A stretch of 64,000 bases of DNA. Source: an uncultured Candidatus Saccharibacteria bacterium (GTDB taxonomy: Bacteria; Patescibacteriota; Minisyncoccia; Phycocordibacterales; SBAW01). The translations under genes were made by a program, and so were the position numbers. The stretch covers positions 79,388-143,387 of the forward strand of contig CAZMIU010000001.1 in NCBI GenBank assembly GCA_964566795.1. Reading direction: 5' to 3'. The notes under the pieces are model-generated. The model was not told the origin of the DNA. It searched no databases and was given only the letters and a program-made list of their open reading frames with translations. Positions 1 through 64,000 of this stretch are shown here, one piece after another. Numbering within the stretch: position 1 is the first letter of the stretch; the number at the start of each line of letters is the position of its first letter.

Positions 1-5
1 TACTA

Positions 6-818
6 ATGGACGATATTCTAAACATGCCAGACAAGCCATCAACCAAGAGAAATGCAGCAGGTCAAGTACTAAACTTATACAAAAAACTGGGAGAGACACC
101 GCGAGAGAGGCTCGAGAGGCTGCGAGTGCAGAAGCCGCACTATGCCCACGAGGTGCTCTCCTATGCCGGGCGGCTCGACCCTATGGCCGAGGGCGTGCTT
201 TTGTGTCTGGTAGGAAGCGCCAACAAGCGCCGCGACGCCTACTTAGACTTAAATAAGGAGTACAAGCTCGACATATTGTTTGGCTTTTCAACTGACACTT
301 ACGACATACTGGGCCGCGTGATGGAGACGGGCGACCCGGCAGGATTGACCAAAGCGGCACTGCAGCAGGCCTTAAACGAGTTTAGAGGGCATCTAAGCCA
401 GGAGTATCCGCCATACTCATCCAAGCCCGTGGAGGGCAAGTCTCTCTTTGAGTGGGCACGCCAAGGTGCGCTCTCCTCAATTTTGCTCCCTAGCCGCCAG
501 GTGACAATCTATCACTTAGACATTGAGAATTTGTACAAGGTTAAGGAGTCTCAGCTCCTGCAATATATAGAAGACGGGGTGGGCAAGGTTAATGGCGACT
601 TTAGGCAAGAGGAGATACTGATGGCCTGGCGCCGCAACCTTAAGGCCAAAGGCGACCGCGAGTGGCCCTGCGCCACCATTAAGATTGAGTGCTCAAGCGG
701 CACCTATGCGCGCTCGATAGCCCACGGCGTGGGCCGCGAGCTTGGCGTCCCCGCGCTGGCACTCCATATCCTCAGAACCCAAGCGGGCGAGTATAGGGTT
801 GAAAAGTCCTTAAAGTAG
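6..818 (+). CDS. truB: tRNA pseudouridine-55 synthase TruB
   Basis: GRLDPMAEGVL catalytic-Asp motif and KEY..DTYD core typical of TruB; ATG at 6. Confidence 0.8.
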   Translation: MDDILNMPDKPSTKRNAAGQVLNLYKKLGETPRERLERLRVQKPHYAHEVLSYAGRLDPMAEGVLLCLVGSANKRRDAYLDLNKEYKLDILFGFSTDTYDILGRVMETGDPAGLTKAALQQALNEFRGHLSQEYPPYSSKPVEGKSLFEWARQGALSSILLPSRQVTIYHLDIENLYKVKESQLLQYIEDGVGKVNGDFRQEEILMAWRRNLKAKGDREWPCATIKIECSSGTYARSIAHGVGRELGVPALALHILRTQAGEYRVEKSLK

Positions 819-847
819 GGTATTGTGCGTGGCGAAAGGAGTTCCCC

Positions 848-940
848 ATGCGCCCTATTGAAGTGCTTGCCCTCATAGGCGTCTTGATCGTCATATTTGG
901 GCCGGCAGCCTGCACGATTCTGATGCCACACGCACATTAA
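848..940 (+). CDS. small hydrophobic peptide (30 aa), hypothetical
   Basis: AGGAG 7 nt upstream of ATG at 848; MRPIEVLALIGVLIVIFGPAACTILMPHAH; not in ORF track (<60 aa). Confidence 0.25.
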   Translation: MRPIEVLALIGVLIVIFGPAACTILMPHAH

Positions 941-972
941 AAAGCCCCGCCTTTGGGCGGGGCTTTTCTTTA
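941..972. terminator. bidirectional rho-independent terminator (truB/small ORF and nrdB)
   Basis: GCCCCGCC-tttg-GGCGGGGC stem flanked by A-run and T-run. Confidence 0.6.
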
Positions 973-1962
973 CCAGTCGAGCTCGCCGGTTTTGTACTCG
1001 GTCACGCGGGTCTCAAAGAAGTTCTTTTCTTTGGGCATGTCCATAATCTCGCTCATCCACGGGTACGGGTTGTCCTTGTGGTACTGGCGCTCGAGCCCTA
1101 TTCTCTCAAGCCTGCGGTCGGCGATGTGCTCCACGTACTGCTTGACCGTTTGGGGCACGAGCCCCACGATGCCGCGCGGCAGGCAGTCGTCCACGTAGCG
1201 CTTCTCTAGCTCGACACCGCGCTTGATGTTGTCTACCAGAGTCTGCTTAAACTCAGGCGTCCAGATCACCGGGTTTTCCTGCACAATAGTGTTTATAAGG
1301 TCTGCGCCAAACGCCAGGTGCACCGACTCGTCGCGCAAAATAAACTGGAACTGCTCGCCAATGCCGACCATGCGGTTTTTGCGCAGCATGGAGAGCATCA
1401 TGACAAAGCCCGCATAAAAGAATATGCCCTCCATGATGACGTAGTATCCCACCAGGTCGTGCACAAACCGCTTGATGTTCTCGACCCCTTGGGTAGTAAA
1501 GGTGTCGCTAAAGACCGACTTGGTCATCTCTACCACAAACTCGTCCTTTTCTTTTATGGAGGGGACGTTTTCATACATCTTGTATATCTCGTCGGGGTTG
1601 AGCCCCAGCGTGTCGCAGCAGTAGATAAACGTGTCGGTATGCACGGCCTCCTCGTAGGCCTGGCGCAAAATGTACTGGCGTGCCTCGGGGTTGGTTATGT
1701 GGCGATAAATTGCGAGCACCAGGTTGTTGGCAGTGAGCGACTCTGCGGTAGAGAAAAACCCGAGATTCCAGAGAATCATCCTTTTTTCGTCTTCACTTAA
1801 AGCGCCTGGCTTTTTCCATAGCTCAACATCCTGCTGCATGGAGACCTCCTCGGGCACCCAGTTGTTGGCCACGCCCTTTTTGTAATGGACGCGGGCCCAC
1901 TTGTACTTCATCGGAAGTATTTTGTTCGGGTCGGTGGTAGAAGCTCCGTTAATTATTCCCAT
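970..1962 (-). CDS. nrdB: ribonucleotide reductase class I beta subunit (R2)
   Basis: ferritin-like R2 sequence, C-terminal ..TGELDW tail typical of NrdB. Confidence 0.9.
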   Translation of the reverse strand: MGIINGASTTDPNKILPMKYKWARVHYKKGVANNWVPEEVSMQQDVELWKKPGALSEDEKRMILWNLGFFSTAESLTANNLVLAIYRHITNPEARQYILRQAYEEAVHTDTFIYCCDTLGLNPDEIYKMYENVPSIKEKDEFVVEMTKSVFSDTFTTQGVENIKRFVHDLVGYYVIMEGIFFYAGFVMMLSMLRKNRMVGIGEQFQFILRDESVHLAFGADLINTIVQENPVIWTPEFKQTLVDNIKRGVELEKRYVDDCLPRGIVGLVPQTVKQYVEHIADRRLERIGLERQYHKDNPYPWMSEIMDMPKEKNFFETRVTEYKTGELDW

Positions 1963-2238
1963 ACAGATTTACAGATTGACTGAATTGCTAGCGGCTAGTA
2001 GACCCATTTTAAGGCTTGCCCGGGGGATAGGGAAGTGGATTGCAAACCAAGAAACAGGTTTGGTGGTTGACACTAGTGCGCAGACCATTGTATTGTTCTA
2101 TGGAACCTTCAGTAGGGAGTGTTTGATGCAGTTCTTTTGTGGTTTGGAGTGGGTGCCTGTGGCCGCCAACGACAACGACGGCCCGTGGCCGCATATCCCA
2201 TTCCCCGACGGCTGGTACGCCAGCTGCTAGGGCCTCAA

Positions 2239-2287
2239 GCCCCGAGATGAAGAAGCCCCGGCTTCTCGCTCGGGGCTTTTTCTTTTG
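2239..2287. promoter_or_regulatory. strong hairpin plus U-run in nrdA-nrdB spacer (intra-operon attenuator/terminator candidate)
   Basis: GCCCCGAG...GAAGCC-CC-GGCTTC...CTCGGGGC nested stems followed by TTTTTCTTTT; A-run on other side. Confidence 0.4.
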
Positions 2288-2296
2288 TATGGTTGG

Positions 2297-5200
2297 TTAG
2301 GCGCTGCAGGACTCGCAGGCTTCGCTAAGCACTTCTATCTTGGGGCGGGATTTGACCGCAAGAGGCGCGCCGCCAAGCGTGGGCACACCCGAGGAGCCTC
2401 CCATGCTCGCCTCGGCAGTAAACATGCTGCCCTCGGCGTACGGCGCCTTGCGAGCCTCAGCGATAAGCTCCATCTGGCCGGCGTCCACCTGCGCGGCCTC
2501 AACAGTAGCCACCACCTCGCCCACACTCATAAGCGCCACAGCCTCTGCGGCATTTTGAGCCTGCGTGGCCTGAGCCATGAGTGTGTCCTGGGTCGAGACG
2601 GTTACGGTCTCTTGTATCACGACCGTGCTTGCAATGCCGGAGGCCACCGGGGCGCCCGCGTCGGTGCTTGTGGTGTGCTTGGAGCTATCTATGGTCGACT
2701 TCTCAATGCGCGACGCTCCAAGTGTGCGCAGGTAGTAGGTGGTCTTGAGCCCCAGCCCCCAGGCGTACTGATACAGCTCGCTTAAGACGCGCCCGCTAGT
2801 GCCACCGTAGAAGATGTTTAATGACTGCGACTGGTCTATCCAGCGGCCGCGGTAGGCAGCTGCCTTGATAAGCCACTGCGGCTCCATCTCAAACACCTCC
2901 TTGTACTTCTCGCGTATGCCCGGAGGTATCTCGTGGATGTCCTGGACCGAGCCGTCGTGGAACTTGATGCGCTCAAGCATCTCGCTGCTCCAGAGCCCGA
3001 GCTTTTTGAGGTCCTCAACCAGATACTCGTTGACTATCATAAAGTCGCCGGCCATGTTGGACTTTACGTAGATATTTTTGTAAATAGGCTCCACGGTGGG
3101 GTAGCAGCCCGCGATGTTTGCGGTGGTGGCGGTGGGCGCGTGTGCCTGGGTGTTGGAGTTGCGCATGCCCCACTGGCGCACAGCCTCGCGCACCATCTGC
3201 CAGTTGAGCGTCTCGTGGCGCGGCACATCTATGCGCATACCGCGCTCCTGCTCCAGGAGGGCCAGGGTGTCCTGGGGCAAGATCCCGCGGTCCCACTTGG
3301 AGCCCTTGTAGGTCTCATAGGTGCCGCGCTCTTTGGCCAAAAGCGCCGAAGAGAGTATCGCGTGGTAGGAGATCACCTCCTGAGACTCGTCGCTAAACTT
3401 GACCGCCTCGTCCGTGTCAAAGTTGATACCCATCTTGTACAGGGCATCCATAAGACCGCGCAAACCTAGCCCCACGGGCCTATGGCGCATGTTGGAGTTC
3501 TTGGTCTTCTGCGTAGGGTAGTAGTTAACGTCGATAACGTTGTCGAGCATGCGCATGGCAACAGGTACCACGCGCGCAACCAGGTCGCGGTCAAAGCGGG
3601 CATCCGAGGTTACAAACGCCCCCAGGTTTAAGGAGCCCAGGTTGCATACGGCCGTCTCAGTTTTGGAGGTGTTGAGTGTAATCTCGGTGCACAGGTTGGA
3701 GGAGTGCACGACGCCCACATGGTCCTGCGGGCTGCGGACGTTGCTCGGGTCTTTCCAGGTAATCCAGGGGTGGCCGGTCTCAAAGAGCATGGTAATGTGC
3801 TTGCGCCAAAGATCTGCCGCCTTGACCACTTTGTGGAGCTTAATGTGGCCCTCCTGGGCCAATTTCTCGTAGCGCTCATACGCCTCATCAAAACGCTTGC
3901 CATACAGGTCATGCAGGTCGGGCGTGTCAGACGGGCTAAACAGCGTCCACTGGCCGTCCTCCTGGAGGCGCTTCATAAACAAATCGGGGATCCAGGTTGC
4001 TGTGTTGAGGTCGTGGGTGCGCCGGCGCTCATCACCGGTGTTTTTACGCAGTTCCATAAAGTCCTCAATCTCGAGATGCCAGTACTCCAGGTATACCGCG
4101 GTGGCGCCGCGGCGGCGGCCCGAGCGGTTAATGGAGATGGTGACGTCGTTCTCTATGCGCAGGAAGGGGACCACGCCCTGGCTCTCGACACCGGTCTTAG
4201 ACACCAAAGAGCCCACCGCGCGGATGTAGGACCAGTCGACACCGAGGCCGCCGGCATACTTCAAGAGCTGTGCGCCGTCTTTGTACTCGTCAAATATGGA
4301 GTGCAGGTCGTCCGGCACGGTAGAGAGAAAACACGAGGAGAGCTGGGGCACGGTGGTGCCTGCGTGATAGAGGGTCGGCGAGGAGGGCATGTAGTACATC
4401 GCCGACATGATCTCGTAAAACTCTATAGCCTGGGCCTGGCGTGCCTCAGGCGTCTTCTCGGCCAGAGCGCAGCCCATGGCAACACGCATCCAGAATATCT
4501 GCGGGGTCTCCAGCAGCTTGCGGGTTTTGTGCTCCTTGGAGAGATAGTTGGAGTGCAAAGTTTGTAGCCCGAGGTATTTAAAGTCGTTGTCCCGCTCTAT
4601 AACAAGCGCCTCTGCGAGCTTGGGCAGGTCAAACGAGAGCATCTCTGGGTCAAACCAGCCGATCTCCACGCCTTTGTGCATGCTGCGGACAAACGCAGCC
4701 TTGTGCTCTTCCTCCAGGCGGGTGTAGTCGGCAATCGGGCCTATAACCTCGCGATACATGTGCTGCAGCAGGAGCCGCGAGGCCACATAGGAGTAGGCAG
4801 GGTCGCGCTCAATCATGCTTCGGGTCACCATGATAAGCACGTCGTGGATGTCGTTGGTAGAGATGCCGTCGTACATCTCCTGGCGTACGCGGGCAATAAC
4901 GCCGCGGCTGTCTATGACAGACTCGTACCCCTTGCTTGCATACTTTAAGGAGGAGGCAAGTTTGTCCTCGCTAAAGTTCTCGCGGCTGCCGTCGCGCTTG
5001 GTTATAAGGAGTGCGTTGTCCTCTATCTTTTCTGCAACTTCGGCCTTGGCCTCCTCGCGTGCCTTCGCATGCTCGTAGCGGTAGATAATATAGTCTTTGG
5101 CCACGCCAAAGTACCCACGCTCCATAAGCGCCATCTCTACCAGGTCCTGCACATCCTCCACGGTTGGTATAAACGCCGTGTTGCCAAACTTGGCCTCGAG

Positions 5201-5353
5201 CGTGTCGACAACAACCTTGGTAATTTGGATTGCGTCGCGGTCGTGGCTGTCGCCAGTCACCGCGGCAAAGGCTTTTTGTACGGCAACGGTGATTTTTGCG
5301 GGTTCAAAGTCGGCGATAGATCCGTTGCGCTTCTTTACCTTTGGGGTGGCCAT
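2297..5353 (-). CDS. nrdA: ribonucleotide reductase class I alpha subunit (R1) with duplicated N-terminal ATP-cone and long low-complexity C-terminal tail ending CESC
   Basis: two ATP-cone-like segments (VKKRNGS.. and LITKRDGSRENF..), catalytic core, terminal EACESCSA Cys pair. Confidence 0.9.
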   Translation of the reverse strand: MATPKVKKRNGSIADFEPAKITVAVQKAFAAVTGDSHDRDAIQITKVVVDTLEAKFGNTAFIPTVEDVQDLVEMALMERGYFGVAKDYIIYRYEHAKAREEAKAEVAEKIEDNALLITKRDGSRENFSEDKLASSLKYASKGYESVIDSRGVIARVRQEMYDGISTNDIHDVLIMVTRSMIERDPAYSYVASRLLLQHMYREVIGPIADYTRLEEEHKAAFVRSMHKGVEIGWFDPEMLSFDLPKLAEALVIERDNDFKYLGLQTLHSNYLSKEHKTRKLLETPQIFWMRVAMGCALAEKTPEARQAQAIEFYEIMSAMYYMPSSPTLYHAGTTVPQLSSCFLSTVPDDLHSIFDEYKDGAQLLKYAGGLGVDWSYIRAVGSLVSKTGVESQGVVPFLRIENDVTISINRSGRRRGATAVYLEYWHLEIEDFMELRKNTGDERRRTHDLNTATWIPDLFMKRLQEDGQWTLFSPSDTPDLHDLYGKRFDEAYERYEKLAQEGHIKLHKVVKAADLWRKHITMLFETGHPWITWKDPSNVRSPQDHVGVVHSSNLCTEITLNTSKTETAVCNLGSLNLGAFVTSDARFDRDLVARVVPVAMRMLDNVIDVNYYPTQKTKNSNMRHRPVGLGLRGLMDALYKMGINFDTDEAVKFSDESQEVISYHAILSSALLAKERGTYETYKGSKWDRGILPQDTLALLEQERGMRIDVPRHETLNWQMVREAVRQWGMRNSNTQAHAPTATTANIAGCYPTVEPIYKNIYVKSNMAGDFMIVNEYLVEDLKKLGLWSSEMLERIKFHDGSVQDIHEIPPGIREKYKEVFEMEPQWLIKAAAYRGRWIDQSQSLNIFYGGTSGRVLSELYQYAWGLGLKTTYYLRTLGASRIEKSTIDSSKHTTSTDAGAPVASGIASTVVIQETVTVSTQDTLMAQATQAQNAAEAVALMSVGEVVATVEAAQVDAGQMELIAEARKAPYAEGSMFTAEASMGGSSGVPTLGGAPLAVKSRPKIEVLSEACESCSA

Positions 5354-5383
5354 ACAGACAGGGGATTAGCTGGTAGTGATAAA

Positions 5384-5399
5384 TAACAGATATCTATTA
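5384..5399. promoter_or_regulatory. 16-bp imperfect palindrome in nrdA leader (candidate operator)
   Basis: TAACAGATATCTATTA, 7/8 half-site symmetry, ~30 nt upstream of nrdA ATG. Confidence 0.2.
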
Positions 5400-5544
5400 T
5401 CGCTCGATGCGCGTGAAATCGCCCTGTGCATAACGCATAACGGAACTAAATTCATCAAAACGCAACCGAAATTACACAAATTGACGCAAATATAGACTTT
5501 TTTGCCTCAAAATTGCCTTATTTTTGTGGGTTTTCTCCCACCAC

Positions 5545-5570
5545 AAAAACGGCTCCACTGAGCCGTTTTT
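5545..5570. terminator. hairpin with flanking A/T runs in nrdA / membrane-protein divergent intergenic
   Basis: AAAAACGGCTC-cact-GAGCCGTTTTT. Confidence 0.35.
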
Positions 5571-5645
5571 AGAGCTATTGATTTGTGTGCCAAACATGTG
5601 TTGTGGTTTTTATCCCACCCAAGCGAGACTGTAGTAGAATGTGGT

Positions 5646-6101
5646 ATGACTCAAAATGCGTGGAACTTCCTGTTCTCAGTCTTCTTCCTTATCGTGCTGG
5701 CGTGGTCGGTGCTGTGGGTGGGGCAGGTGCAGGGCGGCTACCCCACCTCGATCCCGCCGTTTGATGTCCTGCTCATATCGCTGGCGGCTTTCCGGATCAC
5801 GCGGCTCCTGGTGTACGACAAAATCGCGCAGTGGGTGCGCGATATCTTTGCCGGGGCACGGGAGGGCACTTTTAGCCACACGGTCGCAGACCTCCTGGCT
5901 TGCCCGTGGTGTATAGGCTTTTGGGGCGCGCTTGTGGCCGTGGTGGCGTACTACACCACCCCCTGGGCTTGGTTTGTCATACTCTTTTTGGCCTTGGCGG
6001 GCCTGGGCTCGCTCCTGCAGGTTATTGCAAACGGCATCGGCTGGTGGGCGGAAAACCTCAAGCTCGAGGCCAAGGAAAAGAACCGCGACCTTAGGCTCTA
6101 G
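5646..6101 (+). CDS. integral membrane protein with CPWC motif, hypothetical
   Basis: track ORF starts at GTG 5583; first in-frame ATG 5646; 4 predicted TM segments. Confidence 0.55.
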   Translation: MTQNAWNFLFSVFFLIVLAWSVLWVGQVQGGYPTSIPPFDVLLISLAAFRITRLLVYDKIAQWVRDIFAGAREGTFSHTVADLLACPWCIGFWGALVAVVAYYTTPWAWFVILFLALAGLGSLLQVIANGIGWWAENLKLEAKEKNRDLRL

Positions 6102-6574
6102 AACACGATAGGTACAACGAGCTGCCTGTCGTTCTCCGGCAGGCCGGACGGGTTGTCGTTGTGGAGGATCACTGTGCCCACAGAGCCCTTCTGCTGCGCG
6201 GGGAAGCTGAGCGTGATTGAAAACGGTACATACTCCTGCGTCATCCACTCACCCTGTGCCTGTGCCGGGCCCTCGGCAATCTTTGTTCCGGATGCATTTT
6301 TGATCTCGACGGGGAAGGAGGCCTCAAAGTACCACCCGCCGCGTGCCTTGCCCGTAATGGTTAAAGGCGAGGAGATAGTGGCACCATTTTTTAAAGACTC
6401 GACCACCAGCATGTCCTCAAACTGGGGGTTTGTGGCTGTAGTGGTTGTGGCTTGCTGTGAGCTTGTCGAATCCGTTGTCGGTGCAACCGACTTGCCCGGG
6501 AGTATAAAAAGGATAAGCGCTGCAACGATGATAAGTGCGGTTAGTATGCCCAATATCCAGCCTGTCTTGTTCAT
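6098..6574 (-). CDS. N-terminally membrane-anchored secreted protein, Gmad2/Ig-like beta domain candidate
   Basis: N-terminal TM, Thr/Ser-rich linker, beta-rich C-terminal domain. Confidence 0.5.
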   Translation of the reverse strand: MNKTGWILGILTALIIVAALILFILPGKSVAPTTDSTSSQQATTTTATNPQFEDMLVVESLKNGATISSPLTITGKARGGWYFEASFPVEIKNASGTKIAEGPAQAQGEWMTQEYVPFSITLSFPAQQKGSVGTVILHNDNPSGLPENDRQLVVPIVF

Positions 6575-6871
6575 ATACCCATAAGACTACCGCCCGAGCT
6601 GAAAATTACAAGCATACCTGTTGGGGCACAAGCGCCGGCGGGCCAGGACACCTCTAGGGTGGCCCAGCCCGCCGGCTTAGGTGCTTACTTTTTCCATTGT
6701 GTTGTTGACCTAGCTGCTACACTGTCTACAACTCACGGTGTGGTGCTGGGGTAACGGCGGCCGCTATGCGGCTCATGTGCGCCGTGCCCGCACAGGCCCT
6801 GCTAGCCTGCACACCCACATAGTACGCCGGCGGCCTTAAACAGATATGAATAATTGCATGAAGAAATTGCA

Positions 6872-7918
6872 TTAAGCGCTCATGTTTTTGTGGTGGGAGA
6901 AGTCGAGCGTACGCGTGTTTGCCTCTTGTGCCGCCTGCGCAGCTGCGCCCCCAAGCGGCAAGAGCACAGACACCACCGTGCCTCCGGGGCGCTTGGGAGT
7001 GCTGCGCCTGCTTTCTACCAGTATCTTGCCGCGGTGGGCGCGCACCATCTCGTTTACGATAGTGAGCCCCAGGCCCGCTCCCTCCTCCTGCCCTTTGCGG
7101 TTACGCGAGGAGTCGGCCCGGTAAAACGGCTCAAACACGTGCAATAGCTCCTCCTGAGTCATCCCCATGCCGGTGTCTTGTACCTCAAAGAGCACCATGC
7201 CCTCCTGGGGGCGCAGCACCGCCCGCACCATGGCATGCGCGCCGCCCGGCGTGTAGGAGAGCGCGTTTTTTATAAGGTTAGACATCACCTGCTCGAGAGC
7301 TGCCGCGTTGCCAAAGACAATAGAGCCCCGCTCGGTCTGGAGCGAGAGCTTGATGCTGCGCTCGCGCGCGAGCCCCTGGTAGTGCCTGACCACCTGCTCG
7401 CTCAGGGGGGTAAGGTCGAGGTTCTTAAACTGCATACGCTCGGGGCGCGCAAGCGTGTTTAAAGACAGGAGGTTGTTGATAATCTCGGAGATGCGGTTGA
7501 GCTCTCCGATAATCTCCCTAAAGGTTGAAGCCAAGTCCCGGTCAAGAGACTGGTCAAAGAGCGCCACTTCGCTGTTGGTCTTAATGATAGAGAGCGGGGT
7601 CCTGAGCTCGTGGGCGATATTTGATATGAACAGTTTTTGGTGGCGCAGGTTGTCGCGCGCCGGCTTGAGGCTCAGCCGTATAAGGAGCCCGGAGGCGCCC
7701 ACCGCCGCCGCAAGAAGCAGCACAAGCATAACCAGGCCGCTCTGAGCATACGCAGCAACCGCGAGTATGGCGCCCATGCACAGCAAGGTAAACCCAACCT
7801 GGAGGGCCACGATATGGGTCGCCGTCCTAAAGAACACGTCGCTTGTGTAGCTATGCGTGAACTTCTCCCAGGAGGCGGTAGCCCACGCCACGAACTGTCT
7901 CAAATAGTTGTTCGCCAT
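6872..7918 (-). CDS. sensor histidine kinase
   Basis: H-box HELRTPLS, N-box NLIKNALSYTP, G-boxes DTGMGM / GLGLTIV; 2 TM N-terminus. Confidence 0.85.
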   Translation of the reverse strand: MANNYLRQFVAWATASWEKFTHSYTSDVFFRTATHIVALQVGFTLLCMGAILAVAAYAQSGLVMLVLLLAAAVGASGLLIRLSLKPARDNLRHQKLFISNIAHELRTPLSIIKTNSEVALFDQSLDRDLASTFREIIGELNRISEIINNLLSLNTLARPERMQFKNLDLTPLSEQVVRHYQGLARERSIKLSLQTERGSIVFGNAAALEQVMSNLIKNALSYTPGGAHAMVRAVLRPQEGMVLFEVQDTGMGMTQEELLHVFEPFYRADSSRNRKGQEEGAGLGLTIVNEMVRAHRGKILVESRRSTPKRPGGTVVSVLLPLGGAAAQAAQEANTRTLDFSHHKNMSA

Positions 7919-8540
7919 CTTCGTTTGCTCCCAGCTTCTTTCTCAGGTTCTTCATATGCACATCAAGCACGTTGCTCCATGAGAGCGAGTTAAAGTCCCA
8001 CACGTGGTCAAACAGCTTTTCCCGCGATAAGACCTCGTTTGGCTGGCGCATAAAGCACTCCAGCAGCGAAAACTCCTTGAGCGTCAGCGGAATTTCCTGG
8101 CCGTCGCGGCGCACCACGCGGGTTGCCATGTCCATCTCAAGCGGCCCCACCTTGAGCGTGACCGGCTTTTGCTGCGCGGGGCGCCTCAGCACGGCGTTGA
8201 GGCGCGAGAGAAGCTCCTCAAAGCTAAACGGCTTTACGATATAGTCGTCTGCGCCCTTGTTGAGCAGGTCTACCTTATGCTCTGTTTCGTTGCGGGCAGT
8301 CAGTATGACAATGGGGGTGGTTACGCCCTCCTTGCGCACGGTCTCGGTAATAGTGGCGCCATCAAGCCCAGGCAGCATCAGGTCGAGGATAATAAGGTCG
8401 TATTCGTTTCTATACAGGAGTATGCGGCTGCGTGCCTTCTCCGGGTCGGGGAGCCAGTCTACGGCAAACCCCTTAAGCTCCAACCCCTTTTTTAGGGCCT
8501 TAGCCAAGCGCTCCTCATCTTCGACTATGAGTAGGTGCAT
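7851..8540 (-). CDS. OmpR-family response regulator
   Basis: receiver D..DLMLPGLDG and winged-helix ..TVRGVGYRL. Confidence 0.9.
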   Translation of the reverse strand: MHLLIVEDEERLAKALKKGLELKGFAVDWLPDPEKARSRILLYRNEYDLIILDLMLPGLDGATITETVRKEGVTTPIVILTARNETEHKVDLLNKGADDYIVKPFSFEELLSRLNAVLRRPAQQKPVTLKVGPLEMDMATRVVRRDGQEIPLTLKEFSLLECFMRQPNEVLSREKLFDHVWDFNSLSWSNVLDVHMKNLRKKLGANEDGEQLFETVRGVGYRLLGEVHA

Positions 8541-8639
8541 ACGGATGGTTTATGAACGATTAATACCCCATAAGTATGAGGCATACAACCTGAACTATTC
8601 ATGAACGCAGCAGTAAAGACAGCAAATACCTTGCAAATA

Positions 8640-9284
8640 CTAGGCTTTTTGGAAGGTCAGCCAGTCGTGTGGCAGCAGCCAGCGGGCTATGTGGTAGATG
8701 CCATACGTGATAAAGAATGCCGCCAACACGTCTATAGAGTAGTGCAGGTGCCCCAAGAGTACTACCACGCCAAAAAAGACCGACCATGCCAAAAACACAT
8801 ACCTAAGCCAGGGCGTGTGCCAGAATATGAGCGCCATGAGGAATGGTGCGCCCGTGTGACCCGAGAAGAAGTGGTCCGCGCCAAAGAACATGCGGGCAAT
8901 AGCAGGCGTAAACTCGTCTGAAGGCGCCTGCGTTATAAACGCGCCCACGTGCGTGAGCGAGACAAAGATGCAGCGTATGAGCACAAACAGGGTGAGCGCA
9001 TGGAGCACAAACGGGATACGCTTTGGCCTCTCTAGGCACAGCGTCGTGATAAACGCCACTAAGAGAAACATCCCATAGACAAAAAATATGCCCACATCAA
9101 AGACGGGCGTGTTTGAGAGGATAATGTCGCCCACCGGGTTGGTTGCGGAGTCGTTGGCAAAGTCTATCGCCAGGGGCTGCATGACAAATATTGCCACCAA
9201 AAACAGCCCCAGCGACACAACAGAATTAACCCACAGCTGCCAGTCTGACCAATGCTCGCGGTGCCGCTCTATAACCTTTCTCAT
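8640..9284 (-). CDS. PAP2-superfamily membrane protein (phosphatase/phosphotransferase-like)
   Basis: multi-TM; SGHT and HYSIDV PAP2 motifs. Confidence 0.7.
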   Translation of the reverse strand: MRKVIERHREHWSDWQLWVNSVVSLGLFLVAIFVMQPLAIDFANDSATNPVGDIILSNTPVFDVGIFFVYGMFLLVAFITTLCLERPKRIPFVLHALTLFVLIRCIFVSLTHVGAFITQAPSDEFTPAIARMFFGADHFFSGHTGAPFLMALIFWHTPWLRYVFLAWSVFFGVVVLLGHLHYSIDVLAAFFITYGIYHIARWLLPHDWLTFQKA

Positions 9285-10444
9285 ACAAGTGCTTTGCGGT
9301 AAAAGTCCTCAAACTGCTCCAGTACGCCGTCTATGTCGTGGTGCGCGATAATCTCCTGGCTTTTTGCGCCCATCTGTTTCCTCAGCTCCCGGCTCTGCAT
9401 AATCTCATCCAAGTAGCCGGTAAGTTCTTCGCTGCCCCCAGGCTCAAAGAGGTAGCCGTTTTGCCTGTGGTGAATAAGTTCCGGCAAGGCAACCGCGCGT
9501 GCACCCACCACAGGGAGCCCCGTGGCCATGGCCTCCATAGCGACAATGCACTGGAGCTCGGCGATGCCGGCGTTTACAAAGCAGTCTGAGGCGGCGTAGA
9601 GGCTGGGCAAAAGGTCATCTGGTACAAAACCGGTAAAGGTCACCCTGTCGCCAATGCCTAAATCCTGCGCCAGGCGCTTGAGCTTATGTTGCTCGGCACC
9701 GTGGCCCGCAACTATAAAGTGGAAGTCTTTGTTTTGGCACAAGGCAACGGCGCGCAATACCACGTCCACGTTCTTTTCCTTATCCAGCCGGCCCACAAAC
9801 AAAAGCGTGGGCTTGTCGGGAAGCGCATAGGCCTGTTTGGCGGGGCCGGGGTCGGTCTGCGGGCTAAAGCGCTTGCGGTCTATACCGTTGGAGATTGCCG
9901 GTACCGAGGCCTTAAGCCAGGGCTCTAGCATCACACCCGCGGTGCGGGTGGGGGCAGAGACCCCTTTGGTGCGCCCAAGCACACGTGCCGCGTCCTGCCA
10001 GGCCAGGCGGTGTATAAGGTCTGTGATTGGAGTAGGTAGATGCAAATAGTGGGTGAGGTTCTCCGGCATAAAGTGGTTGGTTGCTACCACCGGGATATTG
10101 TGGCGCCCGGCCTCACGAAGGACCATGCGCGATATGGGGAAGTGCATTTGGATATGCACGATGTCCGGCCTAAATTCCGCTATAGCCTGCGCTGCCCGCC
10201 GGCTTATCCCGCTTATCAGCGGCATCACAAACCTAAACTTGGGCACGATAAAGATGGGGAAGGAGCGTACGCCATAAAAATGCACACGCCCGTGCATGTC
10301 TTTGGTCGTGGATACGCTTGGGCCGGGGGCTACCACAGCCACCTCGTGGCCGCGCTCCACAAGCGCGTGGGCAAGCCTCTGGGTAAAGTAGGAGGCCCCG
10401 TTAACGTGCGGGTAGTAGGTGTCGGAAGCGATTAAGACTCTCAT
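9281..10444 (-). CDS. glycosyltransferase family 4 (GT-B, group 1)
   Basis: MRVLIASDTYYPHVNGAS.. N-term and C-terminal GT1 EX7E-like region; start moved to internal ATG 10444. Confidence 0.85.
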   Translation of the reverse strand: MRVLIASDTYYPHVNGASYFTQRLAHALVERGHEVAVVAPGPSVSTTKDMHGRVHFYGVRSFPIFIVPKFRFVMPLISGISRRAAQAIAEFRPDIVHIQMHFPISRMVLREAGRHNIPVVATNHFMPENLTHYLHLPTPITDLIHRLAWQDAARVLGRTKGVSAPTRTAGVMLEPWLKASVPAISNGIDRKRFSPQTDPGPAKQAYALPDKPTLLFVGRLDKEKNVDVVLRAVALCQNKDFHFIVAGHGAEQHKLKRLAQDLGIGDRVTFTGFVPDDLLPSLYAASDCFVNAGIAELQCIVAMEAMATGLPVVGARAVALPELIHHRQNGYLFEPGGSEELTGYLDEIMQSRELRKQMGAKSQEIIAHHDIDGVLEQFEDFYRKALV

Positions 10445-10449
10445 GATGG

Positions 10450-11019
10450 TTAGGCACGACGAGCGTACCAAATGCCGGCTACTATACCTACACATCCTAC
10501 AACAAGCCCGGCCGCGGCAAAGTAGTCCAGATACCGGCCTATTACCTCATACGCCTCGCCAAAGAAGTACCCGAGCCCCACGAAAAACGCCGCCTGCGCG
10601 AGAGTGACCACTAAACAGGTGGAGGCAAAGGTCATGTAGGGCACGCGCACAAGCCCTGCGGTAAACAGGCCCGCAGAGCCCACACCGTGTATGAGCTTGG
10701 AGGCCATCATCATTTTGTAGCGGTGGGTATGAAAGCGCTCGCGTGTCTGCTCGATGCGCTCGGGCGTGAGCTTAAAGAAATTTTTTATAGGTTGCGTGTA
10801 CTTCCAGTGGCCGCCGTAGCGGCCCAGCAAGTACCAAAACGCATCGCCCAGTATGTCGCCCACGACAATTATTGCGTACACGATAAAGAGGTTGAATATC
10901 CCGAGGCTCACCAAAAAGCCGGCGATGACCGACACGATAGGACCCTCCATGATCGCGATGGGGAAGAGCAGTATGTAGCCCCCGGTCTCCAAAAGGCCAA
11001 TAATCTGTGCAAGCTCCAT
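10450..11019 (-). CDS. DedA/VTT-family membrane protein
   Basis: ILLFPIAIMEGPIV..GDILGDAFWYLLGR typical DedA. Confidence 0.8.
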   Translation of the reverse strand: MELAQIIGLLETGGYILLFPIAIMEGPIVSVIAGFLVSLGIFNLFIVYAIIVVGDILGDAFWYLLGRYGGHWKYTQPIKNFFKLTPERIEQTRERFHTHRYKMMMASKLIHGVGSAGLFTAGLVRVPYMTFASTCLVVTLAQAAFFVGLGYFFGEAYEVIGRYLDYFAAAGLVVGCVGIVAGIWYARRA

Positions 11020-11130
11020 AGAATAAGTATAGCCCGCAAGGGTTTTTAGGCGTACCCTTGCGCACTATTGACTTTATATACTTTGTTAGGTATAGTTTAT
11101 AGGACAGCACATCACACAAGGGAGGATCAG

Positions 11131-11493
11131 ATGTTCCTGTTTTTTGTCCGTGTACTCAGCGTGTTGGGGTTTGCAGTCTTCTTTGCAAATACCGACAACC
11201 CCTACCTCATGCTCGCGTCTGCGCTCTGCATGGGTGCGGTCATCGGATCGGAGTGGGGAGAGTACTCGGTTGCGAGCATATGCTCGTTTGCCTTGGTCAT
11301 GTTCCTCGACGCCGCGAGCTTTGCGGTAAACGGGGCGCTAATGACTAACTACTTCTTCCCGTGGGCAGACGCCCACAGGCAGATGGGGTTGGCAAACTTC
11401 TTCATGCTGGTAGCAATCGGGATCTTCTTTGTGGTCCAGGTTAACTACACCTGGGACTACATCCAGAAGAGGAACGAAGCCCGCTCTGTCTAG
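11131..11493 (+). CDS. small membrane protein, hypothetical
   Basis: GGAGGA RBS 5 nt before ATG 11131; 3-4 TM. Confidence 0.5.
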   Translation: MFLFFVRVLSVLGFAVFFANTDNPYLMLASALCMGAVIGSEWGEYSVASICSFALVMFLDAASFAVNGALMTNYFFPWADAHRQMGLANFFMLVAIGIFFVVQVNYTWDYIQKRNEARSV

Positions 11494-11510
11494 TAGCCGG
11501 CCACTTGTGT

Positions 11511-11545
11511 AAAGCCCCGCGGGAAACTGCGGGGCTTTTTATTTT
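11511..11545 (+). terminator. rho-independent terminator
   Basis: AGCCCCGCGG-gaaact-GCGGGGCT + TTTTTATTTT. Confidence 0.7.
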
Positions 11546-11559
11546 GATATACTGCGGCA

Positions 11560-12036
11560 ATGGCGGATTCGCTGATTGTCTTTTTGGGCACCTATCTTAT
11601 TTTTGTGATGATCGTGGCCATTGGGGTGTACGGCTTTAGCAGCAACAAGGTGCGCTGGCTGGAGTACGGACTCTCCATAGTGGGAGGGCTTGCGCTTGGC
11701 TACATACTGGCGCGCCTGGGGGGCTTCTTTTTTTACCACGAGCAGCCGTACTCGGTGCTAAACTACACGCCGCTTATCCCGCACGAAATAGACAACGCTT
11801 TTCCTTCAGATCATGCGGTGGTGGCCGGTGTCTTGGCCGCTATCGCAAGTCTCTACAACCGGTCACTAGGGCTCCTCATGTGGTTTCTTGCCTTGGGCGT
11901 TGCCGCAGGTCGCATGCTTGCGGGCGTGCACTACCCACTGGACGTAATCACGGGCCTTATTGTGGGCGGGGTGTGTGCGGCAGCGGCACACTATACAGTT
12001 CATCTCTATTTCAGTAGAAAAACGCATACTAACTAG
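11560..12036 (+). CDS. PAP2-family phosphatase (BcrC/undecaprenyl-diphosphatase-like)
   Basis: PSDHA and GVHYPLDV PAP2 motifs, multi-TM. Confidence 0.75.
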   Translation: MADSLIVFLGTYLIFVMIVAIGVYGFSSNKVRWLEYGLSIVGGLALGYILARLGGFFFYHEQPYSVLNYTPLIPHEIDNAFPSDHAVVAGVLAAIASLYNRSLGLLMWFLALGVAAGRMLAGVHYPLDVITGLIVGGVCAAAAHYTVHLYFSRKTHTN

Positions 12037-12068
12037 GTTCCGATTACTCGGTATCAAGATTAGTACCT

Positions 12069-12314
12069 ATGACACTAGCACTCACCAAGCGCATCGCCGG
12101 CTCTGTTGCGGGCCTTATGCTCGGCACCCTGCTCGCACTCGCAGCTCCCTTAACCTACGCGCAGACCTCTACCACCACTGACCCGGGCACGCCGGGCGTA
12201 CCGGCAACTGGTGCCGGAGACAGCACCATGGCGCTTGTAGCCCTGGCCGGTTCGGCGCTGGCATTAGTTGCCGGTGGTACCTACTTGGCTCGCACTCCCC
12301 GCAGCGAGGCCTAA
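12069..12314 (+). CDS. 81-aa secreted sortase substrate: signal peptide + VPATG sorting motif + hydrophobic anchor + RTPRSEA tail
   Basis: tripartite cell-wall sorting signal directly after signal peptide; sits immediately upstream of sortase. Confidence 0.55.
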   Translation: MTLALTKRIAGSVAGLMLGTLLALAAPLTYAQTSTTTDPGTPGVPATGAGDSTMALVALAGSALALVAGGTYLARTPRSEA

Positions 12315-12317
12315 CCC

Positions 12318-12923
12318 ATGCAGCACAGAGGTGTGCGCATAGCAGTCATACTCATGATGATAGCGGCGGGCGTGGTGTTTGTAACCACGCTCGTTCGCGC
12401 TACCCTCTATGCGCCCTCCGGCGAGGTGGCCTCTAGCACCTTGGCTGCGCTTGCACCCGCGCGCGAGGCGAGCGCGGGCGATTTGCCAGAGCGTCTGCGT
12501 ATCCCCGCGCTTTCTATAAACGCATATGTGCGGCACGTGGGCATTAATGCCGATGGCGACATGGCAACGCCCGGCAACTTTACCGACGTCGGGTGGTACA
12601 AATACGGCACAGTGCCCGGCTTTGTGGGCAGTGCGGTCATGGACGGCCACGTGGACAACGGACTCTCGCGCAACGGCGTGTTTAAAAATCTAAGCCAGCT
12701 TAAGGTGGGAGATGAGCTGTTTGTAGACACTGCATCATCAACCGTGCTGCGCTTTGTCGTGCGCGAGGTTGTCTCCTATCCCGTGGGGGAGGTCCCGGCC
12801 GAGAGGATATTTACCACACGAGGCGGCGTGTACCTAAACCTTATTACCTGCGACGGTGTGTTTAACAAAACGGCCAACGACTATGAGAGCCGCTTGGTAG
12901 TGTATGCCGAGCTGGTGCCTTAG
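12318..12923 (+). CDS. membrane-anchored sortase (class E/F-like transpeptidase)
   Basis: N-terminal TM, GHVD His, LITCDG catalytic Cys motif, C-terminal Arg. Confidence 0.8.
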   Translation: MQHRGVRIAVILMMIAAGVVFVTTLVRATLYAPSGEVASSTLAALAPAREASAGDLPERLRIPALSINAYVRHVGINADGDMATPGNFTDVGWYKYGTVPGFVGSAVMDGHVDNGLSRNGVFKNLSQLKVGDELFVDTASSTVLRFVVREVVSYPVGEVPAERIFTTRGGVYLNLITCDGVFNKTANDYESRLVVYAELVP

Positions 12924-12944
12924 GCCTTCTTGAGCTTCGTCTAT

Positions 12945-15020
12945 TTACTTCTTTAGCTTCGCTAGGGTACGCTCCACGTCGACTATGGAGACGGGCTTGA
13001 CCAGATGCTCGTCAAACCCGGCCTCTGTCGCTTTGTCGCGGTCCTCGTCCTGGCCGTAGCCGGTGAGCGCTACAAGCGATATGTCGTAGCCAAACTGCGC
13101 GCGCAGCCGCTTTGCAACCTCGTAGCCCGATATGTCGGGCAGCCCGATGTCGAGCAACACTACCTGCGGCCTGTGGCGCGAGGCCTCCTCGAGCGCCCCA
13201 AAGCCGGTGTGCGCTATAGCGACCTTGTGCCCGTTGTGCGTGAGCAGGGTCGAGAGCATGGTCGCTGCGGTCTCGTTGTCGTCTACAACCAAGACCCCTA
13301 TAGGCCCGGCCGCTTGTGCATGCACCATCATTGCCTCCGCAGAAAAGCGCTCGCGCGGCTGCTTGAGCCCTGCATCAAGTACGGGAGCTGCTGCTGGCGC
13401 CAGCGTGGTGGGTGCGGGCAAGCGCACCACAAAGGTGCTGCCGGTGCCTATGGTGCTCTCTACAACAACCCTGCCCTGATGCAGCTCTACCATGCGCTTA
13501 ACCAGAGAGAGGCCTATATGGAGGCCGCCGGGGCCCTCCTGGCGCTGCACACCCCCGGCAAAAGGCTCGAATATCTTTTGCATGCGCTCAGAGGCTATGC
13601 CTTGGCCGTTGTCGCGCACCTCAACAACCGCCTCCTGTCCCTCGCGGCGCGCGACAAGCTCAATGGCACCGCCCTGTGGGGTATACTTGGCCGCGTTGTT
13701 GAGAAGGTTTACAAACACCTGGGCCAGCCTCACCGGGTCTGCGTCGATCCAGATAGTCTCGTGCGCAACTGTCTTGGTAAAGGAGTGGTTGCGCGAGGAG
13801 AGGTAGGGCAGCGCCATCTCAAGCGAGCGGTCAATGATATCCTGGAGCCGCACTGTCTCGGGCCGGAGCGTAAACTTTTTTTGCGAGATACGGGTCATGT
13901 CCAGCAGGTCGTCAAGCAGGCGGGCCAGGGTGTTTAGGTGCGCGCCCATCATGTGGTGCACCTCCTTGGAGCCCTGTTCGCGCAGTTTAAGCAGTTCGAG
14001 CCCGGAGAGCACCGGGGAGAGCGGGTTTCTGAGCTCGTGGGCGAGTATTGCTATAAACTCGCTCTTGGCCTGATCCTCGCTTGCCACTTTCTCGAGCGTG
14101 CCCTCAAGCTGGCCCACATGCGTCTCGAGCGCCTTGACCGCCTCTTTGCGCTCCTCGGTTATGGAGGTAAAGAGGATAAATATGAGCGAGAGCGTGCCGA
14201 TAATCATCTGCACGCCAAACAGGGCTTTGGTGGCACTTGCGCTAACCGGCCCGTACCCCCAGAGTATCCCCGATATGCCTATGACCGCGAGCATAAACAG
14301 CGCCAGCGCCGTGCCGCGCGGACCGGCGCGCAGGGATATCCAGATAAGCGGGAAGATGAGTATATAGATGAGCGATATGCCTGCGATGGAGCCGTGCGGG
14401 GTCCAAAACATAAGGAAGACGAGTACAAATATTGAGCCAAACATCGCCACGCCCTCAAGCACTTCCCGCCACGTCTTTTTAAACCACGGGCGGTACCCCC
14501 AGCGCAGGACAAACGGGCCAAACGAGAGCAGGGAGACCGCGTGGCCCACCCATAGCCCGACCCATAACTCCAGCTTCCACACGCCGGTGTAGAGGAGCGC
14601 GGCACTCCCCGCTATGGCAAGTGCCGATATAAACGTTGCGACAAAAGCTGCGAGTATGAGCGCCAGGCTGTCGCGCAACCTGCTCATAAGCGGATGAAAG
14701 CTAAAGCGCACAAGAATGTAGGAGGCGATACATGCTTCGAGCGTGTTGCTTGCCGCAAGCGCTGCGGCAAGCGGCGTGTCGTAGCCCTGCACGACAAACG
14801 TCACAAACAGCGAGAGCACAAGCGCCGGCCACAGGTTGATACCCCAAAACAAGAGCCCGGCGAGGCCCACTGCAGAGACGGGCCACACGAGCGTGGCGCC
14901 AGAGGAGCCTGCCGGCAAAAAAGTGAGGCTCAGCCATGCCACGCCGGCGTACAGGAGCCCCATGAGGATAAAACGCGCCACATAGGTGAGCGCCGGGTTG
15001 TTGGGGAAAAATGGTTGCAT
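12945..15020 (-). CDS. hybrid sensor histidine kinase (MASE1-like membrane domain, HisKA, HATPase, C-terminal receiver)
   Basis: H-box AHELRNPLS, NLLNNAAKYTP, DNGQGI, then receiver VVDDN..LDIGLPD..K. Confidence 0.85.
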   Translation of the reverse strand: MQPFFPNNPALTYVARFILMGLLYAGVAWLSLTFLPAGSSGATLVWPVSAVGLAGLLFWGINLWPALVLSLFVTFVVQGYDTPLAAALAASNTLEACIASYILVRFSFHPLMSRLRDSLALILAAFVATFISALAIAGSAALLYTGVWKLELWVGLWVGHAVSLLSFGPFVLRWGYRPWFKKTWREVLEGVAMFGSIFVLVFLMFWTPHGSIAGISLIYILIFPLIWISLRAGPRGTALALFMLAVIGISGILWGYGPVSASATKALFGVQMIIGTLSLIFILFTSITEERKEAVKALETHVGQLEGTLEKVASEDQAKSEFIAILAHELRNPLSPVLSGLELLKLREQGSKEVHHMMGAHLNTLARLLDDLLDMTRISQKKFTLRPETVRLQDIIDRSLEMALPYLSSRNHSFTKTVAHETIWIDADPVRLAQVFVNLLNNAAKYTPQGGAIELVARREGQEAVVEVRDNGQGIASERMQKIFEPFAGGVQRQEGPGGLHIGLSLVKRMVELHQGRVVVESTIGTGSTFVVRLPAPTTLAPAAAPVLDAGLKQPRERFSAEAMMVHAQAAGPIGVLVVDDNETAATMLSTLLTHNGHKVAIAHTGFGALEEASRHRPQVVLLDIGLPDISGYEVAKRLRAQFGYDISLVALTGYGQDEDRDKATEAGFDEHLVKPVSIVDVERTLAKLKK

Positions 15021-15110
15021 GGACTACTATCACCCTACCTCACCTTCCTGAGCGCTTAATGAAGCCAGTAGGGGGTGCCGCAACAGTACCAAACCCGCGC
15101 AGGACAAACA

Positions 15111-15145
15111 AACCGCCCTCACATAAAGAGGGCGGCTGTACCTGT
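15111..15145 (-). terminator. rho-independent terminator (minus strand)
   Basis: CCGCCCTC-acataaa-GAGGGCGG followed on minus strand by TTTGTTTGT. Confidence 0.5.
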
Positions 15146-15182
15146 GGGGCCAGGTCTAGTAGACCAACTTTTTATATCCAGC

Positions 15183-15362
15183 TTAGTAAACTAAGCTGGA
15201 GTGCTCTTCCACCACCTCCTTAAACCTCTCTGCGAGCACAGGATGGTTGTGGTTGATATGGTTGTACATGCGCACCTTGAGCATAAGCATCTTGTGCTCG
15301 GAGTCTATCTCCTCGTGGCCGCACTCGCTGCAGGTCAGTATTATTTCTCGCTCGTGTTGCAT
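15183..15362 (-). CDS. 59-aa His/Cys-rich small protein, hypothetical
   Basis: MQHEREIILTCSECGHEEIDSEHK..NHINHNHP; ATG 15362; own downstream terminator; not in track. Confidence 0.25.
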   Translation of the reverse strand: MQHEREIILTCSECGHEEIDSEHKMLMLKVRMYNHINHNHPVLAERFKEVVEEHSSLVY

Positions 15363-15401
15363 AGGATAATCCTATACAACTGACCCTGATAGTTTGATGA
15401 A

Positions 15402-15644
15402 TTATTCGCCCGAGTCTTCGCCGTATCCGTCGCCCGGGGAGTAAAACTCTATATCTTGTGCATTGCGCTCGGCGTCGTGCTTGGCCTGCTCGAGCCTCGT
15501 GTGCTCGCGCGCTTCCGGCGTCTGTTGCTCTGCCTCCACCTTCATATCCTCGTCTATCTGCTTGGGGTCATTAAGGCTCCCATATATCCACAACAGGAGT
15601 ATTGCTACGCCCACGAGCCCTACGATTATCAGGGCTATATCCAT
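15402..15644 (-). CDS. small membrane-anchored acidic protein, hypothetical
   Basis: track start is GTG; first ATG gives MDIALIIVGL.. TM then acidic tail. Confidence 0.4.
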   Translation of the reverse strand: MDIALIIVGLVGVAILLLWIYGSLNDPKQIDEDMKVEAEQQTPEAREHTRLEQAKHDAERNAQDIEFYSPGDGYGEDSGE

Positions 15645-15744
15645 GCCCACAGCATACCATATGGGGTTCTCACAAGAGCATCAGGAGTGATGCGGTATAT
15701 ATGGTTGTATGGAACGCCACATACACACAAACGAAGGGTCGCAT

Positions 15745-15930
15745 ATGTATCTTAAGGATTATACAAAAGGGGAAGCAGACACCACAGAGACGATTAAGCG
15801 CAACCATAAGACGTCTGACGCGCTCCTGGCCAAACTCGCAGCCAAGCTGCGCGGCAGGGCGGGCCGCTTTCGCGGCAAGAGCGGCAGGCGGGAAAACAAC
15901 AAGGCCCGGGGAGGCAACATGGCGCGCTAG
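15745..15930 (+). CDS. small highly basic protein, hypothetical
   Basis: GAAGGG upstream of ATG 15745; Arg/Lys-rich C-terminus; ends 17 nt before peptidase gene. Confidence 0.25.
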   Translation: MYLKDYTKGEADTTETIKRNHKTSDALLAKLAAKLRGRAGRFRGKSGRRENNKARGGNMAR

Positions 15931-15946
15931 CTTGTATACTCTGAGT

Positions 15947-16756
15947 ATGAACAGGGGTTACATAGCAAGGCTCATACTGGTCGCGGTGCTTCTTGTTGGC
16001 GCGTCGCCGGTGTCTGCCGCAGGCGTGGTCGAGCAAAACGGCCGCCCTTCGGGCAACTGGTCTGGGTATGTGGCCTCGCGCGACACCTACACAGGCGTGG
16101 GTGCCACATGGGTGGTGCCCGCGGTTGCGGCCACCACAACTCTTATGAGCGATGTGGCGTGGGTGGGCATCGGGGGCTCAAAAACAAAGGATCTTATCCA
16201 GGCGGGCACGCACGGAGCGGTCCAAAACGGCCAGACGCAGTACTGGGCGTGGTACGAGCTCTTGCCCGCGTACCAGGTAGTTATACCGGTTGCTGTTGCG
16301 GCAGGAGACGAGGTTGAGGTGGCCCTGCAGGAAATTGCACGCGACCTGTGGTATCTCTCGTTTATAAACAAGAGCACGGGGCAGAGCTACTTTACGACAC
16401 TCGAGTATCACTCCAAACGCAGCTCGGCCGAGTGGATAGAGGAGATGCCCAACGTGTATGGCAGGGAGGGCGGCCGCATTTTTGCGCCGCTGAGCGAGTT
16501 TGAGCGCGTGGAGTTTACGGAGGCCTTTGCGGTTATCAATGGCGAGCGGCGCAGCCTTGCGGACATCAAGTCAAGCGCAGTGTCTATGGTGGCCAAAAAC
16601 AACAAGCGGCTTGTGCTGGCCGCACCGTCGGGCGTAACCCCTCAAAGCTCGTTTGTGGTTACGCGCTCAAGCGCGGTGCCGAGCCCCATGACCAAGCAAA
16701 CTATGAAGCAGTACCGCGCCTCGGCGCACGACATTGTGTGGTCCCTGCCCCGGTAA
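15947..16756 (+). CDS. peptidase family G1 (eqolisin / scytalidoglutamic peptidase) homolog, secreted
   Basis: signal peptide; SGNWSGYV, VAWVGIGG, LIQAGT (Gln), YWAWYELLP (Glu), AEWIEE blocks matching the fungal G1 fold. Confidence 0.7.
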   Translation: MNRGYIARLILVAVLLVGASPVSAAGVVEQNGRPSGNWSGYVASRDTYTGVGATWVVPAVAATTTLMSDVAWVGIGGSKTKDLIQAGTHGAVQNGQTQYWAWYELLPAYQVVIPVAVAAGDEVEVALQEIARDLWYLSFINKSTGQSYFTTLEYHSKRSSAEWIEEMPNVYGREGGRIFAPLSEFERVEFTEAFAVINGERRSLADIKSSAVSMVAKNNKRLVLAAPSGVTPQSSFVVTRSSAVPSPMTKQTMKQYRASAHDIVWSLPR

Positions 16757-16789
16757 CTTCACTCGGCTCCCGCGGCCGTTGTGGCACGC

Positions 16790-17557
16790 CTAGAGTAGGC
16801 GGGCCTCGATGCACATAAACAGCGGTATCTCTCGGCGGGCGGTATCCTCGGCCTTTTGCCTCGGGCCCTTTTGGCTCTGTTTGTGGGAGATCCACTCCTC
16901 GAGCCGGGTGACGCTGAGCTCTGCGCCGTGGAGTGCCTTAACAAAGTCCTGGAGCGAGCGGTGGTAGGAAATGGTCTCAGATTTTCGAACACGGCCCGGC
17001 GCCATGTCGACCGCGACCTTGGCCGCCGAGAGGTAACCGTCTATGCGGCGGTACTGGGTCTTTGTATCCTCGTCAAAGCCCCAGCTTGAGCGCTTTAGCA
17101 CGCGGAACGCGGGGTGGTTGAGCACAAAGACAAACCGGCCGCCAGGTTTGAGCACGCGCTTAACCTCCTTAAACACCGCGCCAATGTCTTCCATGTTTTG
17201 GAGTGCCAAGACGCACAGCGCCGCGTCAAACTGCGCATTGCCCGCAAACGCGAGCTTGTGTGCCGGGGTGATATGAAACTGCACGCCCGGGGTTTGTGCC
17301 TTAGCCTTGGCGATAAGCTCTTTGGATATATCGGCGCCCATGACGTGCTTGGTGTGTTTAAGCACCTCGCGGGTAAAGTAGCCCTGCCCGCACCCTACAT
17401 CAAGCACGCGCTCGCCCTCCTTTATAGACAGTATGCGCATGAGGTTGGGCGCAATAACTTTGGCCTGGTAGGTGTCCTCGCCGCCTAGGTAGTCGTCGTA
17501 CCAGGTTGCAACGTCGCCCCAGGAGGTGTCTTTCTTCATCTGCTCACTGTAGCGCAT
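16790..17557 (-). CDS. class I SAM-dependent methyltransferase
   Basis: motif I VLDVGCGQGYFT, motif post-I, Methyltransf_11-like. Confidence 0.8.
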   Translation of the reverse strand: MRYSEQMKKDTSWGDVATWYDDYLGGEDTYQAKVIAPNLMRILSIKEGERVLDVGCGQGYFTREVLKHTKHVMGADISKELIAKAKAQTPGVQFHITPAHKLAFAGNAQFDAALCVLALQNMEDIGAVFKEVKRVLKPGGRFVFVLNHPAFRVLKRSSWGFDEDTKTQYRRIDGYLSAAKVAVDMAPGRVRKSETISYHRSLQDFVKALHGAELSVTRLEEWISHKQSQKGPRQKAEDTARREIPLFMCIEARLL

Positions 17558-17562
17558 ACGAG

Positions 17563-17600
17563 CCTAAAAAAGAAACCGCCGCGACTGTGCCGCGGCGGAA
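17563..17600 (-). terminator. rho-independent terminator (minus strand)
   Basis: CCGCCGCG-actgtg-CCGCGGCGG with T-run on minus strand. Confidence 0.55.
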
Positions 17601-17616
17601 ATTCTTGGTCGTCTGA

Positions 17617-17943
17617 TTACTCGGGCGGGTGGTAATATCCGCGTGAGTCGAATGTGCCGTCTCTGCGCGGCCGCGTTTCTTGTTTTCGGTTCTTCTGCTC
17701 GTGGGTGGCGTGCCGGCGCAGGAAATACTCGAGCCCGCGCGTCGCACCGTGGGGCTGGTAGCCCCGCACGCTCCAGATAATGGTGGAGTGGATCATGACG
17801 ACCTGCTTCCACACTTTGTCGAGCTCCTGACAAACCTCCTCGCGCATGCGCTTGGGGACGCCAAAGTCTTTCATGAGCTCGTCAGCGCAATGTCCATGAC
17901 GGCGTTGCATCTCGGTCTCAGGTTCTCGCTTTTTTCGCGGCAT
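17617..17943 (-). CDS. hypothetical protein (108 aa)
   Basis: AGGAGG 5 nt upstream of ATG 17943; track merges it into a 277-aa chimeric ORF. Confidence 0.45.
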   Translation of the reverse strand: MPRKKREPETEMQRRHGHCADELMKDFGVPKRMREEVCQELDKVWKQVVMIHSTIIWSVRGYQPHGATRGLEYFLRRHATHEQKNRKQETRPRRDGTFDSRGYYHPPE

Positions 17944-18007
17944 CAATGCCTCCTGTTGTTGTCCGCTTGCACCATAACAAACCTGGGGCAAAAAGGAAGC
18001 CCGGCGC

Positions 18008-18544
18008 TTAGCGCCGGGCGGGGTTGAGTGCCTGATGTTTGGGCAAGGCACAGTAGTTGGAGCCTTGCATCCGCTCGTATCCGCAGCGGCGTCCGTCCTC
18101 GTCGTGTGCGTGGCACTGCGTTGCCTCACTCGCAGCCAACTTGTACTTCTGGGGGTCGTGCAGCTCAGTTGCGGGCTTGAGTGTGCCCACAAGCACGGGC
18201 ATTGTGTATACAACAGGGGGTGGGAGCTCTTCCGCGACGGGCTCGGGTTGGGGCTCGGGTGGCACAGATGGTGGTGCCGCGGCCTTGGGCTTTGCCGGCT
18301 TTGGTGCCTGCTTTTTTTGGGGCGCCGCGCTTTGCTTGGTTTTGTTCTCCTTTGGTTTTTTTGCCTTGCCAGGGCTCCTTGTCGAGGGGATCTTCTTCCT
18401 ATGGCGCAGCCCCGCAATGGCGTTTGGAGTTGTGCCAAGCTCCTCGGCAACGCTCTTGTTGGTGCCGCCTGCGAGCATAAGCTCTCTGACAGCTGCTTCC
18501 TGCTCCTTAGGAGACATGTCGTCGTAGAGTTTCTTTTTTACCAT
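18008..18544 (-). CDS. DNA-binding protein: sigma-70 region-4/LuxR-like HTH, Lys/Pro-rich linker, C-terminal Cys/His cluster
   Basis: SPKEQEAAVRELMLAGGTNKSVAEELG HTH; CHAHDEDGRRCGY..YCALPKH. Confidence 0.5.
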   Translation of the reverse strand: MVKKKLYDDMSPKEQEAAVRELMLAGGTNKSVAEELGTTPNAIAGLRHRKKIPSTRSPGKAKKPKENKTKQSAAPQKKQAPKPAKPKAAAPPSVPPEPQPEPVAEELPPPVVYTMPVLVGTLKPATELHDPQKYKLAASEATQCHAHDEDGRRCGYERMQGSNYCALPKHQALNPARR

Positions 18545-18691
18545 TGTCTGTTCCTAGTAAGAGGGGAGGAACACAGTACGCAACACCGCAACGGTACGTA
18601 TGTCTGCCCGCACAATACAACTAAAATATGATTGTATCAAGCATCGGCTGGAGGAGTCGTCTGGCTCGCATGCCAAGGGTATACTTAGGCC

Positions 18692-19171
18692 ATGAGTATC
18701 TCATCTGTGGGCGATGGGCATATCTTTGTCGAGGTTAAGGATCTTAAGGCGTTTTTTGATAAGGCAAAAAACTCAGACGGCAAGACAATCGGGCGCGGGC
18801 AGTTTGATTTCGTACTCCACATCACGGCGCTCCAGGGCGCAGTGTATATCCCGACCAGCATTGCCTCGGGCAAAAAGCCCACCGGCTTTGTCTACCAGAT
18901 AGAGGGCACCGCACAGGGGAGCATCTCGAGCGCGAGCGTGTCGGCCAAGGGCGAGGGCGTGTCGCAAGTCACGTTAGGCACCCTGGTGTATACCAAGATC
19001 CCGCAGGGCAAGACCGCCGCATGCAAAGCAATCGTGATGATAGAGGGGAGCGTTAACAAGGAGTACGGCGTGGTCATTAACCGCATCAACTACAAGCTCG
19101 ACCCGAGTGACGCCCGGTACAAAAAGTTTGATGTAGACCTCGCCTCCCGCGCCCTTGAGTTTAAGTACTAA
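18692..19171 (+). CDS. hypothetical protein (159 aa, beta-rich)
   Basis: clean ORF followed by strong terminator. Confidence 0.5.
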   Translation: MSISSVGDGHIFVEVKDLKAFFDKAKNSDGKTIGRGQFDFVLHITALQGAVYIPTSIASGKKPTGFVYQIEGTAQGSISSASVSAKGEGVSQVTLGTLVYTKIPQGKTAACKAIVMIEGSVNKEYGVVINRINYKLDPSDARYKKFDVDLASRALEFKY

Positions 19172-19173
19172 AA

Positions 19174-19210
19174 GAAAAGGCCGGAGCATGCTCCGGCCTT
19201 TTCTTTTCTG
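19174..19210. terminator. bidirectional terminator (gene at 18692 and tRNA-Asn)
   Basis: GGCCGGAGC-atg-CTCCGGCC flanked by AAAGAAAA / TTTTCTTTTCT. Confidence 0.7.
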
Positions 19211-19474
19211 CTCCTCGGGTAGGACTCGAACCTACAACCAACTCCTTACACGTATCCTCTAGTTACTTAGAGGCGTGGACTATATCACCATCCGCTTGGG
19301 ATGCTCCGGTATCTAGTCTCTACGGCGCCCCCAACCTCGTGTTGGGGTTCCCTCGGTGTTGCCCTTCTTATAAAAAGAATCGGGGTTCACCGATATCCCG
19401 GAGTTATTCGGTGCGCCTCGCGGCGCAAAGCTGCCAGTCGACAGGGAGCTGCTCTACCATTGAGCTACCGAGGA
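19211..19474 (-). tRNA. tRNA-Asn(GUU) interrupted by a group I intron between anticodon-loop positions 35/36
   Basis: exon1 TCCTCGGTAGCTCAATGGTAGAGCAGCTCCCTGT (19441-19474), exon2 TAAGGAGTTGGTTGTAGGTTCGAGTCCTACCCGAGGAG (19211-19248); splice-out gives canonical cloverleaf, loop CUGUUAA, discriminator G like E. coli tRNA-Asn. Confidence 0.7.
19249..19440 (-). mobile_element. group I self-splicing intron (192 nt, IC3-like, ORF-less)
   Basis: contains GTAGAGACTAGA (R/P7 element, identical to Azoarcus tRNA-Ile intron) and GATATAGTCC (S element); 5' splice site after U with CUGU/GCAG P1 U.G wobble; ends in G. Confidence 0.65.
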
Positions 19475-19498
19475 ATATGTCGAACATCGAACATTGAG

Positions 19499-19526
19499 AT
19501 TATACATAATTTTTGAGATTGAACAA
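19499..19526 (-). promoter_or_regulatory. sigma70-like promoter for tRNA-Asn
   Basis: minus strand TTGTTC-16nt-TATAAT about 25 nt upstream of tRNA 5' end. Confidence 0.5.
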
Positions 19527-19546
19527 ACTTAACACCTGGTGTTATA

Positions 19547-19897
19547 TTGCCTTTGATGATAAAAGACTGCCGGTTACATGGGTCTGTAAAACACTTTCCA
19601 CGCCCGGACGGTGCATACCGTTGCGGCAAATGTGCGTCCGCGTGGGTGATAAAAAACAGACAAAAAAAGAAAGAGCGGCTGGTGCAGGAATTTGGCGGTC
19701 AATGCACTGTGTGCGGGTATAAAAAGTATGCAGGCGCACTCGACTTTCATCACACAAATCCAAAAAACAAGTCTTTTGCCCTGAGCGTCAAAGGCCTGTC
19801 GTATTCATGGGAGAGCCTGCTTAAGGAGGCTAAGAAATGTGTGTTGGTCTGCAAAAACTGCCATACAGAGATTGAGGCAGGGTTGCAATCTCTCTAG
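19547..19897 (+). CDS. HNH endonuclease (free-standing)
   Basis: CTVCGYKK..LDFHHTNPKNKSF..CVLVCKNCH HNH/zinc-finger signature. Confidence 0.8.
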   Translation: MPLMIKDCRLHGSVKHFPRPDGAYRCGKCASAWVIKNRQKKKERLVQEFGGQCTVCGYKKYAGALDFHHTNPKNKSFALSVKGLSYSWESLLKEAKKCVLVCKNCHTEIEAGLQSL

Positions 19898-20136
19898 TAG
19901 CGTTTCTGCAGAATTTCGTTAAAGCGGTCGGCTAACACGTCAAAGCCGGGTATGACACCCAATATAGACAAGAGCCAGCCAATGAGCACCACGCCCACGA
20001 TGGTGCCCAAGACAATCCCCACACCATAGAGCATGCCGTTTAAGAGGCTCTTGGTCGGCCGGTGCTCGGTATTTTCTTTAATCTCGTCGAGCAGGTGCTC
20101 TACCTTCTGTGCTTCCTGTTGTACCTGCGGGTCCAT
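19894..20136 (-). CDS. small membrane protein, hypothetical (co-transcribed with SET gene)
   Basis: start codon directly follows SET stop; helical N-term, one TM. Confidence 0.45.
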   Translation of the reverse strand: MDPQVQQEAQKVEHLLDEIKENTEHRPTKSLLNGMLYGVGIVLGTIVGVVLIGWLLSILGVIPGFDVLADRFNEILQKRY

Positions 20137-20583
20137 TTACTTAGTATACAGCCCGGGTGAGTGTTTGATGCAGCGGCAGCCTTTGGGCTTTATGTAGGCC
20201 TCCCAATAGTCTTTGTCATAGTCGTAGCCGATCTCCTCGCCGGCCCTGATCTTACGCTTAGCCATGACAAACACGCGGTGTTTGTAGATATCAATCTCGG
20301 CGTTGGGGCGGCACGAGTGGTTAATGTAGCGGGCGGTGTTCCAGCGCGGGGCGCCGTCTATGGTGACCCCGCCTCCGGCGTCAAAGAGGTAGAGGCTGTT
20401 TGAGTCCTCCTCTTCCTGCTTGCTCAGTATCTTGCCCCGGTACTCGATAATGCAGGCGCCCTTCTTGATGTCCTCCAAGGCAAAGAGCCCTAGCCCCGCC
20501 ACGGAGCGCTTTACCTTTAAATTAAAATTGCCTGGCGTGTATTTTTTGGGCCAGGCAGCCTTCACAACCTTGTTTTTCTTCAT
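20137..20583 (-). CDS. SET-domain protein (putative protein lysine methyltransferase)
   Basis: NHSCRPN, EEIGYDYD, post-SET CRC; AGGAA RBS before ATG 20583. Confidence 0.75.
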   Translation of the reverse strand: MKKNKVVKAAWPKKYTPGNFNLKVKRSVAGLGLFALEDIKKGACIIEYRGKILSKQEEEDSNSLYLFDAGGGVTIDGAPRWNTARYINHSCRPNAEIDIYKHRVFVMAKRKIRAGEEIGYDYDKDYWEAYIKPKGCRCIKHSPGLYTK

Positions 20584-20665
20584 ATTGGATATTCCTTTGT
20601 AGCATACGATAAGGCCGGGGTACAATGGGGACAGCGGGCGATTAGCAGGTAATCTAGCGTACGGG

Positions 20666-21028
20666 ATGAATTACAACATCAAGGGCACCGGTATCGAGGT
20701 TACTGATGAGCTTAGGGGCTACGTGGAGCGCCAGCTGGCGCACGCCGACAAATTTTTATCTCCTGACCCCACAGCCCATGTTGATGTAGAGCTGCAGTAT
20801 TTAGAGGACGGCCGCTCGGGCAAGTATCGCGCCGAGTTTACGGCCTCGGCCTCCGGAGAGGTCTACCGCGCGGAGCGCTGGGGCCAGACCATGCACGAGG
20901 CCATAGACGTGGCCGGGGCCGAGCTTGCCCAGGAGCTTTCCCGGGATAAAAAGAAAAAGCAGTCGGTATTGCGCCGCACCTCGGTGAGGGTGAAGGAATA
21001 CCTGCGCGGTTGGCGAAGCGACATCTAA
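20666..21028 (+). CDS. hpf: ribosome hibernation promoting factor / RaiA (short form)
   Basis: MNYNIKGTGIEVTDELRGYVERQL.. matches HPF/YfiA family. Confidence 0.8.
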   Translation: MNYNIKGTGIEVTDELRGYVERQLAHADKFLSPDPTAHVDVELQYLEDGRSGKYRAEFTASASGEVYRAERWGQTMHEAIDVAGAELAQELSRDKKKKQSVLRRTSVRVKEYLRGWRSDI

Positions 21029-21071
21029 TTTGCTAGGGTAGGCTTAGTTTGAACCACAAAAGGAGGGCGCT

Positions 21072-21545
21072 ATGCCCCAGATTGATACGACTGCGTCCGC
21101 AACAGAGCATAATCGCAGGTTCTATTCTGAGGAAGCTTGCAGGATGTGTGAGCGGGCGAGCAGGCTCGTTTCTGTACTCAACCACAATGAACCCCACGGC
21201 TCCTCGCCTTGGCTCGCGACCTTGGCCGAGCTTAAGGCGCTGGTGCCACCTGGCGTCTACGAACTCCACAAGAGCACCTCAGCAGACCTCAAGCTCTACA
21301 CCGTGCTCGGTGTGGGCGACCACACAGAGAAGAGGGGCGAGTTTCTTGTTGCCTGCATCGCGCACTATGCACCGCACAAGGGCAACTTGTGCTACCGACC
21401 TCTTTTGGGCGAGGGTGGGTTCTTGACTCCGGTTCGCAGGATGACCCACGACGACCCTGCGGTTGAGTACTATGTGCCGCGATTCAAGTTCGTCACCCAG
21501 TTGCCACTGAGTTTTGAGCACTTTGTTGAGCTCTCAACCGGCTAA
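21072..21545 (+). CDS. hypothetical protein (157 aa)
   Basis: clean ORF; no recognizable motif. Confidence 0.45.
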   Translation: MPQIDTTASATEHNRRFYSEEACRMCERASRLVSVLNHNEPHGSSPWLATLAELKALVPPGVYELHKSTSADLKLYTVLGVGDHTEKRGEFLVACIAHYAPHKGNLCYRPLLGEGGFLTPVRRMTHDDPAVEYYVPRFKFVTQLPLSFEHFVELSTG

Positions 21546-21551
21546 CACCAA

Positions 21552-22325
21552 CTACCTTTGCCCTCGCTGATAATCAGCGTAGGGCATTTCTTTTTTCCCT
21601 TCGGGTAATACCTTTTCAATCACAAGTTCGCCATTACTCCAGCTGGCTTCGGTTACAATCACACGCTTGCCTTTGTCTGTAATAAAGTACGCGCGCGGGT
21701 TTTTATCGAATGCCCTGATTTTAAGGAATGCTTCGCGCGGCTTGGTAAGGTCTATAAGCGCGTCAGCGTCGTGATACTTTTTTGTAAACGTAGCCTCGCT
21801 CTCGTTTTGGTACTGCGGCGTGAGCGTGCCCTTCATAAGCGCGGGTAATATCTCCACCAAAAGGTTTACACCCTCCACAAAGAGCATCTCGCTCAAGAGG
21901 AGGCCTTTGGGTGGCCAATCACTCTCGTCTATCTCGATGCGTGCCTGGGCGAGTATGGGCCCGGCGTCCATGGTCTCGGTCATCTGCATCACGGTCACGC
22001 CTGTGGTGCGCTCGTCGGCCAGTATTGCGGATACATACGGAGAAGGGCCCCTAAACTTGGGCAAAAGGGACGGGTGGACGTTAATGCAGCCAAACTTTGG
22101 CAAATCTAAAATTGCTTTAGGCACAATTTTGCCAAACGAGCACACCAAGATAAAGTCCCACTCGCTATTTGTCAGCTCGTCCGGGAATTCTTTGGTGTCT
22201 ACCACAAGTGCGGGCTCGAGTCCGGCCTTCTTCAGGGCCCCCAAGGCAAAGTGAGAGTCAATGGAGGTGCCCAAAAAGGCAAACTTAACGTTACTTAGAC
22301 TCATGCAGGTCGCGCGCCTTATCAA
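21552..22325 (-). CDS. fmt: methionyl-tRNA formyltransferase (short, C-terminal domain reduced)
   Basis: NVHPSLLPKFRG formyltransferase motif; follows def. Confidence 0.8.
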   Translation of the reverse strand: MIRRATCMSLSNVKFAFLGTSIDSHFALGALKKAGLEPALVVDTKEFPDELTNSEWDFILVCSFGKIVPKAILDLPKFGCINVHPSLLPKFRGPSPYVSAILADERTTGVTVMQMTETMDAGPILAQARIEIDESDWPPKGLLLSEMLFVEGVNLLVEILPALMKGTLTPQYQNESEATFTKKYHDADALIDLTKPREAFLKIRAFDKNPRAYFITDKGKRVIVTEASWSNGELVIEKVLPEGKKEMPYADYQRGQR

Positions 22326-22821
22326 TAAAGAGTATGCCGTTTAGGTGGTCTACCTCGTGCTGGAAAATGTGTCCCAAAAGCCCGGTGGCGTTCTCCATCT
22401 GCGGCTTGCCGTGCTCGTCTGTGTACTTAAGGGTCACGCGCTCGTGGCGCTTGACCGTGCCATATATCGAGCGCACCGAGAGGCAGCCTTCCGACTCGTC
22501 CTTTTTGGTGCGCGAGGCGCGCGTAATCTCAGGGTTGATGTAGACCCGGTTGGGGTGTACCTCGTGCCGCTGTGTCTCCTCCTCGCCCTCCTCCATATAC
22601 ACACGGCCGGCTACGACAAACAGCCGCAGCGATGAGCCCACCTGCGGGGCCGCAATAGCCACGCCATACTTCTCGGGCGCCAAGGCCTTGTGCATCTTTT
22701 GTATGAGTTTGTTGAGGGCGGGGGAGCCGATGTCCTTTTTGGGCACGGGTTTTGCAATAGCGCGCAACACCGGGTCTCCCTCCTGCACTATTGGGTCTTT
22801 CACAAAATTACTATGCCACAT
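22291..22821 (-). CDS. def: peptide deformylase
   Basis: GVAIAAPQVG, EGCLS, HEVDHLNG motifs. Confidence 0.9.
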   Translation of the reverse strand: MWHSNFVKDPIVQEGDPVLRAIAKPVPKKDIGSPALNKLIQKMHKALAPEKYGVAIAAPQVGSSLRLFVVAGRVYMEEGEEETQRHEVHPNRVYINPEITRASRTKKDESEGCLSVRSIYGTVKRHERVTLKYTDEHGKPQMENATGLLGHIFQHEVDHLNGILFIDKARDLHESK

Positions 22822-22837
22822 TTGCTATAGTTAATCT

Positions 22838-23170
22838 ATGCATCATATTGGCAAGCACATAAGTGGCGCGGTCCGCCCCAACAAAGAAAAGGTTACCGAG
22901 CGCGGCGAGCTGATGCGTTATTTTATGCACAAGCTGAACGTCTCGCGCGTGCGCGACGGTATGCCGCCACTCACTATGGGTCGCATGGGGCGCGTGTTGG
23001 TGGCGATACCCACCAAAGATCTCTATTACTTAAAGAGTGTCTGCGACGACTCGGACAAGCGTAACGGCATAGATGCGTTTTCTAAAAAGTTTTGGTGGGA
23101 GGTCAAGCCCCGCAAAGAAGAGGACGAGAAGAGGATCAGGGCCCAATCGAAGTCGAAGTTCAAGAAATAA
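22838..23170 (+). CDS. hypothetical basic protein
   Basis: ORF with Lys-rich C-terminus; terminator-like hairpin 23175-23198. Confidence 0.4.
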   Translation: MHHIGKHISGAVRPNKEKVTERGELMRYFMHKLNVSRVRDGMPPLTMGRMGRVLVAIPTKDLYYLKSVCDDSDKRNGIDAFSKKFWWEVKPRKEEDEKRIRAQSKSKFKK

Positions 23171-23222
23171 AAGTGGGGATGGCGCGTACGCCATCCCCGT
23201 TGTTGCACGCTAGAAAGGAGTT

Positions 23223-23254
23223 CTAATGCTACCCCATCCCAAAGGTAGCATTAG
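23223..23254 (+). promoter_or_regulatory. perfect 11-bp-stem hairpin in mreB 5' UTR
   Basis: CTAATGCTACC-ccatcccaaa-GGTAGCATTAG right after an AAAGGAG element. Confidence 0.35.
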
Positions 23255-23283
23255 TAAGCGTATCAAAGTATTATTCTTCTGCA

Positions 23284-24297
23284 ATGTCGCTATTCTCTCC
23301 CAAGCTCGGCATAGACCTCGGCACCTCAAACACGCTCGTGTTTGTGCCCGGTGTGGGTGTGGTGGTCAACGAGCCCTCGGTGGTCGCCATTAGCGAGGTA
23401 GACAAGCGCATTTTGGCCGTGGGGGCAGGGGCTAAGGAGATGATAGGCCGCACCCCCGGCGAGATTGTAGCCTACCGCCCCATGCGCGACGGCGTTATCG
23501 CCGATTACCGCGTGACTCAGGCCATGCTCAAGTATTTTATAGGCAAGGCAACTAGCCGCTGGTCTTTGTTTAAGCCCGATGTAATGGTTAGTGTGCCGAC
23601 CGGTGTCACCTCCACCGAGCGCCGCGCGGTGGTCGAGGCCGCGATACGCGCAGGTGCCAAGAGCGCCTACGTGGTTAAGGAGTCTGTGCTCGCGGCCATT
23701 GGCGCCGGCATTCCCATCCAGGAGCCGCGCGGGCACATGGTCGTTGACTTGGGCGCCGGCACCGCAGACGTTGCCGTGATATCACTCGGCGGCATTGTGG
23801 CCTCGACCTCTATCAAGGTATCGGGCGACAAACTGGACCACGCCATTGCCGACTATATAAAGAAGACTTTTAACTTAGCGATTGGCGACAAGACCGCCGA
23901 GGAGGTAAAGATTGCGATAGGCTCTGCGGTGCCCATAGAGGAGGAGCTAGTGGCGCATGTGCGCGGCCGCGATTTTATTACCGGCTTGCCGCGCCAGGCC
24001 GAGATTAAGACCAACGACATTGTTAAGGCGATGGGCAAGGAGCTTAGAGAGATTATCAAAGCCATCCGCGACGTGCTGCAGGAGACCCCGCCCGAACTTG
24101 CCTCAGACATTATAGACTCCGGCATTACGCTCACCGGTGGCACCGCTTTGCTCAGGAATTTCCCCGAGCTTATCTTGCGCCGCACCGGTGTTAAGGCGCA
24201 GGTCGCCGATGATGCCCTGTACTGCGTGGCCAAAGGCACAGGCATAGCGCTCTCGCACCTCGATACGTATAAGAAAGCAGTGATAGCTAAGCGATAG
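23284..24297 (+). CDS. mreB: actin-like rod-shape protein MreB (copy 1)
   Basis: LGIDLGTSNTLVFV.. phosphate-1 motif and full MreB length. Confidence 0.85.
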   Translation: MSLFSPKLGIDLGTSNTLVFVPGVGVVVNEPSVVAISEVDKRILAVGAGAKEMIGRTPGEIVAYRPMRDGVIADYRVTQAMLKYFIGKATSRWSLFKPDVMVSVPTGVTSTERRAVVEAAIRAGAKSAYVVKESVLAAIGAGIPIQEPRGHMVVDLGAGTADVAVISLGGIVASTSIKVSGDKLDHAIADYIKKTFNLAIGDKTAEEVKIAIGSAVPIEEELVAHVRGRDFITGLPRQAEIKTNDIVKAMGKELREIIKAIRDVLQETPPELASDIIDSGITLTGGTALLRNFPELILRRTGVKAQVADDALYCVAKGTGIALSHLDTYKKAVIAKR

Positions 24298-24832
24298 CGA
24301 TAGCAACCGCAAGCACAAGCGCAACTAAGCCAGCCCCAATTTCAGAGACCGAACGCACGGTGGGGCGCAGCCAATACTGTGAAATCCACTCGTCGTGGGT
24401 GAGCGCCTCTGTGCGGGGCTCTTCTGTGCCAAACACCGAGACAAACCGCGTATCAAACGGCCACAGCCACGCAATGCCGCCAGGGCTTAGGGGTGGGGTG
24501 TCGTGCACAAAGTGCCAGGCCACGCACAAAAACGCCACAAGCGCCCATGCACTGCCTCCAAGTGCGTATGCCACGAGTGCCGCAAGCAGTATCAAAAACA
24601 GCGGGCGGTGCATGAGTGTCGTGTGGTGGCTTTCTATCCCTTTTTGGTCGGTGAGTATTGGGACAATAATGTCGAAGTCAGGAAGTACCGCGAGGATGGC
24701 ACCGAGCGCCAGGTGCCAGGGCAGGGGCTCGACCCCGAGCGCGCTGAGCGTGGCGGAGGCTATAAGCGCGCCCATACAGAGGTCTAAAAAGCCCGCCAAA
24801 AAGTCTCCAGCCAATATAAGCGCTCTTTGCAT
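24287..24832 (-). CDS. membrane-bound metal-dependent hydrolase (YdjM/DUF457-like)
   Basis: multi-TM with HxxxD / His clusters typical of YdjM family. Confidence 0.55.
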   Translation of the reverse strand: MQRALILAGDFLAGFLDLCMGALIASATLSALGVEPLPWHLALGAILAVLPDFDIIVPILTDQKGIESHHTTLMHRPLFLILLAALVAYALGGSAWALVAFLCVAWHFVHDTPPLSPGGIAWLWPFDTRFVSVFGTEEPRTEALTHDEWISQYWLRPTVRSVSEIGAGLVALVLAVAIAIA

Positions 24833-24852
24833 CGCTCCTTTATACTACAGAT

Positions 24853-25455
24853 ATGCCGCATCACGCCTACTATATAGAAGGGCCGCTGAGCGTCTTTGCT
24901 GCGTATAAAGAGGCTCTGAGCCCTTACTATGCGCGGGAGTACGAGCGCTTTGGTATTGATGAGGCACGCGAGCTGCAGGCGCTTGCTTCGCTCAAGAACT
25001 ACACAGACGGTGTGTTTTTGCTCGCAGCTGCATCACTTACAAGTGAGGCGCAGCAGGCGCTACTGAAGCTTTTCGAAGAGCCACAAGAGGGGACTGTTTT
25101 TATTGTCATGGTATCGCATGGTGTGTTGTTGCCCACAGTAAAGTCCCGGATGCTTGAATATCCTGAACCTATTGAGCTAGATACAGACAGTACGAGTGCC
25201 AAAAAGTTTCTCAAACTCTCGGGCAAGGATCGCTCAGATTTTATAACCAAACTCCTAAAGGATGACGAGAACCAGAAAGAGCGCGTGAGAGATTTTATAC
25301 AGGCGCTTGAGGCAGAGCTGTACAAAAAGATACCCGAGCCTGCGGTACGCCAGGCTCTGGAGGACATTGCCATGGTGCGCGACTATGTGCGTGACCGCAG
25401 CCCCTCGCTGAAGATGCTCCTGGAGCACCTGGCACTCGCATTGCCAACTGGCTAG
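24853..25455 (+). CDS. holB: DNA polymerase III delta-prime-like subunit (truncated, no Walker A)
   Basis: ALLKLFEEPQEGTVFIV..LPTVKSR box. Confidence 0.7.
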   Translation: MPHHAYYIEGPLSVFAAYKEALSPYYAREYERFGIDEARELQALASLKNYTDGVFLLAAASLTSEAQQALLKLFEEPQEGTVFIVMVSHGVLLPTVKSRMLEYPEPIELDTDSTSAKKFLKLSGKDRSDFITKLLKDDENQKERVRDFIQALEAELYKKIPEPAVRQALEDIAMVRDYVRDRSPSLKMLLEHLALALPTG

Positions 25456-25489
25456 GCCGTGCTATAGTCCCGCTTAGAGGAGGTGTGTC

Positions 25490-25729
25490 ATGAGAAAGAA
25501 GAGGCAGTTAACCTTGTCCGAGCAGCTCGTCTACGAGGAAGTCTTAAGGCATCCGACCGCAACCATCGACATGGTCCACCAGGCGGTGCAGGCCCGCGCA
25601 GGGCACCCCTACGCACGCGGTCTCGTAGTCGAGATACTCAAGAGGCTAAATGAGATGGGCAGGGTCAAGCGCCGACCCCAGCAGCGCATCGAGGGCAGGC
25701 AACTTAGCGTCTACAGCGCTGTTGCCTGA
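25490..25729 (+). CDS. small winged-helix DNA-binding protein, hypothetical
   Basis: 79 aa, HTH-like LSEQLVYEEVLRHPTATIDMV. Confidence 0.4.
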   Translation: MRKKRQLTLSEQLVYEEVLRHPTATIDMVHQAVQARAGHPYARGLVVEILKRLNEMGRVKRRPQQRIEGRQLSVYSAVA

Positions 25730-25784
25730 TATCAACTGGTCCGGCTCCCTTTGGGGCCGGACTGTTTGTTTGTATCATTCCTGC

Positions 25785-26477
25785 ATGACCCCAAAGAAGC
25801 TCGCAGAACGCCGGGCGCGCATACAAAAGCTCAACCGCGTCCTTACAAAGCTCTACCCAAAGGCCGCAATCGAGCTCAACTTTAAGAGCCCGTGGGAGCT
25901 TATGGTGGCGGTGCAGCTCTCGGCCCAGTCGACCGACAAAGGGGTCAATAAGATAACGCAGATGCTGTTTAAAAAGTATAAGACGCTCGAGGACTACGTT
26001 GAGGCAGATCAAAAGGAGTTTGAGCAGGACATCTTTGCCTCTGGGTTTTATCGCAACAAGGCGCGCAACATCTTGGGCGCGGCCCGGATGGTTAAAAATG
26101 AGTTTGGCGGCAAACTCCCTACAACAATAGAGGAGATGCTGAGGCTCCCTGGCGTGGCGCGCAAGACCGCCACGGTGGTGCTCAAGGAGGCGCATGGCGT
26201 GGTGGCGGGCATCACGGTAGACACGCACGTGATCAGGTTTGTGCAGCGCTATGATCTCTCGGACTACAAAGACCCGGTGCGTATAGAAAAAGATTTAATG
26301 CAGCTCCTGCCGCGGCAAGAGTGGGGGACCTTTACCCACCGCATCATCCACTACGGCCGCTACCTCGCCCCGGCGAGAGTGTATGACACCACCCTGGACC
26401 CACTGGTCAAAATCTACCCACCTGCCGCCAAAAAATTCCGGGTTAACTCCGGAAAATCCTCTTTAAAAAACCCTTAG
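25785..26477 (+). CDS. nth: endonuclease III-like HhH-GPD DNA glycosylase (no Fe-S cysteine cluster)
   Basis: LPGVARKTATVVL HhH-GPD motif; start at internal ATG 25785. Confidence 0.75.
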   Translation: MTPKKLAERRARIQKLNRVLTKLYPKAAIELNFKSPWELMVAVQLSAQSTDKGVNKITQMLFKKYKTLEDYVEADQKEFEQDIFASGFYRNKARNILGAARMVKNEFGGKLPTTIEEMLRLPGVARKTATVVLKEAHGVVAGITVDTHVIRFVQRYDLSDYKDPVRIEKDLMQLLPRQEWGTFTHRIIHYGRYLAPARVYDTTLDPLVKIYPPAAKKFRVNSGKSSLKNP

Positions 26478-26562
26478 CCCCAAATGCACAGCTCGCATTT
26501 GGCCGCCCCCGCCTAGGTTTTTGTAAATGGAGTTTTCATGCGGTTTGGTATACTACCTTTAT

Positions 26563-27114
26563 ATGGCATACGACTTTAAACCCTTCGAGAAGCGCATTAA
26601 AGAGATCGAGGAGCGGCTAGGGAAGGAGCTCGCGAGCGTGCGCACCGGCAGAGCCACGCCGGCAATACTTGACGGCATTACGGTCGAGAGCTATGGCTCA
26701 AGGGTCCCTATCACTCAGGTGGGCAACATTGCGGTAGAGGACGCGCGCTCTTTGCGGATTACGCCGTGGGATGCCTCGATGGGCAAAGAGATAGAGAAGG
26801 CGATCATGGTCGCCAACCTGGGGTTGGCCGTGGGCGCAGACGAGAAGGGTGTACGCGTCTCGTTCCCCGAGCTTACCAGTGAGCGCCGCGTCACGCTCCT
26901 TAAGCTCGCCAAAGAAAAGGTAGAGGAGATCCGCACGATGCTCAGAGCCGCCCGCGACGAGGTGTGGAACGACATCCAGGCAAAAGAGAAGGCAAAGGCC
27001 ATGTCGGAGGACGATAAGTTTAGGGCAAAGGATGAGATGCAAAAGCGCGTCGATGCCGCCAACGCCGCCTTTGACCAGGCTCTCGAGCGCAAAGAAAAAG
27101 AGATAGCTTCATAA
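26563..27114 (+). CDS. frr: ribosome recycling factor
   Basis: RRF family sequence, ATG 26563. Confidence 0.85.
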   Translation: MAYDFKPFEKRIKEIEERLGKELASVRTGRATPAILDGITVESYGSRVPITQVGNIAVEDARSLRITPWDASMGKEIEKAIMVANLGLAVGADEKGVRVSFPELTSERRVTLLKLAKEKVEEIRTMLRAARDEVWNDIQAKEKAKAMSEDDKFRAKDEMQKRVDAANAAFDQALERKEKEIAS

Positions 27115-27117
27115 GAG

Positions 27118-28248
27118 ATGGCACTCCTTATATTTATCGCCATACTAGTTGCGCTTATCTGGGTGCATGAGCTGGGGCACTTTAGCGTCGCCAAGCTGTT
27201 TAAAATCCGTGTCGACGAGTTTGCCATCGGCTTTCCGCCGCGGCTCTTTAGGGTCCGCTATGGCGAGACCGACTACACTTTTAACCTCTTGCTTGTGGGC
27301 GGGTTTGTGCGCATACACGGCGAGAACCCGAGCGACCTTATGCCCGGCGAGCAGGACTCGCGCGCGCTCACAAGCAAAAACCGCGGCATCCAGGCAGCGG
27401 TAATGCTCGCGGGGATTGCTTTCAATTTGATTTTTGCGTGGCTGGCGCTCTCGGCGGGTTACATGGCCGGGCTGCCTACCGCCGCAAGCGACAAGGCCCT
27501 GGGGCCCATTACTGCGCCGCAGGTGGTCATTAGCGCCGTGCTGCCGCAGAGCCCGGGCGAGCGCGCCGGATTTAAGCCCGGCGACATCATTGAGCGGCTG
27601 GAGACCGGTACAACCGTGCTCGATATTAGCAGCCCCGACGCAGGGGTCGGGATCCCGACTGAAACGTCGGGAGCTGACGCGGTGCAGGCGTTTATCGGCG
27701 AGCACCAGGACGAGAGCTTTGTTGTCACGATAGAGCGCAATGGAGAGGAGCGCACCCTGCTCGCCAAGCCGGTCGCGGGACTAGCCGAGGGCCGCAAGGT
27801 GATAGGTATCGAGTTTGGCGACATTGGGATTTTACAACTGCCGGTGCACTTGGCCTTGGCGCAGGGCGCTGTCGCGTTTAAAGACCTGACCATTGCAACC
27901 GCGCAGGGGCTGGGTTCGTTTTTAGGATCGCTTGTCGTGGGTAGCGCGGACCTCTCCCAGGTGTCGGGCCCCATCGGCATCGCGGGGGTAGGGCAAAATG
28001 CGGTTAAGGAGGGTTTTAGCACGGCTGCGGTTATTGCGGCGCTCATCTCTATTAACCTCGCGCTCATTAACCTTCTGCCCATACCAGGGCTCGACGGCGG
28101 GCGCCTGCTTGTGATCATCATCGAGGCGGTCATCCGCCGCCCCGTCGCACCGCGCGTTACCAACGCGCTTATGCTCGCGGGGCTCGCGGCCATAGTCCTT
28201 CTTATGATTGTAGTCTCAATCAACGACATCGCCCGCTTGGTTGGGTAG
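27118..28248 (+). CDS. rseP: RseP-family site-2 zinc metalloprotease (M50) with PDZ
   Basis: HELGHF, PDZ segment, NLLPIPGLDGG. Confidence 0.85.
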   Translation: MALLIFIAILVALIWVHELGHFSVAKLFKIRVDEFAIGFPPRLFRVRYGETDYTFNLLLVGGFVRIHGENPSDLMPGEQDSRALTSKNRGIQAAVMLAGIAFNLIFAWLALSAGYMAGLPTAASDKALGPITAPQVVISAVLPQSPGERAGFKPGDIIERLETGTTVLDISSPDAGVGIPTETSGADAVQAFIGEHQDESFVVTIERNGEERTLLAKPVAGLAEGRKVIGIEFGDIGILQLPVHLALAQGAVAFKDLTIATAQGLGSFLGSLVVGSADLSQVSGPIGIAGVGQNAVKEGFSTAAVIAALISINLALINLLPIPGLDGGRLLVIIIEAVIRRPVAPRVTNALMLAGLAAIVLLMIVVSINDIARLVG

Positions 28249-28286
28249 TAGCCAGAGGCCCTTTTTGGCACTACAATGGCGTCTAT

Positions 28287-29540
28287 ATGCGCCAATCTAA
28301 GCTGTTTACCAAGACGCGTCGCGAGGCCCCAAAAGATGAGGTCTCCAAAAACGCGCAGCTCCTTATCCGCGCCGGGTTTGTGCACAAAGAGATGGCAGGG
28401 GTGTATGACCTCCTGCCTCTTGGCCTTAAGACTTTCAATAAAGTAGTGGGCGTTATCCGCGAGGAGATGAATAAGATTGGCGGAGTCGAGCTGGAGCTTT
28501 CAGCTCTGCAGGAGAAGGATGTCTGGGAGAAGACGGGCCGCTGGAGCGATGAGGCAGTAGACAGCTGGTTTAAGACAGCACTTAAATCCGGCAGCGAGCT
28601 GGGCTTGGGCTTTACACACGAGGAGCCGCTTACCAACCTCATGCGCGAGCATGTGTCGTCGTACAAAGACCTGCCTGCATATCCATACCAATTCCAGACC
28701 AAGTTCCGCAACGAGACACGCGCCAAGTCTGGGCTTATGCGCACACGCGAGTTTGTGATGAAGGATCTCTACTCGTTTTCTAAAAACGAAGCCGAGCACG
28801 AAAAGTTTTATAATGCGTGTGCCGATGCATACACACGTGTGTTTGAGCGTGTGGGCCTTGGTGAGCGCACCTACAAGACGTTTGCCTCTGGGGGCTCGTT
28901 TAGCAAGTACAGCCACGAGTTCCAGACCGTGTGCGATGCAGGCGAGGATGTCATATATGTGTCCAAAGACAAAAACATCGCGATAAACAAAGAAGTATAT
29001 ACCGATGAGGTGCTCAAAGACCTCGGGCTATCCAAAGATGAGCTTGTGGAGGAAAAGGCAATAGAGGTGGGTAACATCTTTAGCCTTGGTACGCGTTTTT
29101 CTGACGCGCTTAACCTTAGCTACAAAGACGAGTCCGGAACGCAGGTACCGGTTGTGATGGGCAGCTACGGCATTGGCCCGGCCCGGCTTATGGCAACAAT
29201 TGCTGAGCTTATGAGTGACGACAAGGGCCTTGTTTGGCCGGAGGCGGTGGCGCCGTTTAGGGTGCATCTGGTGCGCTTGGGCGATGAGCAGTCGGTTGTT
29301 GAGGACGCCGACGAGCTCTACCGCGAGCTCAGCGAGGCCGGGGTCGAGGTTTTGTACGACGACCGCGACCTGAGGGCAGGCGAGAAGTTTGCCGACTCCG
29401 ACCTCATTGGCATACCGCTGCGCATTGTTGTCTCCGAGAAAACAGTTAGCGCAGGCAAGTATGAGTGCGTCGAGCGCTCCGCGGGCGCCACACACCACAA
29501 GAGCCTTTCTGAGCTTATAGGCAAGCTTACCGCGCGCTAA
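28287..29540 (+). CDS. proS: prolyl-tRNA synthetase (417 aa, no editing domain)
   Basis: class II ProRS N-terminus MRQSKLFTKTRRE..QLLIRAGF, anticodon-binding C-term. Confidence 0.85.
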   Translation: MRQSKLFTKTRREAPKDEVSKNAQLLIRAGFVHKEMAGVYDLLPLGLKTFNKVVGVIREEMNKIGGVELELSALQEKDVWEKTGRWSDEAVDSWFKTALKSGSELGLGFTHEEPLTNLMREHVSSYKDLPAYPYQFQTKFRNETRAKSGLMRTREFVMKDLYSFSKNEAEHEKFYNACADAYTRVFERVGLGERTYKTFASGGSFSKYSHEFQTVCDAGEDVIYVSKDKNIAINKEVYTDEVLKDLGLSKDELVEEKAIEVGNIFSLGTRFSDALNLSYKDESGTQVPVVMGSYGIGPARLMATIAELMSDDKGLVWPEAVAPFRVHLVRLGDEQSVVEDADELYRELSEAGVEVLYDDRDLRAGEKFADSDLIGIPLRIVVSEKTVSAGKYECVERSAGATHHKSLSELIGKLTAR

Positions 29541-29548
29541 CCGCGGGT

Positions 29549-30625
29549 GTGGGCGCCCCATATACCGCCATGGCCAACTACTTTAAAGACCGCATACTGC
29601 CGCTCATCTCCAACGACGTTGGTATAGACCTGGGTACGGCGAACACGCTTGTGTATCTGCGCGGCAAGGGCATTGTGGTCTCCGAGCCATCGGTGGTTGC
29701 GGTCAACCAAAAGACAGGGCAGGTGGTGGCCGTAGGCACCGCTGCCAAGCAGATGCTTGGCCGCACGCCCGGACACCTCGTTGCGGTGCGCCCATTGGTA
29801 GAGGGCGTGGTCTCCGATTATGAGGCCACCGAGGAGATGCTTGCGTATTTAATAAACAGGGCACAGGGCGTATCTAAAAAGATGCTGGGGCCGCGCGCGG
29901 TCTTGGGCGTGCCCTCGGGTATCACCAACGTGGAGGTGCGCGCTGTGATAGACGCGGCACGCGGCGCAGGTGCCCGCGAGGTACATATTGTGGAAGAGCC
30001 GGTGGCGGCAGCACTCGGCATACGCATGCCCATACGCGAGGCGATGGGCTCAATGATTGTCGACATCGGTGGCGGCAACACCGACATCGCAGTGCTGTCG
30101 CTCGGCGGCATTGTCCGCTCGAAAAACCTGCGCATTGCCGGCGACAAGTTAAATCAGGACATTATTTCCTACGTGCGCTCGGAGTTTAAGATTTTAATTG
30201 GTGAAAAGACTGCCGAGCAGGTCAAGATGGCCATAGGCTCTGTGGTGGAGGGCGACGGCTCTTTGCAGGCGGTGGTGCGCGGCCGTGACCTTATCACGGG
30301 GCTCCCGCGCGAGGTTATCATTACCGACCAGGATTTGCGCGAGGCAATCTCGCAGTCTATAGACACACTCATTGAGAGTGTGCGCGAGGTGTTGGAAACC
30401 ACGCCGCCCGAGATACTCTCTGACATCATGCGCGGCGGCATTGTGCTGGTGGGCGGCGGCGCGCAGTTGCGCGGCCTCGACACACTCCTCACGCAGTGGC
30501 TCAAGGTGCCGGTTGTTGTAGCCGATGATCCTCTTACGGCGGTGGCGCGCGGCACCGGCGTTATACTGGAGAATCTTGAGGCGCATCGCGACCTCTTAAT
30601 AGACAACGATGGCGATATCTCCTAG
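29549..30625 (+). CDS. mreB: actin-like rod-shape protein MreB (copy 2)
   Basis: VGIDLGTANTLVYL..; heads mreB-mreC-mreD-PBP2 cluster. Confidence 0.85.
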   Translation: MGAPYTAMANYFKDRILPLISNDVGIDLGTANTLVYLRGKGIVVSEPSVVAVNQKTGQVVAVGTAAKQMLGRTPGHLVAVRPLVEGVVSDYEATEEMLAYLINRAQGVSKKMLGPRAVLGVPSGITNVEVRAVIDAARGAGAREVHIVEEPVAAALGIRMPIREAMGSMIVDIGGGNTDIAVLSLGGIVRSKNLRIAGDKLNQDIISYVRSEFKILIGEKTAEQVKMAIGSVVEGDGSLQAVVRGRDLITGLPREVIITDQDLREAISQSIDTLIESVREVLETTPPEILSDIMRGGIVLVGGGAQLRGLDTLLTQWLKVPVVVADDPLTAVARGTGVILENLEAHRDLLIDNDGDIS

Positions 30626-31367
30626 CCCTTTTGACCGTATACAAAAGACGCGCCGCACGTCATCGCGCTCGTGGCTTATCTGGGTGCTTGTGCTTGTCCT
30701 GCTCATTGGCGCAACGCTTATGCTTAGGGGCTCTGCGGCCAGTGTGTTCTGGCAGGTGTGGGCGCCTGTGGCGCGTGTGCGCGAGGCGCTGGGGGAGAGC
30801 GAGGCTGCAAGGCTACGCACACAAGTAGCGGTGCTCGAGGCAAAACTTGCCGACCGCGACGCTCTGTATAAAGAGACGCTCGATCTTAAGGAGAGGCTCG
30901 GCCGCTCTGATGTGCCAGGCACGCGTATACTCGCGGGCGTGCTGCTCTCGCCGCCGTGGAGCCCGTACGACACGCTTGTGGTAGATGCCGGAGAGGCGCA
31001 GGGCATCAAGCTTGGCGACCTGGTCTACGCGGGCGGCCAAACGCTTATTGGGCATGTCACTGAGGTGTACGCCACCACCGCGCGCGTGGAATTATTCTCG
31101 GCACCCGGTGCAACCTATCAGGCCACGCTACGCGGCGAGATACCCATGGCGCTCGAGGGTCAGGGGGGAGGCTCGCTTCGCGCTGAGATACCGGCCGCTA
31201 CCTCAGTTGCGGTGGGCGACACGGTAGAGCTACCGGGCATATGGGGAGGTCTTGTGGGGCATGTGAGCGCAACCGACGCGCGTGCTGGAGAGTCATTTAT
31301 AGTGATATACATGCAGCTGCCCGTTAACCCGTCGAGCCTCTCTGTTTTGGAAATACAACCACAATGA
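30609..31367 (+). CDS. mreC: rod shape-determining protein MreC
   Basis: N-terminal TM, coiled coil, beta-barrel domains; position after mreB. Confidence 0.7.
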   Translation: MAISPSPFDRIQKTRRTSSRSWLIWVLVLVLLIGATLMLRGSAASVFWQVWAPVARVREALGESEAARLRTQVAVLEAKLADRDALYKETLDLKERLGRSDVPGTRILAGVLLSPPWSPYDTLVVDAGEAQGIKLGDLVYAGGQTLIGHVTEVYATTARVELFSAPGATYQATLRGEIPMALEGQGGGSLRAEIPAATSVAVGDTVELPGIWGGLVGHVSATDARAGESFIVIYMQLPVNPSSLSVLEIQPQ

Positions 31368-31654
31368 ACCTTGCTAGCCGCTACATATATGCACTCACCT
31401 TTGCCATTGCGGCCACAGGGTTTTTGCTGCCGTTTTGGCCGTTGTGCGTGGTGGGCATACTTATCGCCGCACTGTCTGGCAGATACGTGTTTGCCATTGT
31501 TGTAGCGCTTTTGATAGATGTGGGCTCCGGCGTGCCGCAGGGGATACTTCACTACTTGTTTGTGCCCTTCACACTACTGTCCATAGTGGCGGCGCTAGTG
31601 CGCGCGTTTGCCATCAGCTATTTTTTGGACAAAACCCCACCCAGTACGCTTTAA
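31364..31654 (+). CDS. mreD: MreD-like small membrane protein (position-based)
   Basis: 96-aa 3-TM protein between mreC and PBP2. Confidence 0.4.
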   Translation: MNLASRYIYALTFAIAATGFLLPFWPLCVVGILIAALSGRYVFAIVVALLIDVGSGVPQGILHYLFVPFTLLSIVAALVRAFAISYFLDKTPPSTL

Positions 31655-31661
31655 TAGCCGT

Positions 31662-33347
31662 ATGCTGAGGCGATGGCTGAGAAAGGGGAGGATTAAGCGC
31701 GAGATCCATCCGGACGAGATTTTTATTGATGCGGAAAACGTCTCCGACTTTGACCGCGACCGCTTTGAGGGCCGCATCGAGCGGCCCATATCGCGCCGCC
31801 AGCTTGGCGCCGCGGGCGGCGCGGTGGGGCTTGCTATTTTTCTGCTGTTTTTGCGGGCGGGGACACTGCAGGTTGTACACGGTGCCGAGTATGCCGAGCA
31901 GGCTTCCAAAAACCAGCTTGCAGAGCAGACCATATTTGCCGACCGTGGCGCTATCGTGGACAGAAACGGCACGCCTCTGGCGTGGAGCGAGCGCGAGCGG
32001 GTAGAGGACGACTTTGCCAAGCGCGTGTATGCAGAGCTCCGGGGCTTGGCACACGCGGTGGGCTACACCAAGGCGCCGGCCAAGGACTCATCGGGTAATT
32101 ACTTTAGGACCGAGTTTGAGGGGCTCGATGGCGCCGAGGATGCCTACAACGACCGGCTAGGCGGGCAAAACGGCCTGAGGCTTACCGAGACAGACGCGTT
32201 GGGCAAGGTGGTGTCGGAGGCAACCACGCGCGCACCTGTGCCTGGCGACACGCTGACACTTTCTTTAGATGCGCGCGTAACTGAGGGGCTCTATGACGTG
32301 CTGGCGACCAACGCATCAAAGGCCAACTTCCAGGGTGCCGCGGGCGTCATTATGGACGTACGCAGCGGAGAGCTTTTGGCCATGACGAGTTACCCGGAGT
32401 ACAACCAAAATGCAATGACCATGGGGGAGCGCGATGCCATCGCAGGCTACAACGAGGACAAGCGCCAGCCGTTTTTGGACCGCGCAATAGACGGCTTGTA
32501 TGCGCCGGGCTCTATCGTCAAGCCCATTATGGCCGCGGGGGCCATACACGACGGCGTTATCAGCGAGTACAAGCAGATAGAGTCTACCGGCCGTATCACA
32601 ATCCCAAACCCATACGACCCAGACAATCCGACTGTGTTTAAGGACTGGCGCGTCAACGGCTGGACAGATGCGCGTCGCGCCATTGCCGTATCGTCTGACG
32701 TGTACTTTTATACGGTTGGCGGCGGGCACGGCGACCAACAGGGAATGGGTATCACCAATATAGACAAGTGGCTAAGCGCGTTTGGCTACGGCCAAGATGC
32801 GGGCCTCAAGGGCTTCTCGTCCAAGGAGGGCACCATACCCACGATAGAGTGGAAGGCAAAAACATTCCCCAATGATCCGACCTGGCGCCTGGGCAACACC
32901 TATCACACGGCTATAGGCCAGTTTGGCACCCAGGTTACGCCGCTGCAGGCGGTGCGTACTGCTGCCGCTATCGCCAACGGCGGCACACTGCTCACCCCGA
33001 CCCTTATCGCAAGCTCGACCCAGAAGGGCACACACATTGATATCGACCCTCATGCGCTCCAGGTTGCGCGCGAGGGCATGCGCATGGCGGTACAAGAGGG
33101 CGGGACTGCCACGGGCGCCAATGTGCCCTATGTGCAGGTGGCGGCCAAGTCGGGTACCGCACAGGTCGGTATGAAAAATGAGTACGTTAACGCGTGGCTT
33201 ATTGGCTTTTGGCCGTATGAAAACCCCAAATACGCCTTTGCGTTTTTGCTAGACCGGGCGCCTGCCGGGACCGCAACGGGCGGCAACATTATAGTGAGCC
33301 AGTTCTTGTCGTGGATGAATCAGAACGCACCCGGGTACTTTAAATAA
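31662..33347 (+). CDS. mrdA: penicillin-binding protein 2 (elongasome transpeptidase)
   Basis: SIVKP (SxxK), KSGTAQ (KTG) motifs; follows mreBCD. Confidence 0.8.
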   Translation: MLRRWLRKGRIKREIHPDEIFIDAENVSDFDRDRFEGRIERPISRRQLGAAGGAVGLAIFLLFLRAGTLQVVHGAEYAEQASKNQLAEQTIFADRGAIVDRNGTPLAWSERERVEDDFAKRVYAELRGLAHAVGYTKAPAKDSSGNYFRTEFEGLDGAEDAYNDRLGGQNGLRLTETDALGKVVSEATTRAPVPGDTLTLSLDARVTEGLYDVLATNASKANFQGAAGVIMDVRSGELLAMTSYPEYNQNAMTMGERDAIAGYNEDKRQPFLDRAIDGLYAPGSIVKPIMAAGAIHDGVISEYKQIESTGRITIPNPYDPDNPTVFKDWRVNGWTDARRAIAVSSDVYFYTVGGGHGDQQGMGITNIDKWLSAFGYGQDAGLKGFSSKEGTIPTIEWKAKTFPNDPTWRLGNTYHTAIGQFGTQVTPLQAVRTAAAIANGGTLLTPTLIASSTQKGTHIDIDPHALQVAREGMRMAVQEGGTATGANVPYVQVAAKSGTAQVGMKNEYVNAWLIGFWPYENPKYAFAFLLDRAPAGTATGGNIIVSQFLSWMNQNAPGYFK

Positions 33348-33446
33348 GGGCGCCTGCGGACTTTCTATAGCCTTGACAGGGTCTCCCGTTCCTATACACT
33401 TATGCCACGTAACCTAACCCCCGAGAGGGGAATTTTAAGTCCATAT

Positions 33447-33905
33447 ATGGAAGAAATGATGTCCCAGGAGAAGTTCGAGGAGCTGACCCACGAGCTCGAG
33501 CAGCTGCGCACTACCCGCCGCAAGGAGGTTGCGGAGCAGCTTGAGTACGCACGCTCCCTGGGGGATTTGTCTGAAAACGCCGAGTACCAGGAGGCGCGCG
33601 AGATGCAGTCTGCGGTAGAGGAGCGCATCGGCAAGCTCGAGCATATACTCAAACACGCCAAGATCGTAAAAGCCGGCAAGAGTGACGGCGTTGGCATGGG
33701 TTCGACCGTGACTGTGCAAAAGATCGGCGGCGAAGACAAACATGTCTACACCATTGTGGGTGCAGAGGAGGCCGACATCATCAAGGGCAAGGTGAGCTAT
33801 CACTCGCCGCTTGGCGCTGCACTGCTCAGCAAGAAAAAGGGCGACGAGTTCTCGTTCTCGACCCCGCGCGGTGTCCAAAAATACAAGATTTTAAAGGTTG
33901 AGTAG
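33447..33905 (+). CDS. greA: transcription elongation factor GreA
   Basis: coiled-coil N-term and FKBP-like C-term GreA sequence. Confidence 0.85.
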   Translation: MEEMMSQEKFEELTHELEQLRTTRRKEVAEQLEYARSLGDLSENAEYQEAREMQSAVEERIGKLEHILKHAKIVKAGKSDGVGMGSTVTVQKIGGEDKHVYTIVGAEEADIIKGKVSYHSPLGAALLSKKKGDEFSFSTPRGVQKYKILKVE

Positions 33906-33913
33906 GCAAAAAA

Positions 33914-33945
33914 TTGCCCCGGACTAATTGTCCGGGGCTTTTTAG
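33914..33945 (+). terminator. rho-independent terminator
   Basis: GCCCCGGAC-taatt-GTCCGGGGC + TTTTT. Confidence 0.7.
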
Positions 33946-33957
33946 GTTGTACGCCGG

Positions 33958-34311
33958 TTACTGCTTGGCGTTTGCGGTGGCGGTGTATGCGCCTTCGATC
34001 AGCTTGGCCAACCTGGCGGCTGGCGGCTGTTGAGTGAGGCCCAGGCGCTTGGCGTAGTCGGTCAGACCCTGTGCAGTCCTGTCCTGGACTTGGGAAAGCG
34101 CCCATTTCTTGGGCTTGCCCCACTCGCTGCTGTCGGGGGTCTTCTTGCGGACCCACACATAGGTCTCGACTCCGTTCTGGATGTAGTCGAGCATCAGCTG
34201 CGACTCGTCCTCAAAGTAGGCTTCTCCGTCTACCTGGACAGACCGGATAAGTGAGTGCCCCTCCGGAAGGTTGAGTTTTCGTCCCTTAACAATCTGGCAT
34301 CCCATTGCCAC
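33958..34311 (-). CDS. hypothetical protein (117 aa)
   Basis: ORF only. Confidence 0.35.
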   Translation of the reverse strand: MAMGCQIVKGRKLNLPEGHSLIRSVQVDGEAYFEDESQLMLDYIQNGVETYVWVRKKTPDSSEWGKPKKWALSQVQDRTAQGLTDYAKRLGLTQQPPAARLAKLIEGAYTATANAKQ

Positions 34312-34490
34312 ACGTCCTGTTATGCCCCGTAGGGCGTTGCGGTTTAGCCCTGTGCAACGCTGTAGTAACGCTACCCATAGTTCGGCGTACTCTGTACTTC
34401 TCGCCGTATAGTAGCGTACTACTCTTTTTTACCCCGTCAAGTGTGGGGCTCATATACCGCCTTAGCCCAAAAAACGCTATAGTTGAGGGA

Positions 34491-36008
34491 ATGTTTTGGG
34501 CAGACCGCATTGTCGGGGAGATTGAGAAGCGCTTTGGTAAGCCGGGGCGCCCTTTGCTTATACGCGACGAAAAGACCCTTTCTGGGCGTGTGCACGTGGG
34601 CTCTCTTCGCGGGGTGGCCATACACGGGCTTGTGCATGAGGTGCTTGGCGAGAAGGGGGTGGAGACAACATTTAAATTTGAGTTTAACGACTACGACCCC
34701 ATGGACGGGATCCCGGCATATTTGGACCAGGCCGCGTACGAGAAATATCTGGGCATGCCGCTCAAAAATATCCCAAGCCCTGAGGATGGTTATGACAACT
34801 TTGCCGAGTACTACGGCGCCGAGTTTAAGGGGGTTATAGAGGCCGCGGGTTGGCACACAGAGGTGTACCGCTCGAGCGAGCTTTACCTCAAGGGCCAGAT
34901 GGATGAGGTAATACGCCAGGCACTTGAGGGTGCAGAGGATATCCGCCGCATATACAAGCAGGTCTCCGGTGGCGAACGTAAAGACACATGGCTTCCCATA
35001 AGCGTTATCTGCCCCACATGCGGCAAACTCTCAACCACGTTTGCGTCAGATTTTGACGGCGAGACTGTGCAGGTTCAGTGTCGCGACCTCGACTGGGTAA
35101 AGGGCTGCGGGTTTGAGGGCCGCGTCTCTCCGTTTGGCGGTAGGGCCAAACTCCCGTGGAAGGTCGAGTGGCCCGCCAAGTGGAAGGTGATGGGGGTCGA
35201 AATTGAGGGCGCAGGCAAAGACCACTCAACCAAGGGCGGCTCGCGCGACGTGGCCAACCATATTTCCAAAGAGGTGTTTGCGTACGAACCGCCGTTTGAT
35301 GTACCATACGAGTTCTTTTTGGTGGGTGGTAAGAAGATGTCCTCGTCAAAAGGGCAGGGCAGCAGCGCCAAAGAGATTGCAGATCTTGTGCCGGCCAAGA
35401 TTTTGCGCCTCGCGCTTTTGAGCAAGGACCCCATGCACGCGTTTAGCTTTGACCCGGAGGGGGATACCATCCCTGTTTTGTACGACCTCTACGACAAGTT
35501 GGCCGCAGAGTACTGGGCGGGCACGCGCGATGACTTCTCTAGATTGTTTGAGTATGTGCATCCGGGCCGCGCCATCCCGGCACAATCCACGCTCCCGCGC
35601 TTTAGCCAGGTGGCGTTTGTGGTGCAGATGCCGCATATGGATATCTACAAAGAGTTCCCCGAGGCCGACCGCGCCGAGCTCGATGAGCGTGCCAAGTACG
35701 CGGCACACTGGCTAGAGGCGTATGCGCCCGAGAAGTTTGTCTTTAAGCTCCAGGACGAGCTGCCTGAGATAGCCCGTAATCTGCCCGACACAAGCAAAGC
35801 GGCGCTCAAGGCTTTGCACGAGTATATCTCCAGCCAAAGTGACATGCCCACCGGCGAGGAGCTCCATACCGAGCTCCACAAAACCAAAGAGTTTAAGGCC
35901 ATCTATTTGGCCTTTTTGGGCAAGGAGAGCGGCCCCAAGGCCGGGTGGTTCCTCTCATCGCTCCCGCGCGACTTTGTGCTCAGGCGTTTAGAAGAAGCGT
36001 CCAAATAG
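34491..36008 (+). CDS. lysK: lysyl-tRNA synthetase, class I (archaeal/LysK type)
   Basis: FWADRIV, GRVHVGSLRG (HIGH region), IEGAGKDH, KMSSSKGQG (KMSKS); GAGGGA RBS before ATG 34491. Confidence 0.75.
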   Translation: MFWADRIVGEIEKRFGKPGRPLLIRDEKTLSGRVHVGSLRGVAIHGLVHEVLGEKGVETTFKFEFNDYDPMDGIPAYLDQAAYEKYLGMPLKNIPSPEDGYDNFAEYYGAEFKGVIEAAGWHTEVYRSSELYLKGQMDEVIRQALEGAEDIRRIYKQVSGGERKDTWLPISVICPTCGKLSTTFASDFDGETVQVQCRDLDWVKGCGFEGRVSPFGGRAKLPWKVEWPAKWKVMGVEIEGAGKDHSTKGGSRDVANHISKEVFAYEPPFDVPYEFFLVGGKKMSSSKGQGSSAKEIADLVPAKILRLALLSKDPMHAFSFDPEGDTIPVLYDLYDKLAAEYWAGTRDDFSRLFEYVHPGRAIPAQSTLPRFSQVAFVVQMPHMDIYKEFPEADRAELDERAKYAAHWLEAYAPEKFVFKLQDELPEIARNLPDTSKAALKALHEYISSQSDMPTGEELHTELHKTKEFKAIYLAFLGKESGPKAGWFLSSLPRDFVLRRLEEASK

Positions 36009-36453
36009 ATAAAGAAAGCAGCCCGCCTCACCAAAGGGGAGCGGGCTGCTGGGATCGGCATGAAGCCAATATAATTCTTGACTATCGCCGCGCTAGGAGC
36101 GGCGTGCGTCAGGGGAAACTCGGGTCAGGTCGCTGGATGCAACGACTAAACGCGAATTTCCGCCATTCGTTTTTGATAAAGAGCTCTGCGCGGCTTTTTC
36201 TGCCGCTTTGGGGCCGGGTATGCCCCGCAGGTAGTGTTTGCCTTTCTCGTAGCCTTCAAACCAGTGCTTAATGTCTCGAATCACACGTGCCATGTGTGGG
36301 TCCTTTCTTAAAGTCTTCTGTTGTGGGCCAAGAACGAACGCAATACGACAGTCCTGTTCCTTTGTACCAGACGAGCAAGATTTGTAAAGCTTACCAAACA
36401 GGGGATAACCAAAGGTAAAGGCCGGCCCCGCGTAAGCGAGTCCGGCCTTTGTA

Positions 36454-36657
36454 TCAACGAAGTCCGTAGACTCCAACAAGAAATCCGACAATTCCGGCAG
36501 ATGCAAGCCAGAGGCAAGAAATTTGGATTTTGAACCAAAACTCGCGACGGGCCTGAATCTTTTTCGCTTGTGCCTGGCGGGCAAGATAGTCTTCTACATT
36601 CTTGCGGTTGCCAGGAAAGCGGGGATTGTCGAAAATCGGATGCTCGTGGGTGGTCAT
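36454..36657 (-). CDS. 67-aa C-terminally membrane-anchored protein, hypothetical
   Basis: AGGAG 9 nt before ATG; single C-terminal TM. Confidence 0.4.
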   Translation of the reverse strand: MTTHEHPIFDNPRFPGNRKNVEDYLARQAQAKKIQARREFWFKIQISCLWLASAGIVGFLVGVYGLR

Positions 36658-36866
36658 TGGGGTATCTCCTAACTAGGGTTAAGAGCGCCCCTGCCACACT
36701 CTGTTTGACGTACCTGTTCAAACACCAGTATACACTTGTTTATACTATTTGTCAAGCATACATAAATCCTTATATACCAACGTATTTTGGCGGCTATAGC
36801 GCGTATCGCACACATGTTCTGTAATCTGGGGACAAGTGGTTTTCTACACACATTATTTGGGATGGC

Positions 36867-36901
36867 GTGGGGTACACTGGTATGTAGTGGGATGAAGTGG
36901 G
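36867..36901 (+). promoter_or_regulatory. MraZ operator: GTGGG-like direct repeats at 10-bp periodicity upstream of mraZ
   Basis: GTGGG(36867) cTGGt(36877) GTGGG(36887) GTGGG(36897). Confidence 0.6.
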
Positions 36902-36940
36902 ATAGTCCCACCCCACACAGAAAGCACCCCCCAACAGAAT

Positions 36941-37375
36941 ATGCTGATCGGCGAATACCTCCACACCCTCGACTCGAAAAAGCGGCTGAGCTTGCCGTCA
37001 AAGTTTCGCAAAGAGGTGGGGCGCCGGGTGGTGGTGACACGCGGACTCGATTCCTGTTTGTTTATGTTCCCGGACAAGGCTTGGGGCAAGATTGCCCAAA
37101 AACTGTCCGACTTGCCGGTAGGGCAGGCAGACACCCGCGGCATGGCACGCTTCCTCTTGGCGGGGGCGGTAGAGGCAGAGGTAGACGGGGCAGGGCGCAT
37201 ACTCATCCCCGAGTATCTCAAGGAGTTCGCAGAGCTTCGCTCAAGGGTAGTCTTGGCCGGCGTCTCGGACCGCATCGAGATCTGGAACGAGAAGACCTGG
37301 GAGGAGTACAAGAAGAGGCTCGAGAAGGGGGCAGACCAGATGGCACAGGCGCTGGGCAACATGGGGATTCTTTAA
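36941..37375 (+). CDS. mraZ: division/cell-wall cluster transcriptional regulator MraZ
   Basis: two DXXXR-containing MraZ repeats (LHTLDSKKRLSLP.., LAGVSDRIEIW). Confidence 0.9.
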   Translation: MLIGEYLHTLDSKKRLSLPSKFRKEVGRRVVVTRGLDSCLFMFPDKAWGKIAQKLSDLPVGQADTRGMARFLLAGAVEAEVDGAGRILIPEYLKEFAELRSRVVLAGVSDRIEIWNEKTWEEYKKRLEKGADQMAQALGNMGIL

Positions 37376-37378
37376 CAT

Positions 37379-38323
37379 ATGGCAACTTCTGCAATAACTT
37401 TGGCTCGTGTATCGCATCGCTCCCGTCGAGAGGAGGGCGGAGTGGCACATGAGCCGAAGTTAGATCAGAAGAAGCACTACAGCGTCATGCCTCGCGAGGT
37501 TGTGGCGGCTCTTGCCGTGCAAAAGGGCGAGGTGGTGGTAGACGCAACTTTTGGCCAGGGCGGCCACAGCAAGGCGCTTAAGGCAGAGGCCAAGATCAAG
37601 CTCGTGGCACTTGATGCCGACCCGATGGCTGGCGAGGGTGTTGTCGAGGCCAACTTTGGCGACCTTAAGGAGGTTATGGCAAAGCTTGGAGTTACTGCAA
37701 TAGACAAAATCGTCTTTGACCTGGGCTGGAACAAGGGTCAGCTCATGTCGGGCCGCGGCTTCTCGTTTATGCACGACGAACCTCTGGTGATGAGCTACAG
37801 CGAAAGCCCTCGCTCGGGCTTTACCGCCGCAGAAATCCTCAACACCTTTACCGAAAAGGCCCTGGCGGACATCTTTTTTGGCTACGGCGAGGAGCGCTAC
37901 GCGCGCCGCGTGGCCAAGGCTATAGTCGAGCGCCGCAAGACCAAGCCCTTTGAGACCACGCTCGAGCTTGTAGAGGTGATCAAAGATGCGGTACCCGCAG
38001 CCTACCGCCGCGGCCGCCTCCACCCGGCAACCAAGAGCTTTCAGGCACTGCGCATCGCCGTTAACAACGAGCTTGGCGTTATCGAGCAGGGCCTTAATGC
38101 GGCATGGCAGCTCCTGTCCTGCGGAGGCCGCATCGCAGTTATCACCTTTCATAGTATTGAGGACCGGCTGGTAAAGAGGACCTTTGCCGCCTTTGTAAAG
38201 GGCGGGGGAGGGCGCCTCTTATATAAAAAGCCCCTGATACCAAGCCAGAGAGAAGTTAAGGAAAACCCAGCCTCACGATCAGCTAAGCTCCGCGCAATCG
38301 AAAAACTATGCCAAGAAAAATAA
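37379..38323 (+). CDS. rsmH: 16S rRNA (cytosine1402-N4)-methyltransferase RsmH
   Basis: DATFGQGGHS motif; follows mraZ; true start may be internal ATG. Confidence 0.85.
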   Translation: MATSAITLARVSHRSRREEGGVAHEPKLDQKKHYSVMPREVVAALAVQKGEVVVDATFGQGGHSKALKAEAKIKLVALDADPMAGEGVVEANFGDLKEVMAKLGVTAIDKIVFDLGWNKGQLMSGRGFSFMHDEPLVMSYSESPRSGFTAAEILNTFTEKALADIFFGYGEERYARRVAKAIVERRKTKPFETTLELVEVIKDAVPAAYRRGRLHPATKSFQALRIAVNNELGVIEQGLNAAWQLLSCGGRIAVITFHSIEDRLVKRTFAAFVKGGGGRLLYKKPLIPSQREVKENPASRSAKLRAIEKLCQEK

Positions 38324-38631
38324 CACCACTCGCCCTCTACCACTTGTACGTGCGCCGCGCGGTCGCAAGCCTCGTTGCTTTTATTGTCGTGTGCGCGTTC
38401 ATGTATGGCTTTTTCCTGCTCGAGGCAGTGTCGCACGCGGCTAACCACGCCGAGGCGCGCCGCGAGATAACCTCTATATCGTCTAAAGTCGGCGGCCTGC
38501 AGTCGCAATACTTAAGCGCAACCAAGGCACTTACCCCGGAGCGCGCTAGGGCGCTTGGGTTTGTGGCGCCGGTGCACACTGCCACAGTCTACGCAGACGT
38601 CACTACCGCTGCTCTGTCTACAAACCGATAG
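38308..38631 (+). CDS. ftsL: FtsL-like single-TM division protein (position-based)
   Basis: 107 aa, N-terminal TM, between rsmH and ftsI. Confidence 0.45.
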   Translation: MPRKITPLALYHLYVRRAVASLVAFIVVCAFMYGFFLLEAVSHAANHAEARREITSISSKVGGLQSQYLSATKALTPERARALGFVAPVHTATVYADVTTAALSTNR

Positions 38632-38643
38632 TACACTCTAAAG

Positions 38644-40161
38644 ATGTCGTCCCGATTTGTGCTCAGAGTGCGCCTGCTGACAGCGCTGCTTATTTGCGTG
38701 GGGCTCGTCATCATTGGCAAGCTCTACATACTGCAGGTGGTGCACGGGCAGGAGTATGCGCGCCGCGCCGATGCCCAGATTACTGCAACCCACAACCCGC
38801 TGCTTAACCGGGGCTCAATCTATTTTAGTGACAAAGAGGGCACGCCTATACTCGCGGCAACACTCAGAGAGGTAGACGACACGGAGAATCACCAGCGCTT
38901 CTATCCCGGGGGCTCTTTGGCTGCGCGCACGCTGGGCTTTGTGGCGTACAACAACGACGACGAGCAAAAGGGGCGCTACGGGCTTGAGCGCTACTACGAC
39001 GGCGTTTTGGGCCGCTCGGGGGATAACCTGTACCGCAACTTCTTTGTCGAGCTGTTTGGCGCAGCCGAGGGAGTGCTCTCGGGCCGGGCGCAAAAGGGTG
39101 ATGTTATAACCTCGATCGAGCCCTCGGTACAAGGAGAGCTGGAGCGTACGTTAGACGAGTATGAAGACACGTGGGCGCCCAGGCTCTCGGGCGGCATCGT
39201 AATGGACCCGCACACGGGCGCTATTGTCGCCATGGCGCTAAGCCCCACTTTTGACCTCAATGAGTTTAACCACGAGGAGGACGCAACTATCTATGCCAAC
39301 CCCATGGCGCAAAATGTGTATGAGATGGGCTCAATCATGAAGCCCTTGACCATGGCAGCGGGGCTGGACTCCGGCGCGGTAAAGGTGGACACCACCTACG
39401 ACGACAAGGGCTGCGTGACCATAGACACCAGAAAGATCTGCAACTTTGACGGCGAGGCGCGCGGCGTTGTGCCCATGCAGGAGGTGTTAAGCCAGTCGCT
39501 CAACCTCGGCGCCGCATATGTGGCGGAAAAGATGGGCCCGGACACCATGCGCGAGTACTTTTTGGAGCACTACAAACTTAACGAGGAGACAGGCATAGAC
39601 CTGCCGGGCGAGGTGCGCGGGCTCACCAAAAATCTTGAGGGCAGGCAGGCTGTTGAGTTTGCCACAGCGTCCTTTGGTCAGGGCTTGGCAGTAACTCCCA
39701 TTGAGATGACACGCGCCCTGGCTGTTTTGGCCAACGGCGGCAAGCTGGTAACCCCGCATCTGGCAACTGCCATCAAGGAGGAGAGCGGCATCACGCGAGA
39801 GTTGGGCTGGGGAGAGCCCACGCAGGTCTTGAGCCCCCAGACGGTTACTGCGGTCACGCGGATGCTTACGGCGGTGGTGGACGGACCTCTGGCTAACGGC
39901 AGCCTTAAGATGGATCACTGGAGTATAGCCGCTAAAACCGGCACCGCGCAGATTGCCGATCCAAACGGCGGCGGCTACTACAAGGACCGCTACCTGCACA
40001 GCTTCTTTGGCTACTTCCCGGCGTATGACCCTAAGTTTTTGGTGTTCCTGTTTGCGACAGAGCCGCAAGGAGCCCCCTTTGCATCCCAAACCTGGGCCCC
40101 ACCGTTCAAATCCCTCACGCAATTCTTGATTAATTACTACAACATCCCCCCTGACCGATAA
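38644..40161 (+). CDS. ftsI: penicillin-binding protein (FtsI/PBP3-type transpeptidase)
   Basis: GSIMKP (SxxK), KTGTAQ; dcw-cluster position. Confidence 0.8.
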   Translation: MSSRFVLRVRLLTALLICVGLVIIGKLYILQVVHGQEYARRADAQITATHNPLLNRGSIYFSDKEGTPILAATLREVDDTENHQRFYPGGSLAARTLGFVAYNNDDEQKGRYGLERYYDGVLGRSGDNLYRNFFVELFGAAEGVLSGRAQKGDVITSIEPSVQGELERTLDEYEDTWAPRLSGGIVMDPHTGAIVAMALSPTFDLNEFNHEEDATIYANPMAQNVYEMGSIMKPLTMAAGLDSGAVKVDTTYDDKGCVTIDTRKICNFDGEARGVVPMQEVLSQSLNLGAAYVAEKMGPDTMREYFLEHYKLNEETGIDLPGEVRGLTKNLEGRQAVEFATASFGQGLAVTPIEMTRALAVLANGGKLVTPHLATAIKEESGITRELGWGEPTQVLSPQTVTAVTRMLTAVVDGPLANGSLKMDHWSIAAKTGTAQIADPNGGGYYKDRYLHSFFGYFPAYDPKFLVFLFATEPQGAPFASQTWAPPFKSLTQFLINYYNIPPDR

Positions 40162-40310
40162 GAGGATAAGTATGAGAGTAGGTGAACAGTCAAAAAACAC
40201 TACACCACAAAAATCACAACATATTGGGGCTAAGCCCCAATATTTTCTAAAAAGTGTGGTCTGATATTAGCGCTTGATGTGTATCAGTGAGTGGTAGGAT
40301 ATAAGGAACG

Positions 40311-41615
40311 ATGAAGCAGCTGCTCAAGACACTTATTGTTTCTATTTTGCAGTGGGAGGCAAAAATGGTGCTGCGCAAGTATAAGCCGCATGTGGTGGCT
40401 ATCACCGGTAGTGTGGGCAAGACCTCGACCAAAGACGCGGTGTACGCTGTGCTGCAAAAAAAGTTCCATGTCCGCAAATCCGAGAAGAGCTTTAACTCAG
40501 AGATTGGGGTGCCTTTAACGATACTGGGCCTTGGCAACGCGTGGGGTAACCCCCTGCACTGGATACAAAATATTATTGACGGGCTTTTGCTAGTACTTAC
40601 CACCAAGGCCTACCCGGAGTGGCTGGTCTTGGAGGTTGGGGCCGACAGGCCGGGCGACATCAGCTCGCTTGCCTCGTGGCTCAAGGTAGACGTTGCAATT
40701 ATTACGCGCCTGCCGGAGGTGCCGGTGCATGTGGAGTTTTTTGACTCGGTAGAGGCGGTGATAGAGGAGAAGGCCTCTTTGATGGATGCTGTAAAGCCCG
40801 GGGGCGCGATACTCTTGTATGCCGATGATGAGCGTACCCGTAAGCTAGAGCAGCGTCTGCCCGCACCGGACGCACAGATTGTGCTGTTTGGCTTTGAATC
40901 GCAGACCGATGTATGGGCGAGTCGGTTTGAGGTGGTAAGAGAGCACGGCAGCCACAGTTGGCCGCTGGGTATGCGCGCGACGATAACTATCGGCGGGGAG
41001 TCAGCACCTGTTGAGATTGTGGGCTCTCTGGGCACGCATGCGTTTTTGCCTGCAGTGGCTGCCGCTGCAGCGGGACATGTGCTTGGCCTCTCCTTGCAAG
41101 AGATTGTGGCGGGGCTCGAGAGCTTTGACCCGCCCGCCGGGCGCGTGCGCTTGCTGCCGGGCATTAAGGGCAGCCTTGTGATAGATGACACCTACAACGC
41201 CTCGCCTGCGGCCACCGAGGCGGCATTAAACGCACTTGCGCTCACCAGGGGCAGGCGCTCAATTGCCGCCCTGGCCGACATGATGGAGCTGGGCCGGCTT
41301 AGCGTGGAGGAGCACCGTAAGGTGGGGGCAAAGGCCGCCAAGGTCTGCGACCTATTGATTGTGGTGGGCGTGAGAGCGCGCGATATTGCGATGGGGGCGC
41401 TCGACAACGGTATGCCTGACCAAAACATTTTGCAGTTTGAGGATGCGGGTAAGGCCGCCCTCGAGATCCAAAATTTGATACAGGAGGGCGACGCAGTGCT
41501 GGTTAAAGGCAGCCAGAGCATGAGGATGGAAAAAATTGTCGAGGAGATTATGCAGGAGCCCGAGCGCGCAGGGGAGCTACTTGTGCGGCAGGATAGGGAG
41601 TGGAAGAAACGCTAA
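40311..41615 (+). CDS. murF: Mur ligase family protein, MurF-like, lacking N-terminal domain
   Basis: VVAITGSVGKTSTKD, NSEIGVPLTILGL resemble MurF central domain. Confidence 0.7.
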   Translation: MKQLLKTLIVSILQWEAKMVLRKYKPHVVAITGSVGKTSTKDAVYAVLQKKFHVRKSEKSFNSEIGVPLTILGLGNAWGNPLHWIQNIIDGLLLVLTTKAYPEWLVLEVGADRPGDISSLASWLKVDVAIITRLPEVPVHVEFFDSVEAVIEEKASLMDAVKPGGAILLYADDERTRKLEQRLPAPDAQIVLFGFESQTDVWASRFEVVREHGSHSWPLGMRATITIGGESAPVEIVGSLGTHAFLPAVAAAAAGHVLGLSLQEIVAGLESFDPPAGRVRLLPGIKGSLVIDDTYNASPAATEAALNALALTRGRRSIAALADMMELGRLSVEEHRKVGAKAAKVCDLLIVVGVRARDIAMGALDNGMPDQNILQFEDAGKAALEIQNLIQEGDAVLVKGSQSMRMEKIVEEIMQEPERAGELLVRQDREWKKR

Positions 41616-41659
41616 CTGCTTAGCATTCTTCCGGTCGCTGTCTGGAGCGTGGAGTGATG

Positions 41660-41692
41660 AGCGAAGCGCCCCTTGCGGGGCGCTTCTTTTTT
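41660..41692 (+). terminator. rho-independent terminator after murF
   Basis: GAAGCGCCCC-ttgc-GGGGCGCTTC + TTTTTT. Confidence 0.7.
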
Positions 41693-41715
41693 GTAGTCAC
41701 AAGTCGACTTGGGTC

Positions 41716-41957
41716 GTCAGCCTGGCCACAAGTCAAAAAGTTGTCGTCGCTACGGGGATTCGGTCAGCCTGGCCGACAGATAATTCAATCGCCGTCGCGA
41801 TTGAATTTCCGCCGGCCCCGCGTCAGCCTGGCCACGAGTCAAAATCGCTCGTCAGCGATTTTGCTTGCCGGCCCCGGCGCACGGTTTTGCCAGTGCAAAA
41901 CAACGTTTGCACCCGTCACAAGCGCACAAAACTCCGCAGCAGTGCGGAGTTTTGGCC
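41716..41957. repeat. array of 5-6 hairpins; three units begin with conserved GTCAGCCTGGCC
   Basis: motif at 41716, 41763, 41823; stems AATTCAATCGC/GCGATTGAATT, CAAAATCGCT/AGCGATTTTG, GTTTTGC/GCAAAAC, CAAAACTCCGCA/TGCGGAGTTTTG. Confidence 0.6.
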
Positions 41958-41960
41958 TTG

Positions 41961-42032
41961 TGACCCTACGGGGATTCGAACCCCGATTTGATCCGTGAGA
42001 GGGATCTGTCCTAACCATTAGACGATAGGGCC
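41961..42032 (-). tRNA. tRNA-Glu(CUC)
   Basis: GGCCCTA acceptor, D-arm GTCT/GGAC, anticodon loop CTCTCAC, T-arm CGGGGTTCGAATCCCCG. Confidence 0.75.
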
Positions 42033-42152
42033 CTTGTTACACAGGGCCATATGCCCGTCGCGGCGCTCGGAACAAGAGCAAGCTCTTGTTCCTCACTTTG
42101 CTAGGTCATAGGGCCTCTATGTCGCACCCAAATAATGTACGACAATTTGCGC

Positions 42153-42188
42153 CAAAAGAAAAGGGCAGGGGTCGTATGACCTCTGCCC
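42153..42188 (-). terminator. rho-independent terminator (minus)
   Basis: GGGCAGAGG..CCCCTGCCC + TTTTCTTTTGG on minus strand. Confidence 0.55.
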
Positions 42189-42206
42189 AAATCTATGCCC
42201 GTGCCC

Positions 42207-42665
42207 TTAGTGGTGCGTGCAGGCTTGTACAAAATCCCGGAGGATACTGCCGATGAGCTCCTGCATGTCATCGACATAGTGCGGCAAACCGTATTCTTGG
42301 GTGTCCCTGCAGGTGACTCTGACGCCGTTAATGTGCTTGGCCGTGCTCGCGACAATAATCTGGTCGTACCGCCTGTAGCAGGAGTGGTTGCGATAGGTGG
42401 TCGCGACAACCAGAGAGCGTCTGCTCCGGGTGCCGCTTATCCAGCGGTTGAGGCACAGCTGCGGATAGGGTAGCTGCTTTTGCAAGGCCAGCAGGATCTC
42501 GTCGGGCAGAAGTTGCCTCGCGATCTGCACGAGACGCTGGTTTAGGACGTCTGTCCCGTCAATGCACTTGTTGGTGCGGTTGGCCTCATAGAAGAGGTCG
42601 CGAACCGTGGTGCGACGCAAGGCGGATGTAGTGACGCCTGGCTGAATCGACTCGATCAGTGACAT
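42207..42665 (-). CDS. hypothetical protein (152 aa)
   Basis: ORF between two near-identical terminators; start at internal ATG 42665. Confidence 0.4.
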   Translation of the reverse strand: MSLIESIQPGVTTSALRRTTVRDLFYEANRTNKCIDGTDVLNQRLVQIARQLLPDEILLALQKQLPYPQLCLNRWISGTRSRRSLVVATTYRNHSCYRRYDQIIVASTAKHINGVRVTCRDTQEYGLPHYVDDMQELIGSILRDFVQACTHH

Positions 42666-42712
42666 GGAACCCCCTTGTGTGTGCGAGACTGGTCTAACTG
42701 TAGCACCGCACA

Positions 42713-42749
42713 CCCAAAAGAAAAGGGCAGGACTGTGAAGTCCTGCCCT
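42713..42749 (-). terminator. rho-independent terminator (minus)
   Basis: GGGCAGGACT-tcac-AGTCCTGCCC + TTTTCTTTTGGG on minus strand. Confidence 0.55.
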
Positions 42750-43090
42750 CATGGCTCGTACGCCTCGATGGGCGCAAACGGCCTAAACTTGCCGTTAGTG
42801 CTGTTCATGGAGCTCCTCGCCCCAAGACGCCGCTTGAAGATGCGACCGAGGACCATCTTGTACGCGGTGTACTCGATGTCGTGGAGGTAGTTGTACCTCC
42901 CCAAGACCGCCTCAAGCAGCTCCTCGTAGTCTGTGATGACTCCGGTCGAGACTGCGTTGTCGTACTCGTCGACCATGGCCGTAATCTGCTCGAGTGAGAA
43001 GTGAATCTCGATCTCGTGCTTGGCCTTGATCTCATCGCGGACAGCGAGTGTGTCTGCGGCAACCTGATCGCACGGGTATGTCGACATCAA
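42749..43090 (-). CDS. hypothetical acidic protein (113 aa)
   Basis: 4-nt ATGA overlap with upstream small gene. Confidence 0.4.
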   Translation of the reverse strand: MMSTYPCDQVAADTLAVRDEIKAKHEIEIHFSLEQITAMVDEYDNAVSTGVITDYEELLEAVLGRYNYLHDIEYTAYKMVLGRIFKRRLGARSSMNSTNGKFRPFAPIEAYEP

Positions 43091-43290
43091 GCGGCCTCGT
43101 CGGCTTCCTTGGTGCCCTCGACCCGTCTGATTTCGTAGTGCCGGCGCTTCTTACGGCGCTGGTCAATGATCTCGTCGACGCGCGCGAGCACGTCTTGGAG
43201 CGTCTCTTCGCGCCTCTCTATCGGCAAAGCGCTTACAAATGGCTCTCTCGCCATGGTCATCTCCTGGGTGGTGGTGATGGGGCGAGGCAT
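43087..43290 (-). CDS. hypothetical small protein (67 aa, basic stretch RRKKRRH)
   Basis: translationally coupled to next gene. Confidence 0.35.
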   Translation of the reverse strand: MPRPITTTQEMTMAREPFVSALPIERREETLQDVLARVDEIIDQRRKKRRHYEIRRVEGTKEADEAA

Positions 43291-43372
43291 ACGCTAAACC
43301 TTTAAGCCTCTGGCGAGATTATACTCCAAAGACACGTGAAAGTCAAGTGAGGAAAAACGAAAGTGTGCATAG

Positions 43373-43410
43373 AAAAAGGCCGCGGGGTTTAATCCGCGGC
43401 CTTTCGCACA
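43373..43410 (-). terminator. rho-independent terminator for RTX-repeat gene
   Basis: GGCCGCGG-attaaacc-CCGCGGCC + TTTTTCT on minus strand. Confidence 0.55.
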
Positions 43411-43436
43411 GTTGAGGTATAGAACAGTAGAGGAGC

Positions 43437-44327
43437 TTACCCCTTGCCGCCGAAGTCGTCGATCATGAAGCTGACCGATGACCCGCCAACGAAGGTGATG
43501 TCGATCTGGAGGTCGGTGTTGATGTAGCGCATATCCTCGCCATTAACCCCGGTCTGCGTGAGGCTGTAGTTGCCCCCGTAGATCAGCACAGTGTCGCCAA
43601 GGTCGCCGTTCTTAAGGATAATCTCGCCGACCGCGCCGTCCGACCAAGAGTCGAGCCGCACCCGGTCGTTGCCGTCCAGGTAGTTGCCGAACTGGATCGT
43701 ATCACCAACCGACGCGTAGAACACGTCGTCGCCCTGGCCGCCGCGCATGATGTCGGCACCTTGACCGCCGTACAGCGTGTCCTTGCCCGCATCGCCCCAG
43801 AGCTTGTCGTCGCCACGACCACCTTGCAGGTAGTCGTCGCCGGTGCCGCCATGGAGCTCGTCGTCGCCAGCGTAGGCGACGATTGTGTCGTCGCCCGAGC
43901 CACCAAAGACGATGTTGTCGCCGCCGGCGTCCTCGCGGGCGTAGGAGTACCAGTAGGTCTCGACGACACCGTCTTGGTTGACGATCTCGTACGAGGCCCA
44001 CACCAGCTCAACGCCAACCCGGATGTAGTCGTTGCCGGACCCGCCGTTGACGAAGTTGTCGCCGGTGCCCGCCTCCAGTATGTCGTCGCCCGAGCCGAGG
44101 CTCAGGTAGTTATCGCCGTCGCCGACGTAGATCTGGTCGTGGCCAGAACCGCCATAGATGCGGTTACTGCCTTGATTGCCGAAGATGATGTCGTCTCCGG
44201 CAAAGCCAAAGATGGTGTCATCCCCGGCAAAGCCGTAGAGCGCGTCTTTCTGCGACGTGCCGTACAGGGTCAGCGCAGTTGCAGCGGGCTTCATCGGTAA
44301 GGATGTACCGGTGCTTGTAGGTGTCAT
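43437..44327 (-). CDS. RTX-type (hemolysin-type) calcium-binding repeat protein
   Basis: at least seven GGxGxDx nonapeptide repeats (GGSGNDYI, GGSGDDTI, GGTGDDYL, GGRGDDKL, GDAGKDTL, GGQGADIM, GGQGDDVF); no N-terminal signal peptide. Confidence 0.7.
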   Translation of the reverse strand: MTPTSTGTSLPMKPAATALTLYGTSQKDALYGFAGDDTIFGFAGDDIIFGNQGSNRIYGGSGHDQIYVGDGDNYLSLGSGDDILEAGTGDNFVNGGSGNDYIRVGVELVWASYEIVNQDGVVETYWYSYAREDAGGDNIVFGGSGDDTIVAYAGDDELHGGTGDDYLQGGRGDDKLWGDAGKDTLYGGQGADIMRGGQGDDVFYASVGDTIQFGNYLDGNDRVRLDSWSDGAVGEIILKNGDLGDTVLIYGGNYSLTQTGVNGEDMRYINTDLQIDITFVGGSSVSFMIDDFGGKG

Positions 44328-44447
44328 GGTGTAGCCCCTTTATGTGAGGCGCCCTTGGGCGCGAAACAACTGGCCCCAGTGGCCAGTTCTATCCGCTACC
44401 ATATACTATATATAGACACTTGTCAAGTAGTGTGGTATCGCCTAAAA

Positions 44448-44900
44448 CTAGGCAAACATCCCATCTACTACTTCTTTGACGATAGTGCCGTCGGCCTTGC
44501 CCTTGAGGTCCTTCATAAGGGCGCCCATCACCTTATTGGCACCGGTCTTGTCTGTCACACCCATCTCGGCCGCCTTGGCGGTTACAGCGGCAACAATCTC
44601 CTCACGGCTCATCTGAGCGGGGAGCATAGTCTCTAAAATAGCGAGCTCGGCCTTCTCTCCCTCCGCAAGCTCGGGGCGGCCGCCGTTGGTAAACTGCTCT
44701 ATAGAGTCCTTGCGCTGCTTGGCACCGCGCATGACCACGGTCAGCACCTCGTCCTCGCTCAATTGTCCGTCCGGGCCATAGCCCTTGGAAACCGCCTCGT
44801 TGGTGCACGCAGAAATGAGCCCGCGCACCACGCCGAGCTTAACCGAGTCTTTGGCGCGCATGGCGTCCTTCATCATCTCTTTCAAATCAGCTTGAGTCAT
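44448..44900 (-). CDS. yqeY: GatB/YqeY-domain protein
   Basis: YqeY family sequence. Confidence 0.8.
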   Translation of the reverse strand: MTQADLKEMMKDAMRAKDSVKLGVVRGLISACTNEAVSKGYGPDGQLSEDEVLTVVMRGAKQRKDSIEQFTNGGRPELAEGEKAELAILETMLPAQMSREEIVAAVTAKAAEMGVTDKTGANKVMGALMKDLKGKADGTIVKEVVDGMFA

Positions 44901-44965
44901 GGTCTAGTTATTTACAATTGTATTTGTGTATTTTACCACACAGTGGCGCATGGTAAAGTGGGCGC

Positions 44966-46051
44966 ATGGATCTCTTAACCACACTGGTTGCCGTACTTAT
45001 ACTGCTTGCGCTCGGCATCATTGCTTTGCTTATCCGGCTGCAGAAGGGGAGCGCCGCACCGCAGGACAGCCAGTCTCTTATACTGCTCCAAAACCAGCTC
45101 GCAGAGCTTACGCGCTCGATGGATGGGAAGTTGAGCGAGGGCAACAAAACCATGAGCGAGTTTATGACCGGCCAGCAGGGCCAGGCGCGCGAGCTTATGT
45201 CGACCATCACTAAGCAGGTGCAGGAGCAGCTGGTGGAGGTAGTGCGCGGTGTCGCAGAGACTAAGGAGGGCACCAAGCAGGTGCTTGTTGTGGCCGAGCA
45301 ACTGAGCAACTTAGAGAAGGTGCTTAAAAACCAAAAGCAGCGCGGCAACCTGGGCGAGGCGTCACTCGAGCTTATTTTGTCTAACGTGTTGCCGGGGCAA
45401 TATGTGCCGCAGTACCTCTTTAGAGACGGAGAAAAGGTAGACTTTGCCGTTAAGACCCAGGAGGGTCTCATATCGGTCGACGCCAAGTTTCCGTTAGAGA
45501 ACTATATGCGCCTTGTTAATGAGACCGACCCTGAGCGCCAAGAGAGTTACAGAAAGGAGTTCAAAAATGATGTTAAAAAGCGCATAGACGAAACAGCCAA
45601 GTACATACGGCCCGAGGAGGGTACACTGCCCTTTGCGTTTATGTATATCCCGGCCGAGGGCATCTACTATGACCTCCTTAACAACGATGTCGGGGTGGGG
45701 GTTAACGCGCGCGATCTTATTGACTATGCCTACCGCCAAAAGAGCGTGATCATCGTATCTCCCACGACATTCTTGGCGTACCTGCAGACGGTCCTCTTTG
45801 GCAATCAGCGCATGAAGGTGCAGGAGGCAGCCAAGGACATTATTAAGAACGTGTCGGAGCTCGCCAAGCATCTTAAGGCGTACGAGGACAGCCATAACTC
45901 GCTGGGCAAGTCACTAAACGCGGCACTCAACCACTACGACAAGTCGGGTAAGGCCTTTAAAGCGATAGACAAGGATGTTGTAAAGATTACGGATGAGTCG
46001 ATGCAGCTTAAGCTCGAGACCGCAGAAAAGACTCTCTTGGAGCAAGAATAG
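44966..46051 (+). CDS. rmuC: DNA recombination protein RmuC
   Basis: N-terminal TM, coiled coil, RmuC C-terminal domain. Confidence 0.8.
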   Translation: MDLLTTLVAVLILLALGIIALLIRLQKGSAAPQDSQSLILLQNQLAELTRSMDGKLSEGNKTMSEFMTGQQGQARELMSTITKQVQEQLVEVVRGVAETKEGTKQVLVVAEQLSNLEKVLKNQKQRGNLGEASLELILSNVLPGQYVPQYLFRDGEKVDFAVKTQEGLISVDAKFPLENYMRLVNETDPERQESYRKEFKNDVKKRIDETAKYIRPEEGTLPFAFMYIPAEGIYYDLLNNDVGVGVNARDLIDYAYRQKSVIIVSPTTFLAYLQTVLFGNQRMKVQEAAKDIIKNVSELAKHLKAYEDSHNSLGKSLNAALNHYDKSGKAFKAIDKDVVKITDESMQLKLETAEKTLLEQE

Positions 46052-46316
46052 CAAAAGCCCGGCGCGCATGCCGGGCTTTCTAGTGCCTGTCAGAAAACTA
46101 GACAGGGTATATGAGCGCTGCTCCTAAAACGATCGGCAGGGCCAGGATCGCAAATACCAGGCCCGCCTTGACTCCCTCCGACATGACCATTGAAAGTCCC
46201 TCTTTGTTGGCCCTCTGCCCACCCCATAATCGCCCAGATACAGCCCTACGCAAGGGGGTTGTGCACATGGGGGTTTTGGGGTAGTATCTCCCTACGAGCC
46301 CCAGGCTCATTTTTGT

Positions 46317-46706
46317 ATGGCAACTGCGACTAAAAAGACCACCAAAGCCGCCCCCAAGGCAGCCAAGAAAGAGGCCCCAGCTTCCGGCGCATTTTCTGTC
46401 ATCCAGACCGGCGGCAAGCAGTATGTGGTTGAGGCCGGCTCAACGCTCAAGATCGAGAAGCTCCCCGGCGAGCACAAGGTGGGCGACACCATTGCCTTTG
46501 GCGAGGTGCTCGTGTCTGACAACGGCAAGGATGCTACCACTATTGGCGCACCATTTATCTCGGGCGCCAAGGTAGAGGCCGAGATCACCAAGATCGACCG
46601 CGCCAAGAAAGTAACGGTCATCCGCTACAAGGCCAAGTCCAACCACTTTAAGAAGCGCGGCCACCGCCAGCCTTACTTCGAGGTTAAAATAACCAAACTC
46701 GCATAA
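46317..46706 (+). CDS. rplU: 50S ribosomal protein L21 with Lys/Ala-rich N-terminal extension
   Basis: FSVIQTGGKQYVV..KIEKL core. Confidence 0.85.
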   Translation: MATATKKTTKAAPKAAKKEAPASGAFSVIQTGGKQYVVEAGSTLKIEKLPGEHKVGDTIAFGEVLVSDNGKDATTIGAPFISGAKVEAEITKIDRAKKVTVIRYKAKSNHFKKRGHRQPYFEVKITKLA

Positions 46707-46712
46707 CAATAA

Positions 46713-46744
46713 AAGCCGCCCCCAAGGGAGCGGCTTTTTTGTTT
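46713..46744 (+). terminator. rho-independent terminator
   Basis: AAGCCGCCCC-caag-GGAGCGGCTT + TTTTTGTTT. Confidence 0.7.
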
Positions 46745-46753
46745 GGCCAGCAC

Positions 46754-46960
46754 TTAGTGCGTGGCAATGTAGATGCTGGCGCCGGCTAGCGCCAGAGCCA
46801 CAGCGATGCCGGGGATGCTGAAGATACTCAGAAACCAGCCTCTATTAAACCGGTCGGCCTCCTCGCGGTCGGCGCGTGCTGCGTCCTCGAGCTCTTCGCA
46901 GGTTGCCCGAGAAATGTTCTCAAACATGATGTTGGCCATGCTCGCCTCCCTGTCTGGCAA
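46754..46960 (-). CDS. small membrane-anchored protein, hypothetical
   Basis: 68 aa, C-terminal TM. Confidence 0.35.
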   Translation of the reverse strand: MPDREASMANIMFENISRATCEELEDAARADREEADRFNRGWFLSIFSIPGIAVALALAGASIYIATH

Positions 46961-46973
46961 GAGGATAGCACGC

Positions 46974-47588
46974 CTAATGCCTGTTGCCCAGCGCTTGGGC
47001 TATGGTGTCCGGGTCGGCGTACTCAAGCTCGGAGCCTGTGGACAGGCCGCGGCCCAAGGAGGAGATTTTAAAGTTGAGGCTCATGGAGATCGGGCGCAGC
47101 TTCTCCATCAAGATCTCGCGGGTGTGGTCGCCCTCGGTGGTCGCCGAGAGCCCGAGTATGAGCTCATGTAACTTAAGTGCAGAGGCGTCTTCCTCGACGC
47201 GCTTTACAAGCTCGCGCAGGCGCACCTGGCTCTCGGGCTCATCAGAGGCTAGGGCAATGGTGCCGCCCAGACAGAAGTAGAGCCCCCTAAAGCCGGAGCG
47301 CTCGACATTTTCAATATCGGCGTCCTTCTCGACCACAAAAATAATAGAGGCCTCGCGCTCAGGCTTGGCGCATATGGGGCAGAGCTCTCCCTGGCCCTGC
47401 TTGGTGTACCAGCGGTAGCACATGGCGCACTGCCTGCTTTCGGCCCCGAGCTTTTTTATGATCTCCGAGAGCTCCTGGCGAAAGGCGGGGGAGGTAGAGA
47501 GCAGATACTGCACAAAGCGCCGGGCCTGGCGCGGCCCGATGCCGGGGAACTTCTCAAATAAAAACGAAAGTCTATCGATTGGGTCCAT
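46974..47588 (-). CDS. recR: recombination protein RecR
   Basis: HhH FPGIGPRQA, C4 zinc finger CAMCYRW..CPIC, Toprim. Confidence 0.85.
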   Translation of the reverse strand: MDPIDRLSFLFEKFPGIGPRQARRFVQYLLSTSPAFRQELSEIIKKLGAESRQCAMCYRWYTKQGQGELCPICAKPEREASIIFVVEKDADIENVERSGFRGLYFCLGGTIALASDEPESQVRLRELVKRVEEDASALKLHELILGLSATTEGDHTREILMEKLRPISMSLNFKISSLGRGLSTGSELEYADPDTIAQALGNRH

Positions 47589-47711
47589 GGTGGGGAGGGT
47601 CAAAACAAGGTGAGACGAGCATCTCGGAGGCCGACGGGCCGAGAGTAGCAAATTTCTAGCAAGAAATTATGTGTGCTCGGCGAGCCTTGGTTTTGTACCC
47701 TCCCCATTCTA

Positions 47712-49097
47712 TCAAAAAGCGTCGAGAGAATCGGCAGACTCAAAGGCGCCAAAGTCGGTCTTCTCGAGCGATTTGTAGGTGGTGCGTTTGTCGTCAAAGA
47801 AGAGCTCTATCTTCCCGACGGGGCCGTTGCGGTGCTTCTCCACCAGGATCTCGGCGATGTTGGGACGGTCGGACTCCTTGTTAATCTTATCGTCGCGGTG
47901 GATAAACATAACCACGTCGGCGTCCTGCTCGATAGAGCCCGAGTCGCGCAGGTCGGAGAGCCTGGGCTTGCCGCCGCGCTGCTCGACGGCGCGGGAGAGC
48001 TGCGAGAGCGCAATGACCGGCACCTCCATTTCGCGGGCAAGCTGCTTAAGCGAGCGCGATATCTCTGTCACTTGCTGGACCAGGTTGTCCTGCGCACGCG
48101 ACTGTGTGGGGACCATCAGCTGCAGGTAGTCGACAATAATCATGTCGAGGCCATGCTCCTTTTTAAGCCGGCGCGCGGTGGCGCGCATCTTGAGGATGTT
48201 TTGCGCGGGCTCGTCTGATATATAGATGGGGGCCTGGCCCAGGCGGTCGTAGGCCTCGCGGATGCGCACCCAGTCGTCCTGGTCGTTGATGTGGCCGGTG
48301 CGGAGATTCCAGGAGTTGACCCCGGCCTCGGAGGCGACCATGCGGTCGATTATCTGCTGCGCGGCCATCTCAAGGCTAAATATACCCACCACCGCCTTGT
48401 GGTCTATAGCAGCATGGCGCGCGATGTCGAAGGCCAACGCCGACTTACCGACAGAGGGGCGCGCCGCCAAGATAATAAGGTCGGACTTTTGGAAGCCGGC
48501 CAGGAGGTTGTCCAGGTCCTTAAAGCCGCTACGCACACCGCGCACCTCGTCTTTGTGCTCGTGCAGGTACTCGAGCCTGGACCACGCCTCTTTTAGGGAG
48601 TCGCCGAGGGCCATAAACTTGGACATGGTCGGCGTCTGGGTAATTTCAAATACCTTCTTTTCTGCTTTGTCCAAAGTCTCATCTAAATCAGCTGCCTCGT
48701 CAAAGCCAAGCTCGGCCACATACTCGCCGGCATCTATAAGCCCACGCAGCATGTGCTTTTTCTGCACCAGGCTTGCGTAGTGGCGCGCGTTACTCGCGGC
48801 CGGCACATCGGCTGCGAGCTCTGCCAGGTAGGGGAGCCCACCCACGCCCTCAAGCTGCCCCAAGTCGGCAAGTTTGGCGCGAACCGACTCAATGTCGATT
48901 GGTTCGTTCTTGGCATATAGCGCCTGCATGGCGCGGTAGATGATGCGGTGCTTCTCGGCATAAAAGGCGTCGTCGTTAATAAGGTCGGTCGTCTCGACCA
49001 TGCCCTCGGGGCGCAGCATAAGCGCGCCCAAGAAGGCCTTTTCAGACTCCAGAGATTGTGGAGGTAGTCTCAACCCATCGCGCTTACCCTTGGCCAT
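47712..49097 (-). CDS. dnaB: replicative DNA helicase DnaB
   Basis: N-terminal DnaB domain and RecA-like Walker motifs. Confidence 0.9.
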   Translation of the reverse strand: MAKGKRDGLRLPPQSLESEKAFLGALMLRPEGMVETTDLINDDAFYAEKHRIIYRAMQALYAKNEPIDIESVRAKLADLGQLEGVGGLPYLAELAADVPAASNARHYASLVQKKHMLRGLIDAGEYVAELGFDEAADLDETLDKAEKKVFEITQTPTMSKFMALGDSLKEAWSRLEYLHEHKDEVRGVRSGFKDLDNLLAGFQKSDLIILAARPSVGKSALAFDIARHAAIDHKAVVGIFSLEMAAQQIIDRMVASEAGVNSWNLRTGHINDQDDWVRIREAYDRLGQAPIYISDEPAQNILKMRATARRLKKEHGLDMIIVDYLQLMVPTQSRAQDNLVQQVTEISRSLKQLAREMEVPVIALSQLSRAVEQRGGKPRLSDLRDSGSIEQDADVVMFIHRDDKINKESDRPNIAEILVEKHRNGPVGKIELFFDDKRTTYKSLEKTDFGAFESADSLDAF

Positions 49098-49201
49098 GGG
49101 GTAAGTGTACTCCGAGCGGTGTCTTACCCCAAATGTGTGTATGAGGTGGATAGAAAGGGGATAGTACCTATTACTACCTATAGGGTGTGATAGGTGAACG
49201 T

Positions 49202-50665
49202 TTATTTTTTGGTCACTTTTTGGCCTTCGGGAGTGTCTTTAACCACAAAGCCTTTTTTGGCAATCTCGAGGCGCAGGTCGTCTGACTTCTTAAAGTTCTT
49301 GCTGCGGCGGGCCTCATCGCGTGCCGAGAGAAGGCGCTGCACCTCATCCGGCAGGTCGCCTACTGATATCACGGTCACGCGCGCTGTGGGGCCCGATTCG
49401 CCAAACCCTAGGCCTAAGATCTTGTCTGCAAGCGTGAGCGAGGCACGCTTAACCGCCGGGGTGATGTCTGGGTCGCGCAGCAAGTCCCACACGCGTGCCA
49501 GTGCCTTGGGGGTGTTAAGGTCGTCGGCAATAGCGCCAACAAAGTCGCGCATAAAGGCGCTGTCAGGTGCCAGGTTAGAGGGCGGGAGCTCTAGGTACGC
49601 GCGGGTGAGCCGCATGTAGGCGGTGTTGGCAGCTTCCAGAGCGTCCCAGGTAAAGTTGGTCGGCGTTTTATAGTGGCTGGTCATGTACCAGTAGCGAAGA
49701 GCCCTGGGCTCGAGCCCTTTGTCTTTAACCTGCTTAAGTGAGATGGTGTTGCGCAGAGACTTGGATATTTTTTTATCCTCGATGGTCGTAAACTCGCCAT
49801 GCAGCCAATAGCGCACAAACTGCTTGCCGGTGGCGGCCTCGGCCTGGGCCAGCTCATTGTTGTGGTGTATCGCGATATGGTCGATGCCGCCGGTGTGTAT
49901 GTCTATCTGTTTGCCAAGGAGTGTAAATATCATGGCCACGCACTCCGTGTGCCAACCGGGGAAGCCAAGCCCCCAGGGGGACTCCCAGCCGAGCTTTTTG
50001 TCGCTCTTCCAGAGCACGAAGTCTTGCGGGCGCTTTTTGCCCGCCGCTACCTTAAGGCGTGCTCCCGCCTCTTGCCCCGCGATATCCTGCCCACCCAGCT
50101 TGCCGTATCCGGGGAAGCGGCTGGTGTCGTAGTACACGCCATCGGGCAAGCGATATGCGTAGCCCTTTTGCTCGAGCGATTTTACGAGTGCGATTTGCTC
50201 GGCAATGTACTTGGAGGCGCGGGGAAAGCGGATATGCTCCACATCAAGCCCTAACTCCGCGATATCTGCCAAAAAGGCCTCGGCGTACTTCTCGGCGAGC
50301 TTGGCCATGTTCTCCATGCTCACCTTCATCTTCTCGCGCTTAAGGCCCTTGCTCATCTTGTCCTCGCCCTCGTCGGCGTCGCTTACCAGGTGGCCAAAGT
50401 CGGTAATGTTGATGGCCTGCTGCACGCTGTATCCCCAAAACAGGAGCGTGCGGCGCACTATGTCGGCATTAATGTAGGCGCGCAGGTTGCCGATGTGTAT
50501 GTAGTCGTACACCGTGGGGCCGCAGTTGTACATCTTAACGACACGGCCCAAGGGGACAAACTCCTCTTTCTCGCCGGAGAGGGTGTTGTAGAGCATGAGC
50601 GGAGGCAGCGCCGGCCGCGCTGGCGGGCTTTTTTTAGACAATGATGTAATGAGTTTTTTAAGCAT
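49202..50665 (-). CDS. cysS: cysteinyl-tRNA synthetase
   Basis: HIGN (HIGH) and KISKS motifs; start may be internal ATG (MLYNTL..). Confidence 0.9.
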   Translation of the reverse strand: MLKKLITSLSKKSPPARPALPPLMLYNTLSGEKEEFVPLGRVVKMYNCGPTVYDYIHIGNLRAYINADIVRRTLLFWGYSVQQAINITDFGHLVSDADEGEDKMSKGLKREKMKVSMENMAKLAEKYAEAFLADIAELGLDVEHIRFPRASKYIAEQIALVKSLEQKGYAYRLPDGVYYDTSRFPGYGKLGGQDIAGQEAGARLKVAAGKKRPQDFVLWKSDKKLGWESPWGLGFPGWHTECVAMIFTLLGKQIDIHTGGIDHIAIHHNNELAQAEAATGKQFVRYWLHGEFTTIEDKKISKSLRNTISLKQVKDKGLEPRALRYWYMTSHYKTPTNFTWDALEAANTAYMRLTRAYLELPPSNLAPDSAFMRDFVGAIADDLNTPKALARVWDLLRDPDITPAVKRASLTLADKILGLGFGESGPTARVTVISVGDLPDEVQRLLSARDEARRSKNFKKSDDLRLEIAKKGFVVKDTPEGQKVTKK

Positions 50666-51576
50666 TAGAGCCAGTCCTTGTGGCGGAAGTATACAAAACA
50701 GCCCACTGCAAGAACAGCCATGCCCCCCACGATAATCCAGAAGTCGAGCGGGGAGCCGATAATGGGGTTATTGATGGTGTTCATGCCAAAGACGCCAGCC
50801 ACAAATGACAGCGGCAGGAATACGAACGCCAATACGGTAAACGTCTTCATTATCTCGTTTTGCTTGGTGTTGAGCAGAGAGTCGTTGGTGGAGCGCAGCT
50901 CGTGCAGAGAGTCGCGCAGGCTCATAAGCTCGTGGTCTACCCGTGCGCGGGTGCCCTCTAGCTCGCGCAGATAGTACGTAAACTCCTGCCCCCAGAGCCT
51001 TGGGGCTGCAGGCTCCAAGGAGCCCAGCATTTCCTTGTGTGGCGCAAGTGAGCGGGAAAAGTCGTACAGTGCGCGTGCTACGTGCGACAGCTCAAACACC
51101 ATGCGGCGCTCATCGCCCTTAAAAATCTTGGTCTCTATATCCTCCAGGCGGCCGCGCACCAGGTCGCATTCCTCGCTTAAAGAGCGGTATAAGTTTTGCA
51201 GCATGCTGGCAAACAGGTGGCCGCCGTGCGCGCTGTGGTTGCGCCCCAAGAGCGAACCCACCTCAAACGCCTTGGCAAACGTGTGCAGGGGGTCGATGTT
51301 TTCGTAGCGTGCGGTGATTAAAAACTTCTGCCCGATGATAAAGTCGATTTCCTGCTCGGGGCGGCGCCCCAGCCCCACCCTAAGCGTGGGGAAGTGGAGT
51401 ATCACGTAGGCCATGTCACCCGCGCGCTCGACCTTGGATTTGTATGAGATGGAGAGCAATTCCTGGGCGATGTGTGGCGGCAGTGCAAACTCCTGCATGA
51501 GCTCGCGCACCTCCTTGGGTGTCGGTGCGACCATGTCTATCCACGTCAAATCGCGCTCCTTGTAGCGAGTGAGCAT
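50665..51576 (-). CDS. corA: CorA-family magnesium transporter
   Basis: VFGMN signature, two C-terminal TM. Confidence 0.8.
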   Translation of the reverse strand: MLTRYKERDLTWIDMVAPTPKEVRELMQEFALPPHIAQELLSISYKSKVERAGDMAYVILHFPTLRVGLGRRPEQEIDFIIGQKFLITARYENIDPLHTFAKAFEVGSLLGRNHSAHGGHLFASMLQNLYRSLSEECDLVRGRLEDIETKIFKGDERRMVFELSHVARALYDFSRSLAPHKEMLGSLEPAAPRLWGQEFTYYLRELEGTRARVDHELMSLRDSLHELRSTNDSLLNTKQNEIMKTFTVLAFVFLPLSFVAGVFGMNTINNPIIGSPLDFWIIVGGMAVLAVGCFVYFRHKDWL

Positions 51577-51639
51577 ACAGAGATAAGTATATAGTGACTT
51601 CTTAATGTGTACCGGTGTCCTGTGATATACTGTTTATAT

Positions 51640-52854
51640 ATGAACAGGTCCAAACTCGCGGCGGCAGGCATGTTTGCCGCGGTTGTATTGGCGTTTGGCG
51701 CGGGTATGTACGCAGGCGTATCCGAGCGCGTAACCGGCATGGTGTTTGCACAGGGCGTAGGCGGCGTGCAGCCTTCCAATGTCGACTTCTCCAAGTTTTG
51801 GGCGGCGTGGTCGCTTCTTAACAAAAATTTTGTACAAACCCACAGCTCATCGAGCGTGCCGACTGATCAGGAAAAGTTGTATGGCGCGATAGCGGGGCTT
51901 ACCGACAGCTATGGCGACCCGTACACGACCTTCTTCCCGCCGGCAGAGGCCAAGGAGTTTGCAGAGAACCTCAACGGCGAGTTTGGGGGCGTGGGCATGG
52001 AGATGGGCACCAAAGACGGCGCTATTACCGTTATAGCTCCGCTTAAGGACAGCCCGGCCGAGCGCGCGGGCGTGCGCTCGGGCGACATTGTGGTGATGGT
52101 AGACGCCACCTCTACCCAGGGCATGTCGGTAGATGACGCGGTCAAGCTTATCCGCGGGCCCAAGGGCACCACGGTTAAGCTCACCCTGGAGCGCGCTTCT
52201 ACCACAGAACCGGTAATTGTCTCTATTGTCCGCGATACTATCAACATCCCTATCATCGAGGGCAAGCTCGAGAAGGGTGTGTACACCATTTCTCTCTACA
52301 GTTTTTCCCAGAACTCGGCCGAGCTCTTTAGGCAGGAGCTGCGAAAGTTTGTGCTGTCGGGCTCCAACAAGCTTATACTCGACCTGCGCGGCAACCCCGG
52401 GGGCTATTTGGAGGCGGCAGTGCAGATGGCGAGCTTCTTTTTGCCCATTGGCGACACGGTGGTGACCGAGGACTACAAGGGCAAGCAGACCAATGTTGCG
52501 CACCGCTCCTTGGGCTACAACGTGTTTAAGGACTCCAACCTCAAGATGGCAATACTCGCAGACCAAGGCTCGGCCTCGGCCTCAGAGATTTTGGCCGGAG
52601 CGCTGCAACAGCACGGCGTTGCCAAGTTTGTGGGTACGCGCACCTTTGGCAAGGGCTCGGTCCAGCAGCTCTTGGAGCTTGGCGGCGGAGCGGAGATAAA
52701 GATTACGGTGGCGCGCTGGCTGACCCCCAACGGCCAGAGCATCTCAGACGGCGGGCTTACCCCAGACATTAAGGTAGAGCGCACCGCACAGGACTATGCC
52801 GCCGGCCGCGACCCACAGATGGACGAGGCTCTGCGCTGGTTGAAGACGCAATAA
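51640..52854 (+). CDS. ctpA: carboxyl-terminal processing protease (S41) with PDZ
   Basis: LDLRGNPGG motif, PDZ domain; ATG 51640. Confidence 0.8.
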   Translation: MNRSKLAAAGMFAAVVLAFGAGMYAGVSERVTGMVFAQGVGGVQPSNVDFSKFWAAWSLLNKNFVQTHSSSSVPTDQEKLYGAIAGLTDSYGDPYTTFFPPAEAKEFAENLNGEFGGVGMEMGTKDGAITVIAPLKDSPAERAGVRSGDIVVMVDATSTQGMSVDDAVKLIRGPKGTTVKLTLERASTTEPVIVSIVRDTINIPIIEGKLEKGVYTISLYSFSQNSAELFRQELRKFVLSGSNKLILDLRGNPGGYLEAAVQMASFFLPIGDTVVTEDYKGKQTNVAHRSLGYNVFKDSNLKMAILADQGSASASEILAGALQQHGVAKFVGTRTFGKGSVQQLLELGGGAEIKITVARWLTPNGQSISDGGLTPDIKVERTAQDYAAGRDPQMDEALRWLKTQ

Positions 52855-52873
52855 GGGGGAGTATAGTAGAGGG

Positions 52874-53314
52874 GTGAAGGTAATACTTATAAAGGACGTG
52901 CGGGGGTGCGGGCAGGCCAACACTATTGTCGAGGTGGCCGACGGCTACGCGCACAACTTTCTTTTGCCGCATCGCTACGCGGTGGCGGCAACCTACGACA
53001 AGGTCAAGGAGTTTGAGGCAAAAAAGGCCCAGATCGAGGCCCAAAAGGAGAGGGCCGAGGCCGAGCTCATCGGCAAAATAAAGTCGCTGGAGGGCAAGCA
53101 GGTAAAGATTGTGGCCCGCGCAACCGAGAAGGGAGGGTTGTTTAAGGCGGTTACGCCTGCCGACATTGCCAAGCACATCCGGCTTGAGCACAGCCTTGAG
53201 ATACCAGAGGTGGCCATAGATGTGGGCCCCATTAAGACCGTGGGCGAGCACGCCATAAAACTCCACTCAAAATCTGCTAAAGCACAGCTCACTGTTGTGA
53301 TAGTAGCGCAGTAA
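52874..53314 (+). CDS. rplI: 50S ribosomal protein L9
   Basis: MKVILIKDV.. L9 N-domain. Confidence 0.85.
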   Translation: MKVILIKDVRGCGQANTIVEVADGYAHNFLLPHRYAVAATYDKVKEFEAKKAQIEAQKERAEAELIGKIKSLEGKQVKIVARATEKGGLFKAVTPADIAKHIRLEHSLEIPEVAIDVGPIKTVGEHAIKLHSKSAKAQLTVVIVAQ

Positions 53315-53342
53315 AAACCCCTCCATTTGGAGGGTTTTTACT
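53314..53342. terminator. bidirectional terminator (rplI / rpmA)
   Basis: AAAAACCCCTCC-attt-GGAGGGTTTTT. Confidence 0.7.
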
Positions 53343-53619
53343 TAGCTGGGGTGACGTTAACCTGGCTGCGGACGGTTGTGGAGCCGTCAAAGTTCTGCTT
53401 GCGCTTGTCTTTAAAGGAGACTACGCCGCGGGTGAGTGCAAAAAGAGTGTGGTCCTTGCCAAGACCAACATTGAGGCCTGGGAGTACGCGGGTGCCGCGC
53501 TGGCGGACGATAACATCGCCCTGCTTAGCGATCTCTCCGGCATAGAGCTTAACACCGAGATATTTCGGCTTGGAGTCGTTGAGGTTTTTAGCTGTTCCGC
53601 CCGCTTTTTTACTTGCCAT
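53338..53619 (-). CDS. rpmA: 50S ribosomal protein L27
   Basis: [16 protein letters not shown] core; ATG 53619. Confidence 0.8.
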
Positions 53620-53642
53620 ACGAAATACTGTAAGGTGGGCAC

Positions 53643-54020
53643 ATGATACCAAAAGAGGGCTTACTTGGCAAGCTGGAGCCCCTCCTGCTGCCCTTGGTGG
53701 TCTCTTTGGTGGCTCTTGGCGCCTTTGGCTTGGGTAGGCTGTCGGCCCAGGGTGACACCAAGGAGGCCTTTAGGGTCATATACCCCGAGGCTCAGGCCGC
53801 CAAACCGCTGGCAAACACCGCAGCGGTGTTTGCGGCCGCCCCGGCCCCTGTGGCGGCGGGGGAGGGAGCCTACGTGGCATCCAAAAACGGCTCCAAGTAC
53901 TACCTCACCACCTGTTCAGGCGCCAACCGTATAAAGAAAGAGAATAGGGTCTACTTCGTCTCCGCTCATGACGCCGCGGCAGCAGGGTATGAGCCTGCGG
54001 CTCAGTGCCCAGGGCTATAA
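53643..54020 (+). CDS. membrane-anchored protein with Ada-N-like (degenerate metal-binding) C-terminal segment, hypothetical
   Basis: [31 protein letters not shown] resembles Ada N-domain pattern but only 2 Cys. Confidence 0.35.
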
Positions 54021-54029
54021 TGACTATCT

Positions 54030-54296
54030 ATGGCGCGCGTTAAAAAACAGCTCAAAAAAATTCTGGTCCTCGCGGTAGCGACGGTGTTTTTTGTATTAGG
54101 GTTGGTGGGCTTGGTGCTCCCGGTGCTCCAAGGGTGGTTCTTTTTGGCGATATCGGCACTCCTCTTTTCCATGTACTCGCCAACGCTGCGTGCCTTTATA
54201 GACCGCCATACGGTCAAATACCCCAAACTGCACGCGTTTGTGGAGCGGGCCCAGGGCTGGACCACGCGCGTATTTGGCGCACCTGAGGTAGACTAG
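54030..54296 (+). CDS. PGPGW/DUF454-like small membrane protein
   Basis: LPVLQGWFFL motif, 2 TM. Confidence 0.45.
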   Translation: MARVKKQLKKILVLAVATVFFVLGLVGLVLPVLQGWFFLAISALLFSMYSPTLRAFIDRHTVKYPKLHAFVERAQGWTTRVFGAPEVD

Positions 54297-54300
54297 GGGT

Positions 54301-54900
54301 ATGATCGCTTTAGATATAGAAGCATCGGGCATTGGCCCCGACACCCACTCGATACTTTCAGTGGGAGCGCTCGACTTGGACAACCCAAGCAATCAGTTTT
54401 ATGAGGAGTGCCGCGCGTGGGATGGTGCCCACATAAACGATGAGGCTCTGGCTGTGTGCGGCTTTACGCGCGAGCAGGCGACAGACCCCAATAAACAGAC
54501 CGAAGCCGAGTTGGTGCACAAGTTTGCCGCGTGGGCAGAGGCGTGCAAGGACAGGACCCTGGCAGGGCAGAACGTCTCGTTTGATAGAGATATTTTAGAG
54601 GCTGCGGCACGCAGGGCTGGGCACACAGAGTGGCCGTTTGCCCACCGCACCATAGACAGCCACAGCCTGTGCTGGATGCACCAGGTAAAGCGGGGGATGA
54701 CTCCCCCGGTCGACCCGGAAAAGAAGCGCTCGGCGCTTAATCTCGATGTCATACTGCTTTATTGCGGCATCCCCGAGGAGCCCAAGCCGCACAACGCGCT
54801 GACCGGCGCCAAGTGCCACGCCGAAGTTATCTCGCGCCTTTTGTATGACAAAAAACTCCTCCCGGAGTTTGAGCAGTACCCTATTCCGTGGTTAAGTTAG
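54301..54900 (+). CDS. DEDDh 3'-5' exonuclease (DnaQ-like)
   Basis: Exo I ALDIEASG, Exo II NVSFDRDIL, Exo III HNALTGAKCHAEV. Confidence 0.75.
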   Translation: MIALDIEASGIGPDTHSILSVGALDLDNPSNQFYEECRAWDGAHINDEALAVCGFTREQATDPNKQTEAELVHKFAAWAEACKDRTLAGQNVSFDRDILEAAARRAGHTEWPFAHRTIDSHSLCWMHQVKRGMTPPVDPEKKRSALNLDVILLYCGIPEEPKPHNALTGAKCHAEVISRLLYDKKLLPEFEQYPIPWLS

Positions 54901-54907
54901 AAATCTA

Positions 54908-54978
54908 CGGGCTGTAGTATACCGGCAGTACACATGCATGGGGTGCATGTAGACCGGGTTCAATTCCCGGCAGCCCGA
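54908..54978 (+). tRNA. tRNA-Pro(GGG)
   Basis: C1:G72 acceptor CGGGCTG/CAGCCCG, anticodon stem CATGC/GCATG with loop ATGGGGT, T-arm CCGGGTTCAATTCCCGG, discriminator A. Confidence 0.7.
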
Positions 54979-55169
54979 CAAGAAAAGCAGCATTTTGGGC
55001 CTAAAAGTGGGGGACTGTGGGCGTAAAACTTGCCAGGGGTGCCTCCCCTGTCTTGTAGTCCGGCTTATTGCCATAGAGCCGGTTGTGAGGCCTAAAATAT
55101 GGCTTAAAATAAGGGGATATCGGGAATCTAAAGGCGGCCTCATTTTTTGTCAAGCACTTTGCTTGATCG

Positions 55170-55232
55170 ATCACTCAAAAAACAGGTACTATATTCCTAA
55201 CCGCAGCTCGCGTGAGCGCGGCTTTTTTTGTG
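55170..55232 (+). promoter_or_regulatory. promoter (TTGATC-18-TACTAT) immediately followed by GC hairpin + T7 run: short leader/attenuator or tiny sRNA
   Basis: ttgatcgatcactcaaaaaacaggtactat then ccgcagctcgcgtgagcgcggcttttttt. Confidence 0.35.
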
Positions 55233-55268
55233 CCCGCCGACTACTACTAACGCACTAAACACTCATCT

Positions 55269-55712
55269 ATGCCTGTCCCCGTTATTGGCCTCGCCCTCGC
55301 GTTCCAGGCCCTGGTACCTGCTACCTCGACCTCTGCCACCCTGGTGGCAACGCCCGCTGCCGTGGTCATGCCGCTGCACCAGTCCGTCGAGGAGTACGTG
55401 CGCGAGGAGTTTAAAGACATTCCTGTCATGATCGATATTGCCCGCTGCGAGTCTCGCTTTAGGCAGTACGACTCTGCCGGCCGGGTACTTAAAAACCCCA
55501 CCTCGTCTGCCATGGGCGCCTTCCAGATTATGGCCTCGCTCCACGCGGCCCCTGCCAAGGCAAACCTGGGCCTCGACATCTACAGCCTCGAGGGCAACAC
55601 CGCCTACGCCCGCTATCTCTATGAGAAGAACGGCACCCGCGACTGGAACGCCTCCAAGCACTGTTGGGGCAAGTCTGGCCACCTCGCCAGCACCCAAGCC
55701 AAGACCAATTAA
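55269..55712 (+). CDS. secreted transglycosylase-like (SLT/Rpf-like) protein
   Basis: signal peptide; IARCES..SAMGAFQIM glycosylase-like motif. Confidence 0.5.
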   Translation: MPVPVIGLALAFQALVPATSTSATLVATPAAVVMPLHQSVEEYVREEFKDIPVMIDIARCESRFRQYDSAGRVLKNPTSSAMGAFQIMASLHAAPAKANLGLDIYSLEGNTAYARYLYEKNGTRDWNASKHCWGKSGHLASTQAKTN

Positions 55713-55721
55713 TCAAAAGCA

Positions 55722-55752
55722 AAAGCCGCCCCCGAAAGGAGGCGGCTTTTGC
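55722..55752 (+). terminator. rho-independent terminator
   Basis: AAGCCGCCCCC-gaaa-GGAGGCGGCTT + TTTG. Confidence 0.65.
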
Positions 55753-55820
55753 GTTGGATAGACAAAAAATAAATACGTTGTATTGTAAACTCAGACTGAT
55801 CCAAACAAAGGGAGGCAGAC

Positions 55821-56150
55821 ATGACGGCAAGTGAACGGGTGGCCCGTGGCGCGGCTCTTCTGGACCAAAAAAAGCCCGGCTGGGCCCGGCTGATCGACAT
55901 CGATACGCTCGATGTCGAAGACGTTGATTTTTGCCCATGTGCCCAGCTGTCAGGCACGGTAAAGTTCTATCAGGACGGCGCCGAGGATATTCTTGGCATC
56001 GACATTACCCAGAAAAAAGACCAGGAGTTCATGAGTGATCATGGATTTAATTGCCTTATTGATTTGTCTTCTAAAGGAGAAGGCGATCAGGACTTCATGC
56101 AATTAAACGAAGCCTGGAGGATCGAGGTTAGCAAACGCCTTGCGGTCTAA
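55821..56150 (+). CDS. hypothetical acidic protein (109 aa)
   Basis: ORF followed by terminator 56173-56200 (GCCGCCC-taaaa-GGCGGC + TTTTTATTTT). Confidence 0.4.
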   Translation: MTASERVARGAALLDQKKPGWARLIDIDTLDVEDVDFCPCAQLSGTVKFYQDGAEDILGIDITQKKDQEFMSDHGFNCLIDLSSKGEGDQDFMQLNEAWRIEVSKRLAV

Positions 56151-56660
56151 TTGTTACAGGCAAAAATAAGCAAGCCGCCCTAAAAGGCGGCTTTTTATTT
56201 TAAAAGTGGGGGAGCAGTTCCCTAACCGAGATTAAAGCGATTCCGAGAAAGCCTTTATTTACAGCGCCGGGGGGCCGGGGGAGATATGGATCTCGGATAG
56301 ATATTGGGTGCGCCACAGCGCATTTTAAGAGCTCTGGCGGGTATCAAAAGCTAGAGACAAAGGCAGGGCCCGGGCCAAGAGACCCCTCCCGAGTCTCACC
56401 TATATATGAGTCGGAAAAGATATATTGTGCGACACTTATGCTAGAGCAAAGCAGCCGGTTCCCGCCCATGTATTTGGGTCCAACTTGTACCCCACCCCTG
56501 CCCTGTTTGCGCTGCGTCAAAAAAATTTTTATAAACTTTGCACACTTCTCTATTCTAGTGTTTTGCAAAACACCGGAATATACCCCTCCCCCGAAAATTC
56601 AAAATTTGGGTAGGGGACCTTGCGTGGAAAGTAAGTATTTATAGTTGCGCTATAGCGCAG

Positions 56661-57503
56661 TTATAAATATTTTATTTTGGGAAAGAAAGAACCCCGGCGT
56701 TTGCCGGGGCTTTTGGTTGGCTGCCTTTTTTGTGGCAACTTTTTCTTGCTTACAGGCTTTTGGGCGGGGATCTTCTTCCCTGCCCTTTTCCTGCGGAGCA
56801 TAATCTCGGTGAGCTTGAGGCGGACATCAAGGGTAAAGGAATCGTCGCTGAATATCGAAATAAGGTGGGTCTTGTGGCCCTTGAGCTGGCTTATCTCGAC
56901 TGTCTCCTCGTACGTAAGAGGGATGCCCACGTACCGGGTCCACTTGTTGACGGCGTAGAATGTCCAGTCAATTGCAATCCCCTGGCCACTACCCCAGGCG
57001 TTCCACCCGTGGAGCATTGGCCACACAAGCGGGCCCACTGCTATACCCTGCACGTTATGGAGCCTGCGCCTGCCGCGTGCCCGGTTGGTTTTTGTGCGCG
57101 GCTTGCGGCCCTTCGGTGCCGCAATGTTGTTGTGCTTGTAGGTCAACACCATTGCGTTAAGGAAGCACTGCTTGCGCAGGGGCTCGCCCATGGGCGGCGG
57201 GCTCGGCCAACTGCACGGTTTGTACTCGATGCCGTAGAGATCGAGATAGCGCCACGTGCTCGAGTGGACGTCTTTAAGATACTCGCTACGGGTGTTGTCC
57301 CTGCACTCGTAGCCATTGCCAAAAAATCGCCGTACGTCGTTGAGCAGTGTCTCCTTGACCGAAACGCCCTTGGGGAACATTCTCTCGGTCTTTAGACGCA
57401 TGACGCGCCGTCTGATAGCGCGGCGGTGCCCGCTGCCAAAGAAGCGGTTCCACATATCTCTTTCTGTATCTGGGTGTCGCTCTGTCTTATTCTGTGAGGC
57501 CAC
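56661..57503 (-). CDS. hypothetical protein with extremely basic Lys/Arg/Pro-rich C-terminal tail
   Basis: 280 aa, no recognizable motif; tail KRAGKKIPAQKPVSKKKLPQKRQPTKSPGKRRG. Confidence 0.45.
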   Translation of the reverse strand: MASQNKTERHPDTERDMWNRFFGSGHRRAIRRRVMRLKTERMFPKGVSVKETLLNDVRRFFGNGYECRDNTRSEYLKDVHSSTWRYLDLYGIEYKPCSWPSPPPMGEPLRKQCFLNAMVLTYKHNNIAAPKGRKPRTKTNRARGRRRLHNVQGIAVGPLVWPMLHGWNAWGSGQGIAIDWTFYAVNKWTRYVGIPLTYEETVEISQLKGHKTHLISIFSDDSFTLDVRLKLTEIMLRRKRAGKKIPAQKPVSKKKLPQKRQPTKSPGKRRGSFFPKIKYL

Positions 57504-57583
57504 TGTGGCTCCCCTTTGCTGTTACAATCTGAATTGTATTTAACACTAATGTAGCTATTTGTCCAGAGTGGTATGATTAAGGA

Positions 57584-58240
57584 GTGACCTATAGGGACAA
57601 ACTCCACGCCCTGCTCTCCCCTGCTGAGCGCAGGCTTTTTAAAAAGCTCAACACACCGGCAAAAATCCAGGATTACCTGGATGCGATGCCCAACAATGTG
57701 CTAACGAGCCGCGAGCACACGATGCGGGGGCCTAGGTATGTGATACAAAAACAGCGTGCGCATTGCGCCGAGGGTGCCATGCTTGCGGCCGTAGCTCTTG
57801 CCTACCATGGCCAGCCGCCGCTTTTGATGAGTCTGGAGGCCGCCGAGGGCGACTACGACCACGTCGTCACGCCGTTTAAGGTCAATGGGCTGTGGGGCGC
57901 CATCAGCAAGACCAACTACCCGGTCCTGCGCTGGCGCGACCCGGTATATAAAACCCCGCGCGAGTTGGCGATGTCCTACTTCCACGAATACTTTTTGGAC
58001 TCCGGCAAAAAGACCCTGCGCCGATATTCCCTCCCCTTCGACATAACAAAATACGACCCCGCGCGCTGGGTGACCAAAGAGGGCGATATAGACTGGCTTA
58101 TCGAGGCGCTGGGCCGCGCGCGCCACTACCCTATTGCACCCGCAGGGGCACTAAAGAAACTGCGCAAAGCCTCAAAAATAGAGATTGAAACAACCGTGAC
58201 GCGCGAGTGGAAGCGCAACGGTACGCGCTACGAACTGTAA
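57584..58240 (+). CDS. hypothetical protein, possible transglutaminase-like cysteine-protease fold
   Basis: QRAHCAEGAMLAAVALAYHGQPP resembles G-C-x-x-FA..R..GIP core; downstream His/Asp. Confidence 0.35.
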   Translation: MTYRDKLHALLSPAERRLFKKLNTPAKIQDYLDAMPNNVLTSREHTMRGPRYVIQKQRAHCAEGAMLAAVALAYHGQPPLLMSLEAAEGDYDHVVTPFKVNGLWGAISKTNYPVLRWRDPVYKTPRELAMSYFHEYFLDSGKKTLRRYSLPFDITKYDPARWVTKEGDIDWLIEALGRARHYPIAPAGALKKLRKASKIEIETTVTREWKRNGTRYEL

Positions 58241-58248
58241 TCAGGCTT

Positions 58249-59022
58249 TTAGTTTTTTAGACCTATACCGTTTCTAAACAAGTAGGCCGTAACACCCAGA
58301 AGGACTACGGTGATACCTGCGAGGACGGCAAAGCAGGTCACAAGCGGTATGTCGCTGATGCCCAAAAAGCCCCAGCGGAAGGCGTTAACCATGTAGAGTA
58401 TCGGGTTAAACAGCGACACCTTCTGCCAGAACTCCGGCAGCATCTCGACAGAGTAAAAGATACCGCCGAGGTAGGTCAAAGGGGTAAGCACAAAGGTGGG
58501 CACGATGGATATGCCGTCAAAGCCCTTGGCAAACACGCCGTTGATAAGCCCCGCGATGCTAAACAACACCGAGGTCAGCACCACAGCCAGCACAAGCACC
58601 GCGATGTTAAAGATAGCCAGGTGCGAAAAGAAGAGCGACACCACCGCCACCAGGGTGCCTACAAGCAGGCCACGCAGGACGCCGCCGCTCACAAAGCCAA
58701 GTATCACGAGCCAGTCCGGCATCGGCGAGACCAGTATCTCGTCCAGGGTCTTGGTCCACTTGGCAAAGTAAAAGGTGGAGACCGTGTTCATATACGAGCT
58801 GGTGATGACAGACATCATGATGAGGCCCGGCACAATAAACTGCATGTAGCTAAAGCCGTCTATGGGGGCAATCTGGGAGCCTATAAAGGCGCCAAACACC
58901 ACAAAGTACAGCGAGGTGGTGACAACCGGCGGCAAGAGGGTCTGGCTCCAGATGCGGATGATGCGCACAAAGTCATTGCGCAACATGGTGTAGTACGGGA
59001 TCCAAAGAGATTTCTTGTGCAT
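58249..59022 (-). CDS. ABC-2 type transporter permease
   Basis: 6 TM ABC-2 permease; ATG 59022 one nt after ATPase stop. Confidence 0.8.
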   Translation of the reverse strand: MHKKSLWIPYYTMLRNDFVRIIRIWSQTLLPPVVTTSLYFVVFGAFIGSQIAPIDGFSYMQFIVPGLIMMSVITSSYMNTVSTFYFAKWTKTLDEILVSPMPDWLVILGFVSGGVLRGLLVGTLVAVVSLFFSHLAIFNIAVLVLAVVLTSVLFSIAGLINGVFAKGFDGISIVPTFVLTPLTYLGGIFYSVEMLPEFWQKVSLFNPILYMVNAFRWGFLGISDIPLVTCFAVLAGITVVLLGVTAYLFRNGIGLKN

Positions 59023-59023
59023 A

Positions 59024-59797
59024 TTAGTTGTCTCCCCCATTCTGGATAATATCGAGGTAGACATCCTCGAGCTTCTTCTCGCCTCCGTGGCGGGCCAGGA
59101 GCGCCTGCATAGACTCGTTCACCTTGATCTCGCCGCGGTTTATGATGGCGATATTGCGGCACAGCGCCTCGGCCTCCTCCAGGTAGTGGGTGGTAAGTAT
59201 GATCGTGGTGCCGTCTTGGTTGAGCTTGCGCAAAAAGTCCCACATTGAGCGGCGCATCTCCACATCTACTCCGGCCGTGGGCTCGTCCAGTATAAGGAGT
59301 TTGGGCTTGTGTATAAGGCCGCGGGCGATCATGAGACGGCGCTTCATGCCGCCGGAGAGGCCCTGCGAGGGAGAGTCTTTTTTGTCCCACAATCCAAGCG
59401 CCTTGAGGATCTCCTCGGCGCGCACCAGGGCCTCTTTGCGCGGTATTCCGTAGTATCCCGCCTGGGTTACGACAATGTCTATCACCTTCTCAAATATGTT
59501 GAAGTTAAACTCCTGCGGCACCAGGCCAATGTAGGTCTTGGCCAAATCCTTATCAGTATCTATCGAGGCGCCAAAGACCTTGGCCTCCCCCGATGTCTTG
59601 TTAATGAGGCTCGTGAGTACCCCAATAGTGGTGCTCTTCCCTGCCCCGTTGGGCCCCAGCAATGCAAAAAAATCTCCCTCCTCAACTGAGAGCGTGACGC
59701 CCTTAAGCGCCTCTGTCCCGCCTGCGTATGTTTTGCGCAGGTCTTTAACCTCTATTGCTTTAGCCATACTTATTGCCAGTATACCATTTTGGGTCAT
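59024..59797 (-). CDS. ABC transporter ATP-binding protein
   Basis: Walker A GPNGAGKST, signature LSGGMKRRL, Walker B ILDEPT. Confidence 0.85.
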   Translation of the reverse strand: MTQNGILAISMAKAIEVKDLRKTYAGGTEALKGVTLSVEEGDFFALLGPNGAGKSTTIGVLTSLINKTSGEAKVFGASIDTDKDLAKTYIGLVPQEFNFNIFEKVIDIVVTQAGYYGIPRKEALVRAEEILKALGLWDKKDSPSQGLSGGMKRRLMIARGLIHKPKLLILDEPTAGVDVEMRRSMWDFLRKLNQDGTTIILTTHYLEEAEALCRNIAIINRGEIKVNESMQALLARHGGEKKLEDVYLDIIQNGGDN

Positions 59798-59841
59798 ACA
59801 AAAACACCCCTACGCTATGTAGGGGTGTTTTTGATATAAGC

Positions 59842-60072
59842 TTAGGCCCTGCAAGTCCTGCAGTCCTTTTTGTGGCTGATCAGGAGCCAGACAGCCGAGG
59901 CGCCGACAAGCACGTAGACCACCGCCTCAAGCTCCATCGAGGAGCCAAAGAGCATATGGACCACGTTCCAGGTCATGCCATTGCCGCCCTGGAGCATGTC
60001 GAGACCAACAAGGCCCCAATTAATGCCGCCAACCGCAAGCAGGATATACGCAATAATATGAAGTGCTTTCAT
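59842..60072 (-). CDS. DUF378-family small membrane protein
   Basis: GGINWGLVGLDM motif, 2 TM. Confidence 0.55.
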   Translation of the reverse strand: MKALHIIAYILLAVGGINWGLVGLDMLQGGNGMTWNVVHMLFGSSMELEAVVYVLVGASAVWLLISHKKDCRTCRA

Positions 60073-60178
60073 GTAGAGTGTAGGAAAAGAGTGAGCGGCT
60101 CGACCAGTCCCGCTTGGTTATAGTATGAGGCCAGTTGTGCACTATGAGCGTGTCTACTCCCCTGCCCTGGGGATAGCG

Positions 60179-61459
60179 CTACTGCGGCAAGTAGAGATAG
60201 GGGTTGAGATACGCGTTAAGAGGTGCAATGGGGATAAAGGCCACGGCGCCAGAGTTGCATGTGTAGTTTTTAAAGGTGACTGCGCTTGAGACATAGAGGG
60301 TCAAGTGCAGGTGCGGGCCTGTGGCGTATCCGGTGTTGCCCATAAGACCCACTGTCTGGCCGGCGCTCACGGCCTGGCCCTTGGTAACCGATATCGCCGA
60401 GAGGTGCGCGTACAGCGAGGTAAGACCGTTTGGGTGCTTAACCAGGACCCACTTGCCGTACTGGCAGTTTTTTACGGCACCCTGGTTAACCTCCTGGACA
60501 GTGCCTCCAAGTACAGCCTTGATAGGCGTGCCTATAGCCCCGCCAAAGTCCACGCCGTTGTGGCCCTGGCCGTTGTAGGCGCCCGATGCGGCAAACGTTG
60601 TGTTGCCAAAGTGCTGGGTCACACGCACGGCATCGAGCGGCCAGCCTATCGTGCCGCGCTTGGCGCCAGGTGCGCTTGTGGTGTCTGCAGACCCGAGTCC
60701 GCGCGCCAGCTCCACCAGTTGTGCCTCAAACGCAGACTGCTCGGCCTTTTTCTGGGCAATAAGCGCCTGATACTGCGCCTCCTGGTTCTTTGTCTCGGTC
60801 AAAAGCGAGTTTTGGGTTGAGCGGACGACCGAAACACCCTTTTGCTCGTCGGCCAGGTTGTTTTTAAGCGCCGCAAGCTCCTGGCGCTTCTGCTCTGCGG
60901 TCTTTTTGCTTGATGAGAGGTTGATCTTAAGTGCAGAGAGGTCGTCTATGTGGTTTTGGAGCTCGTCGCGCACAGCCGCCATGCTTACACCCTGGTCAAA
61001 GAACGCGGCAAGGGTCGTGCCGCCCAATAGTGCGGTAACCATGGCGTCCTCGCTCAGGCGGTCCAGCTCACGCAGTGTCACGGCAACCTGGCTTTGCGAG
61101 ACACCAATCTTGTCCTCGGTTGTGGCGATGTTGTTGCCCAGGGTTTTTATGTCTTTGTCTTTTTGCGCAATCTGGTTTTGGGTCAGGCTCAGGCTCTTTT
61201 GGAGCTTTTGTATCTGCAGGTCGAGGCCTTTTACCGTAGACTGCAGTGTGGCCTTTTGTGCGCTTGTGGTGGTGAGCTGGTTCTCGAGCTTTTTAATCTC
61301 GTCCTGGAGCTTTTTTATCTGGTCGTTGGTGTCGTCTACTTTATCCAACAGCTCCTCGCGCGTTTGTGCGCTTGCAGTGGGGTTTTGTTGTATGAAAAAC
61401 CCGGCACCTATAACAAGTGCCATTACCCCCACGCATACTGCTACGCGGTATCGGAGCAT
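60179..61459 (-). CDS. M23-family peptidoglycan endopeptidase with N-terminal coiled coil (EnvC-like)
   Basis: long coiled coil then HNGVDFG..HLH M23 zinc-binding motifs. Confidence 0.8.
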   Translation of the reverse strand: MLRYRVAVCVGVMALVIGAGFFIQQNPTASAQTREELLDKVDDTNDQIKKLQDEIKKLENQLTTTSAQKATLQSTVKGLDLQIQKLQKSLSLTQNQIAQKDKDIKTLGNNIATTEDKIGVSQSQVAVTLRELDRLSEDAMVTALLGGTTLAAFFDQGVSMAAVRDELQNHIDDLSALKINLSSSKKTAEQKRQELAALKNNLADEQKGVSVVRSTQNSLLTETKNQEAQYQALIAQKKAEQSAFEAQLVELARGLGSADTTSAPGAKRGTIGWPLDAVRVTQHFGNTTFAASGAYNGQGHNGVDFGGAIGTPIKAVLGGTVQEVNQGAVKNCQYGKWVLVKHPNGLTSLYAHLSAISVTKGQAVSAGQTVGLMGNTGYATGPHLHLTLYVSSAVTFKNYTCNSGAVAFIPIAPLNAYLNPYLYLPQ

Positions 61460-61469
61460 TTGCTATATT

Positions 61470-62765
61470 TTAAAGCATTTTTATGGCCTTCTCAATACGG
61501 CTTCTGACTTCATTTAGCCCTAACAAAGATGCAATTGTGAAGGGATCAGGAGACTTTTCTTTTCCGGATAAAGAAACACGCAGCGGCCATAGGACATCCC
61601 CTTTCCCATGCTCCATGGCGTAAGGCATAAGCCAAAACTTAATATATTCTTTCTCCTGCCTGTCCTTGCCATTTTCCAAGAGCTTAGTGATTTGCTGCAG
61701 ATGTTTTTTTGCAACCTCAGGGGCAATTTTTCCCTTGTTGAGGAGGAGCGCCGGGTCATACTGTATGTCGCCCAAAAAGTTATACTCCTCAATTAGCTCG
61801 GTAGCCTCCTTAAGCGTCTGGGCGCGCTCCTTTATAAGCGGCACAAGCCTGGTGTCAAAAGCCTTGTCGGTAAACGCGCGTAGCCGAGCCTCGTACTCGG
61901 CGTCAGAGAGGCGCTTGAGGTGCTCAAAGTTAAACCAGGTGAGCTTCTCCATGCCAAACACGGCCCCGCCCTTGTGTACCCTCTCGAGGCTAAACTGCTC
62001 TACGAGCTCGCTTAGCGTAAACAGCTCCTGCTCGCCGCCCGGGTTCCATCCAAGGAGTGCCAGATAGTTAATGAGCGCCTCGGGGATAATGCCCTGTGCG
62101 CGGTACTCGGTTACGGACACCGCACCGTGGCGCTTTGACATCTTGGAGCGGTCGGGTGCCAAAATAAGCGGGATATGCGCATATGCGGGGCGCACAAAAC
62201 CCAATGCCTCGAGTATGAGTATCTGGCGCGGCGTGTTTGAGATATGATCCTCGCCGCGTATCACATGCGTGACACCCATCTGTGCGTCGTCCACAACAAC
62301 GGTAAAGTGGTACAAGGGCTCGTCTGCGTTTTTGGCAATGACAAAATCGCTGAGGTCGGTGGTGTCAAAGGTAACATCGCCGCGCACCGCGTCGGCAAAC
62401 GTAATAGGCGTGTTCGGGTTTTTAAAGCGTATGACCCGGCGAGCCGTGCCGTCTTTGCCCTCCTCTGCCTCGTATGCTTTGCCCTGGGCTATAAGCCTGT
62501 GCAGATGCTCGCGGTACAGCTCGGTGCGTTCAGACTGCTTGTACACTGTGTCATTGTCCCAACTGAGCCCCAGCCACTTGAGGCCTTCTATAATATCCTC
62601 CTCAAACTCTGTCTTGCTCCTCTCCTTGTCGGTGTCCTCAAATCGAAACACCATCTCTCCCCCGTGATGCTTGGCAAACAGGTAATTAAAAAGCGCCGTG
62701 CGCACCGAGCCGATATGCAAAAAGCCGGTAGGACTGGGCGGAAAGCGCGTTATAACCTTCGACAT
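61470..62765 (-). CDS. gltX: glutamyl-tRNA synthetase
   Basis: PSPTGFLHIGS (HIGH), KMSKRHG (KMSKS). Confidence 0.9.
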   Translation of the reverse strand: MSKVITRFPPSPTGFLHIGSVRTALFNYLFAKHHGGEMVFRFEDTDKERSKTEFEEDIIEGLKWLGLSWDNDTVYKQSERTELYREHLHRLIAQGKAYEAEEGKDGTARRVIRFKNPNTPITFADAVRGDVTFDTTDLSDFVIAKNADEPLYHFTVVVDDAQMGVTHVIRGEDHISNTPRQILILEALGFVRPAYAHIPLILAPDRSKMSKRHGAVSVTEYRAQGIIPEALINYLALLGWNPGGEQELFTLSELVEQFSLERVHKGGAVFGMEKLTWFNFEHLKRLSDAEYEARLRAFTDKAFDTRLVPLIKERAQTLKEATELIEEYNFLGDIQYDPALLLNKGKIAPEVAKKHLQQITKLLENGKDRQEKEYIKFWLMPYAMEHGKGDVLWPLRVSLSGKEKSPDPFTIASLLGLNEVRSRIEKAIKML

Positions 62766-62791
62766 ACGGGCAGTTTAGCAGAAATTAAGCC

Positions 62792-63922
62792 TTATGCCTC
62801 GTGGGAGAGTGCTATGTCGAGGAGGGCGTTGGCTATCAGTTTGGCAGCGTCTGGGCGGGCAAAGTTGCGGGCCGCAGCCTGCATGTGGTGGCGGATCTGC
62901 TCGTTGTCCAAAATGCGGTGGATCTCCGAGATAAGGAGCCCCGGGGTGAGGTTGTTTTGCTCAATCACGCTTGCACCACCTGCGCGCGCATAGGCAAAGG
63001 CGTTCTTGCTCTGGTCGTGGCTTATGGGCTCGGGTATGGGTATGAGTATCGCGGGGATGCCCCAGGCTGCGGTCTCGAATATGTTCCCTGCACCGGCACG
63101 CGAGATTACCAGAGATGCGGCGCCTGCAACCATGCGGGTCGCCAGATCGTTGAGGTAGTCAAAGGGCTTGTAGGCATCAAGCGTTGCGGAGTCTGGCACG
63201 GCCACGCGTGCCCGGCCCACCACATCCTCAAAGTTGGCACGCCCTGTCTGGTGCACCAGCTGGAACTCCTTGAGGAGCTGCGGCAGAGCGTCTATAACCG
63301 CATCGTTGATCATTTGGCTGCCCTGACTGCCGCCTGTCACCAAAATGATCGGTACCTCTTTTTTTAGATGCAAAAACTCGTGGCCGCCCTCGCGTGCCGG
63401 CACCAAAGCAGCCTTTCGTATCGGGTTGCCGGTGTGCGCCACCTTGTCTTTGGGGAGGTGCTCTGCACACTCGGCAAAGCCGACCGCTATCTTTTTGGCA
63501 AAGCGGGCTGCCCAGCGGGTGACGCGACCCGGCGTGGCGTCGGCATTAAATATAACGACAGGGATCTTAAAGAGCCGTGCCGCCGCCAGTGTAGGAAAGC
63601 TGGCGTAGCCGCCGGTACTAAACACCACATCGGGGTACAGAAAAAATATGCGCACCACAGCGCGTGCTACGCCCCACCCGGTTTTAAAATAGTCAAAAAA
63701 GTTGAGGATCGAGGCGTAATTGCGGATCTTGCCTGCGGCCGTGGGCACCCAGGTAATGTTGTTGGCCAATAGCACCTCGCGGTCGTACGGGTCCGGTGCA
63801 GCATACAACAGCTGCGGCTCAAGCAGACGGCGTTCACGTACCTCGTCGTTTATCGCCTCTGCAACAGCAATTATGGGGTAAAAATGTCCTCCCGTTCCCC
63901 CGCCCGTAAAAAGTATCTTCAT
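62792..63922 (-). CDS. murG: lipid II synthase MurG (UDP-GlcNAc transferase)
   Basis: MKILFTGGGTGGHFYP N-terminus, GT28 fold. Confidence 0.85.
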   Translation of the reverse strand: MKILFTGGGTGGHFYPIIAVAEAINDEVRERRLLEPQLLYAAPDPYDREVLLANNITWVPTAAGKIRNYASILNFFDYFKTGWGVARAVVRIFFLYPDVVFSTGGYASFPTLAAARLFKIPVVIFNADATPGRVTRWAARFAKKIAVGFAECAEHLPKDKVAHTGNPIRKAALVPAREGGHEFLHLKKEVPIILVTGGSQGSQMINDAVIDALPQLLKEFQLVHQTGRANFEDVVGRARVAVPDSATLDAYKPFDYLNDLATRMVAGAASLVISRAGAGNIFETAAWGIPAILIPIPEPISHDQSKNAFAYARAGGASVIEQNNLTPGLLISEIHRILDNEQIRHHMQAAARNFARPDAAKLIANALLDIALSHEA

Positions 63923-64000
63923 GTGTTTAGTGCTTCATGCGCCTGGATACGCTAAGTAGTATACCAATTTCTGCCAGGGATATGGCGAGCGCCGTGCCGC

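Follow-up and report, generated by a model that had tools for sequence, protein, structure and literature searches.

A class-F-like sortase and its candidate substrate, an 81-residue protein essentially without cargo, form a recurrent gene pair in Paceibacteria

Background

The accepted roles of sortases are the surface display of functional protein domains and the construction of pili. Class F is represented by SrtF of Cutibacterium acnes and by paralogues in Streptomyces and Actinoplanes, genera that each have multiple copies. These enzymes share the N-terminal anchor, the His-Cys-Arg triad and the LPXTG-type motif with the system described here, and their physiological roles are described as unknown in a 2026 paper (PMC13251363). 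A sortase beside its own substrate with a variant motif is likewise found for SrtB-IsdC, SrtB-AbpA (a locus of this type is described in PMC4974636) and class D enzymes with their sporulation substrates. The substrates of these pairs carry a functional domain (e.g. for haem or amylase binding), whereas the one considered here would present 10-30 low-complexity residues.

Other described systems resemble the locus in single aspects. GspA of Actinomyces oris is a sortase-anchored glycoprotein that is modified by LcpA and whose main role is seemingly to bring glycan to the wall (PMC6381275). SafA, a transmembrane protein of 52 aa, is genetically linked to a sortase and protects it from signal peptidase (PMC9282373), while in streptococci the C-peptides released by sortase can signal to a histidine kinase (PMC11502775).

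Results and discussion

The features of the locus are given below by their positions in the window, i.e. the whole 64-kb stretch of DNA that was analysed.

11511..11538, plus strand: hairpin that resembles a terminator (stem of 12 bp, 8 of them GC pairs, and a T-run), from a consensus scan only, behind the upstream 120-aa gene
11560..12036, plus strand: PAP2 phosphatase, 158 aa (Pfam PAP2, 2.6e-17), first gene of the putative transcription unit
12069..12314, plus strand: candidate micro-substrate gene, 81 aa and TAA (stop codon included), with signal peptide, 16-aa Thr/Pro-rich peptide and sorting signal
12069..12161, plus strand: predicted signal peptide, residues 1-31 (K7R8, hydrophobic core, PLTYA/Q), nearly invariant in the close-clade alignment
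12162..12209, plus strand: predicted mature peptide Q32-T47, QTSTTTDPGTPGVPAT, 16 aa, no Lys
12198..12212, plus strand: pentapeptide V44-P-A-T-G48 (VPATG), putative LPXTG-type sortase recognition site
12228..12311, plus strand: hydrophobic anchor M54-A74 and basic tail RTPRSEA (R75-A81)
12318..12923, plus strand: membrane-anchored, class-F-like sortase, 201 aa and TAG, with a transmembrane helix at about residues 7-29
12648-12650, plus strand: His111 of the sortase
12849-12851, plus strand: Cys178 of the sortase (TLITC-type)
12891-12893, plus strand: Arg192 of the sortase
12945..15020, minus strand: MASE1-HisKA-HATPase-receiver hybrid kinase, convergent to the sortase and a syntenic neighbour in the close clade only

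The sortase

The larger gene of the pair encodes a membrane sortase, as the first-pass annotation had concluded from a GHVD histidine, an LITCDG cysteine and an N-terminal transmembrane segment. The protein passes the Pfam Sortase model (PF04203, 71.7 bits versus a gathering cutoff of 26.6, E 6e-20), all 45 homologues share the residues G110-H111-V112-D113, T177-C178, G180 and R192, and the AF2 model (pLDDT 89) combines an N-terminal helix (residues 2-30) with the beta-barrel of the sortase fold. Foldseek matches this model to numerous sortases of solved structure (E 1e-10 to 1e-8), class C (pilus) sortases ranking on top and classes A and E following within about one log of E-value; with these three classes near-equal, the structure is uninformative as to class. 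The sequence search of the PDB reached only E about 1e-5, with no solved class F structure among its matches. The best NCBIfam class is F (NF033748, E 2e-36), at 125 bits versus a cutoff of 166 and thus below threshold, followed by class E (3e-7, 30 bits), and the relatives P0084, P0102 and P0155 (47-65% identity) are class F sortases in NCBI naming. Judged from these comparisons, the enzyme is best described as class-F-like. It departs from the known class F sortases in its score below the cutoff, in its host (CPR, not an actinobacterium), in the motif [VAT]PxTG-AGG, and in that each enzyme appears to have its own adjacent substrate.

The small protein and its family

A direct ORF check recovered both reading frames as they had been annotated. 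They lie in the same frame with three nucleotides (CCC) between them, where the spacing had been put at 4 nt. All the parts that had been ascribed to the small protein can be read from its sequence: a signal peptide with an n-region (K7R8), an h-region (I9-A26) and a c-region (P27-L-T-Y-A31/Q32, with Thr at -3 and Ala at -1), predicted to be cleaved at TYA/Q, a mature segment of 16 residues, and a tripartite sorting signal (VPATG, the anchor M54-A74 and the tail RTPRSEA) that is conserved in the family. The general models respond below threshold (TIGR01167, LPXTG_anchor, 14.3 bits versus 15.9) or, in the Pfam search of the 81-aa protein, PF00746 included, with no match. When all six frames of the 64-kb window were scanned by regex, the small ORF came up together with one weak SAPTA match in an uncalled ORF; the family HMM matched the small ORF only. 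The M23 peptidase encoded in the window has an ASAQT at residues 39-43, past a hydrophobic segment, which is a putative cleavage site at most.

Close homologues of the small ORF number 37 (66-88 aa, 54-96% identity), and a profile search extends the family to 227 clusters (50% identity, E<=1e-3); among the best 149 of these, 104 are at most 95 aa long. The pair had been called unusual, and it is so against the freely accessible literature, in searches of which neither a sortase substrate devoid of cargo nor this small-protein family came up; in Paceibacteria, however, it is very common, as the number of clusters indicates. In the alignment of homologues P45 and G48 are invariant and T47 is kept in at least 90%, the family consensus being TPG-[VAT]-P-[NSDTA]-T-G-[AV]-G-G-[DN]. 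The predicted mature segment of the micro-forms consists for 37% of Thr and contains no lysine (0/91), and lysine is equally absent from 15 cognate substrates, whose mature parts add up to 1,438 residues. Its length varies with the T-rich linker (2-20 residues), from 10 residues in the shortest predicted peptides (QTTTPGVPNT) to ~30 among relatives, a drift that is as expected for a spacer or decoration, not for a folded domain. In the wider family the A-x-A/Q-T pattern and the sorting motif persist and signal peptides otherwise diverge freely, while some members have tandem internal copies of TPGVPNTG.

Over the small ORF as a whole synonymous sites are saturated (pS 0.46-0.79) versus a pN of 0.07-0.32, which, together with the 37 homologues, argues that the small gene is real. 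The signal-peptide part has a pN of 0.07-0.16 versus a pS of 0.46-0.74, by which constraint at the RNA or DNA level is ruled out as the cause of the conserved N-terminus; for the anchor and tail the values are 0.21-0.32 and 0.63-0.79, respectively. Since the signal is specific in the window, recurs in homologues and is maintained according to pS and pN, a small ORF with a sorting signal is more than a chance match. This comparative evidence supports a gene that is conserved and translated and whose product has a tripartite sorting signal. It could be argued that the gene is a decaying, functionless remnant of a larger surface-protein gene, given that larger substrates with cargo occupy its position beside homologous sortases and that outright remnants are present in two loci (L049 and L055, see below). 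However, both halves of the small ORF are under purifying selection, and more than 100 clusters (50% identity) have the cargo-less architecture with frame and motif intact, against which such decay is hardly credible.

Conservation of the pairing

Conserved pairing of the two genes had been set beforehand as the test of the idea, and it holds in most relatives. In 21 of the 37 Paceibacteria loci the gene directly upstream of the sortase, on the same strand, codes for a protein that carries the TPG-[VAT]-P-x-T-G-AGG signal, and in 24 such a protein is encoded within 1.4 kb. The close relatives L050-L053 all have such a partner, and the distant micro-forms adjoin a sortase in four cases out of four. 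The upstream proteins with this signal differ in what it is attached to, which may be no cargo at all, T/S/G-rich linkers, a Cys-repeat segment, or unannotated segments of 100-184 aa, a longer type of which spans about 170-185 aa; a Pfam search of the larger cargo segments gave weak anchor matches alone (PF00746, 16.4 versus a cutoff of 20). Homologue and profile searches found no larger protein in the close clade with a detectable copy of the sorting signal.

The pairing breaks down in L008 and L009, where the gene order around the sortase is kept but the small ORF is missing, and in L049, where an intact sortase stands beside a 30-aa remnant (the N-terminal helix) of which the start and end have diverged. 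In L055 the sortase is gone and the small ORF is reduced to its first 35 codons, apparently through one deletion. A metagenome scan with the small-protein alignment, of which a single peptide pattern was usable, gave 4 loci, with remnants in L054 and L055. From these loci, the pair is dispensable or separable, and because L008, L009 and L049 keep the sortase without an intact small ORF, the enzyme must either act on further substrates or be able to do without any.

Genomic context

The neighbours listed earlier (PAP2, GT4, DedA, PAP2) were borne out by domain search as PAP2_C, GT4, DedA/VTT and PAP2. The 158-aa PAP2 protein is probably an undecaprenyl-diphosphate phosphatase, a family that provides its best NCBIfam matches, albeit below cutoff. 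Its gene is conserved in the close clade (syntenic in L008, L009, L011 and L024), and in L049 its place is occupied by BacA/UppP. It is probably transcribed as one unit with the pair, and the hairpin at 11511..11538 likely marks the start of this PAP2, small ORF and sortase unit, although terminator-like sites in the region are not more numerous than in shuffles in the consensus scan.

The placement of the pair within an envelope-lipid cluster turned out to be true of the close clade only. The PAP2/DedA/GT4 synteny is limited to L008, L009, L011, L024 and close relatives, and the association vanishes in 20 more distant loci, where no gene family recurs besides the pair itself (maximum 4 of 147 neighbouring proteins, with the VTT domain). 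A functional tie of the pair to the PAP2, DedA and GT4 lipid-carrier genes was consequently rejected as clade-specific context. The same loci bear on the comparison with GspA, to which a Thr-rich peptide may be analogous in function. GspA, the monomer of which runs near the 25-kDa marker in SDS-PAGE, is genetically linked to an LCP enzyme, whereas here no LCP or glycosyltransferase is consistently linked: neither family recurs in the 20 distant loci, GT4 being nearby in the close clade only.

Constraint on the membrane-spanning parts

Within the close clade no part of the pair is under tighter constraint than the signal peptide (pN 0.07-0.16 versus 0.17-0.22 for the catalytic domain of the sortase), and conservation after the predicted sortase cleavage site (G-AGG-D/N) is unusually strong as well. 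Such constraint on the signal peptide is odd for a disposable export signal, which suggests that the pieces retained in the membrane may matter. The functional product could then be the N-terminal helix, whether cleaved off or not, or the C-terminal peptide that sortase cleavage leaves behind, either as a SafA-like factor or as a C-peptide signal that reports sortase or lipid II activity to the MASE1 kinase. There are precedents for both (PMC9282373 and PMC11502775, respectively), L049 holds just the N-terminal helix next to its intact sortase, and the hybrid kinase is a syntenic neighbour in the close clade. Like SafA, moreover, the protein is very small and hydrophobic, with a gene conserved next to that of a sortase. 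However, SafA has a single transmembrane segment, a gene downstream of a class E sortase, and PGP and FPW motifs, and it is without a sorting signal and not a substrate; the protein described here has 81 aa, two hydrophobic segments, an upstream gene and neither FPW nor PGP, and is therefore not a SafA homologue. Furthermore, signal peptides diverge freely in the wider family where A-x-A/Q-T and the sorting motif do not, the kinase is convergent, linked in the close clade only and still present in L055, which has lost the pair, and the diverged start and end of the L049 remnant are what decay would produce. A function of the by-products is on balance unlikely.

The strong amino-acid-level constraint on the N-terminal hydrophobic segment in the close clade would also suit a membrane-to-wall tether, in which this segment serves as an uncleaved signal anchor and the sortase joins T47 to peptidoglycan, so that a linker of 10-30 residues ties the lipid-embedded helix covalently to the wall, much as in Braun's lipoprotein. 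The very short exoplasmic segment fits such a spacer. In most of the broad family, though, a canonical signal-peptidase site is kept despite diverged hydrophobic cores, with Q-T in positions +1 and +2, small side chains in -1 and -3 and a helix-breaking residue around -5 or -6, which argues that cleavage is selected and makes the tether quite unlikely.

Proposed mechanism

The reading preferred here, to which a probability of roughly 0.6 is assigned, is that of a two-gene module in which a dedicated sortase links peptidoglycan to a short peptide that is rich in Thr and free of lysine, its cognate substrate being without a cargo domain. Because the pair recurs in hundreds of related lineages, it seems that the short peptide itself, not a protein domain, is what is attached to the wall. 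The 81-aa precursor would be exported by Sec and cut by signal peptidase I after TYA31, while the C-terminal helix and the RTPRSEA tail would retain it in the membrane. The adjacent sortase (Cys178/His111/Arg192) would then cleave between T47 and G48, giving a thioacyl intermediate with the 16-mer QTSTTTDPGTPGVPAT, and would move this onto a free amine of lipid II or of a peptidoglycan stem peptide. Two PBPs, a Mur ligase, MurG and the M23 peptidase are encoded within the same 64-kb window, so a putative acceptor is available. The result would be a wall decorated with a short, uncharged, lysine-free and Thr-rich peptide, which may start with a pyroglutamate and may be O-modified.

Instead of attaching the peptide to the wall, the sortase might join it head-to-tail or cyclise it, with the alpha-amine of Q32 as nucleophile, which would yield a Thr-rich polymer (a fibre or mucin-like coat) or a cyclic peptide. 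Pilin-type signals have the form IPxTGGxG, and the G-x-G-G after the pentapeptide, as part of the glycines that follow TG in the extended motif, resembles them; the best structural neighbours of the enzyme are class C pilus sortases (with classes A and E within about one log), and the tandem TPGVPNTG copies of some members would fit as well. On the other hand, a Gln at the N-terminus is prone to pyroglutamate formation, by which the amine would be blocked, and a specific cyclic product is hard to reconcile with so variable a peptide length. The marks of a sortase-assembled pilin are likewise absent: the mature part of 16 residues has no pilin-motif lysine as nucleophile and no folded Ig-like domains (CnaB/CnaA), and the sortase sequence contains no DP[WFY] lid motif. 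Since no micro-form has a lysine, pilin-type isopeptide polymerisation is unlikely, and head-to-tail joining or cyclisation is considered very improbable too.

Wall attachment by a dedicated sortase could be taken one step further. The Paceibacteria sortase may be a wall-modifying ligase that loads stem peptides with many charge-free, lysine-free, Thr-rich 10-30-mers, possibly O-glycosylated, where the exclusion of lysine would protect against self-ligation (the natural nucleophile being a side-chain amine). This extension is doubtful. Under it, the decoration would amount to a gene-encoded peptide equivalent of a secondary wall polymer that determines the surface properties of the episymbiotic cells, and it would consume stem-peptide amines that are otherwise used in cross-linking.

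Conclusions

A partner that is widespread and selectively maintained while being essentially without cargo implies that the attached peptide, or else the act of processing, must be the function. If the peptide is an ordinary minor surface tag, the finding stays a tidy new protein family without wider consequence. It does provide a concrete putative cognate substrate and a motif (TPG-[VAT]-P-x-T-G-AGG) for a clade of class-F-like sortases, and the short lysine-free motif may serve sortase-ligation engineering if the enzyme is active. For CPR/Patescibacteria themselves, the pair points to a cell-envelope feature that has yet to be described, in organisms whose wall architecture is poorly known and yet central to their host-attached lifestyle.

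The small ORF and its sortase

The first-pass annotation had described a membrane sortase preceded by an 81-aa substrate consisting of a signal peptide, a 16-mer, VPATG, an anchor and a tail, all of which can be read accurately in the sequence. The adjacency of the two genes also stands, although the gap is three nucleotides, in the same frame, and not four.

12069-12314, plus strand: small ORF, 81 codons and TAA (direct reading)
12318-12923, plus strand: sortase, 201 aa, starting three nucleotides past the TAA of the small ORF

Read directly, the 81-aa protein runs from K7R8 through a hydrophobic core to P27-L-T-Y-A31/Q32 (predicted to be a standard -3/-1 signal-peptidase site), followed by a predicted mature segment of 16 residues (Q32-T47, QTSTTTDPGTPGVPAT), the pentapeptide V44-P-A-T-G48 spanning its end, a hydrophobic stretch (M54-A74) and the tail R75-TPRSEA81. 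It has the tripartite sorting-signal architecture, and scores 14.3 bits with the LPXTG_anchor model TIGR01167, under the cutoff of 15.9. A sorting-signal regular expression applied to all six frames of the whole 64-kb window returned the small ORF and one weak SAPTA match, the latter in an ORF without a gene call; the family HMM matched the small ORF only.

In a collection of 5.8 billion proteins, 37 homologues of 66-88 aa were found (54-96% identity), named, where the sources give any name, as Candidatus Adlerbacteria or Paceibacterota and carrying no functional annotation. Comparison of four genomes shows saturated synonymous sites in the small gene (pS 0.46-0.79), whereas pN is low, at 0.07-0.16 over the signal-peptide block and 0.21-0.32 over the sorting-signal block. 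Conservation therefore lies at the amino-acid and not the nucleotide level, which on sequence grounds marks the small ORF as a translated gene under purifying selection. The signal-peptide block is in fact tighter than the catalytic domain of the sortase in the same genome pairs (pN 0.17-0.22), and residues past the cleavage site are conserved too, so that the membrane by-products (i.e. the signal-peptide block or the post-cleavage C-peptide) might themselves be the function. Precedents exist in SafA, a membrane protein of 52 aa that is linked to a sortase and protects the enzyme from signal peptidase (PMC9282373), and in sortase-substrate C-peptides that signal to histidine kinases (PMC11502775), and a MASE1 hybrid kinase is a syntenic neighbour of the pair. 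However, the 81-aa protein lacks the features of SafA and is not SafA, the link to the kinase is confined to the close clade, and signal peptides in the wider family are free to vary, which makes this explanation unlikely.

The sortase protein matches Pfam PF04203 (71.7 bits, E 6e-20), which places it in the superfamily. Class F is by far its best NCBIfam model (E 2e-36, 125 bits against a curated cutoff of 166), followed by class E (3e-7); since the scores fall below the curated cutoffs of the class F and LPXTG anchor models, the pair is not filed as a strict member of either. Invariant in 45 aligned homologues are G110-H111-V112-D113, T177-C178, G180 and R192, of which H111, C178 and R192 are the predicted His-Cys-Arg triad. 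The AlphaFold2 model built from this alignment (mean pLDDT 89) has an N-terminal helix (residues 2-30) and then the sortase barrel, and Foldseek matches it to many solved sortases (E 1e-10 to 1e-8), only remotely similar in sequence (E about 1e-5), with class C first; structure leaves the class unsettled because classes A and E follow within about one log. The DP[WFY] lid motif is absent from the sequence. The enzyme is a class-F-like sortase; what class F sortases do physiologically is described as unknown (PMC13251363). Just outside the membrane helix, residues 21-33 (window 12378-12416) are near-invariant in the 45 homologues (F21, T24, A28, P33; consensus TLVRAxxYAP). This segment resembles the PLTYA/Q site of the substrate, but Pro at +1 would block signal peptidase; it may be compared with the SafA system, where cleavage of sortase by signal peptidase is regulated.

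Pairing of substrate and sortase in relatives

With one genome per GTDB species, 41 sortase loci were collected (33-55% identity), 37 of them from Patescibacteria. In 21 of these 37 loci the gene just upstream on the same strand encodes a protein with the same sorting signal, and 24 have one within 1.4 kb. The small ORF immediately precedes the sortase in all four closer relatives (L050, L051, L052, L053), all four distant micro-forms (i.e. cargo-less family members) taken from the profile search adjoin a sortase gene (P0190, P0230, P0288, P0161), and at least eight further pairs of small-protein and sortase matches sit on equally long contigs. This recurrence supports the core of the earlier reading, namely a minimal substrate with a sortase dedicated to it.

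The upstream partner is a micro-form of 72-84 aa in L012, L014, L015, L018, L019 and L023, a T/S/G-rich form of 103-117 aa in L011, L013, L024, L029 and L038, and a form with a longer mature segment (about 170-185 residues) in L020, L027 and L032. In five loci it carries three Cys-containing repeats of roughly 27 residues (FPxGCxSALGYSxTTGxPCNGT):

L025, 5492-5989: sortase-adjacent Cys-repeat substrate
L028, 4031-4528: sortase-adjacent Cys-repeat substrate
L030, 5492-5974: sortase-adjacent Cys-repeat substrate
L031, 5315-5848: sortase-adjacent Cys-repeat substrate
L036, 5427-5921: sortase-adjacent Cys-repeat substrate

The three of these that were scanned (L025, L030, L036) have no Pfam match, and the repeat may represent a small, previously undescribed domain that is disulfide-bonded and wall-associated. 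No Pfam family matched the cargos of the upstream partners, and among 147 neighbours of the pair in 20 loci no further protein family stands out as recurrent (at most 4 members). Given such varied cargos under one signal and no other recurring neighbour, the conserved unit is substrate plus sortase, the cargo-less form being one common state of the substrate. Pfam also places additional sortase paralogues close to the pair in 3 of 20 loci, and in L058 a micro-form (844-1050, plus strand) has a sortase gene on either side, a divergent one (53-637, minus strand) and a downstream one (1102-1503, plus strand).

The pairing is kept in most relatives, but not in all. L008 and L009, the closest GTDB sortases (55% identity), have the same PAP2-sortase-kinase synteny with no room for a small ORF. 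In L049 the sortase is intact (69% identical) and the small ORF is cut to a 30-codon remnant of the signal-peptide part (MGIVIKRIAGGMLGLMIGTLLALAMPLVYV, then a stop; 9905-9997, plus strand), while L055 has a 35-codon remnant (1364-1471, plus strand) between PAP2 and the MASE1 kinase and no sortase gene, consistent with one deletion that took sorting signal and sortase together. L054 matches the small ORF over residues 1-32 only. From L008, L009, L049 and L055 it follows that the module is accessory and sometimes lost, and that the sortase can be retained where no substrate adjoins it.

Beside Streptomyces class F sortases (37% identical to that of the window), an opposite-strand protein has the C-terminal order KGAKTGLGGS, hydrophobic helix, RRR; judging from this ending, GAKTG may be a non-canonical sorting signal for actinobacterial class F sortases.

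L046, 4831-5427, minus strand: KGAKTGLGGS-ending protein
L047, 4694-5533, minus strand: KGAKTGLGGS-ending protein
L048, 4738-5604, minus strand: KGAKTGLGGS-ending protein

The substrate family and its lack of lysine

A profile of 36 aligned sequences found 227 clusters at E<=0.001 in a search of 1.84 billion cluster representatives that used no word index. Among the 149 top family clusters, 104 are at most 95 aa long and only eight exceed 140 aa. The pair had been called unusual, which is right in that no description of a cargo-less sortase-substrate family was found in the literature searched, but the family is widespread and not rare. This breadth, like the selection on the gene, contradicts the notion of a functionless remnant, which is extremely improbable.

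Across the family, signal peptides mostly end in A-x-A/Q-T, followed by a Thr-rich stretch and usually the sorting signal TPG-[VAT]-P-[NSDT]-T-G-[AV]-G-G-[DN], with a hydrophobic helix and then a basic tail at the end; at its shortest the predicted mature peptide has ten residues, QTTTPGVP(N/D/S)T. Were the signal anchor left uncleaved, the product would be a covalent membrane-wall tether, but the widely conserved A-x-A/Q-T site argues for cleavage, and such a tether is quite unlikely. An internal second TPG-x-P-N-T-G copy precedes the terminal one by a few to about 20 residues in P0200, P0216, P0217, P0240, P0257 and P0264, which could reflect slippage duplication or alternative cleavage sites.

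Thr makes up 37% of the predicted mature segment of micro-forms, and Lys occurs in 0 of 91. Likewise, there is no Lys in the 1,438 predicted mature residues of 15 substrates encoded directly beside a sortase (L011, L013, L020, L022, L024, L025, L027-L033, L036, L038), cargos of 100-184 residues included, against a local background of 6.2%; Asp, Glu and Arg, too, occur very rarely. Such substrates are either wall components kept free of charge deliberately, or they exclude Lys because its side-chain amine would compete as nucleophile for the sortase. The suggestion that the 16-mer is polymerised finds no support here, since Lys-dependent pilin chemistry is excluded and the 81-aa protein is not a pilin. 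Head-to-tail joining would have to use an N-terminal Gln, a poor and unstable nucleophile, and variable length speaks against a defined cyclic product, so that polymerisation or cyclisation is very improbable.

Genomic context

On the minus strand upstream of the pair lie PAP2_C, GT4 glycosyltransferase and DedA/VTT genes, and on the plus strand a gene for a 120-aa membrane protein, a hairpin and a 158-aa PAP2 gene, which ends 32 nt before the small ORF.

11511-11538, plus strand: strong terminator-like hairpin (12-bp stem, T-run) between the 120-aa gene and PAP2

The position of the hairpin ahead of PAP2 suggests that PAP2, small ORF and sortase form one transcription unit. The best NCBIfam matches, all below cutoff, are undecaprenyl-diphosphate phosphatases for the PAP2 protein and include UptA for the DedA protein, suggesting that PAP2 is an undecaprenyl-diphosphate phosphatase in lipid-carrier recycling. 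This role fits L049, where BacA/UppP (9070-9825, minus strand) takes the place of PAP2 in what looks like a non-orthologous swap. The envelope lipid cluster proposed earlier is thus present, but its tie to the pair is unsupported, as the PAP2/GT4/DedA neighbourhood is common to the close clade only; it is compatible with a lipid II-dependent reaction, yet no evidence for one. Peptidoglycan is the usual sortase acceptor, and the organism makes it, since genes for two PBPs, a Mur ligase, MurG and an M23 peptidase lie in the window as well.

Syntenic beside the kinase in all close relatives are a Peptidase_A4 gene (G1, acid-protease family; 15947-16756, plus strand) and ORFs of 59-82 aa (15183-15362 and 15402-15650, both minus strand). 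Elsewhere (43437-44327, minus strand), a 296-aa protein has RTX calcium-binding nonapeptide repeats (Pfam HemolysinCabind, 1.2e-35, five stretches), unusual-looking for a small CPR genome.

Proposed mechanism

The preferred reading, to which a probability of roughly 60% is given, is that the precursor would be exported and trimmed by signal peptidase at TYA/Q, would stay anchored in the membrane through its C-terminal helix and be cut by the adjacent sortase at VPAT/G, upon which the 16-mer would be moved onto an amine of peptidoglycan or lipid II. This would give the wall a short, uncharged, Thr-rich decoration that can drift in length. What the sequences show is the architecture, the linkage and the sharing of one signal with other cargos; every chemical step is inferred from established sortase biochemistry. 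As a dedicated sortase-substrate pair, it resembles class B SrtB with IsdC or AbpA. Glycosylation of the 16-mer, which had been called likely O-glycosylatable, is unsupported; for a glycosylated Thr-rich peptide the nearest functional analogy would be GspA of Actinomyces oris, which carries glycan and is anchored by a sortase (PMC6381275). The neighbours in 20 loci show no consistent link of the pair to any glycosylating enzyme. Sortases are common in CPR bacteria (PMC6744442), where, following this reading, a sortase may act as a wall-modifying ligase.

Follow-up and report, generated by a model that had tools for sequence, protein, structure and literature searches.

The locus and its chromosomal context

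A tRNA-Asn(GUU) gene occupies positions 19211–19474 on the minus strand of the window, the whole 64,000-nt stretch of DNA that was analysed, and is interrupted between anticodon positions 35 and 36. The window is chromosomal, encoding NrdA, PBP2, LysRS, MurF, DnaB, CysRS, GltX, ProRS, MreB and def-fmt, and its DnaB has named relatives in Ca. Nomurabacteria (84%), Minisyncoccia (80%) and Parcubacteria/Paceibacterota (75%). Judged from such sequences, the host is a tiny-genome member of the Patescibacteria, Parcubacteria/Paceibacteria-like in character. Sortase and spore-like domains in the window, together with the tRNA exons, could suggest a Firmicute or a member of the Saccharibacteria, but such a host was rejected in view of the DnaB relatives. 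The features at the locus are as follows.

19499–19504, minus strand: TATAAT, a −10-like hexamer with TG before it, 24 nt upstream of the tRNA 5′ end (read from the sequence)
19441–19474, minus strand: tRNA-Asn exon 1, 34 nt, tRNA nucleotides 1–35, TCCTCGG...CCCTGT
19249–19440, minus strand: group I intron, 192 nt, ORF-less, with the omega G at 19249 (Rfam, own covariance model and fold)
19211–19248, minus strand: tRNA-Asn exon 2, 38 nt, nucleotides 36–73, TAAGGAG...CCGAGGAG
19170–19207, no strand assigned: GC-rich hairpin GGCCGGAGC/GCUCCGGCC between an A-run and a T-run (read from the sequence)
19556–19897, plus strand: gene for a free-standing HNH endonuclease (113 aa, counted from ATG); divergent orientation, 81 bp from the tRNA gene

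Exon 1 comprises the acceptor strand UCCUCGG, the D arm, the anticodon stem strand GCUCC and the loop portion CUGU, of which U35 is the last base. Exon 2 supplies UAA, GGAGU, the variable loop, the T arm (GUAGG/CCUAC), the acceptor strand CCGAGGA and the discriminator G, and CCA is not encoded. Once joined, the exons form a canonical cloverleaf of 72 nt that ARAGORN names tRNA-Asn(GTT). The initial annotation of this DNA had described just such a gene, split by a 192-nt insert into halves of 34 and 38 nt, and its coordinates and lengths proved exact. Routine tools pass the gene over: in default mode, ARAGORN calls nothing at 19211–19474, its sole calls in the window being tRNA-Glu and tRNA-Pro, and Rfam searches of the whole window at gathering thresholds return the same two tRNAs and no intron.

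Transcription of the precursor probably starts from the TATAAT element at 19504–19499. On the minus strand, the promoter scan called nothing that could serve the tRNA, and it missed this element because its −35 (TTGTTC) is weak. On the other side of the gene, the hairpin at 19170–19207 gives terminator-type Rfam matches that are below threshold and was not called by the terminator scan; from its sequence, it probably serves as a terminator in both directions, for the tRNA gene and also for the ORF that converges on it (18692–19171). Another terminator-like match, inside the intron (19394–19379), falls in the P4/P5 region and was set aside as a chance match.

The insert is a group I intron

The insert (19440–19249) is preceded by U, has G as its last base, and contains GTAGAGACTAGA at 19323–19312 and GATATAGTCC at 19286–19277, the two core motifs to which the initial annotation had already drawn attention. 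As that annotation also held, the intron has no ORF of its own; those overlapping it are short and spurious, the longest being 71 aa and antisense. In a search of 501 nt, Rfam Intron_gpI (RF00028) matched 19454–19256 over the whole model with 41.2 bits (E = 3.4e-9), which falls short of the gathering score of 50 bits, and in whole-window searches, whether at the gathering threshold or in evalue mode, the intron was not reported. The RF00028 scan that had been proposed as a check thus gave its hit in the short search and failed at the level of Rfam's own cut-off. It has been documented that bacterial tRNA introns routinely turn up far under this cut-off, at 18–20 bits, and that, when this was studied, the Rfam intron seed contained no bacterial sequence (Williams 2020, bioRxiv 10.1101/2020.01.27.920355). 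A covariance model (R1), built from 25 related tRNA-Asn introns with the window left out, found a single match in the 64-kb window, at 19449–19241, end to end, with 190.5 bits (E = 1.9e-58). The unconstrained MFE fold (−81.9 kcal/mol, z = −3.85) recovers P1, P2, P4–P7, P9.0/P9 and the anticodon stem. The group I intron at 19249–19440 is real, far beyond chance.

The secondary structure was drawn by hand from the Rfam Intron_gpI alignment, and covariation was assessed in an alignment of 26 homologous tRNA-Asn introns. Its elements, all on the minus strand, are the following.

19431–19444: P1, exon C32–U35 (CUGU) plus intron C1, against intron G6 plus GCAG
19412–19427: P2 hairpin with a GCGA (GNRA) tetraloop; 6/6 pairs covary, and the loop G and A are invariant
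19398–19403: P3 5′ strand, CUCCGG, pairing with 19304–19309; 100% paired, double changes at 4/6 pairs
19304–19309: P3 3′ strand, CCGGAG, 4 nt (GAUA) from P7
19324–19393: P4-P5-P6 domain, from fold, covariation and MFE
19388–19393 with 19353–19358: P4
19362–19384: P5/P5a
19324–19352: P6/P6a
19314–19320: P7 5′ strand (G, bulged A, GACUA) within GTAGAGACTAGA, pairing with 19277–19282
19277–19282: P7 3′ strand, UAGUCC, within GATATAGTCC
19289–19303: P8 hairpin; 4/5 pairs covary
19250–19276: P9.0 (ACG with CGU) enclosing P9, with a GUAA tetraloop, directly 5′ of the omega G

P1–P9 and P9.0 are complete, and all 60 proposed pairs (60/60) are canonical in the window, so that the P1–P9 fold suggested earlier as a further check is borne out. 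Across the 26 introns, 88.2% of the pairing cells hold a pair, against 34–43% when the partners are slid by 1–3 columns; double changes, affecting both sides, occur at 35 pairs, and the observed values were reached by none of 500 shuffles. P2, P3, P4, P5, P8, P9, the P1 extension and P9.0 all covary. P7, presumed to be the guanosine-binding helix, is invariant in the 26 sequences, and covariation is therefore evidence neither for nor against it. CUGU/GCAG in P1 is likewise invariant, and the pair that extends it covaries (CG in 11, GC in 10, AU in 5). Within P1, U35 (19441) forms the splice-site wobble with G (19434), which, together with the terminal G at 19249, is what the initial annotation had foreseen. 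The exon portion of P1 is just 4 bp, and P10 is at most 2 bp. The P9.0 pair 175–199, adjoining the terminal G, also covaries (CG in 21, UA in 4, AU in 1), and because it does so directly before the last G, it fixes which G is terminal.

Taken as a structure, the insert has a P3–P8 core with a P3/P7 pseudoknot, a U.G splice site in P1 and an omega G set by P9.0/P7. Fold, covariation and the independent model at 190.5 bits all uphold the group I assignment made at the outset. The periphery consists of P2 and the GNRA loops L2 and L9; GAUA alone lies between P7 and the 3′ strand of P3, and P7.1/P7.2 are therefore absent.

Relatives and the published class

Relatives were sought in a scan in which each species was represented by one genome and a hit consisted of both core motifs followed by a T arm; at least 120 loci were listed, and almost all of them come from Patescibacteria MAGs. 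After correction of the ARAGORN cut, the host tRNAs were Asn at no fewer than 29 loci, Asp at no fewer than 41 and Tyr at no fewer than about 18, counts that are a sample shaped by the search pattern, and not frequencies. Among these loci, the introns of Asn, Asp and Tyr genes all read CUGU/intron...G/N (slashes mark the cuts), that is, 35/36, and introns at other positions occur in a small number of Arg, Lys and Met genes. Among the loci listed, His(GUG) was rejected as a host, the ARAGORN 'His' calls being mis-parsed Asn or Asp genes. The closest intron among the loci listed, that of L060 in a Patescibacteria MAG, is 81% identical over 269 nt, and the fmt-def region of L060 is syntenic with the window.

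The intron class is already published, since 2020, with splicing shown in 2026, and the window's intron is an added member of it. The four host tRNAs regarded as known in the initial annotation (Leu, fMet, Ile and Arg) are an outdated list, as the classical tRNA-intron types have grown from four to 21 (Williams 2020, bioRxiv 10.1101/2020.01.27.920355). Nakagawa et al. (2026, mSystems; PMC13011429) reported 35/36 introns in 15 tRNA-Asn and 3 tRNA-Asp genes of 95 complete Patescibacteria genomes, and with 15 tRNA-Asn cases on record, an insertion at this site can no longer be called unusual, as it had been. They credit 'Asn.4Ug' to Williams 2020, and note that the tool of that preprint sometimes called it Thr.2Ug. 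Among 4,934 complete genomes, the same authors counted 28 such introns, of which Patescibacteria account for 19. They assigned 25 of the 28 to subgroup IA and placed none of the tRNA introns of Patescibacteria in IC (PMC13011429). The IC3 affinity proposed for the window's intron had been based on the two core motifs, and finds no support in this assignment. One Asn and one Asp 35/36 intron were found to self-splice in vitro, as seen on gels and from the sequence of the joined exons, and an ARAGORN/tFind miscall as Thr(UGU) 33/34 is described there too (PMC13011429).

The window's intron belongs to this class by its insertion site, by the GUU that ligation produces, by homology (model R1) and by its Patescibacteria host. 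It has in common with the published Patescibacteria 35/36 introns the host tRNA, site, phylum, CUGU/GCAG P1, terminal G and the Thr miscall. In the part of the PMC13011429 supplement that was searched, the window's own sequence was not found, and its compact sub-lineage is represented in Table S3 by GCA_030583765.1 (Asn), GCA_023898525.1 (Asp) and GCA_016699995.1 (Tyr); these three introns carry GTAGAGACTAGA and GATATAGTCC and are 78–83% identical to the window's over aligned columns. The spliced tRNA-Asn intron of GCA_016700035.1 (234 nt) differs in having a P7.1/P7.2-type insertion, which is lacking in the window's 192 nt, and another P4–P6 sequence, and splicing of the window's sub-lineage is therefore a prediction. 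The two experimentally spliced introns are 68–71% identical to the window's over aligned columns in a crude global alignment, a measure that was discarded as evidence of relatedness, since it scores the unrelated Nostoc tRNA-Leu intron (72%) no lower than the validated Asn intron (71%). The compact 192-nt sub-lineage is an addition to the class, and such a small natural ribozyme could serve as a model.

Outside the class, there is a likeness in architecture with a small comparator from an IC context (about 200 nt, ORF-less, in an anticodon loop), which, like the window's intron, has GNRA loops on P2 and P9 and lacks P5abc and P7.1/7.2, but differs from it in tRNA, insertion site and guide sequence. 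The stretch GUAGAGACUAGA is presumably common to both. The Nostoc PCC 7120 tRNA-Leu(UAA) intron (Table S4, PMC13011429) is a self-splicing group I intron, likewise in a tRNA anticodon loop and spliced after U; it differs in its 34/35 insertion, its length of 249 nt and its longer P8 and P9. Its core has GCAGAGACTCGA and lacks GATATAGTCC, unlike the window's, and the exact match to the cyanobacterial tRNA-Leu intron claimed initially is therefore wrong for this Nostoc sequence.

Functional state and identity of the gene

The locus very probably functions as a tRNA-Asn(GUU) gene in a member of the Patescibacteria, with a compact self-splicing group I intron between U35 and U36. The fold, covariation, family membership and splice-site assignment of the intron are the parts that have been established here, by sequence analysis. 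By analogy with the in vitro splicing of other 35/36 introns (PMC13011429), the window's own copy would splice as well, and we infer that the gene is the cell's only one for tRNA-Asn.

It is very unlikely that the intron is decayed or splicing-incompetent and the copy a tRNA-Asn pseudogene, with tRNA-Asn supplied by another gene. The view is limited to 64 kb, in which the other tRNAs are Glu and Pro, and the introns spliced in vitro belong to sub-lineages other than the window's, both of which leave some room for such a reading. Decay, however, is nowhere apparent, for every helix is intact, the window keeps all of the 70-odd family-invariant columns, and its covariance-model score is on a par with that of other members. 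The exons are canonical, the tRNA body closely matching the intron-bearing tRNA-Asn genes of loci L017, L043 and L100 save for one acceptor pair, which is compensatory, and the gene is still flanked by a TATAAT hexamer and a terminator hairpin.

Two cuts satisfy the rule of U before the 5′ splice site and G at the end of the intron, one after U35, which yields Asn GUU, and one after U33, which yields Thr UGU. The second possible cut (CCCU/gu...acg/UGUAA) was overlooked in the initial annotation. That the gene is instead one for tRNA-Thr(UGU), with an intron two bases further 5′, at 33/34 (CCCU/GUCG...AUACG/UGUAAGG), is hardly credible, even though the intron mode of ARAGORN calls tRNA-Thr(tgt) with a 192-nt intron and the terminal rule is obeyed. 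With the Thr cut, the splice-site U33 would stand opposite U, or have at most two pairs to the guide, whereas U35 pairs as U.G with GCAG; P9.0 would be moved off the terminal G, though its pair covaries in the register of the Asn cut; and in homologues with introns ending in AUG or UUG, the Asn cut alone is possible. The body of the tRNA, with U1–A72 and G73, points the same way. When either ligated product was compared with the 258 intron-less tRNAs present in the loci retrieved, all top matches were tRNA-Asn (0.82–0.84), against 0.70–0.72 for the best of 56 intron-less tRNA-Thr genes. The identity elements of AsnRS include G73 and the anticodon, and the gene combines anticodon GUU and G73 with a body like those of intron-less tRNA-Asn genes. 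In related genes, an identical Thr miscall has been documented and experimentally disproved (PMC13011429).

The chance that the two halves are independent RNAs, as a split tRNA or by chance juxtaposition, with no intron between them, is close to nil: the silence of default ARAGORN and of Rfam at gathering thresholds would suit it, but the intervening sequence fits a group I model end to end, the arrangement, with its covarying helices, recurs at 29 or more loci in genomes and 19 in metagenomes, and the 3′ half has no promoter-like element before it.

For the functional, intron-bearing tRNA-Asn gene, a pathway of maturation can be proposed from the standard two-step, guanosine-initiated group I mechanism (PMC3984707, PMC13011429). 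The precursor would be transcribed from the gene's own promoter, its transcript ending at the hairpin 19207–19170. The P3–P8 core would fold with the P3/P7 pseudoknot, and CUGU and the guide GCAG would form P1, including the U35.G wobble. Free guanosine would then attack after U35, and the last intron G (19249), placed by P9.0, would take its place in the P7 pocket; ligation of the exons would restore the loop CUGUUAA, and RNase P, 3′ trimming and CCA addition would complete the tRNA. In published surveys, an intron-less copy with the same anticodon in the same genome is rare (PMC13011429), and splicing is therefore probably essential here.

Because the gene escapes default annotation and is labelled tRNA-Thr by intron-aware tools, tRNA-Asn would seem to be missing from the genome. 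Such apparent absence distorts completeness estimates of Patescibacteria, a point also made in PMC13011429.

A free-standing HNH gene of a family found beside tRNA-Asn genes

The gene next to the intron-bearing tRNA is possibly the part of the locus that matters more, and is a lead worth following. ORF 19556–19897 scores 21.2 bits against Pfam HNH (cut-off 21.4) and matches PHROG 2255 (E = 5e-24), and its 113-aa product is 48% identical (E = 6e-28) to an HNH ORF inside the tRNA-Asn 35/36 intron of GCA_023898525.1. It is free-standing in that a gene of a homing-endonuclease family lies beside, not in, an intron that is itself ORF-less. Endonuclease genes in PMC13011429 were sought only inside introns >500 bp, and a free-standing neighbour is not described there.

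Among the genome loci listed, HNH homologues reside inside the P1 loop of the intron (L077, L078, L106, L014, L102, L101, L097 and others), directly upstream on the same strand (L065 and also L012, where the HNH stop codon and the 5′ end of the tRNA gene overlap), or upstream and divergent (L046 and L030, as in the window). By the Asp genes listed there is one homologue, a distant one, and by the Tyr genes none. In L060, which has the closest intron and is syntenic, no HNH homologue was found in the stretch that matches the HNH-bearing part of the window.

A metagenome scan with an alignment of the HNH protein returned at least 553 relatives, of which the best 80 were analysed. In 73 of these 80, a tRNA-Asn gene lies within about 160 nt of the HNH gene. 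The 80 best of the at least 553 are arranged as follows.

42/80 loci: intron-less tRNA-Asn 50–70 nt downstream, same strand; contigs of 63–74% GC
12/80 loci: beside an intron-less tRNA-Asn, other arrangements
9/80 loci: HNH within the intron
8/80 loci: HNH divergent, next to an intron-bearing tRNA-Asn
2/80 loci: intron-bearing tRNA-Asn with the HNH gene upstream, both on one strand
7/80 loci: tRNA-Asn not found nearby, 4 of them at contig ends

Within this set of 80, eight of the nine closest relatives of the window's HNH are divergent, and one lies upstream in the same orientation as the tRNA; the CxxC..HH..CxxCH motif is intact in the window's protein and in all nine, as are the nine ORFs. 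The literature search found no paper on an association of this HNH family with tRNA-Asn, and the association may be new.

These features suggest that the HNH protein is a candidate free-standing homing endonuclease that cooperates with the intron, and mobility of the intron, if any, would be supplied by this adjacent gene. The arrangement resembles collaborative homing, as known for F-CphI and the psbA intron of cyanophage S-PM2 (PMC6083498) and for T4 mobE/I-TevIII (PMC2790892; reviewed in PMC3984707), and also the free-standing endonucleases of phage tRNA clusters, T4 SegB and T5 F-TflI/II/IV (PMC2330249). The likeness lies in an endonuclease family that is bound to the same conserved target gene, with homologues both within and outside the intron. 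The difference is that a bacterial chromosome and a tRNA gene are concerned here, in place of a phage protein gene. Moreover, a simple collaborative-homing model, in which the intron protects the site, leaves the HNH copies by intron-less tRNA-Asn unexplained; as 54 of the 80 best relatives, out of at least 553, lie by such genes, the target may be elsewhere in or beside the gene. That the intron and the divergent HNH gene form a two-part mobile unit, the latter drawn from a very large family of tRNA-Asn-specific homing endonucleases, is a tentative reading to which we give somewhat less than even chances.

The HNH family comprises at least 7,959 protein clusters, mostly unannotated. In cultured phages its members occur in tRNA arrays, sometimes, not always, next to tRNA-Asn, and on low-GC metagenome contigs they are likewise found in tRNA gene arrays. 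If the family does target tRNA-Asn genes, these loci would record stages in the association of an endonuclease gene with a group I intron, outside phages. Four settings are now represented: by an intron-less tRNA-Asn on high-GC contigs, in tRNA arrays, by an intron-bearing tRNA-Asn, and inside the P1 loop.

HNH genes beside tRNA-Asn

The intron-bearing tRNA-Asn of the window is accompanied by a divergent gene for an HNH endonuclease, located 81 bp upstream, whose protein shares 48% identity with the HNH ORF that other tRNA-Asn 35/36 introns carry internally. This divergent layout recurs in the related loci L046 and L030 and in the metagenome loci L122-L128 and L130. The fmt-def region is syntenic in L060, a Patescibacteria genome carrying the closest relative of the window intron, and there about 1 kb (3068-4045) stands opposite about 2 kb of the window (19504-21579), a segment in which the HNH gene is accompanied by genes for a SET-domain protein and a hibernation factor and by a 157-aa ORF. 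A comparison of these two segments found no matches. The HNH gene shows a presence/absence polymorphism among relatives.

Protein-coding features of the window
19556-19897, plus strand: HNH endonuclease gene, 113 aa
20137-20625, minus strand: SET-domain protein (Pfam E=9e-23)
18008-18544, minus strand: weak GcrA-like ORF (22 bits, below cut-off)
34305-36008, plus strand: archaeal-type class I lysyl-tRNA synthetase

Association of the HNH family with tRNA-Asn extends to other genomes. Among the best 80 of at least 553 metagenome relatives, a member of the family adjoins a tRNA-Asn(GTT) gene in 73 loci, and in 42 the HNH gene is followed, after 50-70 nt, by a tRNA-Asn that has no intron. The contigs of these 42 loci have a GC content of 63-74% and are clearly not Patescibacteria. 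Elsewhere, same-strand HNH ORFs lie immediately 5' of an intron-bearing tRNA-Asn with a gap of 0-10 nt, and in one such locus, L012, the HNH stop codon TAG falls within the first 12 bases of the tRNA. In low-GC tRNA arrays, tRNA-Asn genes are located on either side of the HNH ORF, an arrangement that could have been left by duplication or gene conversion driven by the endonuclease.

Representative HNH/tRNA-Asn loci
L134 2501-2972 and L158 2501-2967 (range L131-L201): metagenome examples of HNH with tRNA-Asn
L012 1218-1535, L065 3255-3557 and L190 1038-1352: same-strand HNH ORF 5' of intron-bearing tRNA-Asn
L162 2397-2902 and L166 2364-2929: HNH ORF between tRNA-Asn genes

Odd D arms, or a long variable arm (85 nt; L133, L143 and L153 are examples), occur in some of the tRNA-Asn genes of the metagenome loci. 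The annotation 'tRNA-Val-GTT' given to a tRNA close to the HNH gene of Acinetobacter phage Aci05 (NC_048080.1 9388-9459, L203 1709-1780) looks wrong because GTT is an Asn anticodon.

The intron lineage in other tRNA genes

Introns of this lineage, which share the CUGU/GCAG P1, also occur at 35/36 of tRNA-Asp(GUC) and tRNA-Tyr(GUA): among at least 120 related loci (L002-L121), the Asp gene is split in 41 cases and the Tyr gene in about 18. No His(GUG) host was confirmed among the loci listed. ARAGORN often mistakes the Tyr genes for 'Ser(tga)' and the Asn genes for 'Thr(tgt)'. The 4-nt guide is common to all C32-U33-G34-U35 anticodon loops and, speculatively, this fits spread by reverse splicing.

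The hairpin downstream of tRNA-Asn

19170-19207: perfect GC-rich hairpin, with an A-run and a T-run at its sides, in the interval that separates the 3' end of the tRNA from the convergent ORF 18692-19171

By appearance, this hairpin looks like a bidirectional terminator. It was not called in the terminator scan of the window, and it gives a series of sub-threshold Rfam sRNA/leader matches. When L001, a 15.7-kb independent assembly of the same organism (Logan contig SRR14271372_6592), was compared with window 19150-19203, its end fell within the hairpin, a few bases before the tRNA-Asn gene, placing an assembly break at this locus.

Follow-up and report, generated by a model that had tools for sequence, protein, structure and literature searches.

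A free-standing HNH gene beside an intron-split tRNA-Asn gene: most likely a mobile homing nuclease caught outside its intron

In a stretch of 64,000 nucleotides (hereafter the window) from an uncultured Candidatus Saccharibacteria bacterium, a Paceibacteria-type member of the CPR, a small HNH endonuclease gene lies next to a tRNA-Asn gene that is split by a group I intron. What kind of nuclease is this, and does it mobilise its neighbour by collaborative homing, as the first-pass annotation proposed? We addressed this question with the locus itself and with its counterparts in relatives, metagenomes and phages. The basic arrangement was borne out: the HNH ORF is divergent from a tRNA-Asn(GUU) gene carrying an ORF-less group I intron, which is 192 nt long. 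The features of the locus are listed below.

19170..19208, no strand: bidirectional intrinsic terminator hairpin (A-run, GGCCGGAGC-AT-GCTCCGGCC, T-run), read from the sequence
19211..19248, minus strand: tRNA-Asn 3' exon, 38 nt, starting TAAGGAG...
19249..19440, minus strand: ORF-less group I intron (Rfam RF00028), 192 nt, between U35 and U36 of the anticodon
19441..19474, minus strand: tRNA-Asn(GUU) 5' exon, 34 nt, ending ...CTGT (U35)
19499..19526, minus strand: tRNA-Asn promoter, with -35-like TTGTTC (19526-19521), a 16-nt spacer and -10 TATAAT (19504-19499)
19529..19545, no strand: palindrome TTAACAC-CTG-GTGTTAT (consensus TAACAC-N3-GTGTTA), overlapping the -10 of the HNH promoter
19540..19548, plus strand: extended -10 promoter element of the HNH gene (TG-T-TATATT), from promoter scan and conservation, with the ATG 7 nt downstream
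19556..19897, plus strand: HNH endonuclease gene, 113 aa from ATG 19556 (alternative start TTG 19547, giving 116 aa)
19894..20136, minus strand: DUF5665-like ORF of 80 aa, convergent, last gene of the SET-domain operon, with a 4-nt overlap with the HNH stop

With default ARAGORN and with Rfam at its gathering threshold, neither tRNA-Asn nor the intron was detected in the window, and detection relied on ARAGORN with the intron option and on an E-value scan. ARAGORN often labelled tRNA-Asn wrongly (as Thr, His or Asp); these labels were corrected by reading the exon junctions. The Rfam model RF00028 (Intron_gpI) scored the window intron at 41.2 bits, under the gathering score of 50 (E = 3.4e-9 in a local search), and the homologous introns of relatives at 51-85 bits. 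Sequence blocks for P7, P8 and P9 are common to the window intron and the ORF-containing intron of locus L052. The tRNA promoter had been described as a 'consensus' TTGTTC-16-TATAAT. Its -10 TATAAT is indeed perfect, and an alignment of the intergenic region showed that the ATTATAC block is kept in relatives; the -35 TTGTTC agrees with TTGACA in just 3 of its 6 letters, with only TTG conserved, and 'consensus' was therefore an overstatement. Downstream, the terminator hairpin ends both the tRNA transcription unit and the upstream plus-strand gene; spurious Rfam matches to terminator-containing sRNAs align on it. On the other side, the reported 4-nt convergent overlap with the SET-domain operon (19894-19897) is real, the partner being the DUF5665-like ORF. 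We found no integrase, no island context and no defence-island context at the HNH gene in the window; its neighbours are housekeeping genes.

The ORF that starts at TTG 19547 (19547..19897, plus strand) encodes 116 aa, the length given previously, with CxxC (C50, C53), DFHH (H65, H66) and CKNCH (C99, N101, C102, H103). The start is most likely ATG 19556, which shortens the protein to 113 aa, because the homologs are mostly 113 aa long (n = 158) and an ATG stands 6-7 nt 3' of the conserved extended -10 in 33 of 41 relative loci. The distance of 73 nt from the tRNA 5' end (19474) to the HNH ORF is accordingly correct for the TTG, and becomes 82 nt to the ATG.

In the protein, an N-terminal Zn ribbon (C5, H8, C23, C26) precedes an HNH core (C50, C53, H65, H66, C99, N101, C102, H103, E107); both are intact, and the catalytic and Zn-binding residues H65, H66, N101, H103, C50, C53, C99 and C102 are invariant across homologs. 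The third HNH motif position is E107 instead of H, and E is also found in some of the intron-encoded relatives described below. Pfam HNH (PF01844) was marginal, at 21.2 bits against a cut-off of 21.4, and PF21368 was weak; the phage family phrog_2255 ('HNH endonuclease') matched at E = 3.4e-24 and phrog_3106 at 1e-21. An AF2 model (pLDDT 92.9) gave the HNH of Cap5, Gme HNH 4h9d, T4 Endo VII and the HNH of Cas9 as top Foldseek matches in the PDB, all weak (best E = 0.048 at probability 0.94, none at E <= 0.001). Family profile on the one hand, and fold and residues on the other, both place the protein among the HNH / His-Me finger nucleases. An NCBIfam profile search returned only noise, and a sequence search of the PDB no relative. 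At E <= 1e-3 this very large family counts 26,282 representatives, and some sources name homologs 'McrA'.

We then examined the region between the two genes. A promoter scan found TTGAAC-18-TATATT with TG ahead of the HNH gene, where a GTGTTATAMT block is conserved in relatives. The ATG follows this extended -10 after 7 nt, which implies that the HNH mRNA is probably leaderless. The palindrome that overlaps the -10 has near-invariant arms and a free spacer (about 40 loci aligned). It occurs once in the 64-kb window and once per locus among loci with an exact copy, and it is confined to Zn-ribbon HNH loci, save for one additional copy in L112 that does not adjoin an HNH gene. It was found neither in 48 HNH-less loci (about 290 kb) nor near the phage homologs or the homologs without a Zn ribbon. 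A genome-wide regulator motif was rejected on its single occurrence in the window and its absence from the HNH-less loci; the palindrome looks like an operator. Its arm GTGTTA has TGTTA in common with the intron insertion site CTGT|TAA, a coincidence with a post-hoc chance of roughly 0.02-0.05.

In order to see how firmly the nuclease gene is linked to the tRNA gene, we turned to relatives. Of 47 relatives that could be evaluated, 46 have a Zn-ribbon HNH gene 5' of tRNA-Asn, and 40 of these 46 tRNA genes (87%) bear the intron. Among the Zn-ribbon loci (n = 50), intron-containing tRNA-Asn genes are divergent from the HNH gene in 34 cases and tandem with it in 6, and intronless ones are divergent in 3 and tandem in 3, the HNH gene always being 5' of the tRNA. 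A free-standing HNH gene adjoining an ORF-less intron, as in the window, was seen at 40 genome loci. Across Paceibacteria-type CPR genomes the position on the 5' flank of tRNA-Asn is fixed, and the adjacency recurs at about 70 genome loci, at 34 metagenome loci and in several unrelated phages. The HNH gene is evolutionarily tied to tRNA-Asn and its intron. A wide occurrence of the HNH gene without the intron would have spoken against the first-pass annotation, and this was not seen: tRNA-Asn is intronless at only 6 of the 46 evaluable Zn-ribbon loci, and among them an intact HNH gene stands at L007, L008 and L014. Given the HNH gene, the intron is usually there; given an ORF-less intron with enough flank (n = 64), an HNH gene is present in 14 cases (22%) and missing in 48 (75%).

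The intron also has a closer connection with this family. In a clade without the Zn ribbon, the HNH ORF lies inside a tRNA-Asn intron of 525-604 nt at the same U35/U36 site in 16 of 20 genome loci, the hosts being Woese-, Doudna-, Berkelbacteria and others. Of the long tRNA-Asn introns in an independent metagenome sample, 20 of 20 contain an HNH gene. The ORF is placed in the P1 loop, before the P3-P9 core. A neighbour-joining tree separated the HNH proteins into two sister clades, with the free-standing L059, L066, L070 and L050 nested in the intron-encoded one. The Zn-ribbon architecture is common to the phage relatives, which hints, in a tree unrooted by function, that the free-standing state is ancestral.

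Homologs were found in 469 phage records, with tRNA-Asn as immediate neighbour in CR3, Kaldavass, XbC2, LAh_6 and Lak-C1. In IMG/VR, 4 of the 5 closest relatives adjoin tRNA-Asn, and tRNAs lie within 3 kb at 69 of the 80 viral loci. The viral genes most closely related to the window gene stand free in phage tRNA arrays and often adjoin tRNA-Asn directly. Phage homologs are found beside intronless tRNA-Asn genes. tRNA-Asn is itself common in phage tRNA arrays. A search of viral contigs for close relatives, as possible transfer vectors, gave none above 49% identity. The heg genes of T5 were rejected as close relatives (best match E = 0.017).

Further evidence came from gain and loss among close relatives. 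Loci L003 and L158 have flanks that are 96-98% identical, and a 424-nt HNH cassette in the one is replaced by an unrelated 72 nt in the other. This cassette comprises the tRNA promoter, the palindrome and the HNH gene, and is not a bare ORF insertion. Both alleles contain the intron, the two introns being 98% identical, and the gain or loss of the HNH gene is therefore decoupled from the intron. In L010 versus L086, homology is back about 12 nt ahead of the HNH stop. Of the HNH-less syntenic relatives, L155 is the closest to the window, and the difference between the two is an inversion, not a simple insertion; since the L155 locus is inverted and has different content, cassette edges are not definable from this comparison. 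Introns with and without the HNH gene are interspersed, degenerate HNH remnants occur at L112, L135, L174 and L102, and truncated copies at L023, L045-L047, L060 and L067. Two marks of a homing endonuclease gene, its location and a presence/absence polymorphism with degenerate copies, were seen here.

The intact genes are under strong purifying selection. Synonymous sites are saturated at pN about 0.1-0.25 (median pS 0.89, pN 0.20), close pairs give pS 0.35 and pN 0.013, and the clade with intronless tRNA-Asn gives pS about 0.7 and pN 0.06-0.10. HNH identity roughly follows host divergence, and amounts to 63-83% in comparisons that give 32-66% for the neighbouring Fmt and 31-53% for HPF. Recent horizontal transfer was rejected as the cause of this high conservation because synonymous sites are saturated.

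How does the locus compare with known systems? Zeng, Bonocora and Shub are said to have introduced 'collaborative homing' in 2009 for F-CphI and the ORF-less psbA group I intron of cyanophage S-PM2, with cleavage of the intronless site reportedly demonstrated. The likeness is that a free-standing endonuclease gene adjoins a gene split by an ORF-less self-splicing group I intron, which could interrupt and protect the target site. F-CphI differs in its Endo VII-type motif and in being a phage gene beside a protein-coding gene, whereas the window has an HNH with a Zn ribbon, on a bacterial chromosome and beside a tRNA gene. In addition, a sister lineage is encoded in the same intron here, which is not available for F-CphI. 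In the model of Bonocora and Shub, mobile introns arise by invasion of free-standing homing endonuclease genes; it predicts related endonucleases inside and outside the same intron, and both were observed here. For the palindrome, a tentative parallel is the autorepression of I-TevI, a GIY-YIG enzyme, reportedly described by Edgell et al. in 2004: the endonuclease could bind an operator that is similar to the homing site and lies over the promoter of its own gene.

Earlier cases of free-standing homing endonucleases in tRNA clusters, and of collaborative or trans homing, are given in PMC2330249, PMC2790892, PMC6083498 and PMC3984707, with the F-CphI family described in PMC6083498. The group I intron in tRNA-fMet of Synechocystis encodes I-Ssp6803I (Bonocora and Shub 2001, cited in PMC3984707), which likewise is a homing endonuclease that goes with a group I intron in the anticodon loop of a bacterial chromosomal tRNA and targets the anticodon region. 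It is PD-(D/E)XK, intron-encoded and at tRNA-fMet, whereas the window enzyme is HNH, free-standing and at tRNA-Asn, and its closer analogues are the intron-encoded CPR relatives (L051-L069). Phage tRNA clusters also harbour free-standing homing endonucleases, namely T4 SegB (GIY-YIG) and T5 F-TflI/II/IV (HNH) (PMC2330249; Akulenko 2004, cited there). Their genes lie among tRNA genes with ORF ends abutting tRNAs, a layout comparable with the tandem loci here and matched by the phage homologs CR3 gp262, DAC15 gp120 and Henu11 gp64; SegB belongs to another nuclease family, and the SegB and T5 systems have no intron. In trans-homing of T4 MobE and I-TevIII, a free-standing HNH mobilises a neighbouring intron without a functional endonuclease (PMC2790892). 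In the literature searched, we found nothing on HNH genes at tRNA-Asn, and on CPR tRNA introns only the passing mention of group I introns in CPR tRNAs in PMC8172020.

Taken together, these findings point with reasonable probability to a free-standing homing-type HNH (His-Me finger) endonuclease of a lineage specialised on the tRNA-Asn gene, and most likely we see here a mobile homing nuclease that is linked to tRNA-Asn and has been caught outside its intron. Such an enzyme would recognise DNA in or near the tRNA-Asn gene of genomes without the HNH gene, and nick or cut there. Recombinational repair from the HNH-bearing copy would then copy the cassette (tRNA promoter, operator and HNH gene), sometimes with the adjoining intron. 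The resident intron splits CTGT|TAA in the anticodon loop, and it or anticodon-stem variants may protect the host's own gene. The HNH gene would be expressed from its extended -10 promoter as a leaderless mRNA, and its expression would probably be kept low by a protein that binds the palindrome over the -10; this protein could be the nuclease itself, binding by its Zn ribbon. Hints that the enzyme may recognise the intronless insertion site are the tRNA-Asn adjacency kept across phages and CPR and the TGTTA common to palindrome arm and site; a hint against it is that 6 CPR loci, and phages too, combine the HNH gene with an intronless tRNA-Asn. The collaborative-homing reading found only partial support. 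The tie to the intron and tRNA-Asn, the sister clade encoded at the same site, the presence/absence polymorphism and the remnants agree with it; the 48 HNH-less loci among 64 ORF-less introns, the clearest polymorphism (L003/L158) falling between two intron-containing alleles, the intact HNH genes beside intronless tRNA-Asn, and the phage homologs beside intronless tRNA-Asn weaken it. Homing in general also has to account for selection that is strong and long-lasting and for HNH identity that roughly follows host divergence, where decay would be expected of a homing endonuclease gene that is purely selfish and inherited vertically, and for viral contigs in which no relative exceeds 49% identity.

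Alternatively, the gene would descend from a homing endonuclease and now be kept for a host function; among the rival readings this is the strongest, though we regard it as unlikely. Its product could then regulate by binding DNA at the palindrome beside the tRNA-Asn promoter, or it could be a nuclease against foreign DNA with intronless tRNA-Asn, the host intron serving as self-immunity. Purifying selection is strong, is old enough for synonymous sites to have become saturated and persists in the clade that lost the intron, the HNH protein is better conserved than Fmt and HPF, the palindrome is invariant and strictly co-inherited with the gene, close viral copies were not found, and tRNA-Asn is frequent in phage arrays. 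Against domestication, the distribution is patchy (the 14 of 64 loci with ORF-less introns), the gene is polymorphic in backgrounds about 97% identical, pseudogenes and remnants exist, and a host-essential gene is not expected to disappear this frequently; its neighbours are housekeeping genes, with neither a phenotype nor a defence island in evidence. An extended form of this idea, to which we give a lower probability still, is a long-kept, self-regulated, tRNA-Asn-specific nuclease for which the host intron confers self-immunity. The pair would act as a restriction/immunity-like module against incoming DNA such as phage arrays with intronless tRNA-Asn, and the palindrome would be a target-mimicking autorepressor operator.

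We consider it highly improbable that the HNH protein is a maturase supplied in trans to the ORF-less intron as a splicing cofactor. The gene does adjoin the intron in 40 of 46 evaluable loci, its sister clade is intron-encoded, and maturase activity is established for some intron-encoded LAGLIDADG proteins (reviewed in PMC3984707). As a general explanation this was rejected on the 75% of homologous ORF-less introns that have no HNH gene in the available flank and on near-identical introns with and without it (98%, L003/L158). The gene is also intact where the intron is absent, and we know of no HNH maturase. Least credible of all is a small HNH/McrA-like restriction nuclease unrelated to the intron and placed by the tRNA through chance or tRNA insertion hotspots. 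The name 'McrA' of some homologs, the marginal Pfam score and the very large family would suit it, but it is already contradicted by the synteny data: adjacency to tRNA-Asn in particular recurs in genomes, metagenomes and unrelated phages, the sister clade sits inside the intron, and neither an integrase nor an island context is seen in the window.

Cooperation of free-standing endonucleases with ORF-less introns has been documented mainly in phages, and such endonucleases underpin the leading model of how mobile introns originate. Here, a bacterial chromosomal tRNA locus shows one endonuclease family and one intron in every state that the model predicts: the ORF in the intron, upstream in tandem, upstream and divergent, beside an intronless tRNA, the intron alone, and decayed ORF remnants. 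With a protein of 113 aa and an intron of 192 nt, the components are small, which makes the model directly testable in vitro. The link to tRNA genes extends to a large family of Zn-ribbon HNH genes that phages and CPR bacteria carry, and the intron-split gene explains the missing tRNA-Asn in annotations of these genomes. Independently of any role in immunity, the CPR tRNA-Asn locus would represent a natural series of an endonuclease gene moving between the intron-encoded and the free-standing state.

The HNH gene of the window stands back-to-back with a tRNA-Asn gene that is split by a group I intron.

Features of the HNH/tRNA-Asn locus in the window
19547 (TTG)-19897, plus strand: HNH ORF of 116 aa with the motifs CxxC, DFHH and CKNCH
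19529-19545, no strand assigned: palindrome TAACAC-N3-GTGTTA, arms near-invariant, spacer free
19474-19441, minus strand: 5' exon of tRNA-Asn(GUU), from exon junction reading
19440-19249, minus strand: ORF-less group I intron of 192 nt, splitting tRNA-Asn between U35 and U36
19248-19211, minus strand: 3' exon of tRNA-Asn(GUU), from exon junction reading

The tRNA-Asn gene (19211-19474) was missed by default ARAGORN and by Rfam at gathering threshold; with introns enabled, ARAGORN called it 'tRNA-Thr(tgt)' and misplaced the intron. Since standard tRNA finders miss it, routine annotation would miss the gene. In a local Rfam scan, the Intron_gpI match in the window reached 41.2 bits (E = 3.4e-9), below the gathering score of 50, and homologous introns in relatives scored 51-85 bits. 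The first-pass annotation of an HNH gene beside an intron-split tRNA-Asn was confirmed, with corrections to the start codon and to the grading of the -35 element. The 73 nt between the tRNA 5' end and the TTG were as claimed, and so was the 4-nt convergent overlap with the SET-domain operon, the partner being the operon's last gene, a DUF5665-like ORF of 80 aa. The tRNA promoter had been described as consensus; its TATAAT is indeed perfect and conserved, but of the six positions of TTGTTC at -35 only three fit the consensus. Nearby lie a bacterial SET-domain protein (20137-20625, minus strand, E = 9e-23) and a ribosome hibernation factor (20666-21028, plus strand), and a GcrA-like protein with a CCCH motif and a weak Pfam match (18008-18544, minus strand) adjoins the locus. 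HPF and Fmt show partial synteny with the tRNA-Asn/HNH locus across relatives.

At 33 of 41 loci of relatives, ATG comes 6-7 nt behind a conserved GTGTTATA(A/C)T that can be read as an extended -10 of the TGnTATAAT type. A Shine-Dalgarno sequence is lacking, and the gene therefore most likely starts at ATG 19556, on a leaderless mRNA. We found 158 HNH homologs with 64-85% identity in Patescibacteria (CPR), namely Paceibacterota, Nomura-, Adler-, Kaiser- and Yanofskybacteria, nearly all of them 113 aa long; P0001, from a 590-kb NCBI contig, is identical to the window product. Invariant alignment columns make up an N-terminal Zn ribbon (C5, H8, C23, C26) and the HNH core (C50, C53, H65, H66, C99, N101, C102, H103). 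The protein matched the phrog_2255 profile (E = 3e-24) and fell just below the cut-off for Pfam HNH. Its AF2 model is confident (pLDDT 92.9), with HNH domains as the best, weak PDB matches (best E = 0.048, none at E <= 0.001), and a PDB sequence search returned zero matching solved structures. Throughout the Zn-ribbon CPR clade the last metal-ligand place of the motif, position 107 of the window protein (alignment A2), is taken by Glu (NCHTEIE), a residue shared by some intron-encoded copies; phage relatives and most intron-encoded relatives have His there (NCHREIH).

Scanning one genome per species gave 80 loci, which were sorted by ARAGORN with the intron option and by exon-junction reading. 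All data derive from metagenome-assembled genomes and metagenome contigs.

Arrangement of HNH loci relative to tRNA-Asn
Zn-ribbon HNH, divergent, tRNA-Asn with intron (the window's layout): 34/50 loci
Zn-ribbon HNH, tandem, HNH end 6-90 nt ahead of tRNA-Asn, intron present: 6/50 loci
Zn-ribbon HNH, divergent, tRNA-Asn intronless: 3/50 loci
Zn-ribbon HNH, tandem, tRNA-Asn intronless: 3/50 loci
Zn-ribbon HNH, cut by contig end (3) or without tRNA (L037): 4/50 loci
HNH without Zn ribbon, ORF within a 525-604-nt tRNA-Asn intron: 16/20 loci
HNH without Zn ribbon, free-standing, directly upstream of the tRNA: 4/20 loci

The type without Zn ribbon occurs in Woese-, Doudna-, Berkel-, Komeilibacteria and others, and shares 47-60% identity with the window protein over residues 31-113. 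The last 10 of the 80 come from other phyla and are more distantly related; they lie beside other tRNA genes or within tRNA arrays. When the synteny comparison proposed in the first pass was run, 40 Zn-ribbon loci adjoined an intron-bearing tRNA-Asn and six adjoined an intronless one. A neighbour-joining HNH tree, built without bootstrap and hence carrying no support values, placed the two CPR types as sister clades, nested the four free-standing copies without Zn ribbon among intron-encoded ones and united the three intronless divergent loci in one clade. Of five tRNA-Asn genes that lack the intron and adjoin an intact HNH, four (L007, L008, L014, L024) carry G31:C39 in the anticodon stem (CTCG-CTGTTAA-CGAG); most intron-containing genes have C31:G39 (CTCC...GGAG). 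The former may be a resistant target variant, representing only about two independent events. At three free-standing loci without Zn ribbon (L059, L066, L070) HNH ends in a TGA fused to TATAAT, and its stop is therefore part of the extended -10 of the downstream tRNA-Asn promoter.

At the 16 intron-encoded loci (e.g. L052, L056) the intron is inserted at the identical position, between U35 and U36. The internal guide sequence GCAGC falls within the 3' end of the HNH ORF and the catalytic core starts right behind its stop, so the ORF occupies the P1 loop. P7 and P8 blocks, as well as a P9 helix with compensatory changes, are common to ORF-less and ORF-containing introns. In other CPR phyla, HNH ORFs of 104-120 aa lie in the P1 loop of the tRNA-Asn intron (L051-L057, L060-L065, L067, L069), and likewise in metagenome loci L085, L096, L108 and others. 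The motif TGGTATACT-N9-ATG ahead of the intron-encoded ORF might act as a promoter within the intron or form a hairpin (GGUAUACU/AGUAUGCC) over the start codon.

We further scanned metagenomes with the junction of the intron's last bases and the 3' exon, a pattern that samples a single exon-sequence type, and retrieved at least 120 stretches. Among the matches listed, HNH lay within all 20 of 20 long introns and, of the 64 ORF-less introns whose 5' flank reached 520 nt or more, adjacent to 14 (12 divergent, two of these remnants, and 2 tandem); no HNH was detected beside 48 of the 64 (tblastn E <= 1e-4 within the available flank). The intron therefore has no need of HNH, and an obligatory maturase role of HNH is ruled out by these introns. 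Ordered by sequence similarity, introns with and without HNH are intermixed.

Two alleles, L003 (with HNH) and L158 (without), are 97.7% identical over tRNA and intron and 96.3% in the distal flank. Their homology ends 3 nt past the tRNA 5' end and picks up at the HNH stop. Between the flanks, L003 carries 424 nt (3918-4341) comprising tRNA leader and promoter, palindrome, and HNH to its stop codon; in L158 their place is taken by 72 unrelated nt (3977-4048) that include another tRNA promoter. The polymorphism is one of presence/absence within a species, and it concerns HNH alone, because the intron is in both alleles. L010 and L086 show the same pattern, with the last ~12 nt of HNH kept in L086, and HNH remnants (L112, L135, L174, L102) as well as truncated copies were found. 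L112 (11229-13160) also holds two inverted intron-containing tRNA-Asn copies about 1.2 kb apart, one of them beside the palindrome and an N-terminal piece of HNH that is interrupted by a stop in frame. In L047 (~1260-1300, ending in CTGT plus intron-like TTTGCAG) and L049 (~3950-3985), sequence similar to the 5' half of tRNA-Asn immediately precedes palindrome and HNH, and L032 (~4360-4455) carries a second copy of the tRNA 5' start downstream of HNH. These may be recombination scars of movement between intron-encoded and free-standing states.

HNH is better conserved than its neighbours, with 63-83% identity in comparisons where Fmt shows 32-66% and HPF 31-53%. Recent transfer as the source of this conservation was rejected: across 25 gapless coding sequences the median pS was 0.89, that is, synonymous sites are saturated, against a pN of 0.20. 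Close pairs gave pS 0.35 / pN 0.013 and pS 0.38 / pN 0.032, and the intronless clade pS ~0.7 with pN 0.06-0.10. HNH identity also roughly tracks that of Fmt. The conservation therefore reflects long purifying selection, which fits either a homing endonuclease whose function is maintained through repeated homing or a gene that has been domesticated.

The palindrome has a single copy in the 64-kb window, where it overlaps the HNH extended -10 and borders on the -35 of the tRNA promoter. In L001-L049 it precedes the HNH ATG by ~12-30 nt; it is strictly co-inherited with Zn-ribbon HNH, in both orientations, and is absent from HNH-less loci, intron-encoded relatives and phage homologs. A putative operator for autorepression by the nuclease is plausible. 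TGTTA is common to the palindrome arm and the insertion site CTGT|TAA; with a post-hoc chance of ~0.02-0.05, this likeness is only a lead.

In the wider family, the HNH profile matched 26,282 representative proteins at E <= 1e-3. Homologs in 469 phage records are 40-46% identical, Zn ribbon included, and tRNA genes occurred in the inspected stretch of 10 of 11 phage loci, mostly within tRNA arrays. In CR3, Kaldavass, XbC2, LAh_6 and Lak-C1 the homolog directly adjoins tRNA-Asn(GTT), and in DAC15 a tRNA-Asn-like sequence, identified by eye, lies directly upstream. The best relative among IMG/VR contigs was only 49% identical; 69 of 80 IMG/VR loci have tRNAs within 3 kb, and 4 of the 5 closest relatives adjoin tRNA-Asn. 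More distant viral lineages stand beside tRNA-Arg(TCT), tRNA-Ile(TAT) or tRNA-Met. The recurrence of tRNA-Asn next door provides the strongest indirect evidence that this lineage may recognise the tRNA-Asn gene region, and it also shows that the enzyme can coexist with tRNA-Asn lacking the intron. Pyrinomonadaceae (Acidobacteriota) relatives (L072, L074-L079; 41-52% identity) lie between tRNA-Gly(GCC) and tRNA-Cys(GCA), with the HNH stop codon 0-1 nt from the tRNA-Cys 5' end or overlapping it, and no intron. Public phage records omit or mislabel tRNAs beside the homolog: Aeromonas phage LAh_6 (L206) has 10 unannotated tRNAs, including a tRNA-Asn 22 nt upstream; Erwinia phage Kaldavass (L205) lacks the tRNA-Asn annotation; the sequence in Bacteroides phage DAC15 (L203) is unannotated; and Acinetobacter phage Aci05 (L207) lists a 'tRNA-Val-GTT'.

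The searchable literature yielded nothing on an HNH/tRNA-Asn system, the only related mention being of group I introns in CPR tRNAs (PMC8172020). The arrangement would work like collaborative homing of F-CphI with psbA (PMC6083498) and trans homing of MobE with I-TevIII (PMC2790892). It also resembles that of SegB and T5 F-Tfl, free-standing endonucleases of phage tRNA clusters (PMC2330249), and the intron-encoded CPR relatives parallel I-Ssp6803I in a tRNA-fMet intron (PMC3984707). Unlike these, the present system involves another nuclease family and architecture, a cellular tRNA-Asn as host gene, every state coexisting at one locus, and a putative operator. Collectively, the collaborative-homing reading of the first pass holds in part. 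That HNH would mobilise the intron by cutting the intronless site is a candidate not clearly favoured. The HNH gene belongs to the same endonuclease family as the ORFs found inside this intron and behaves as a gain/loss cassette.
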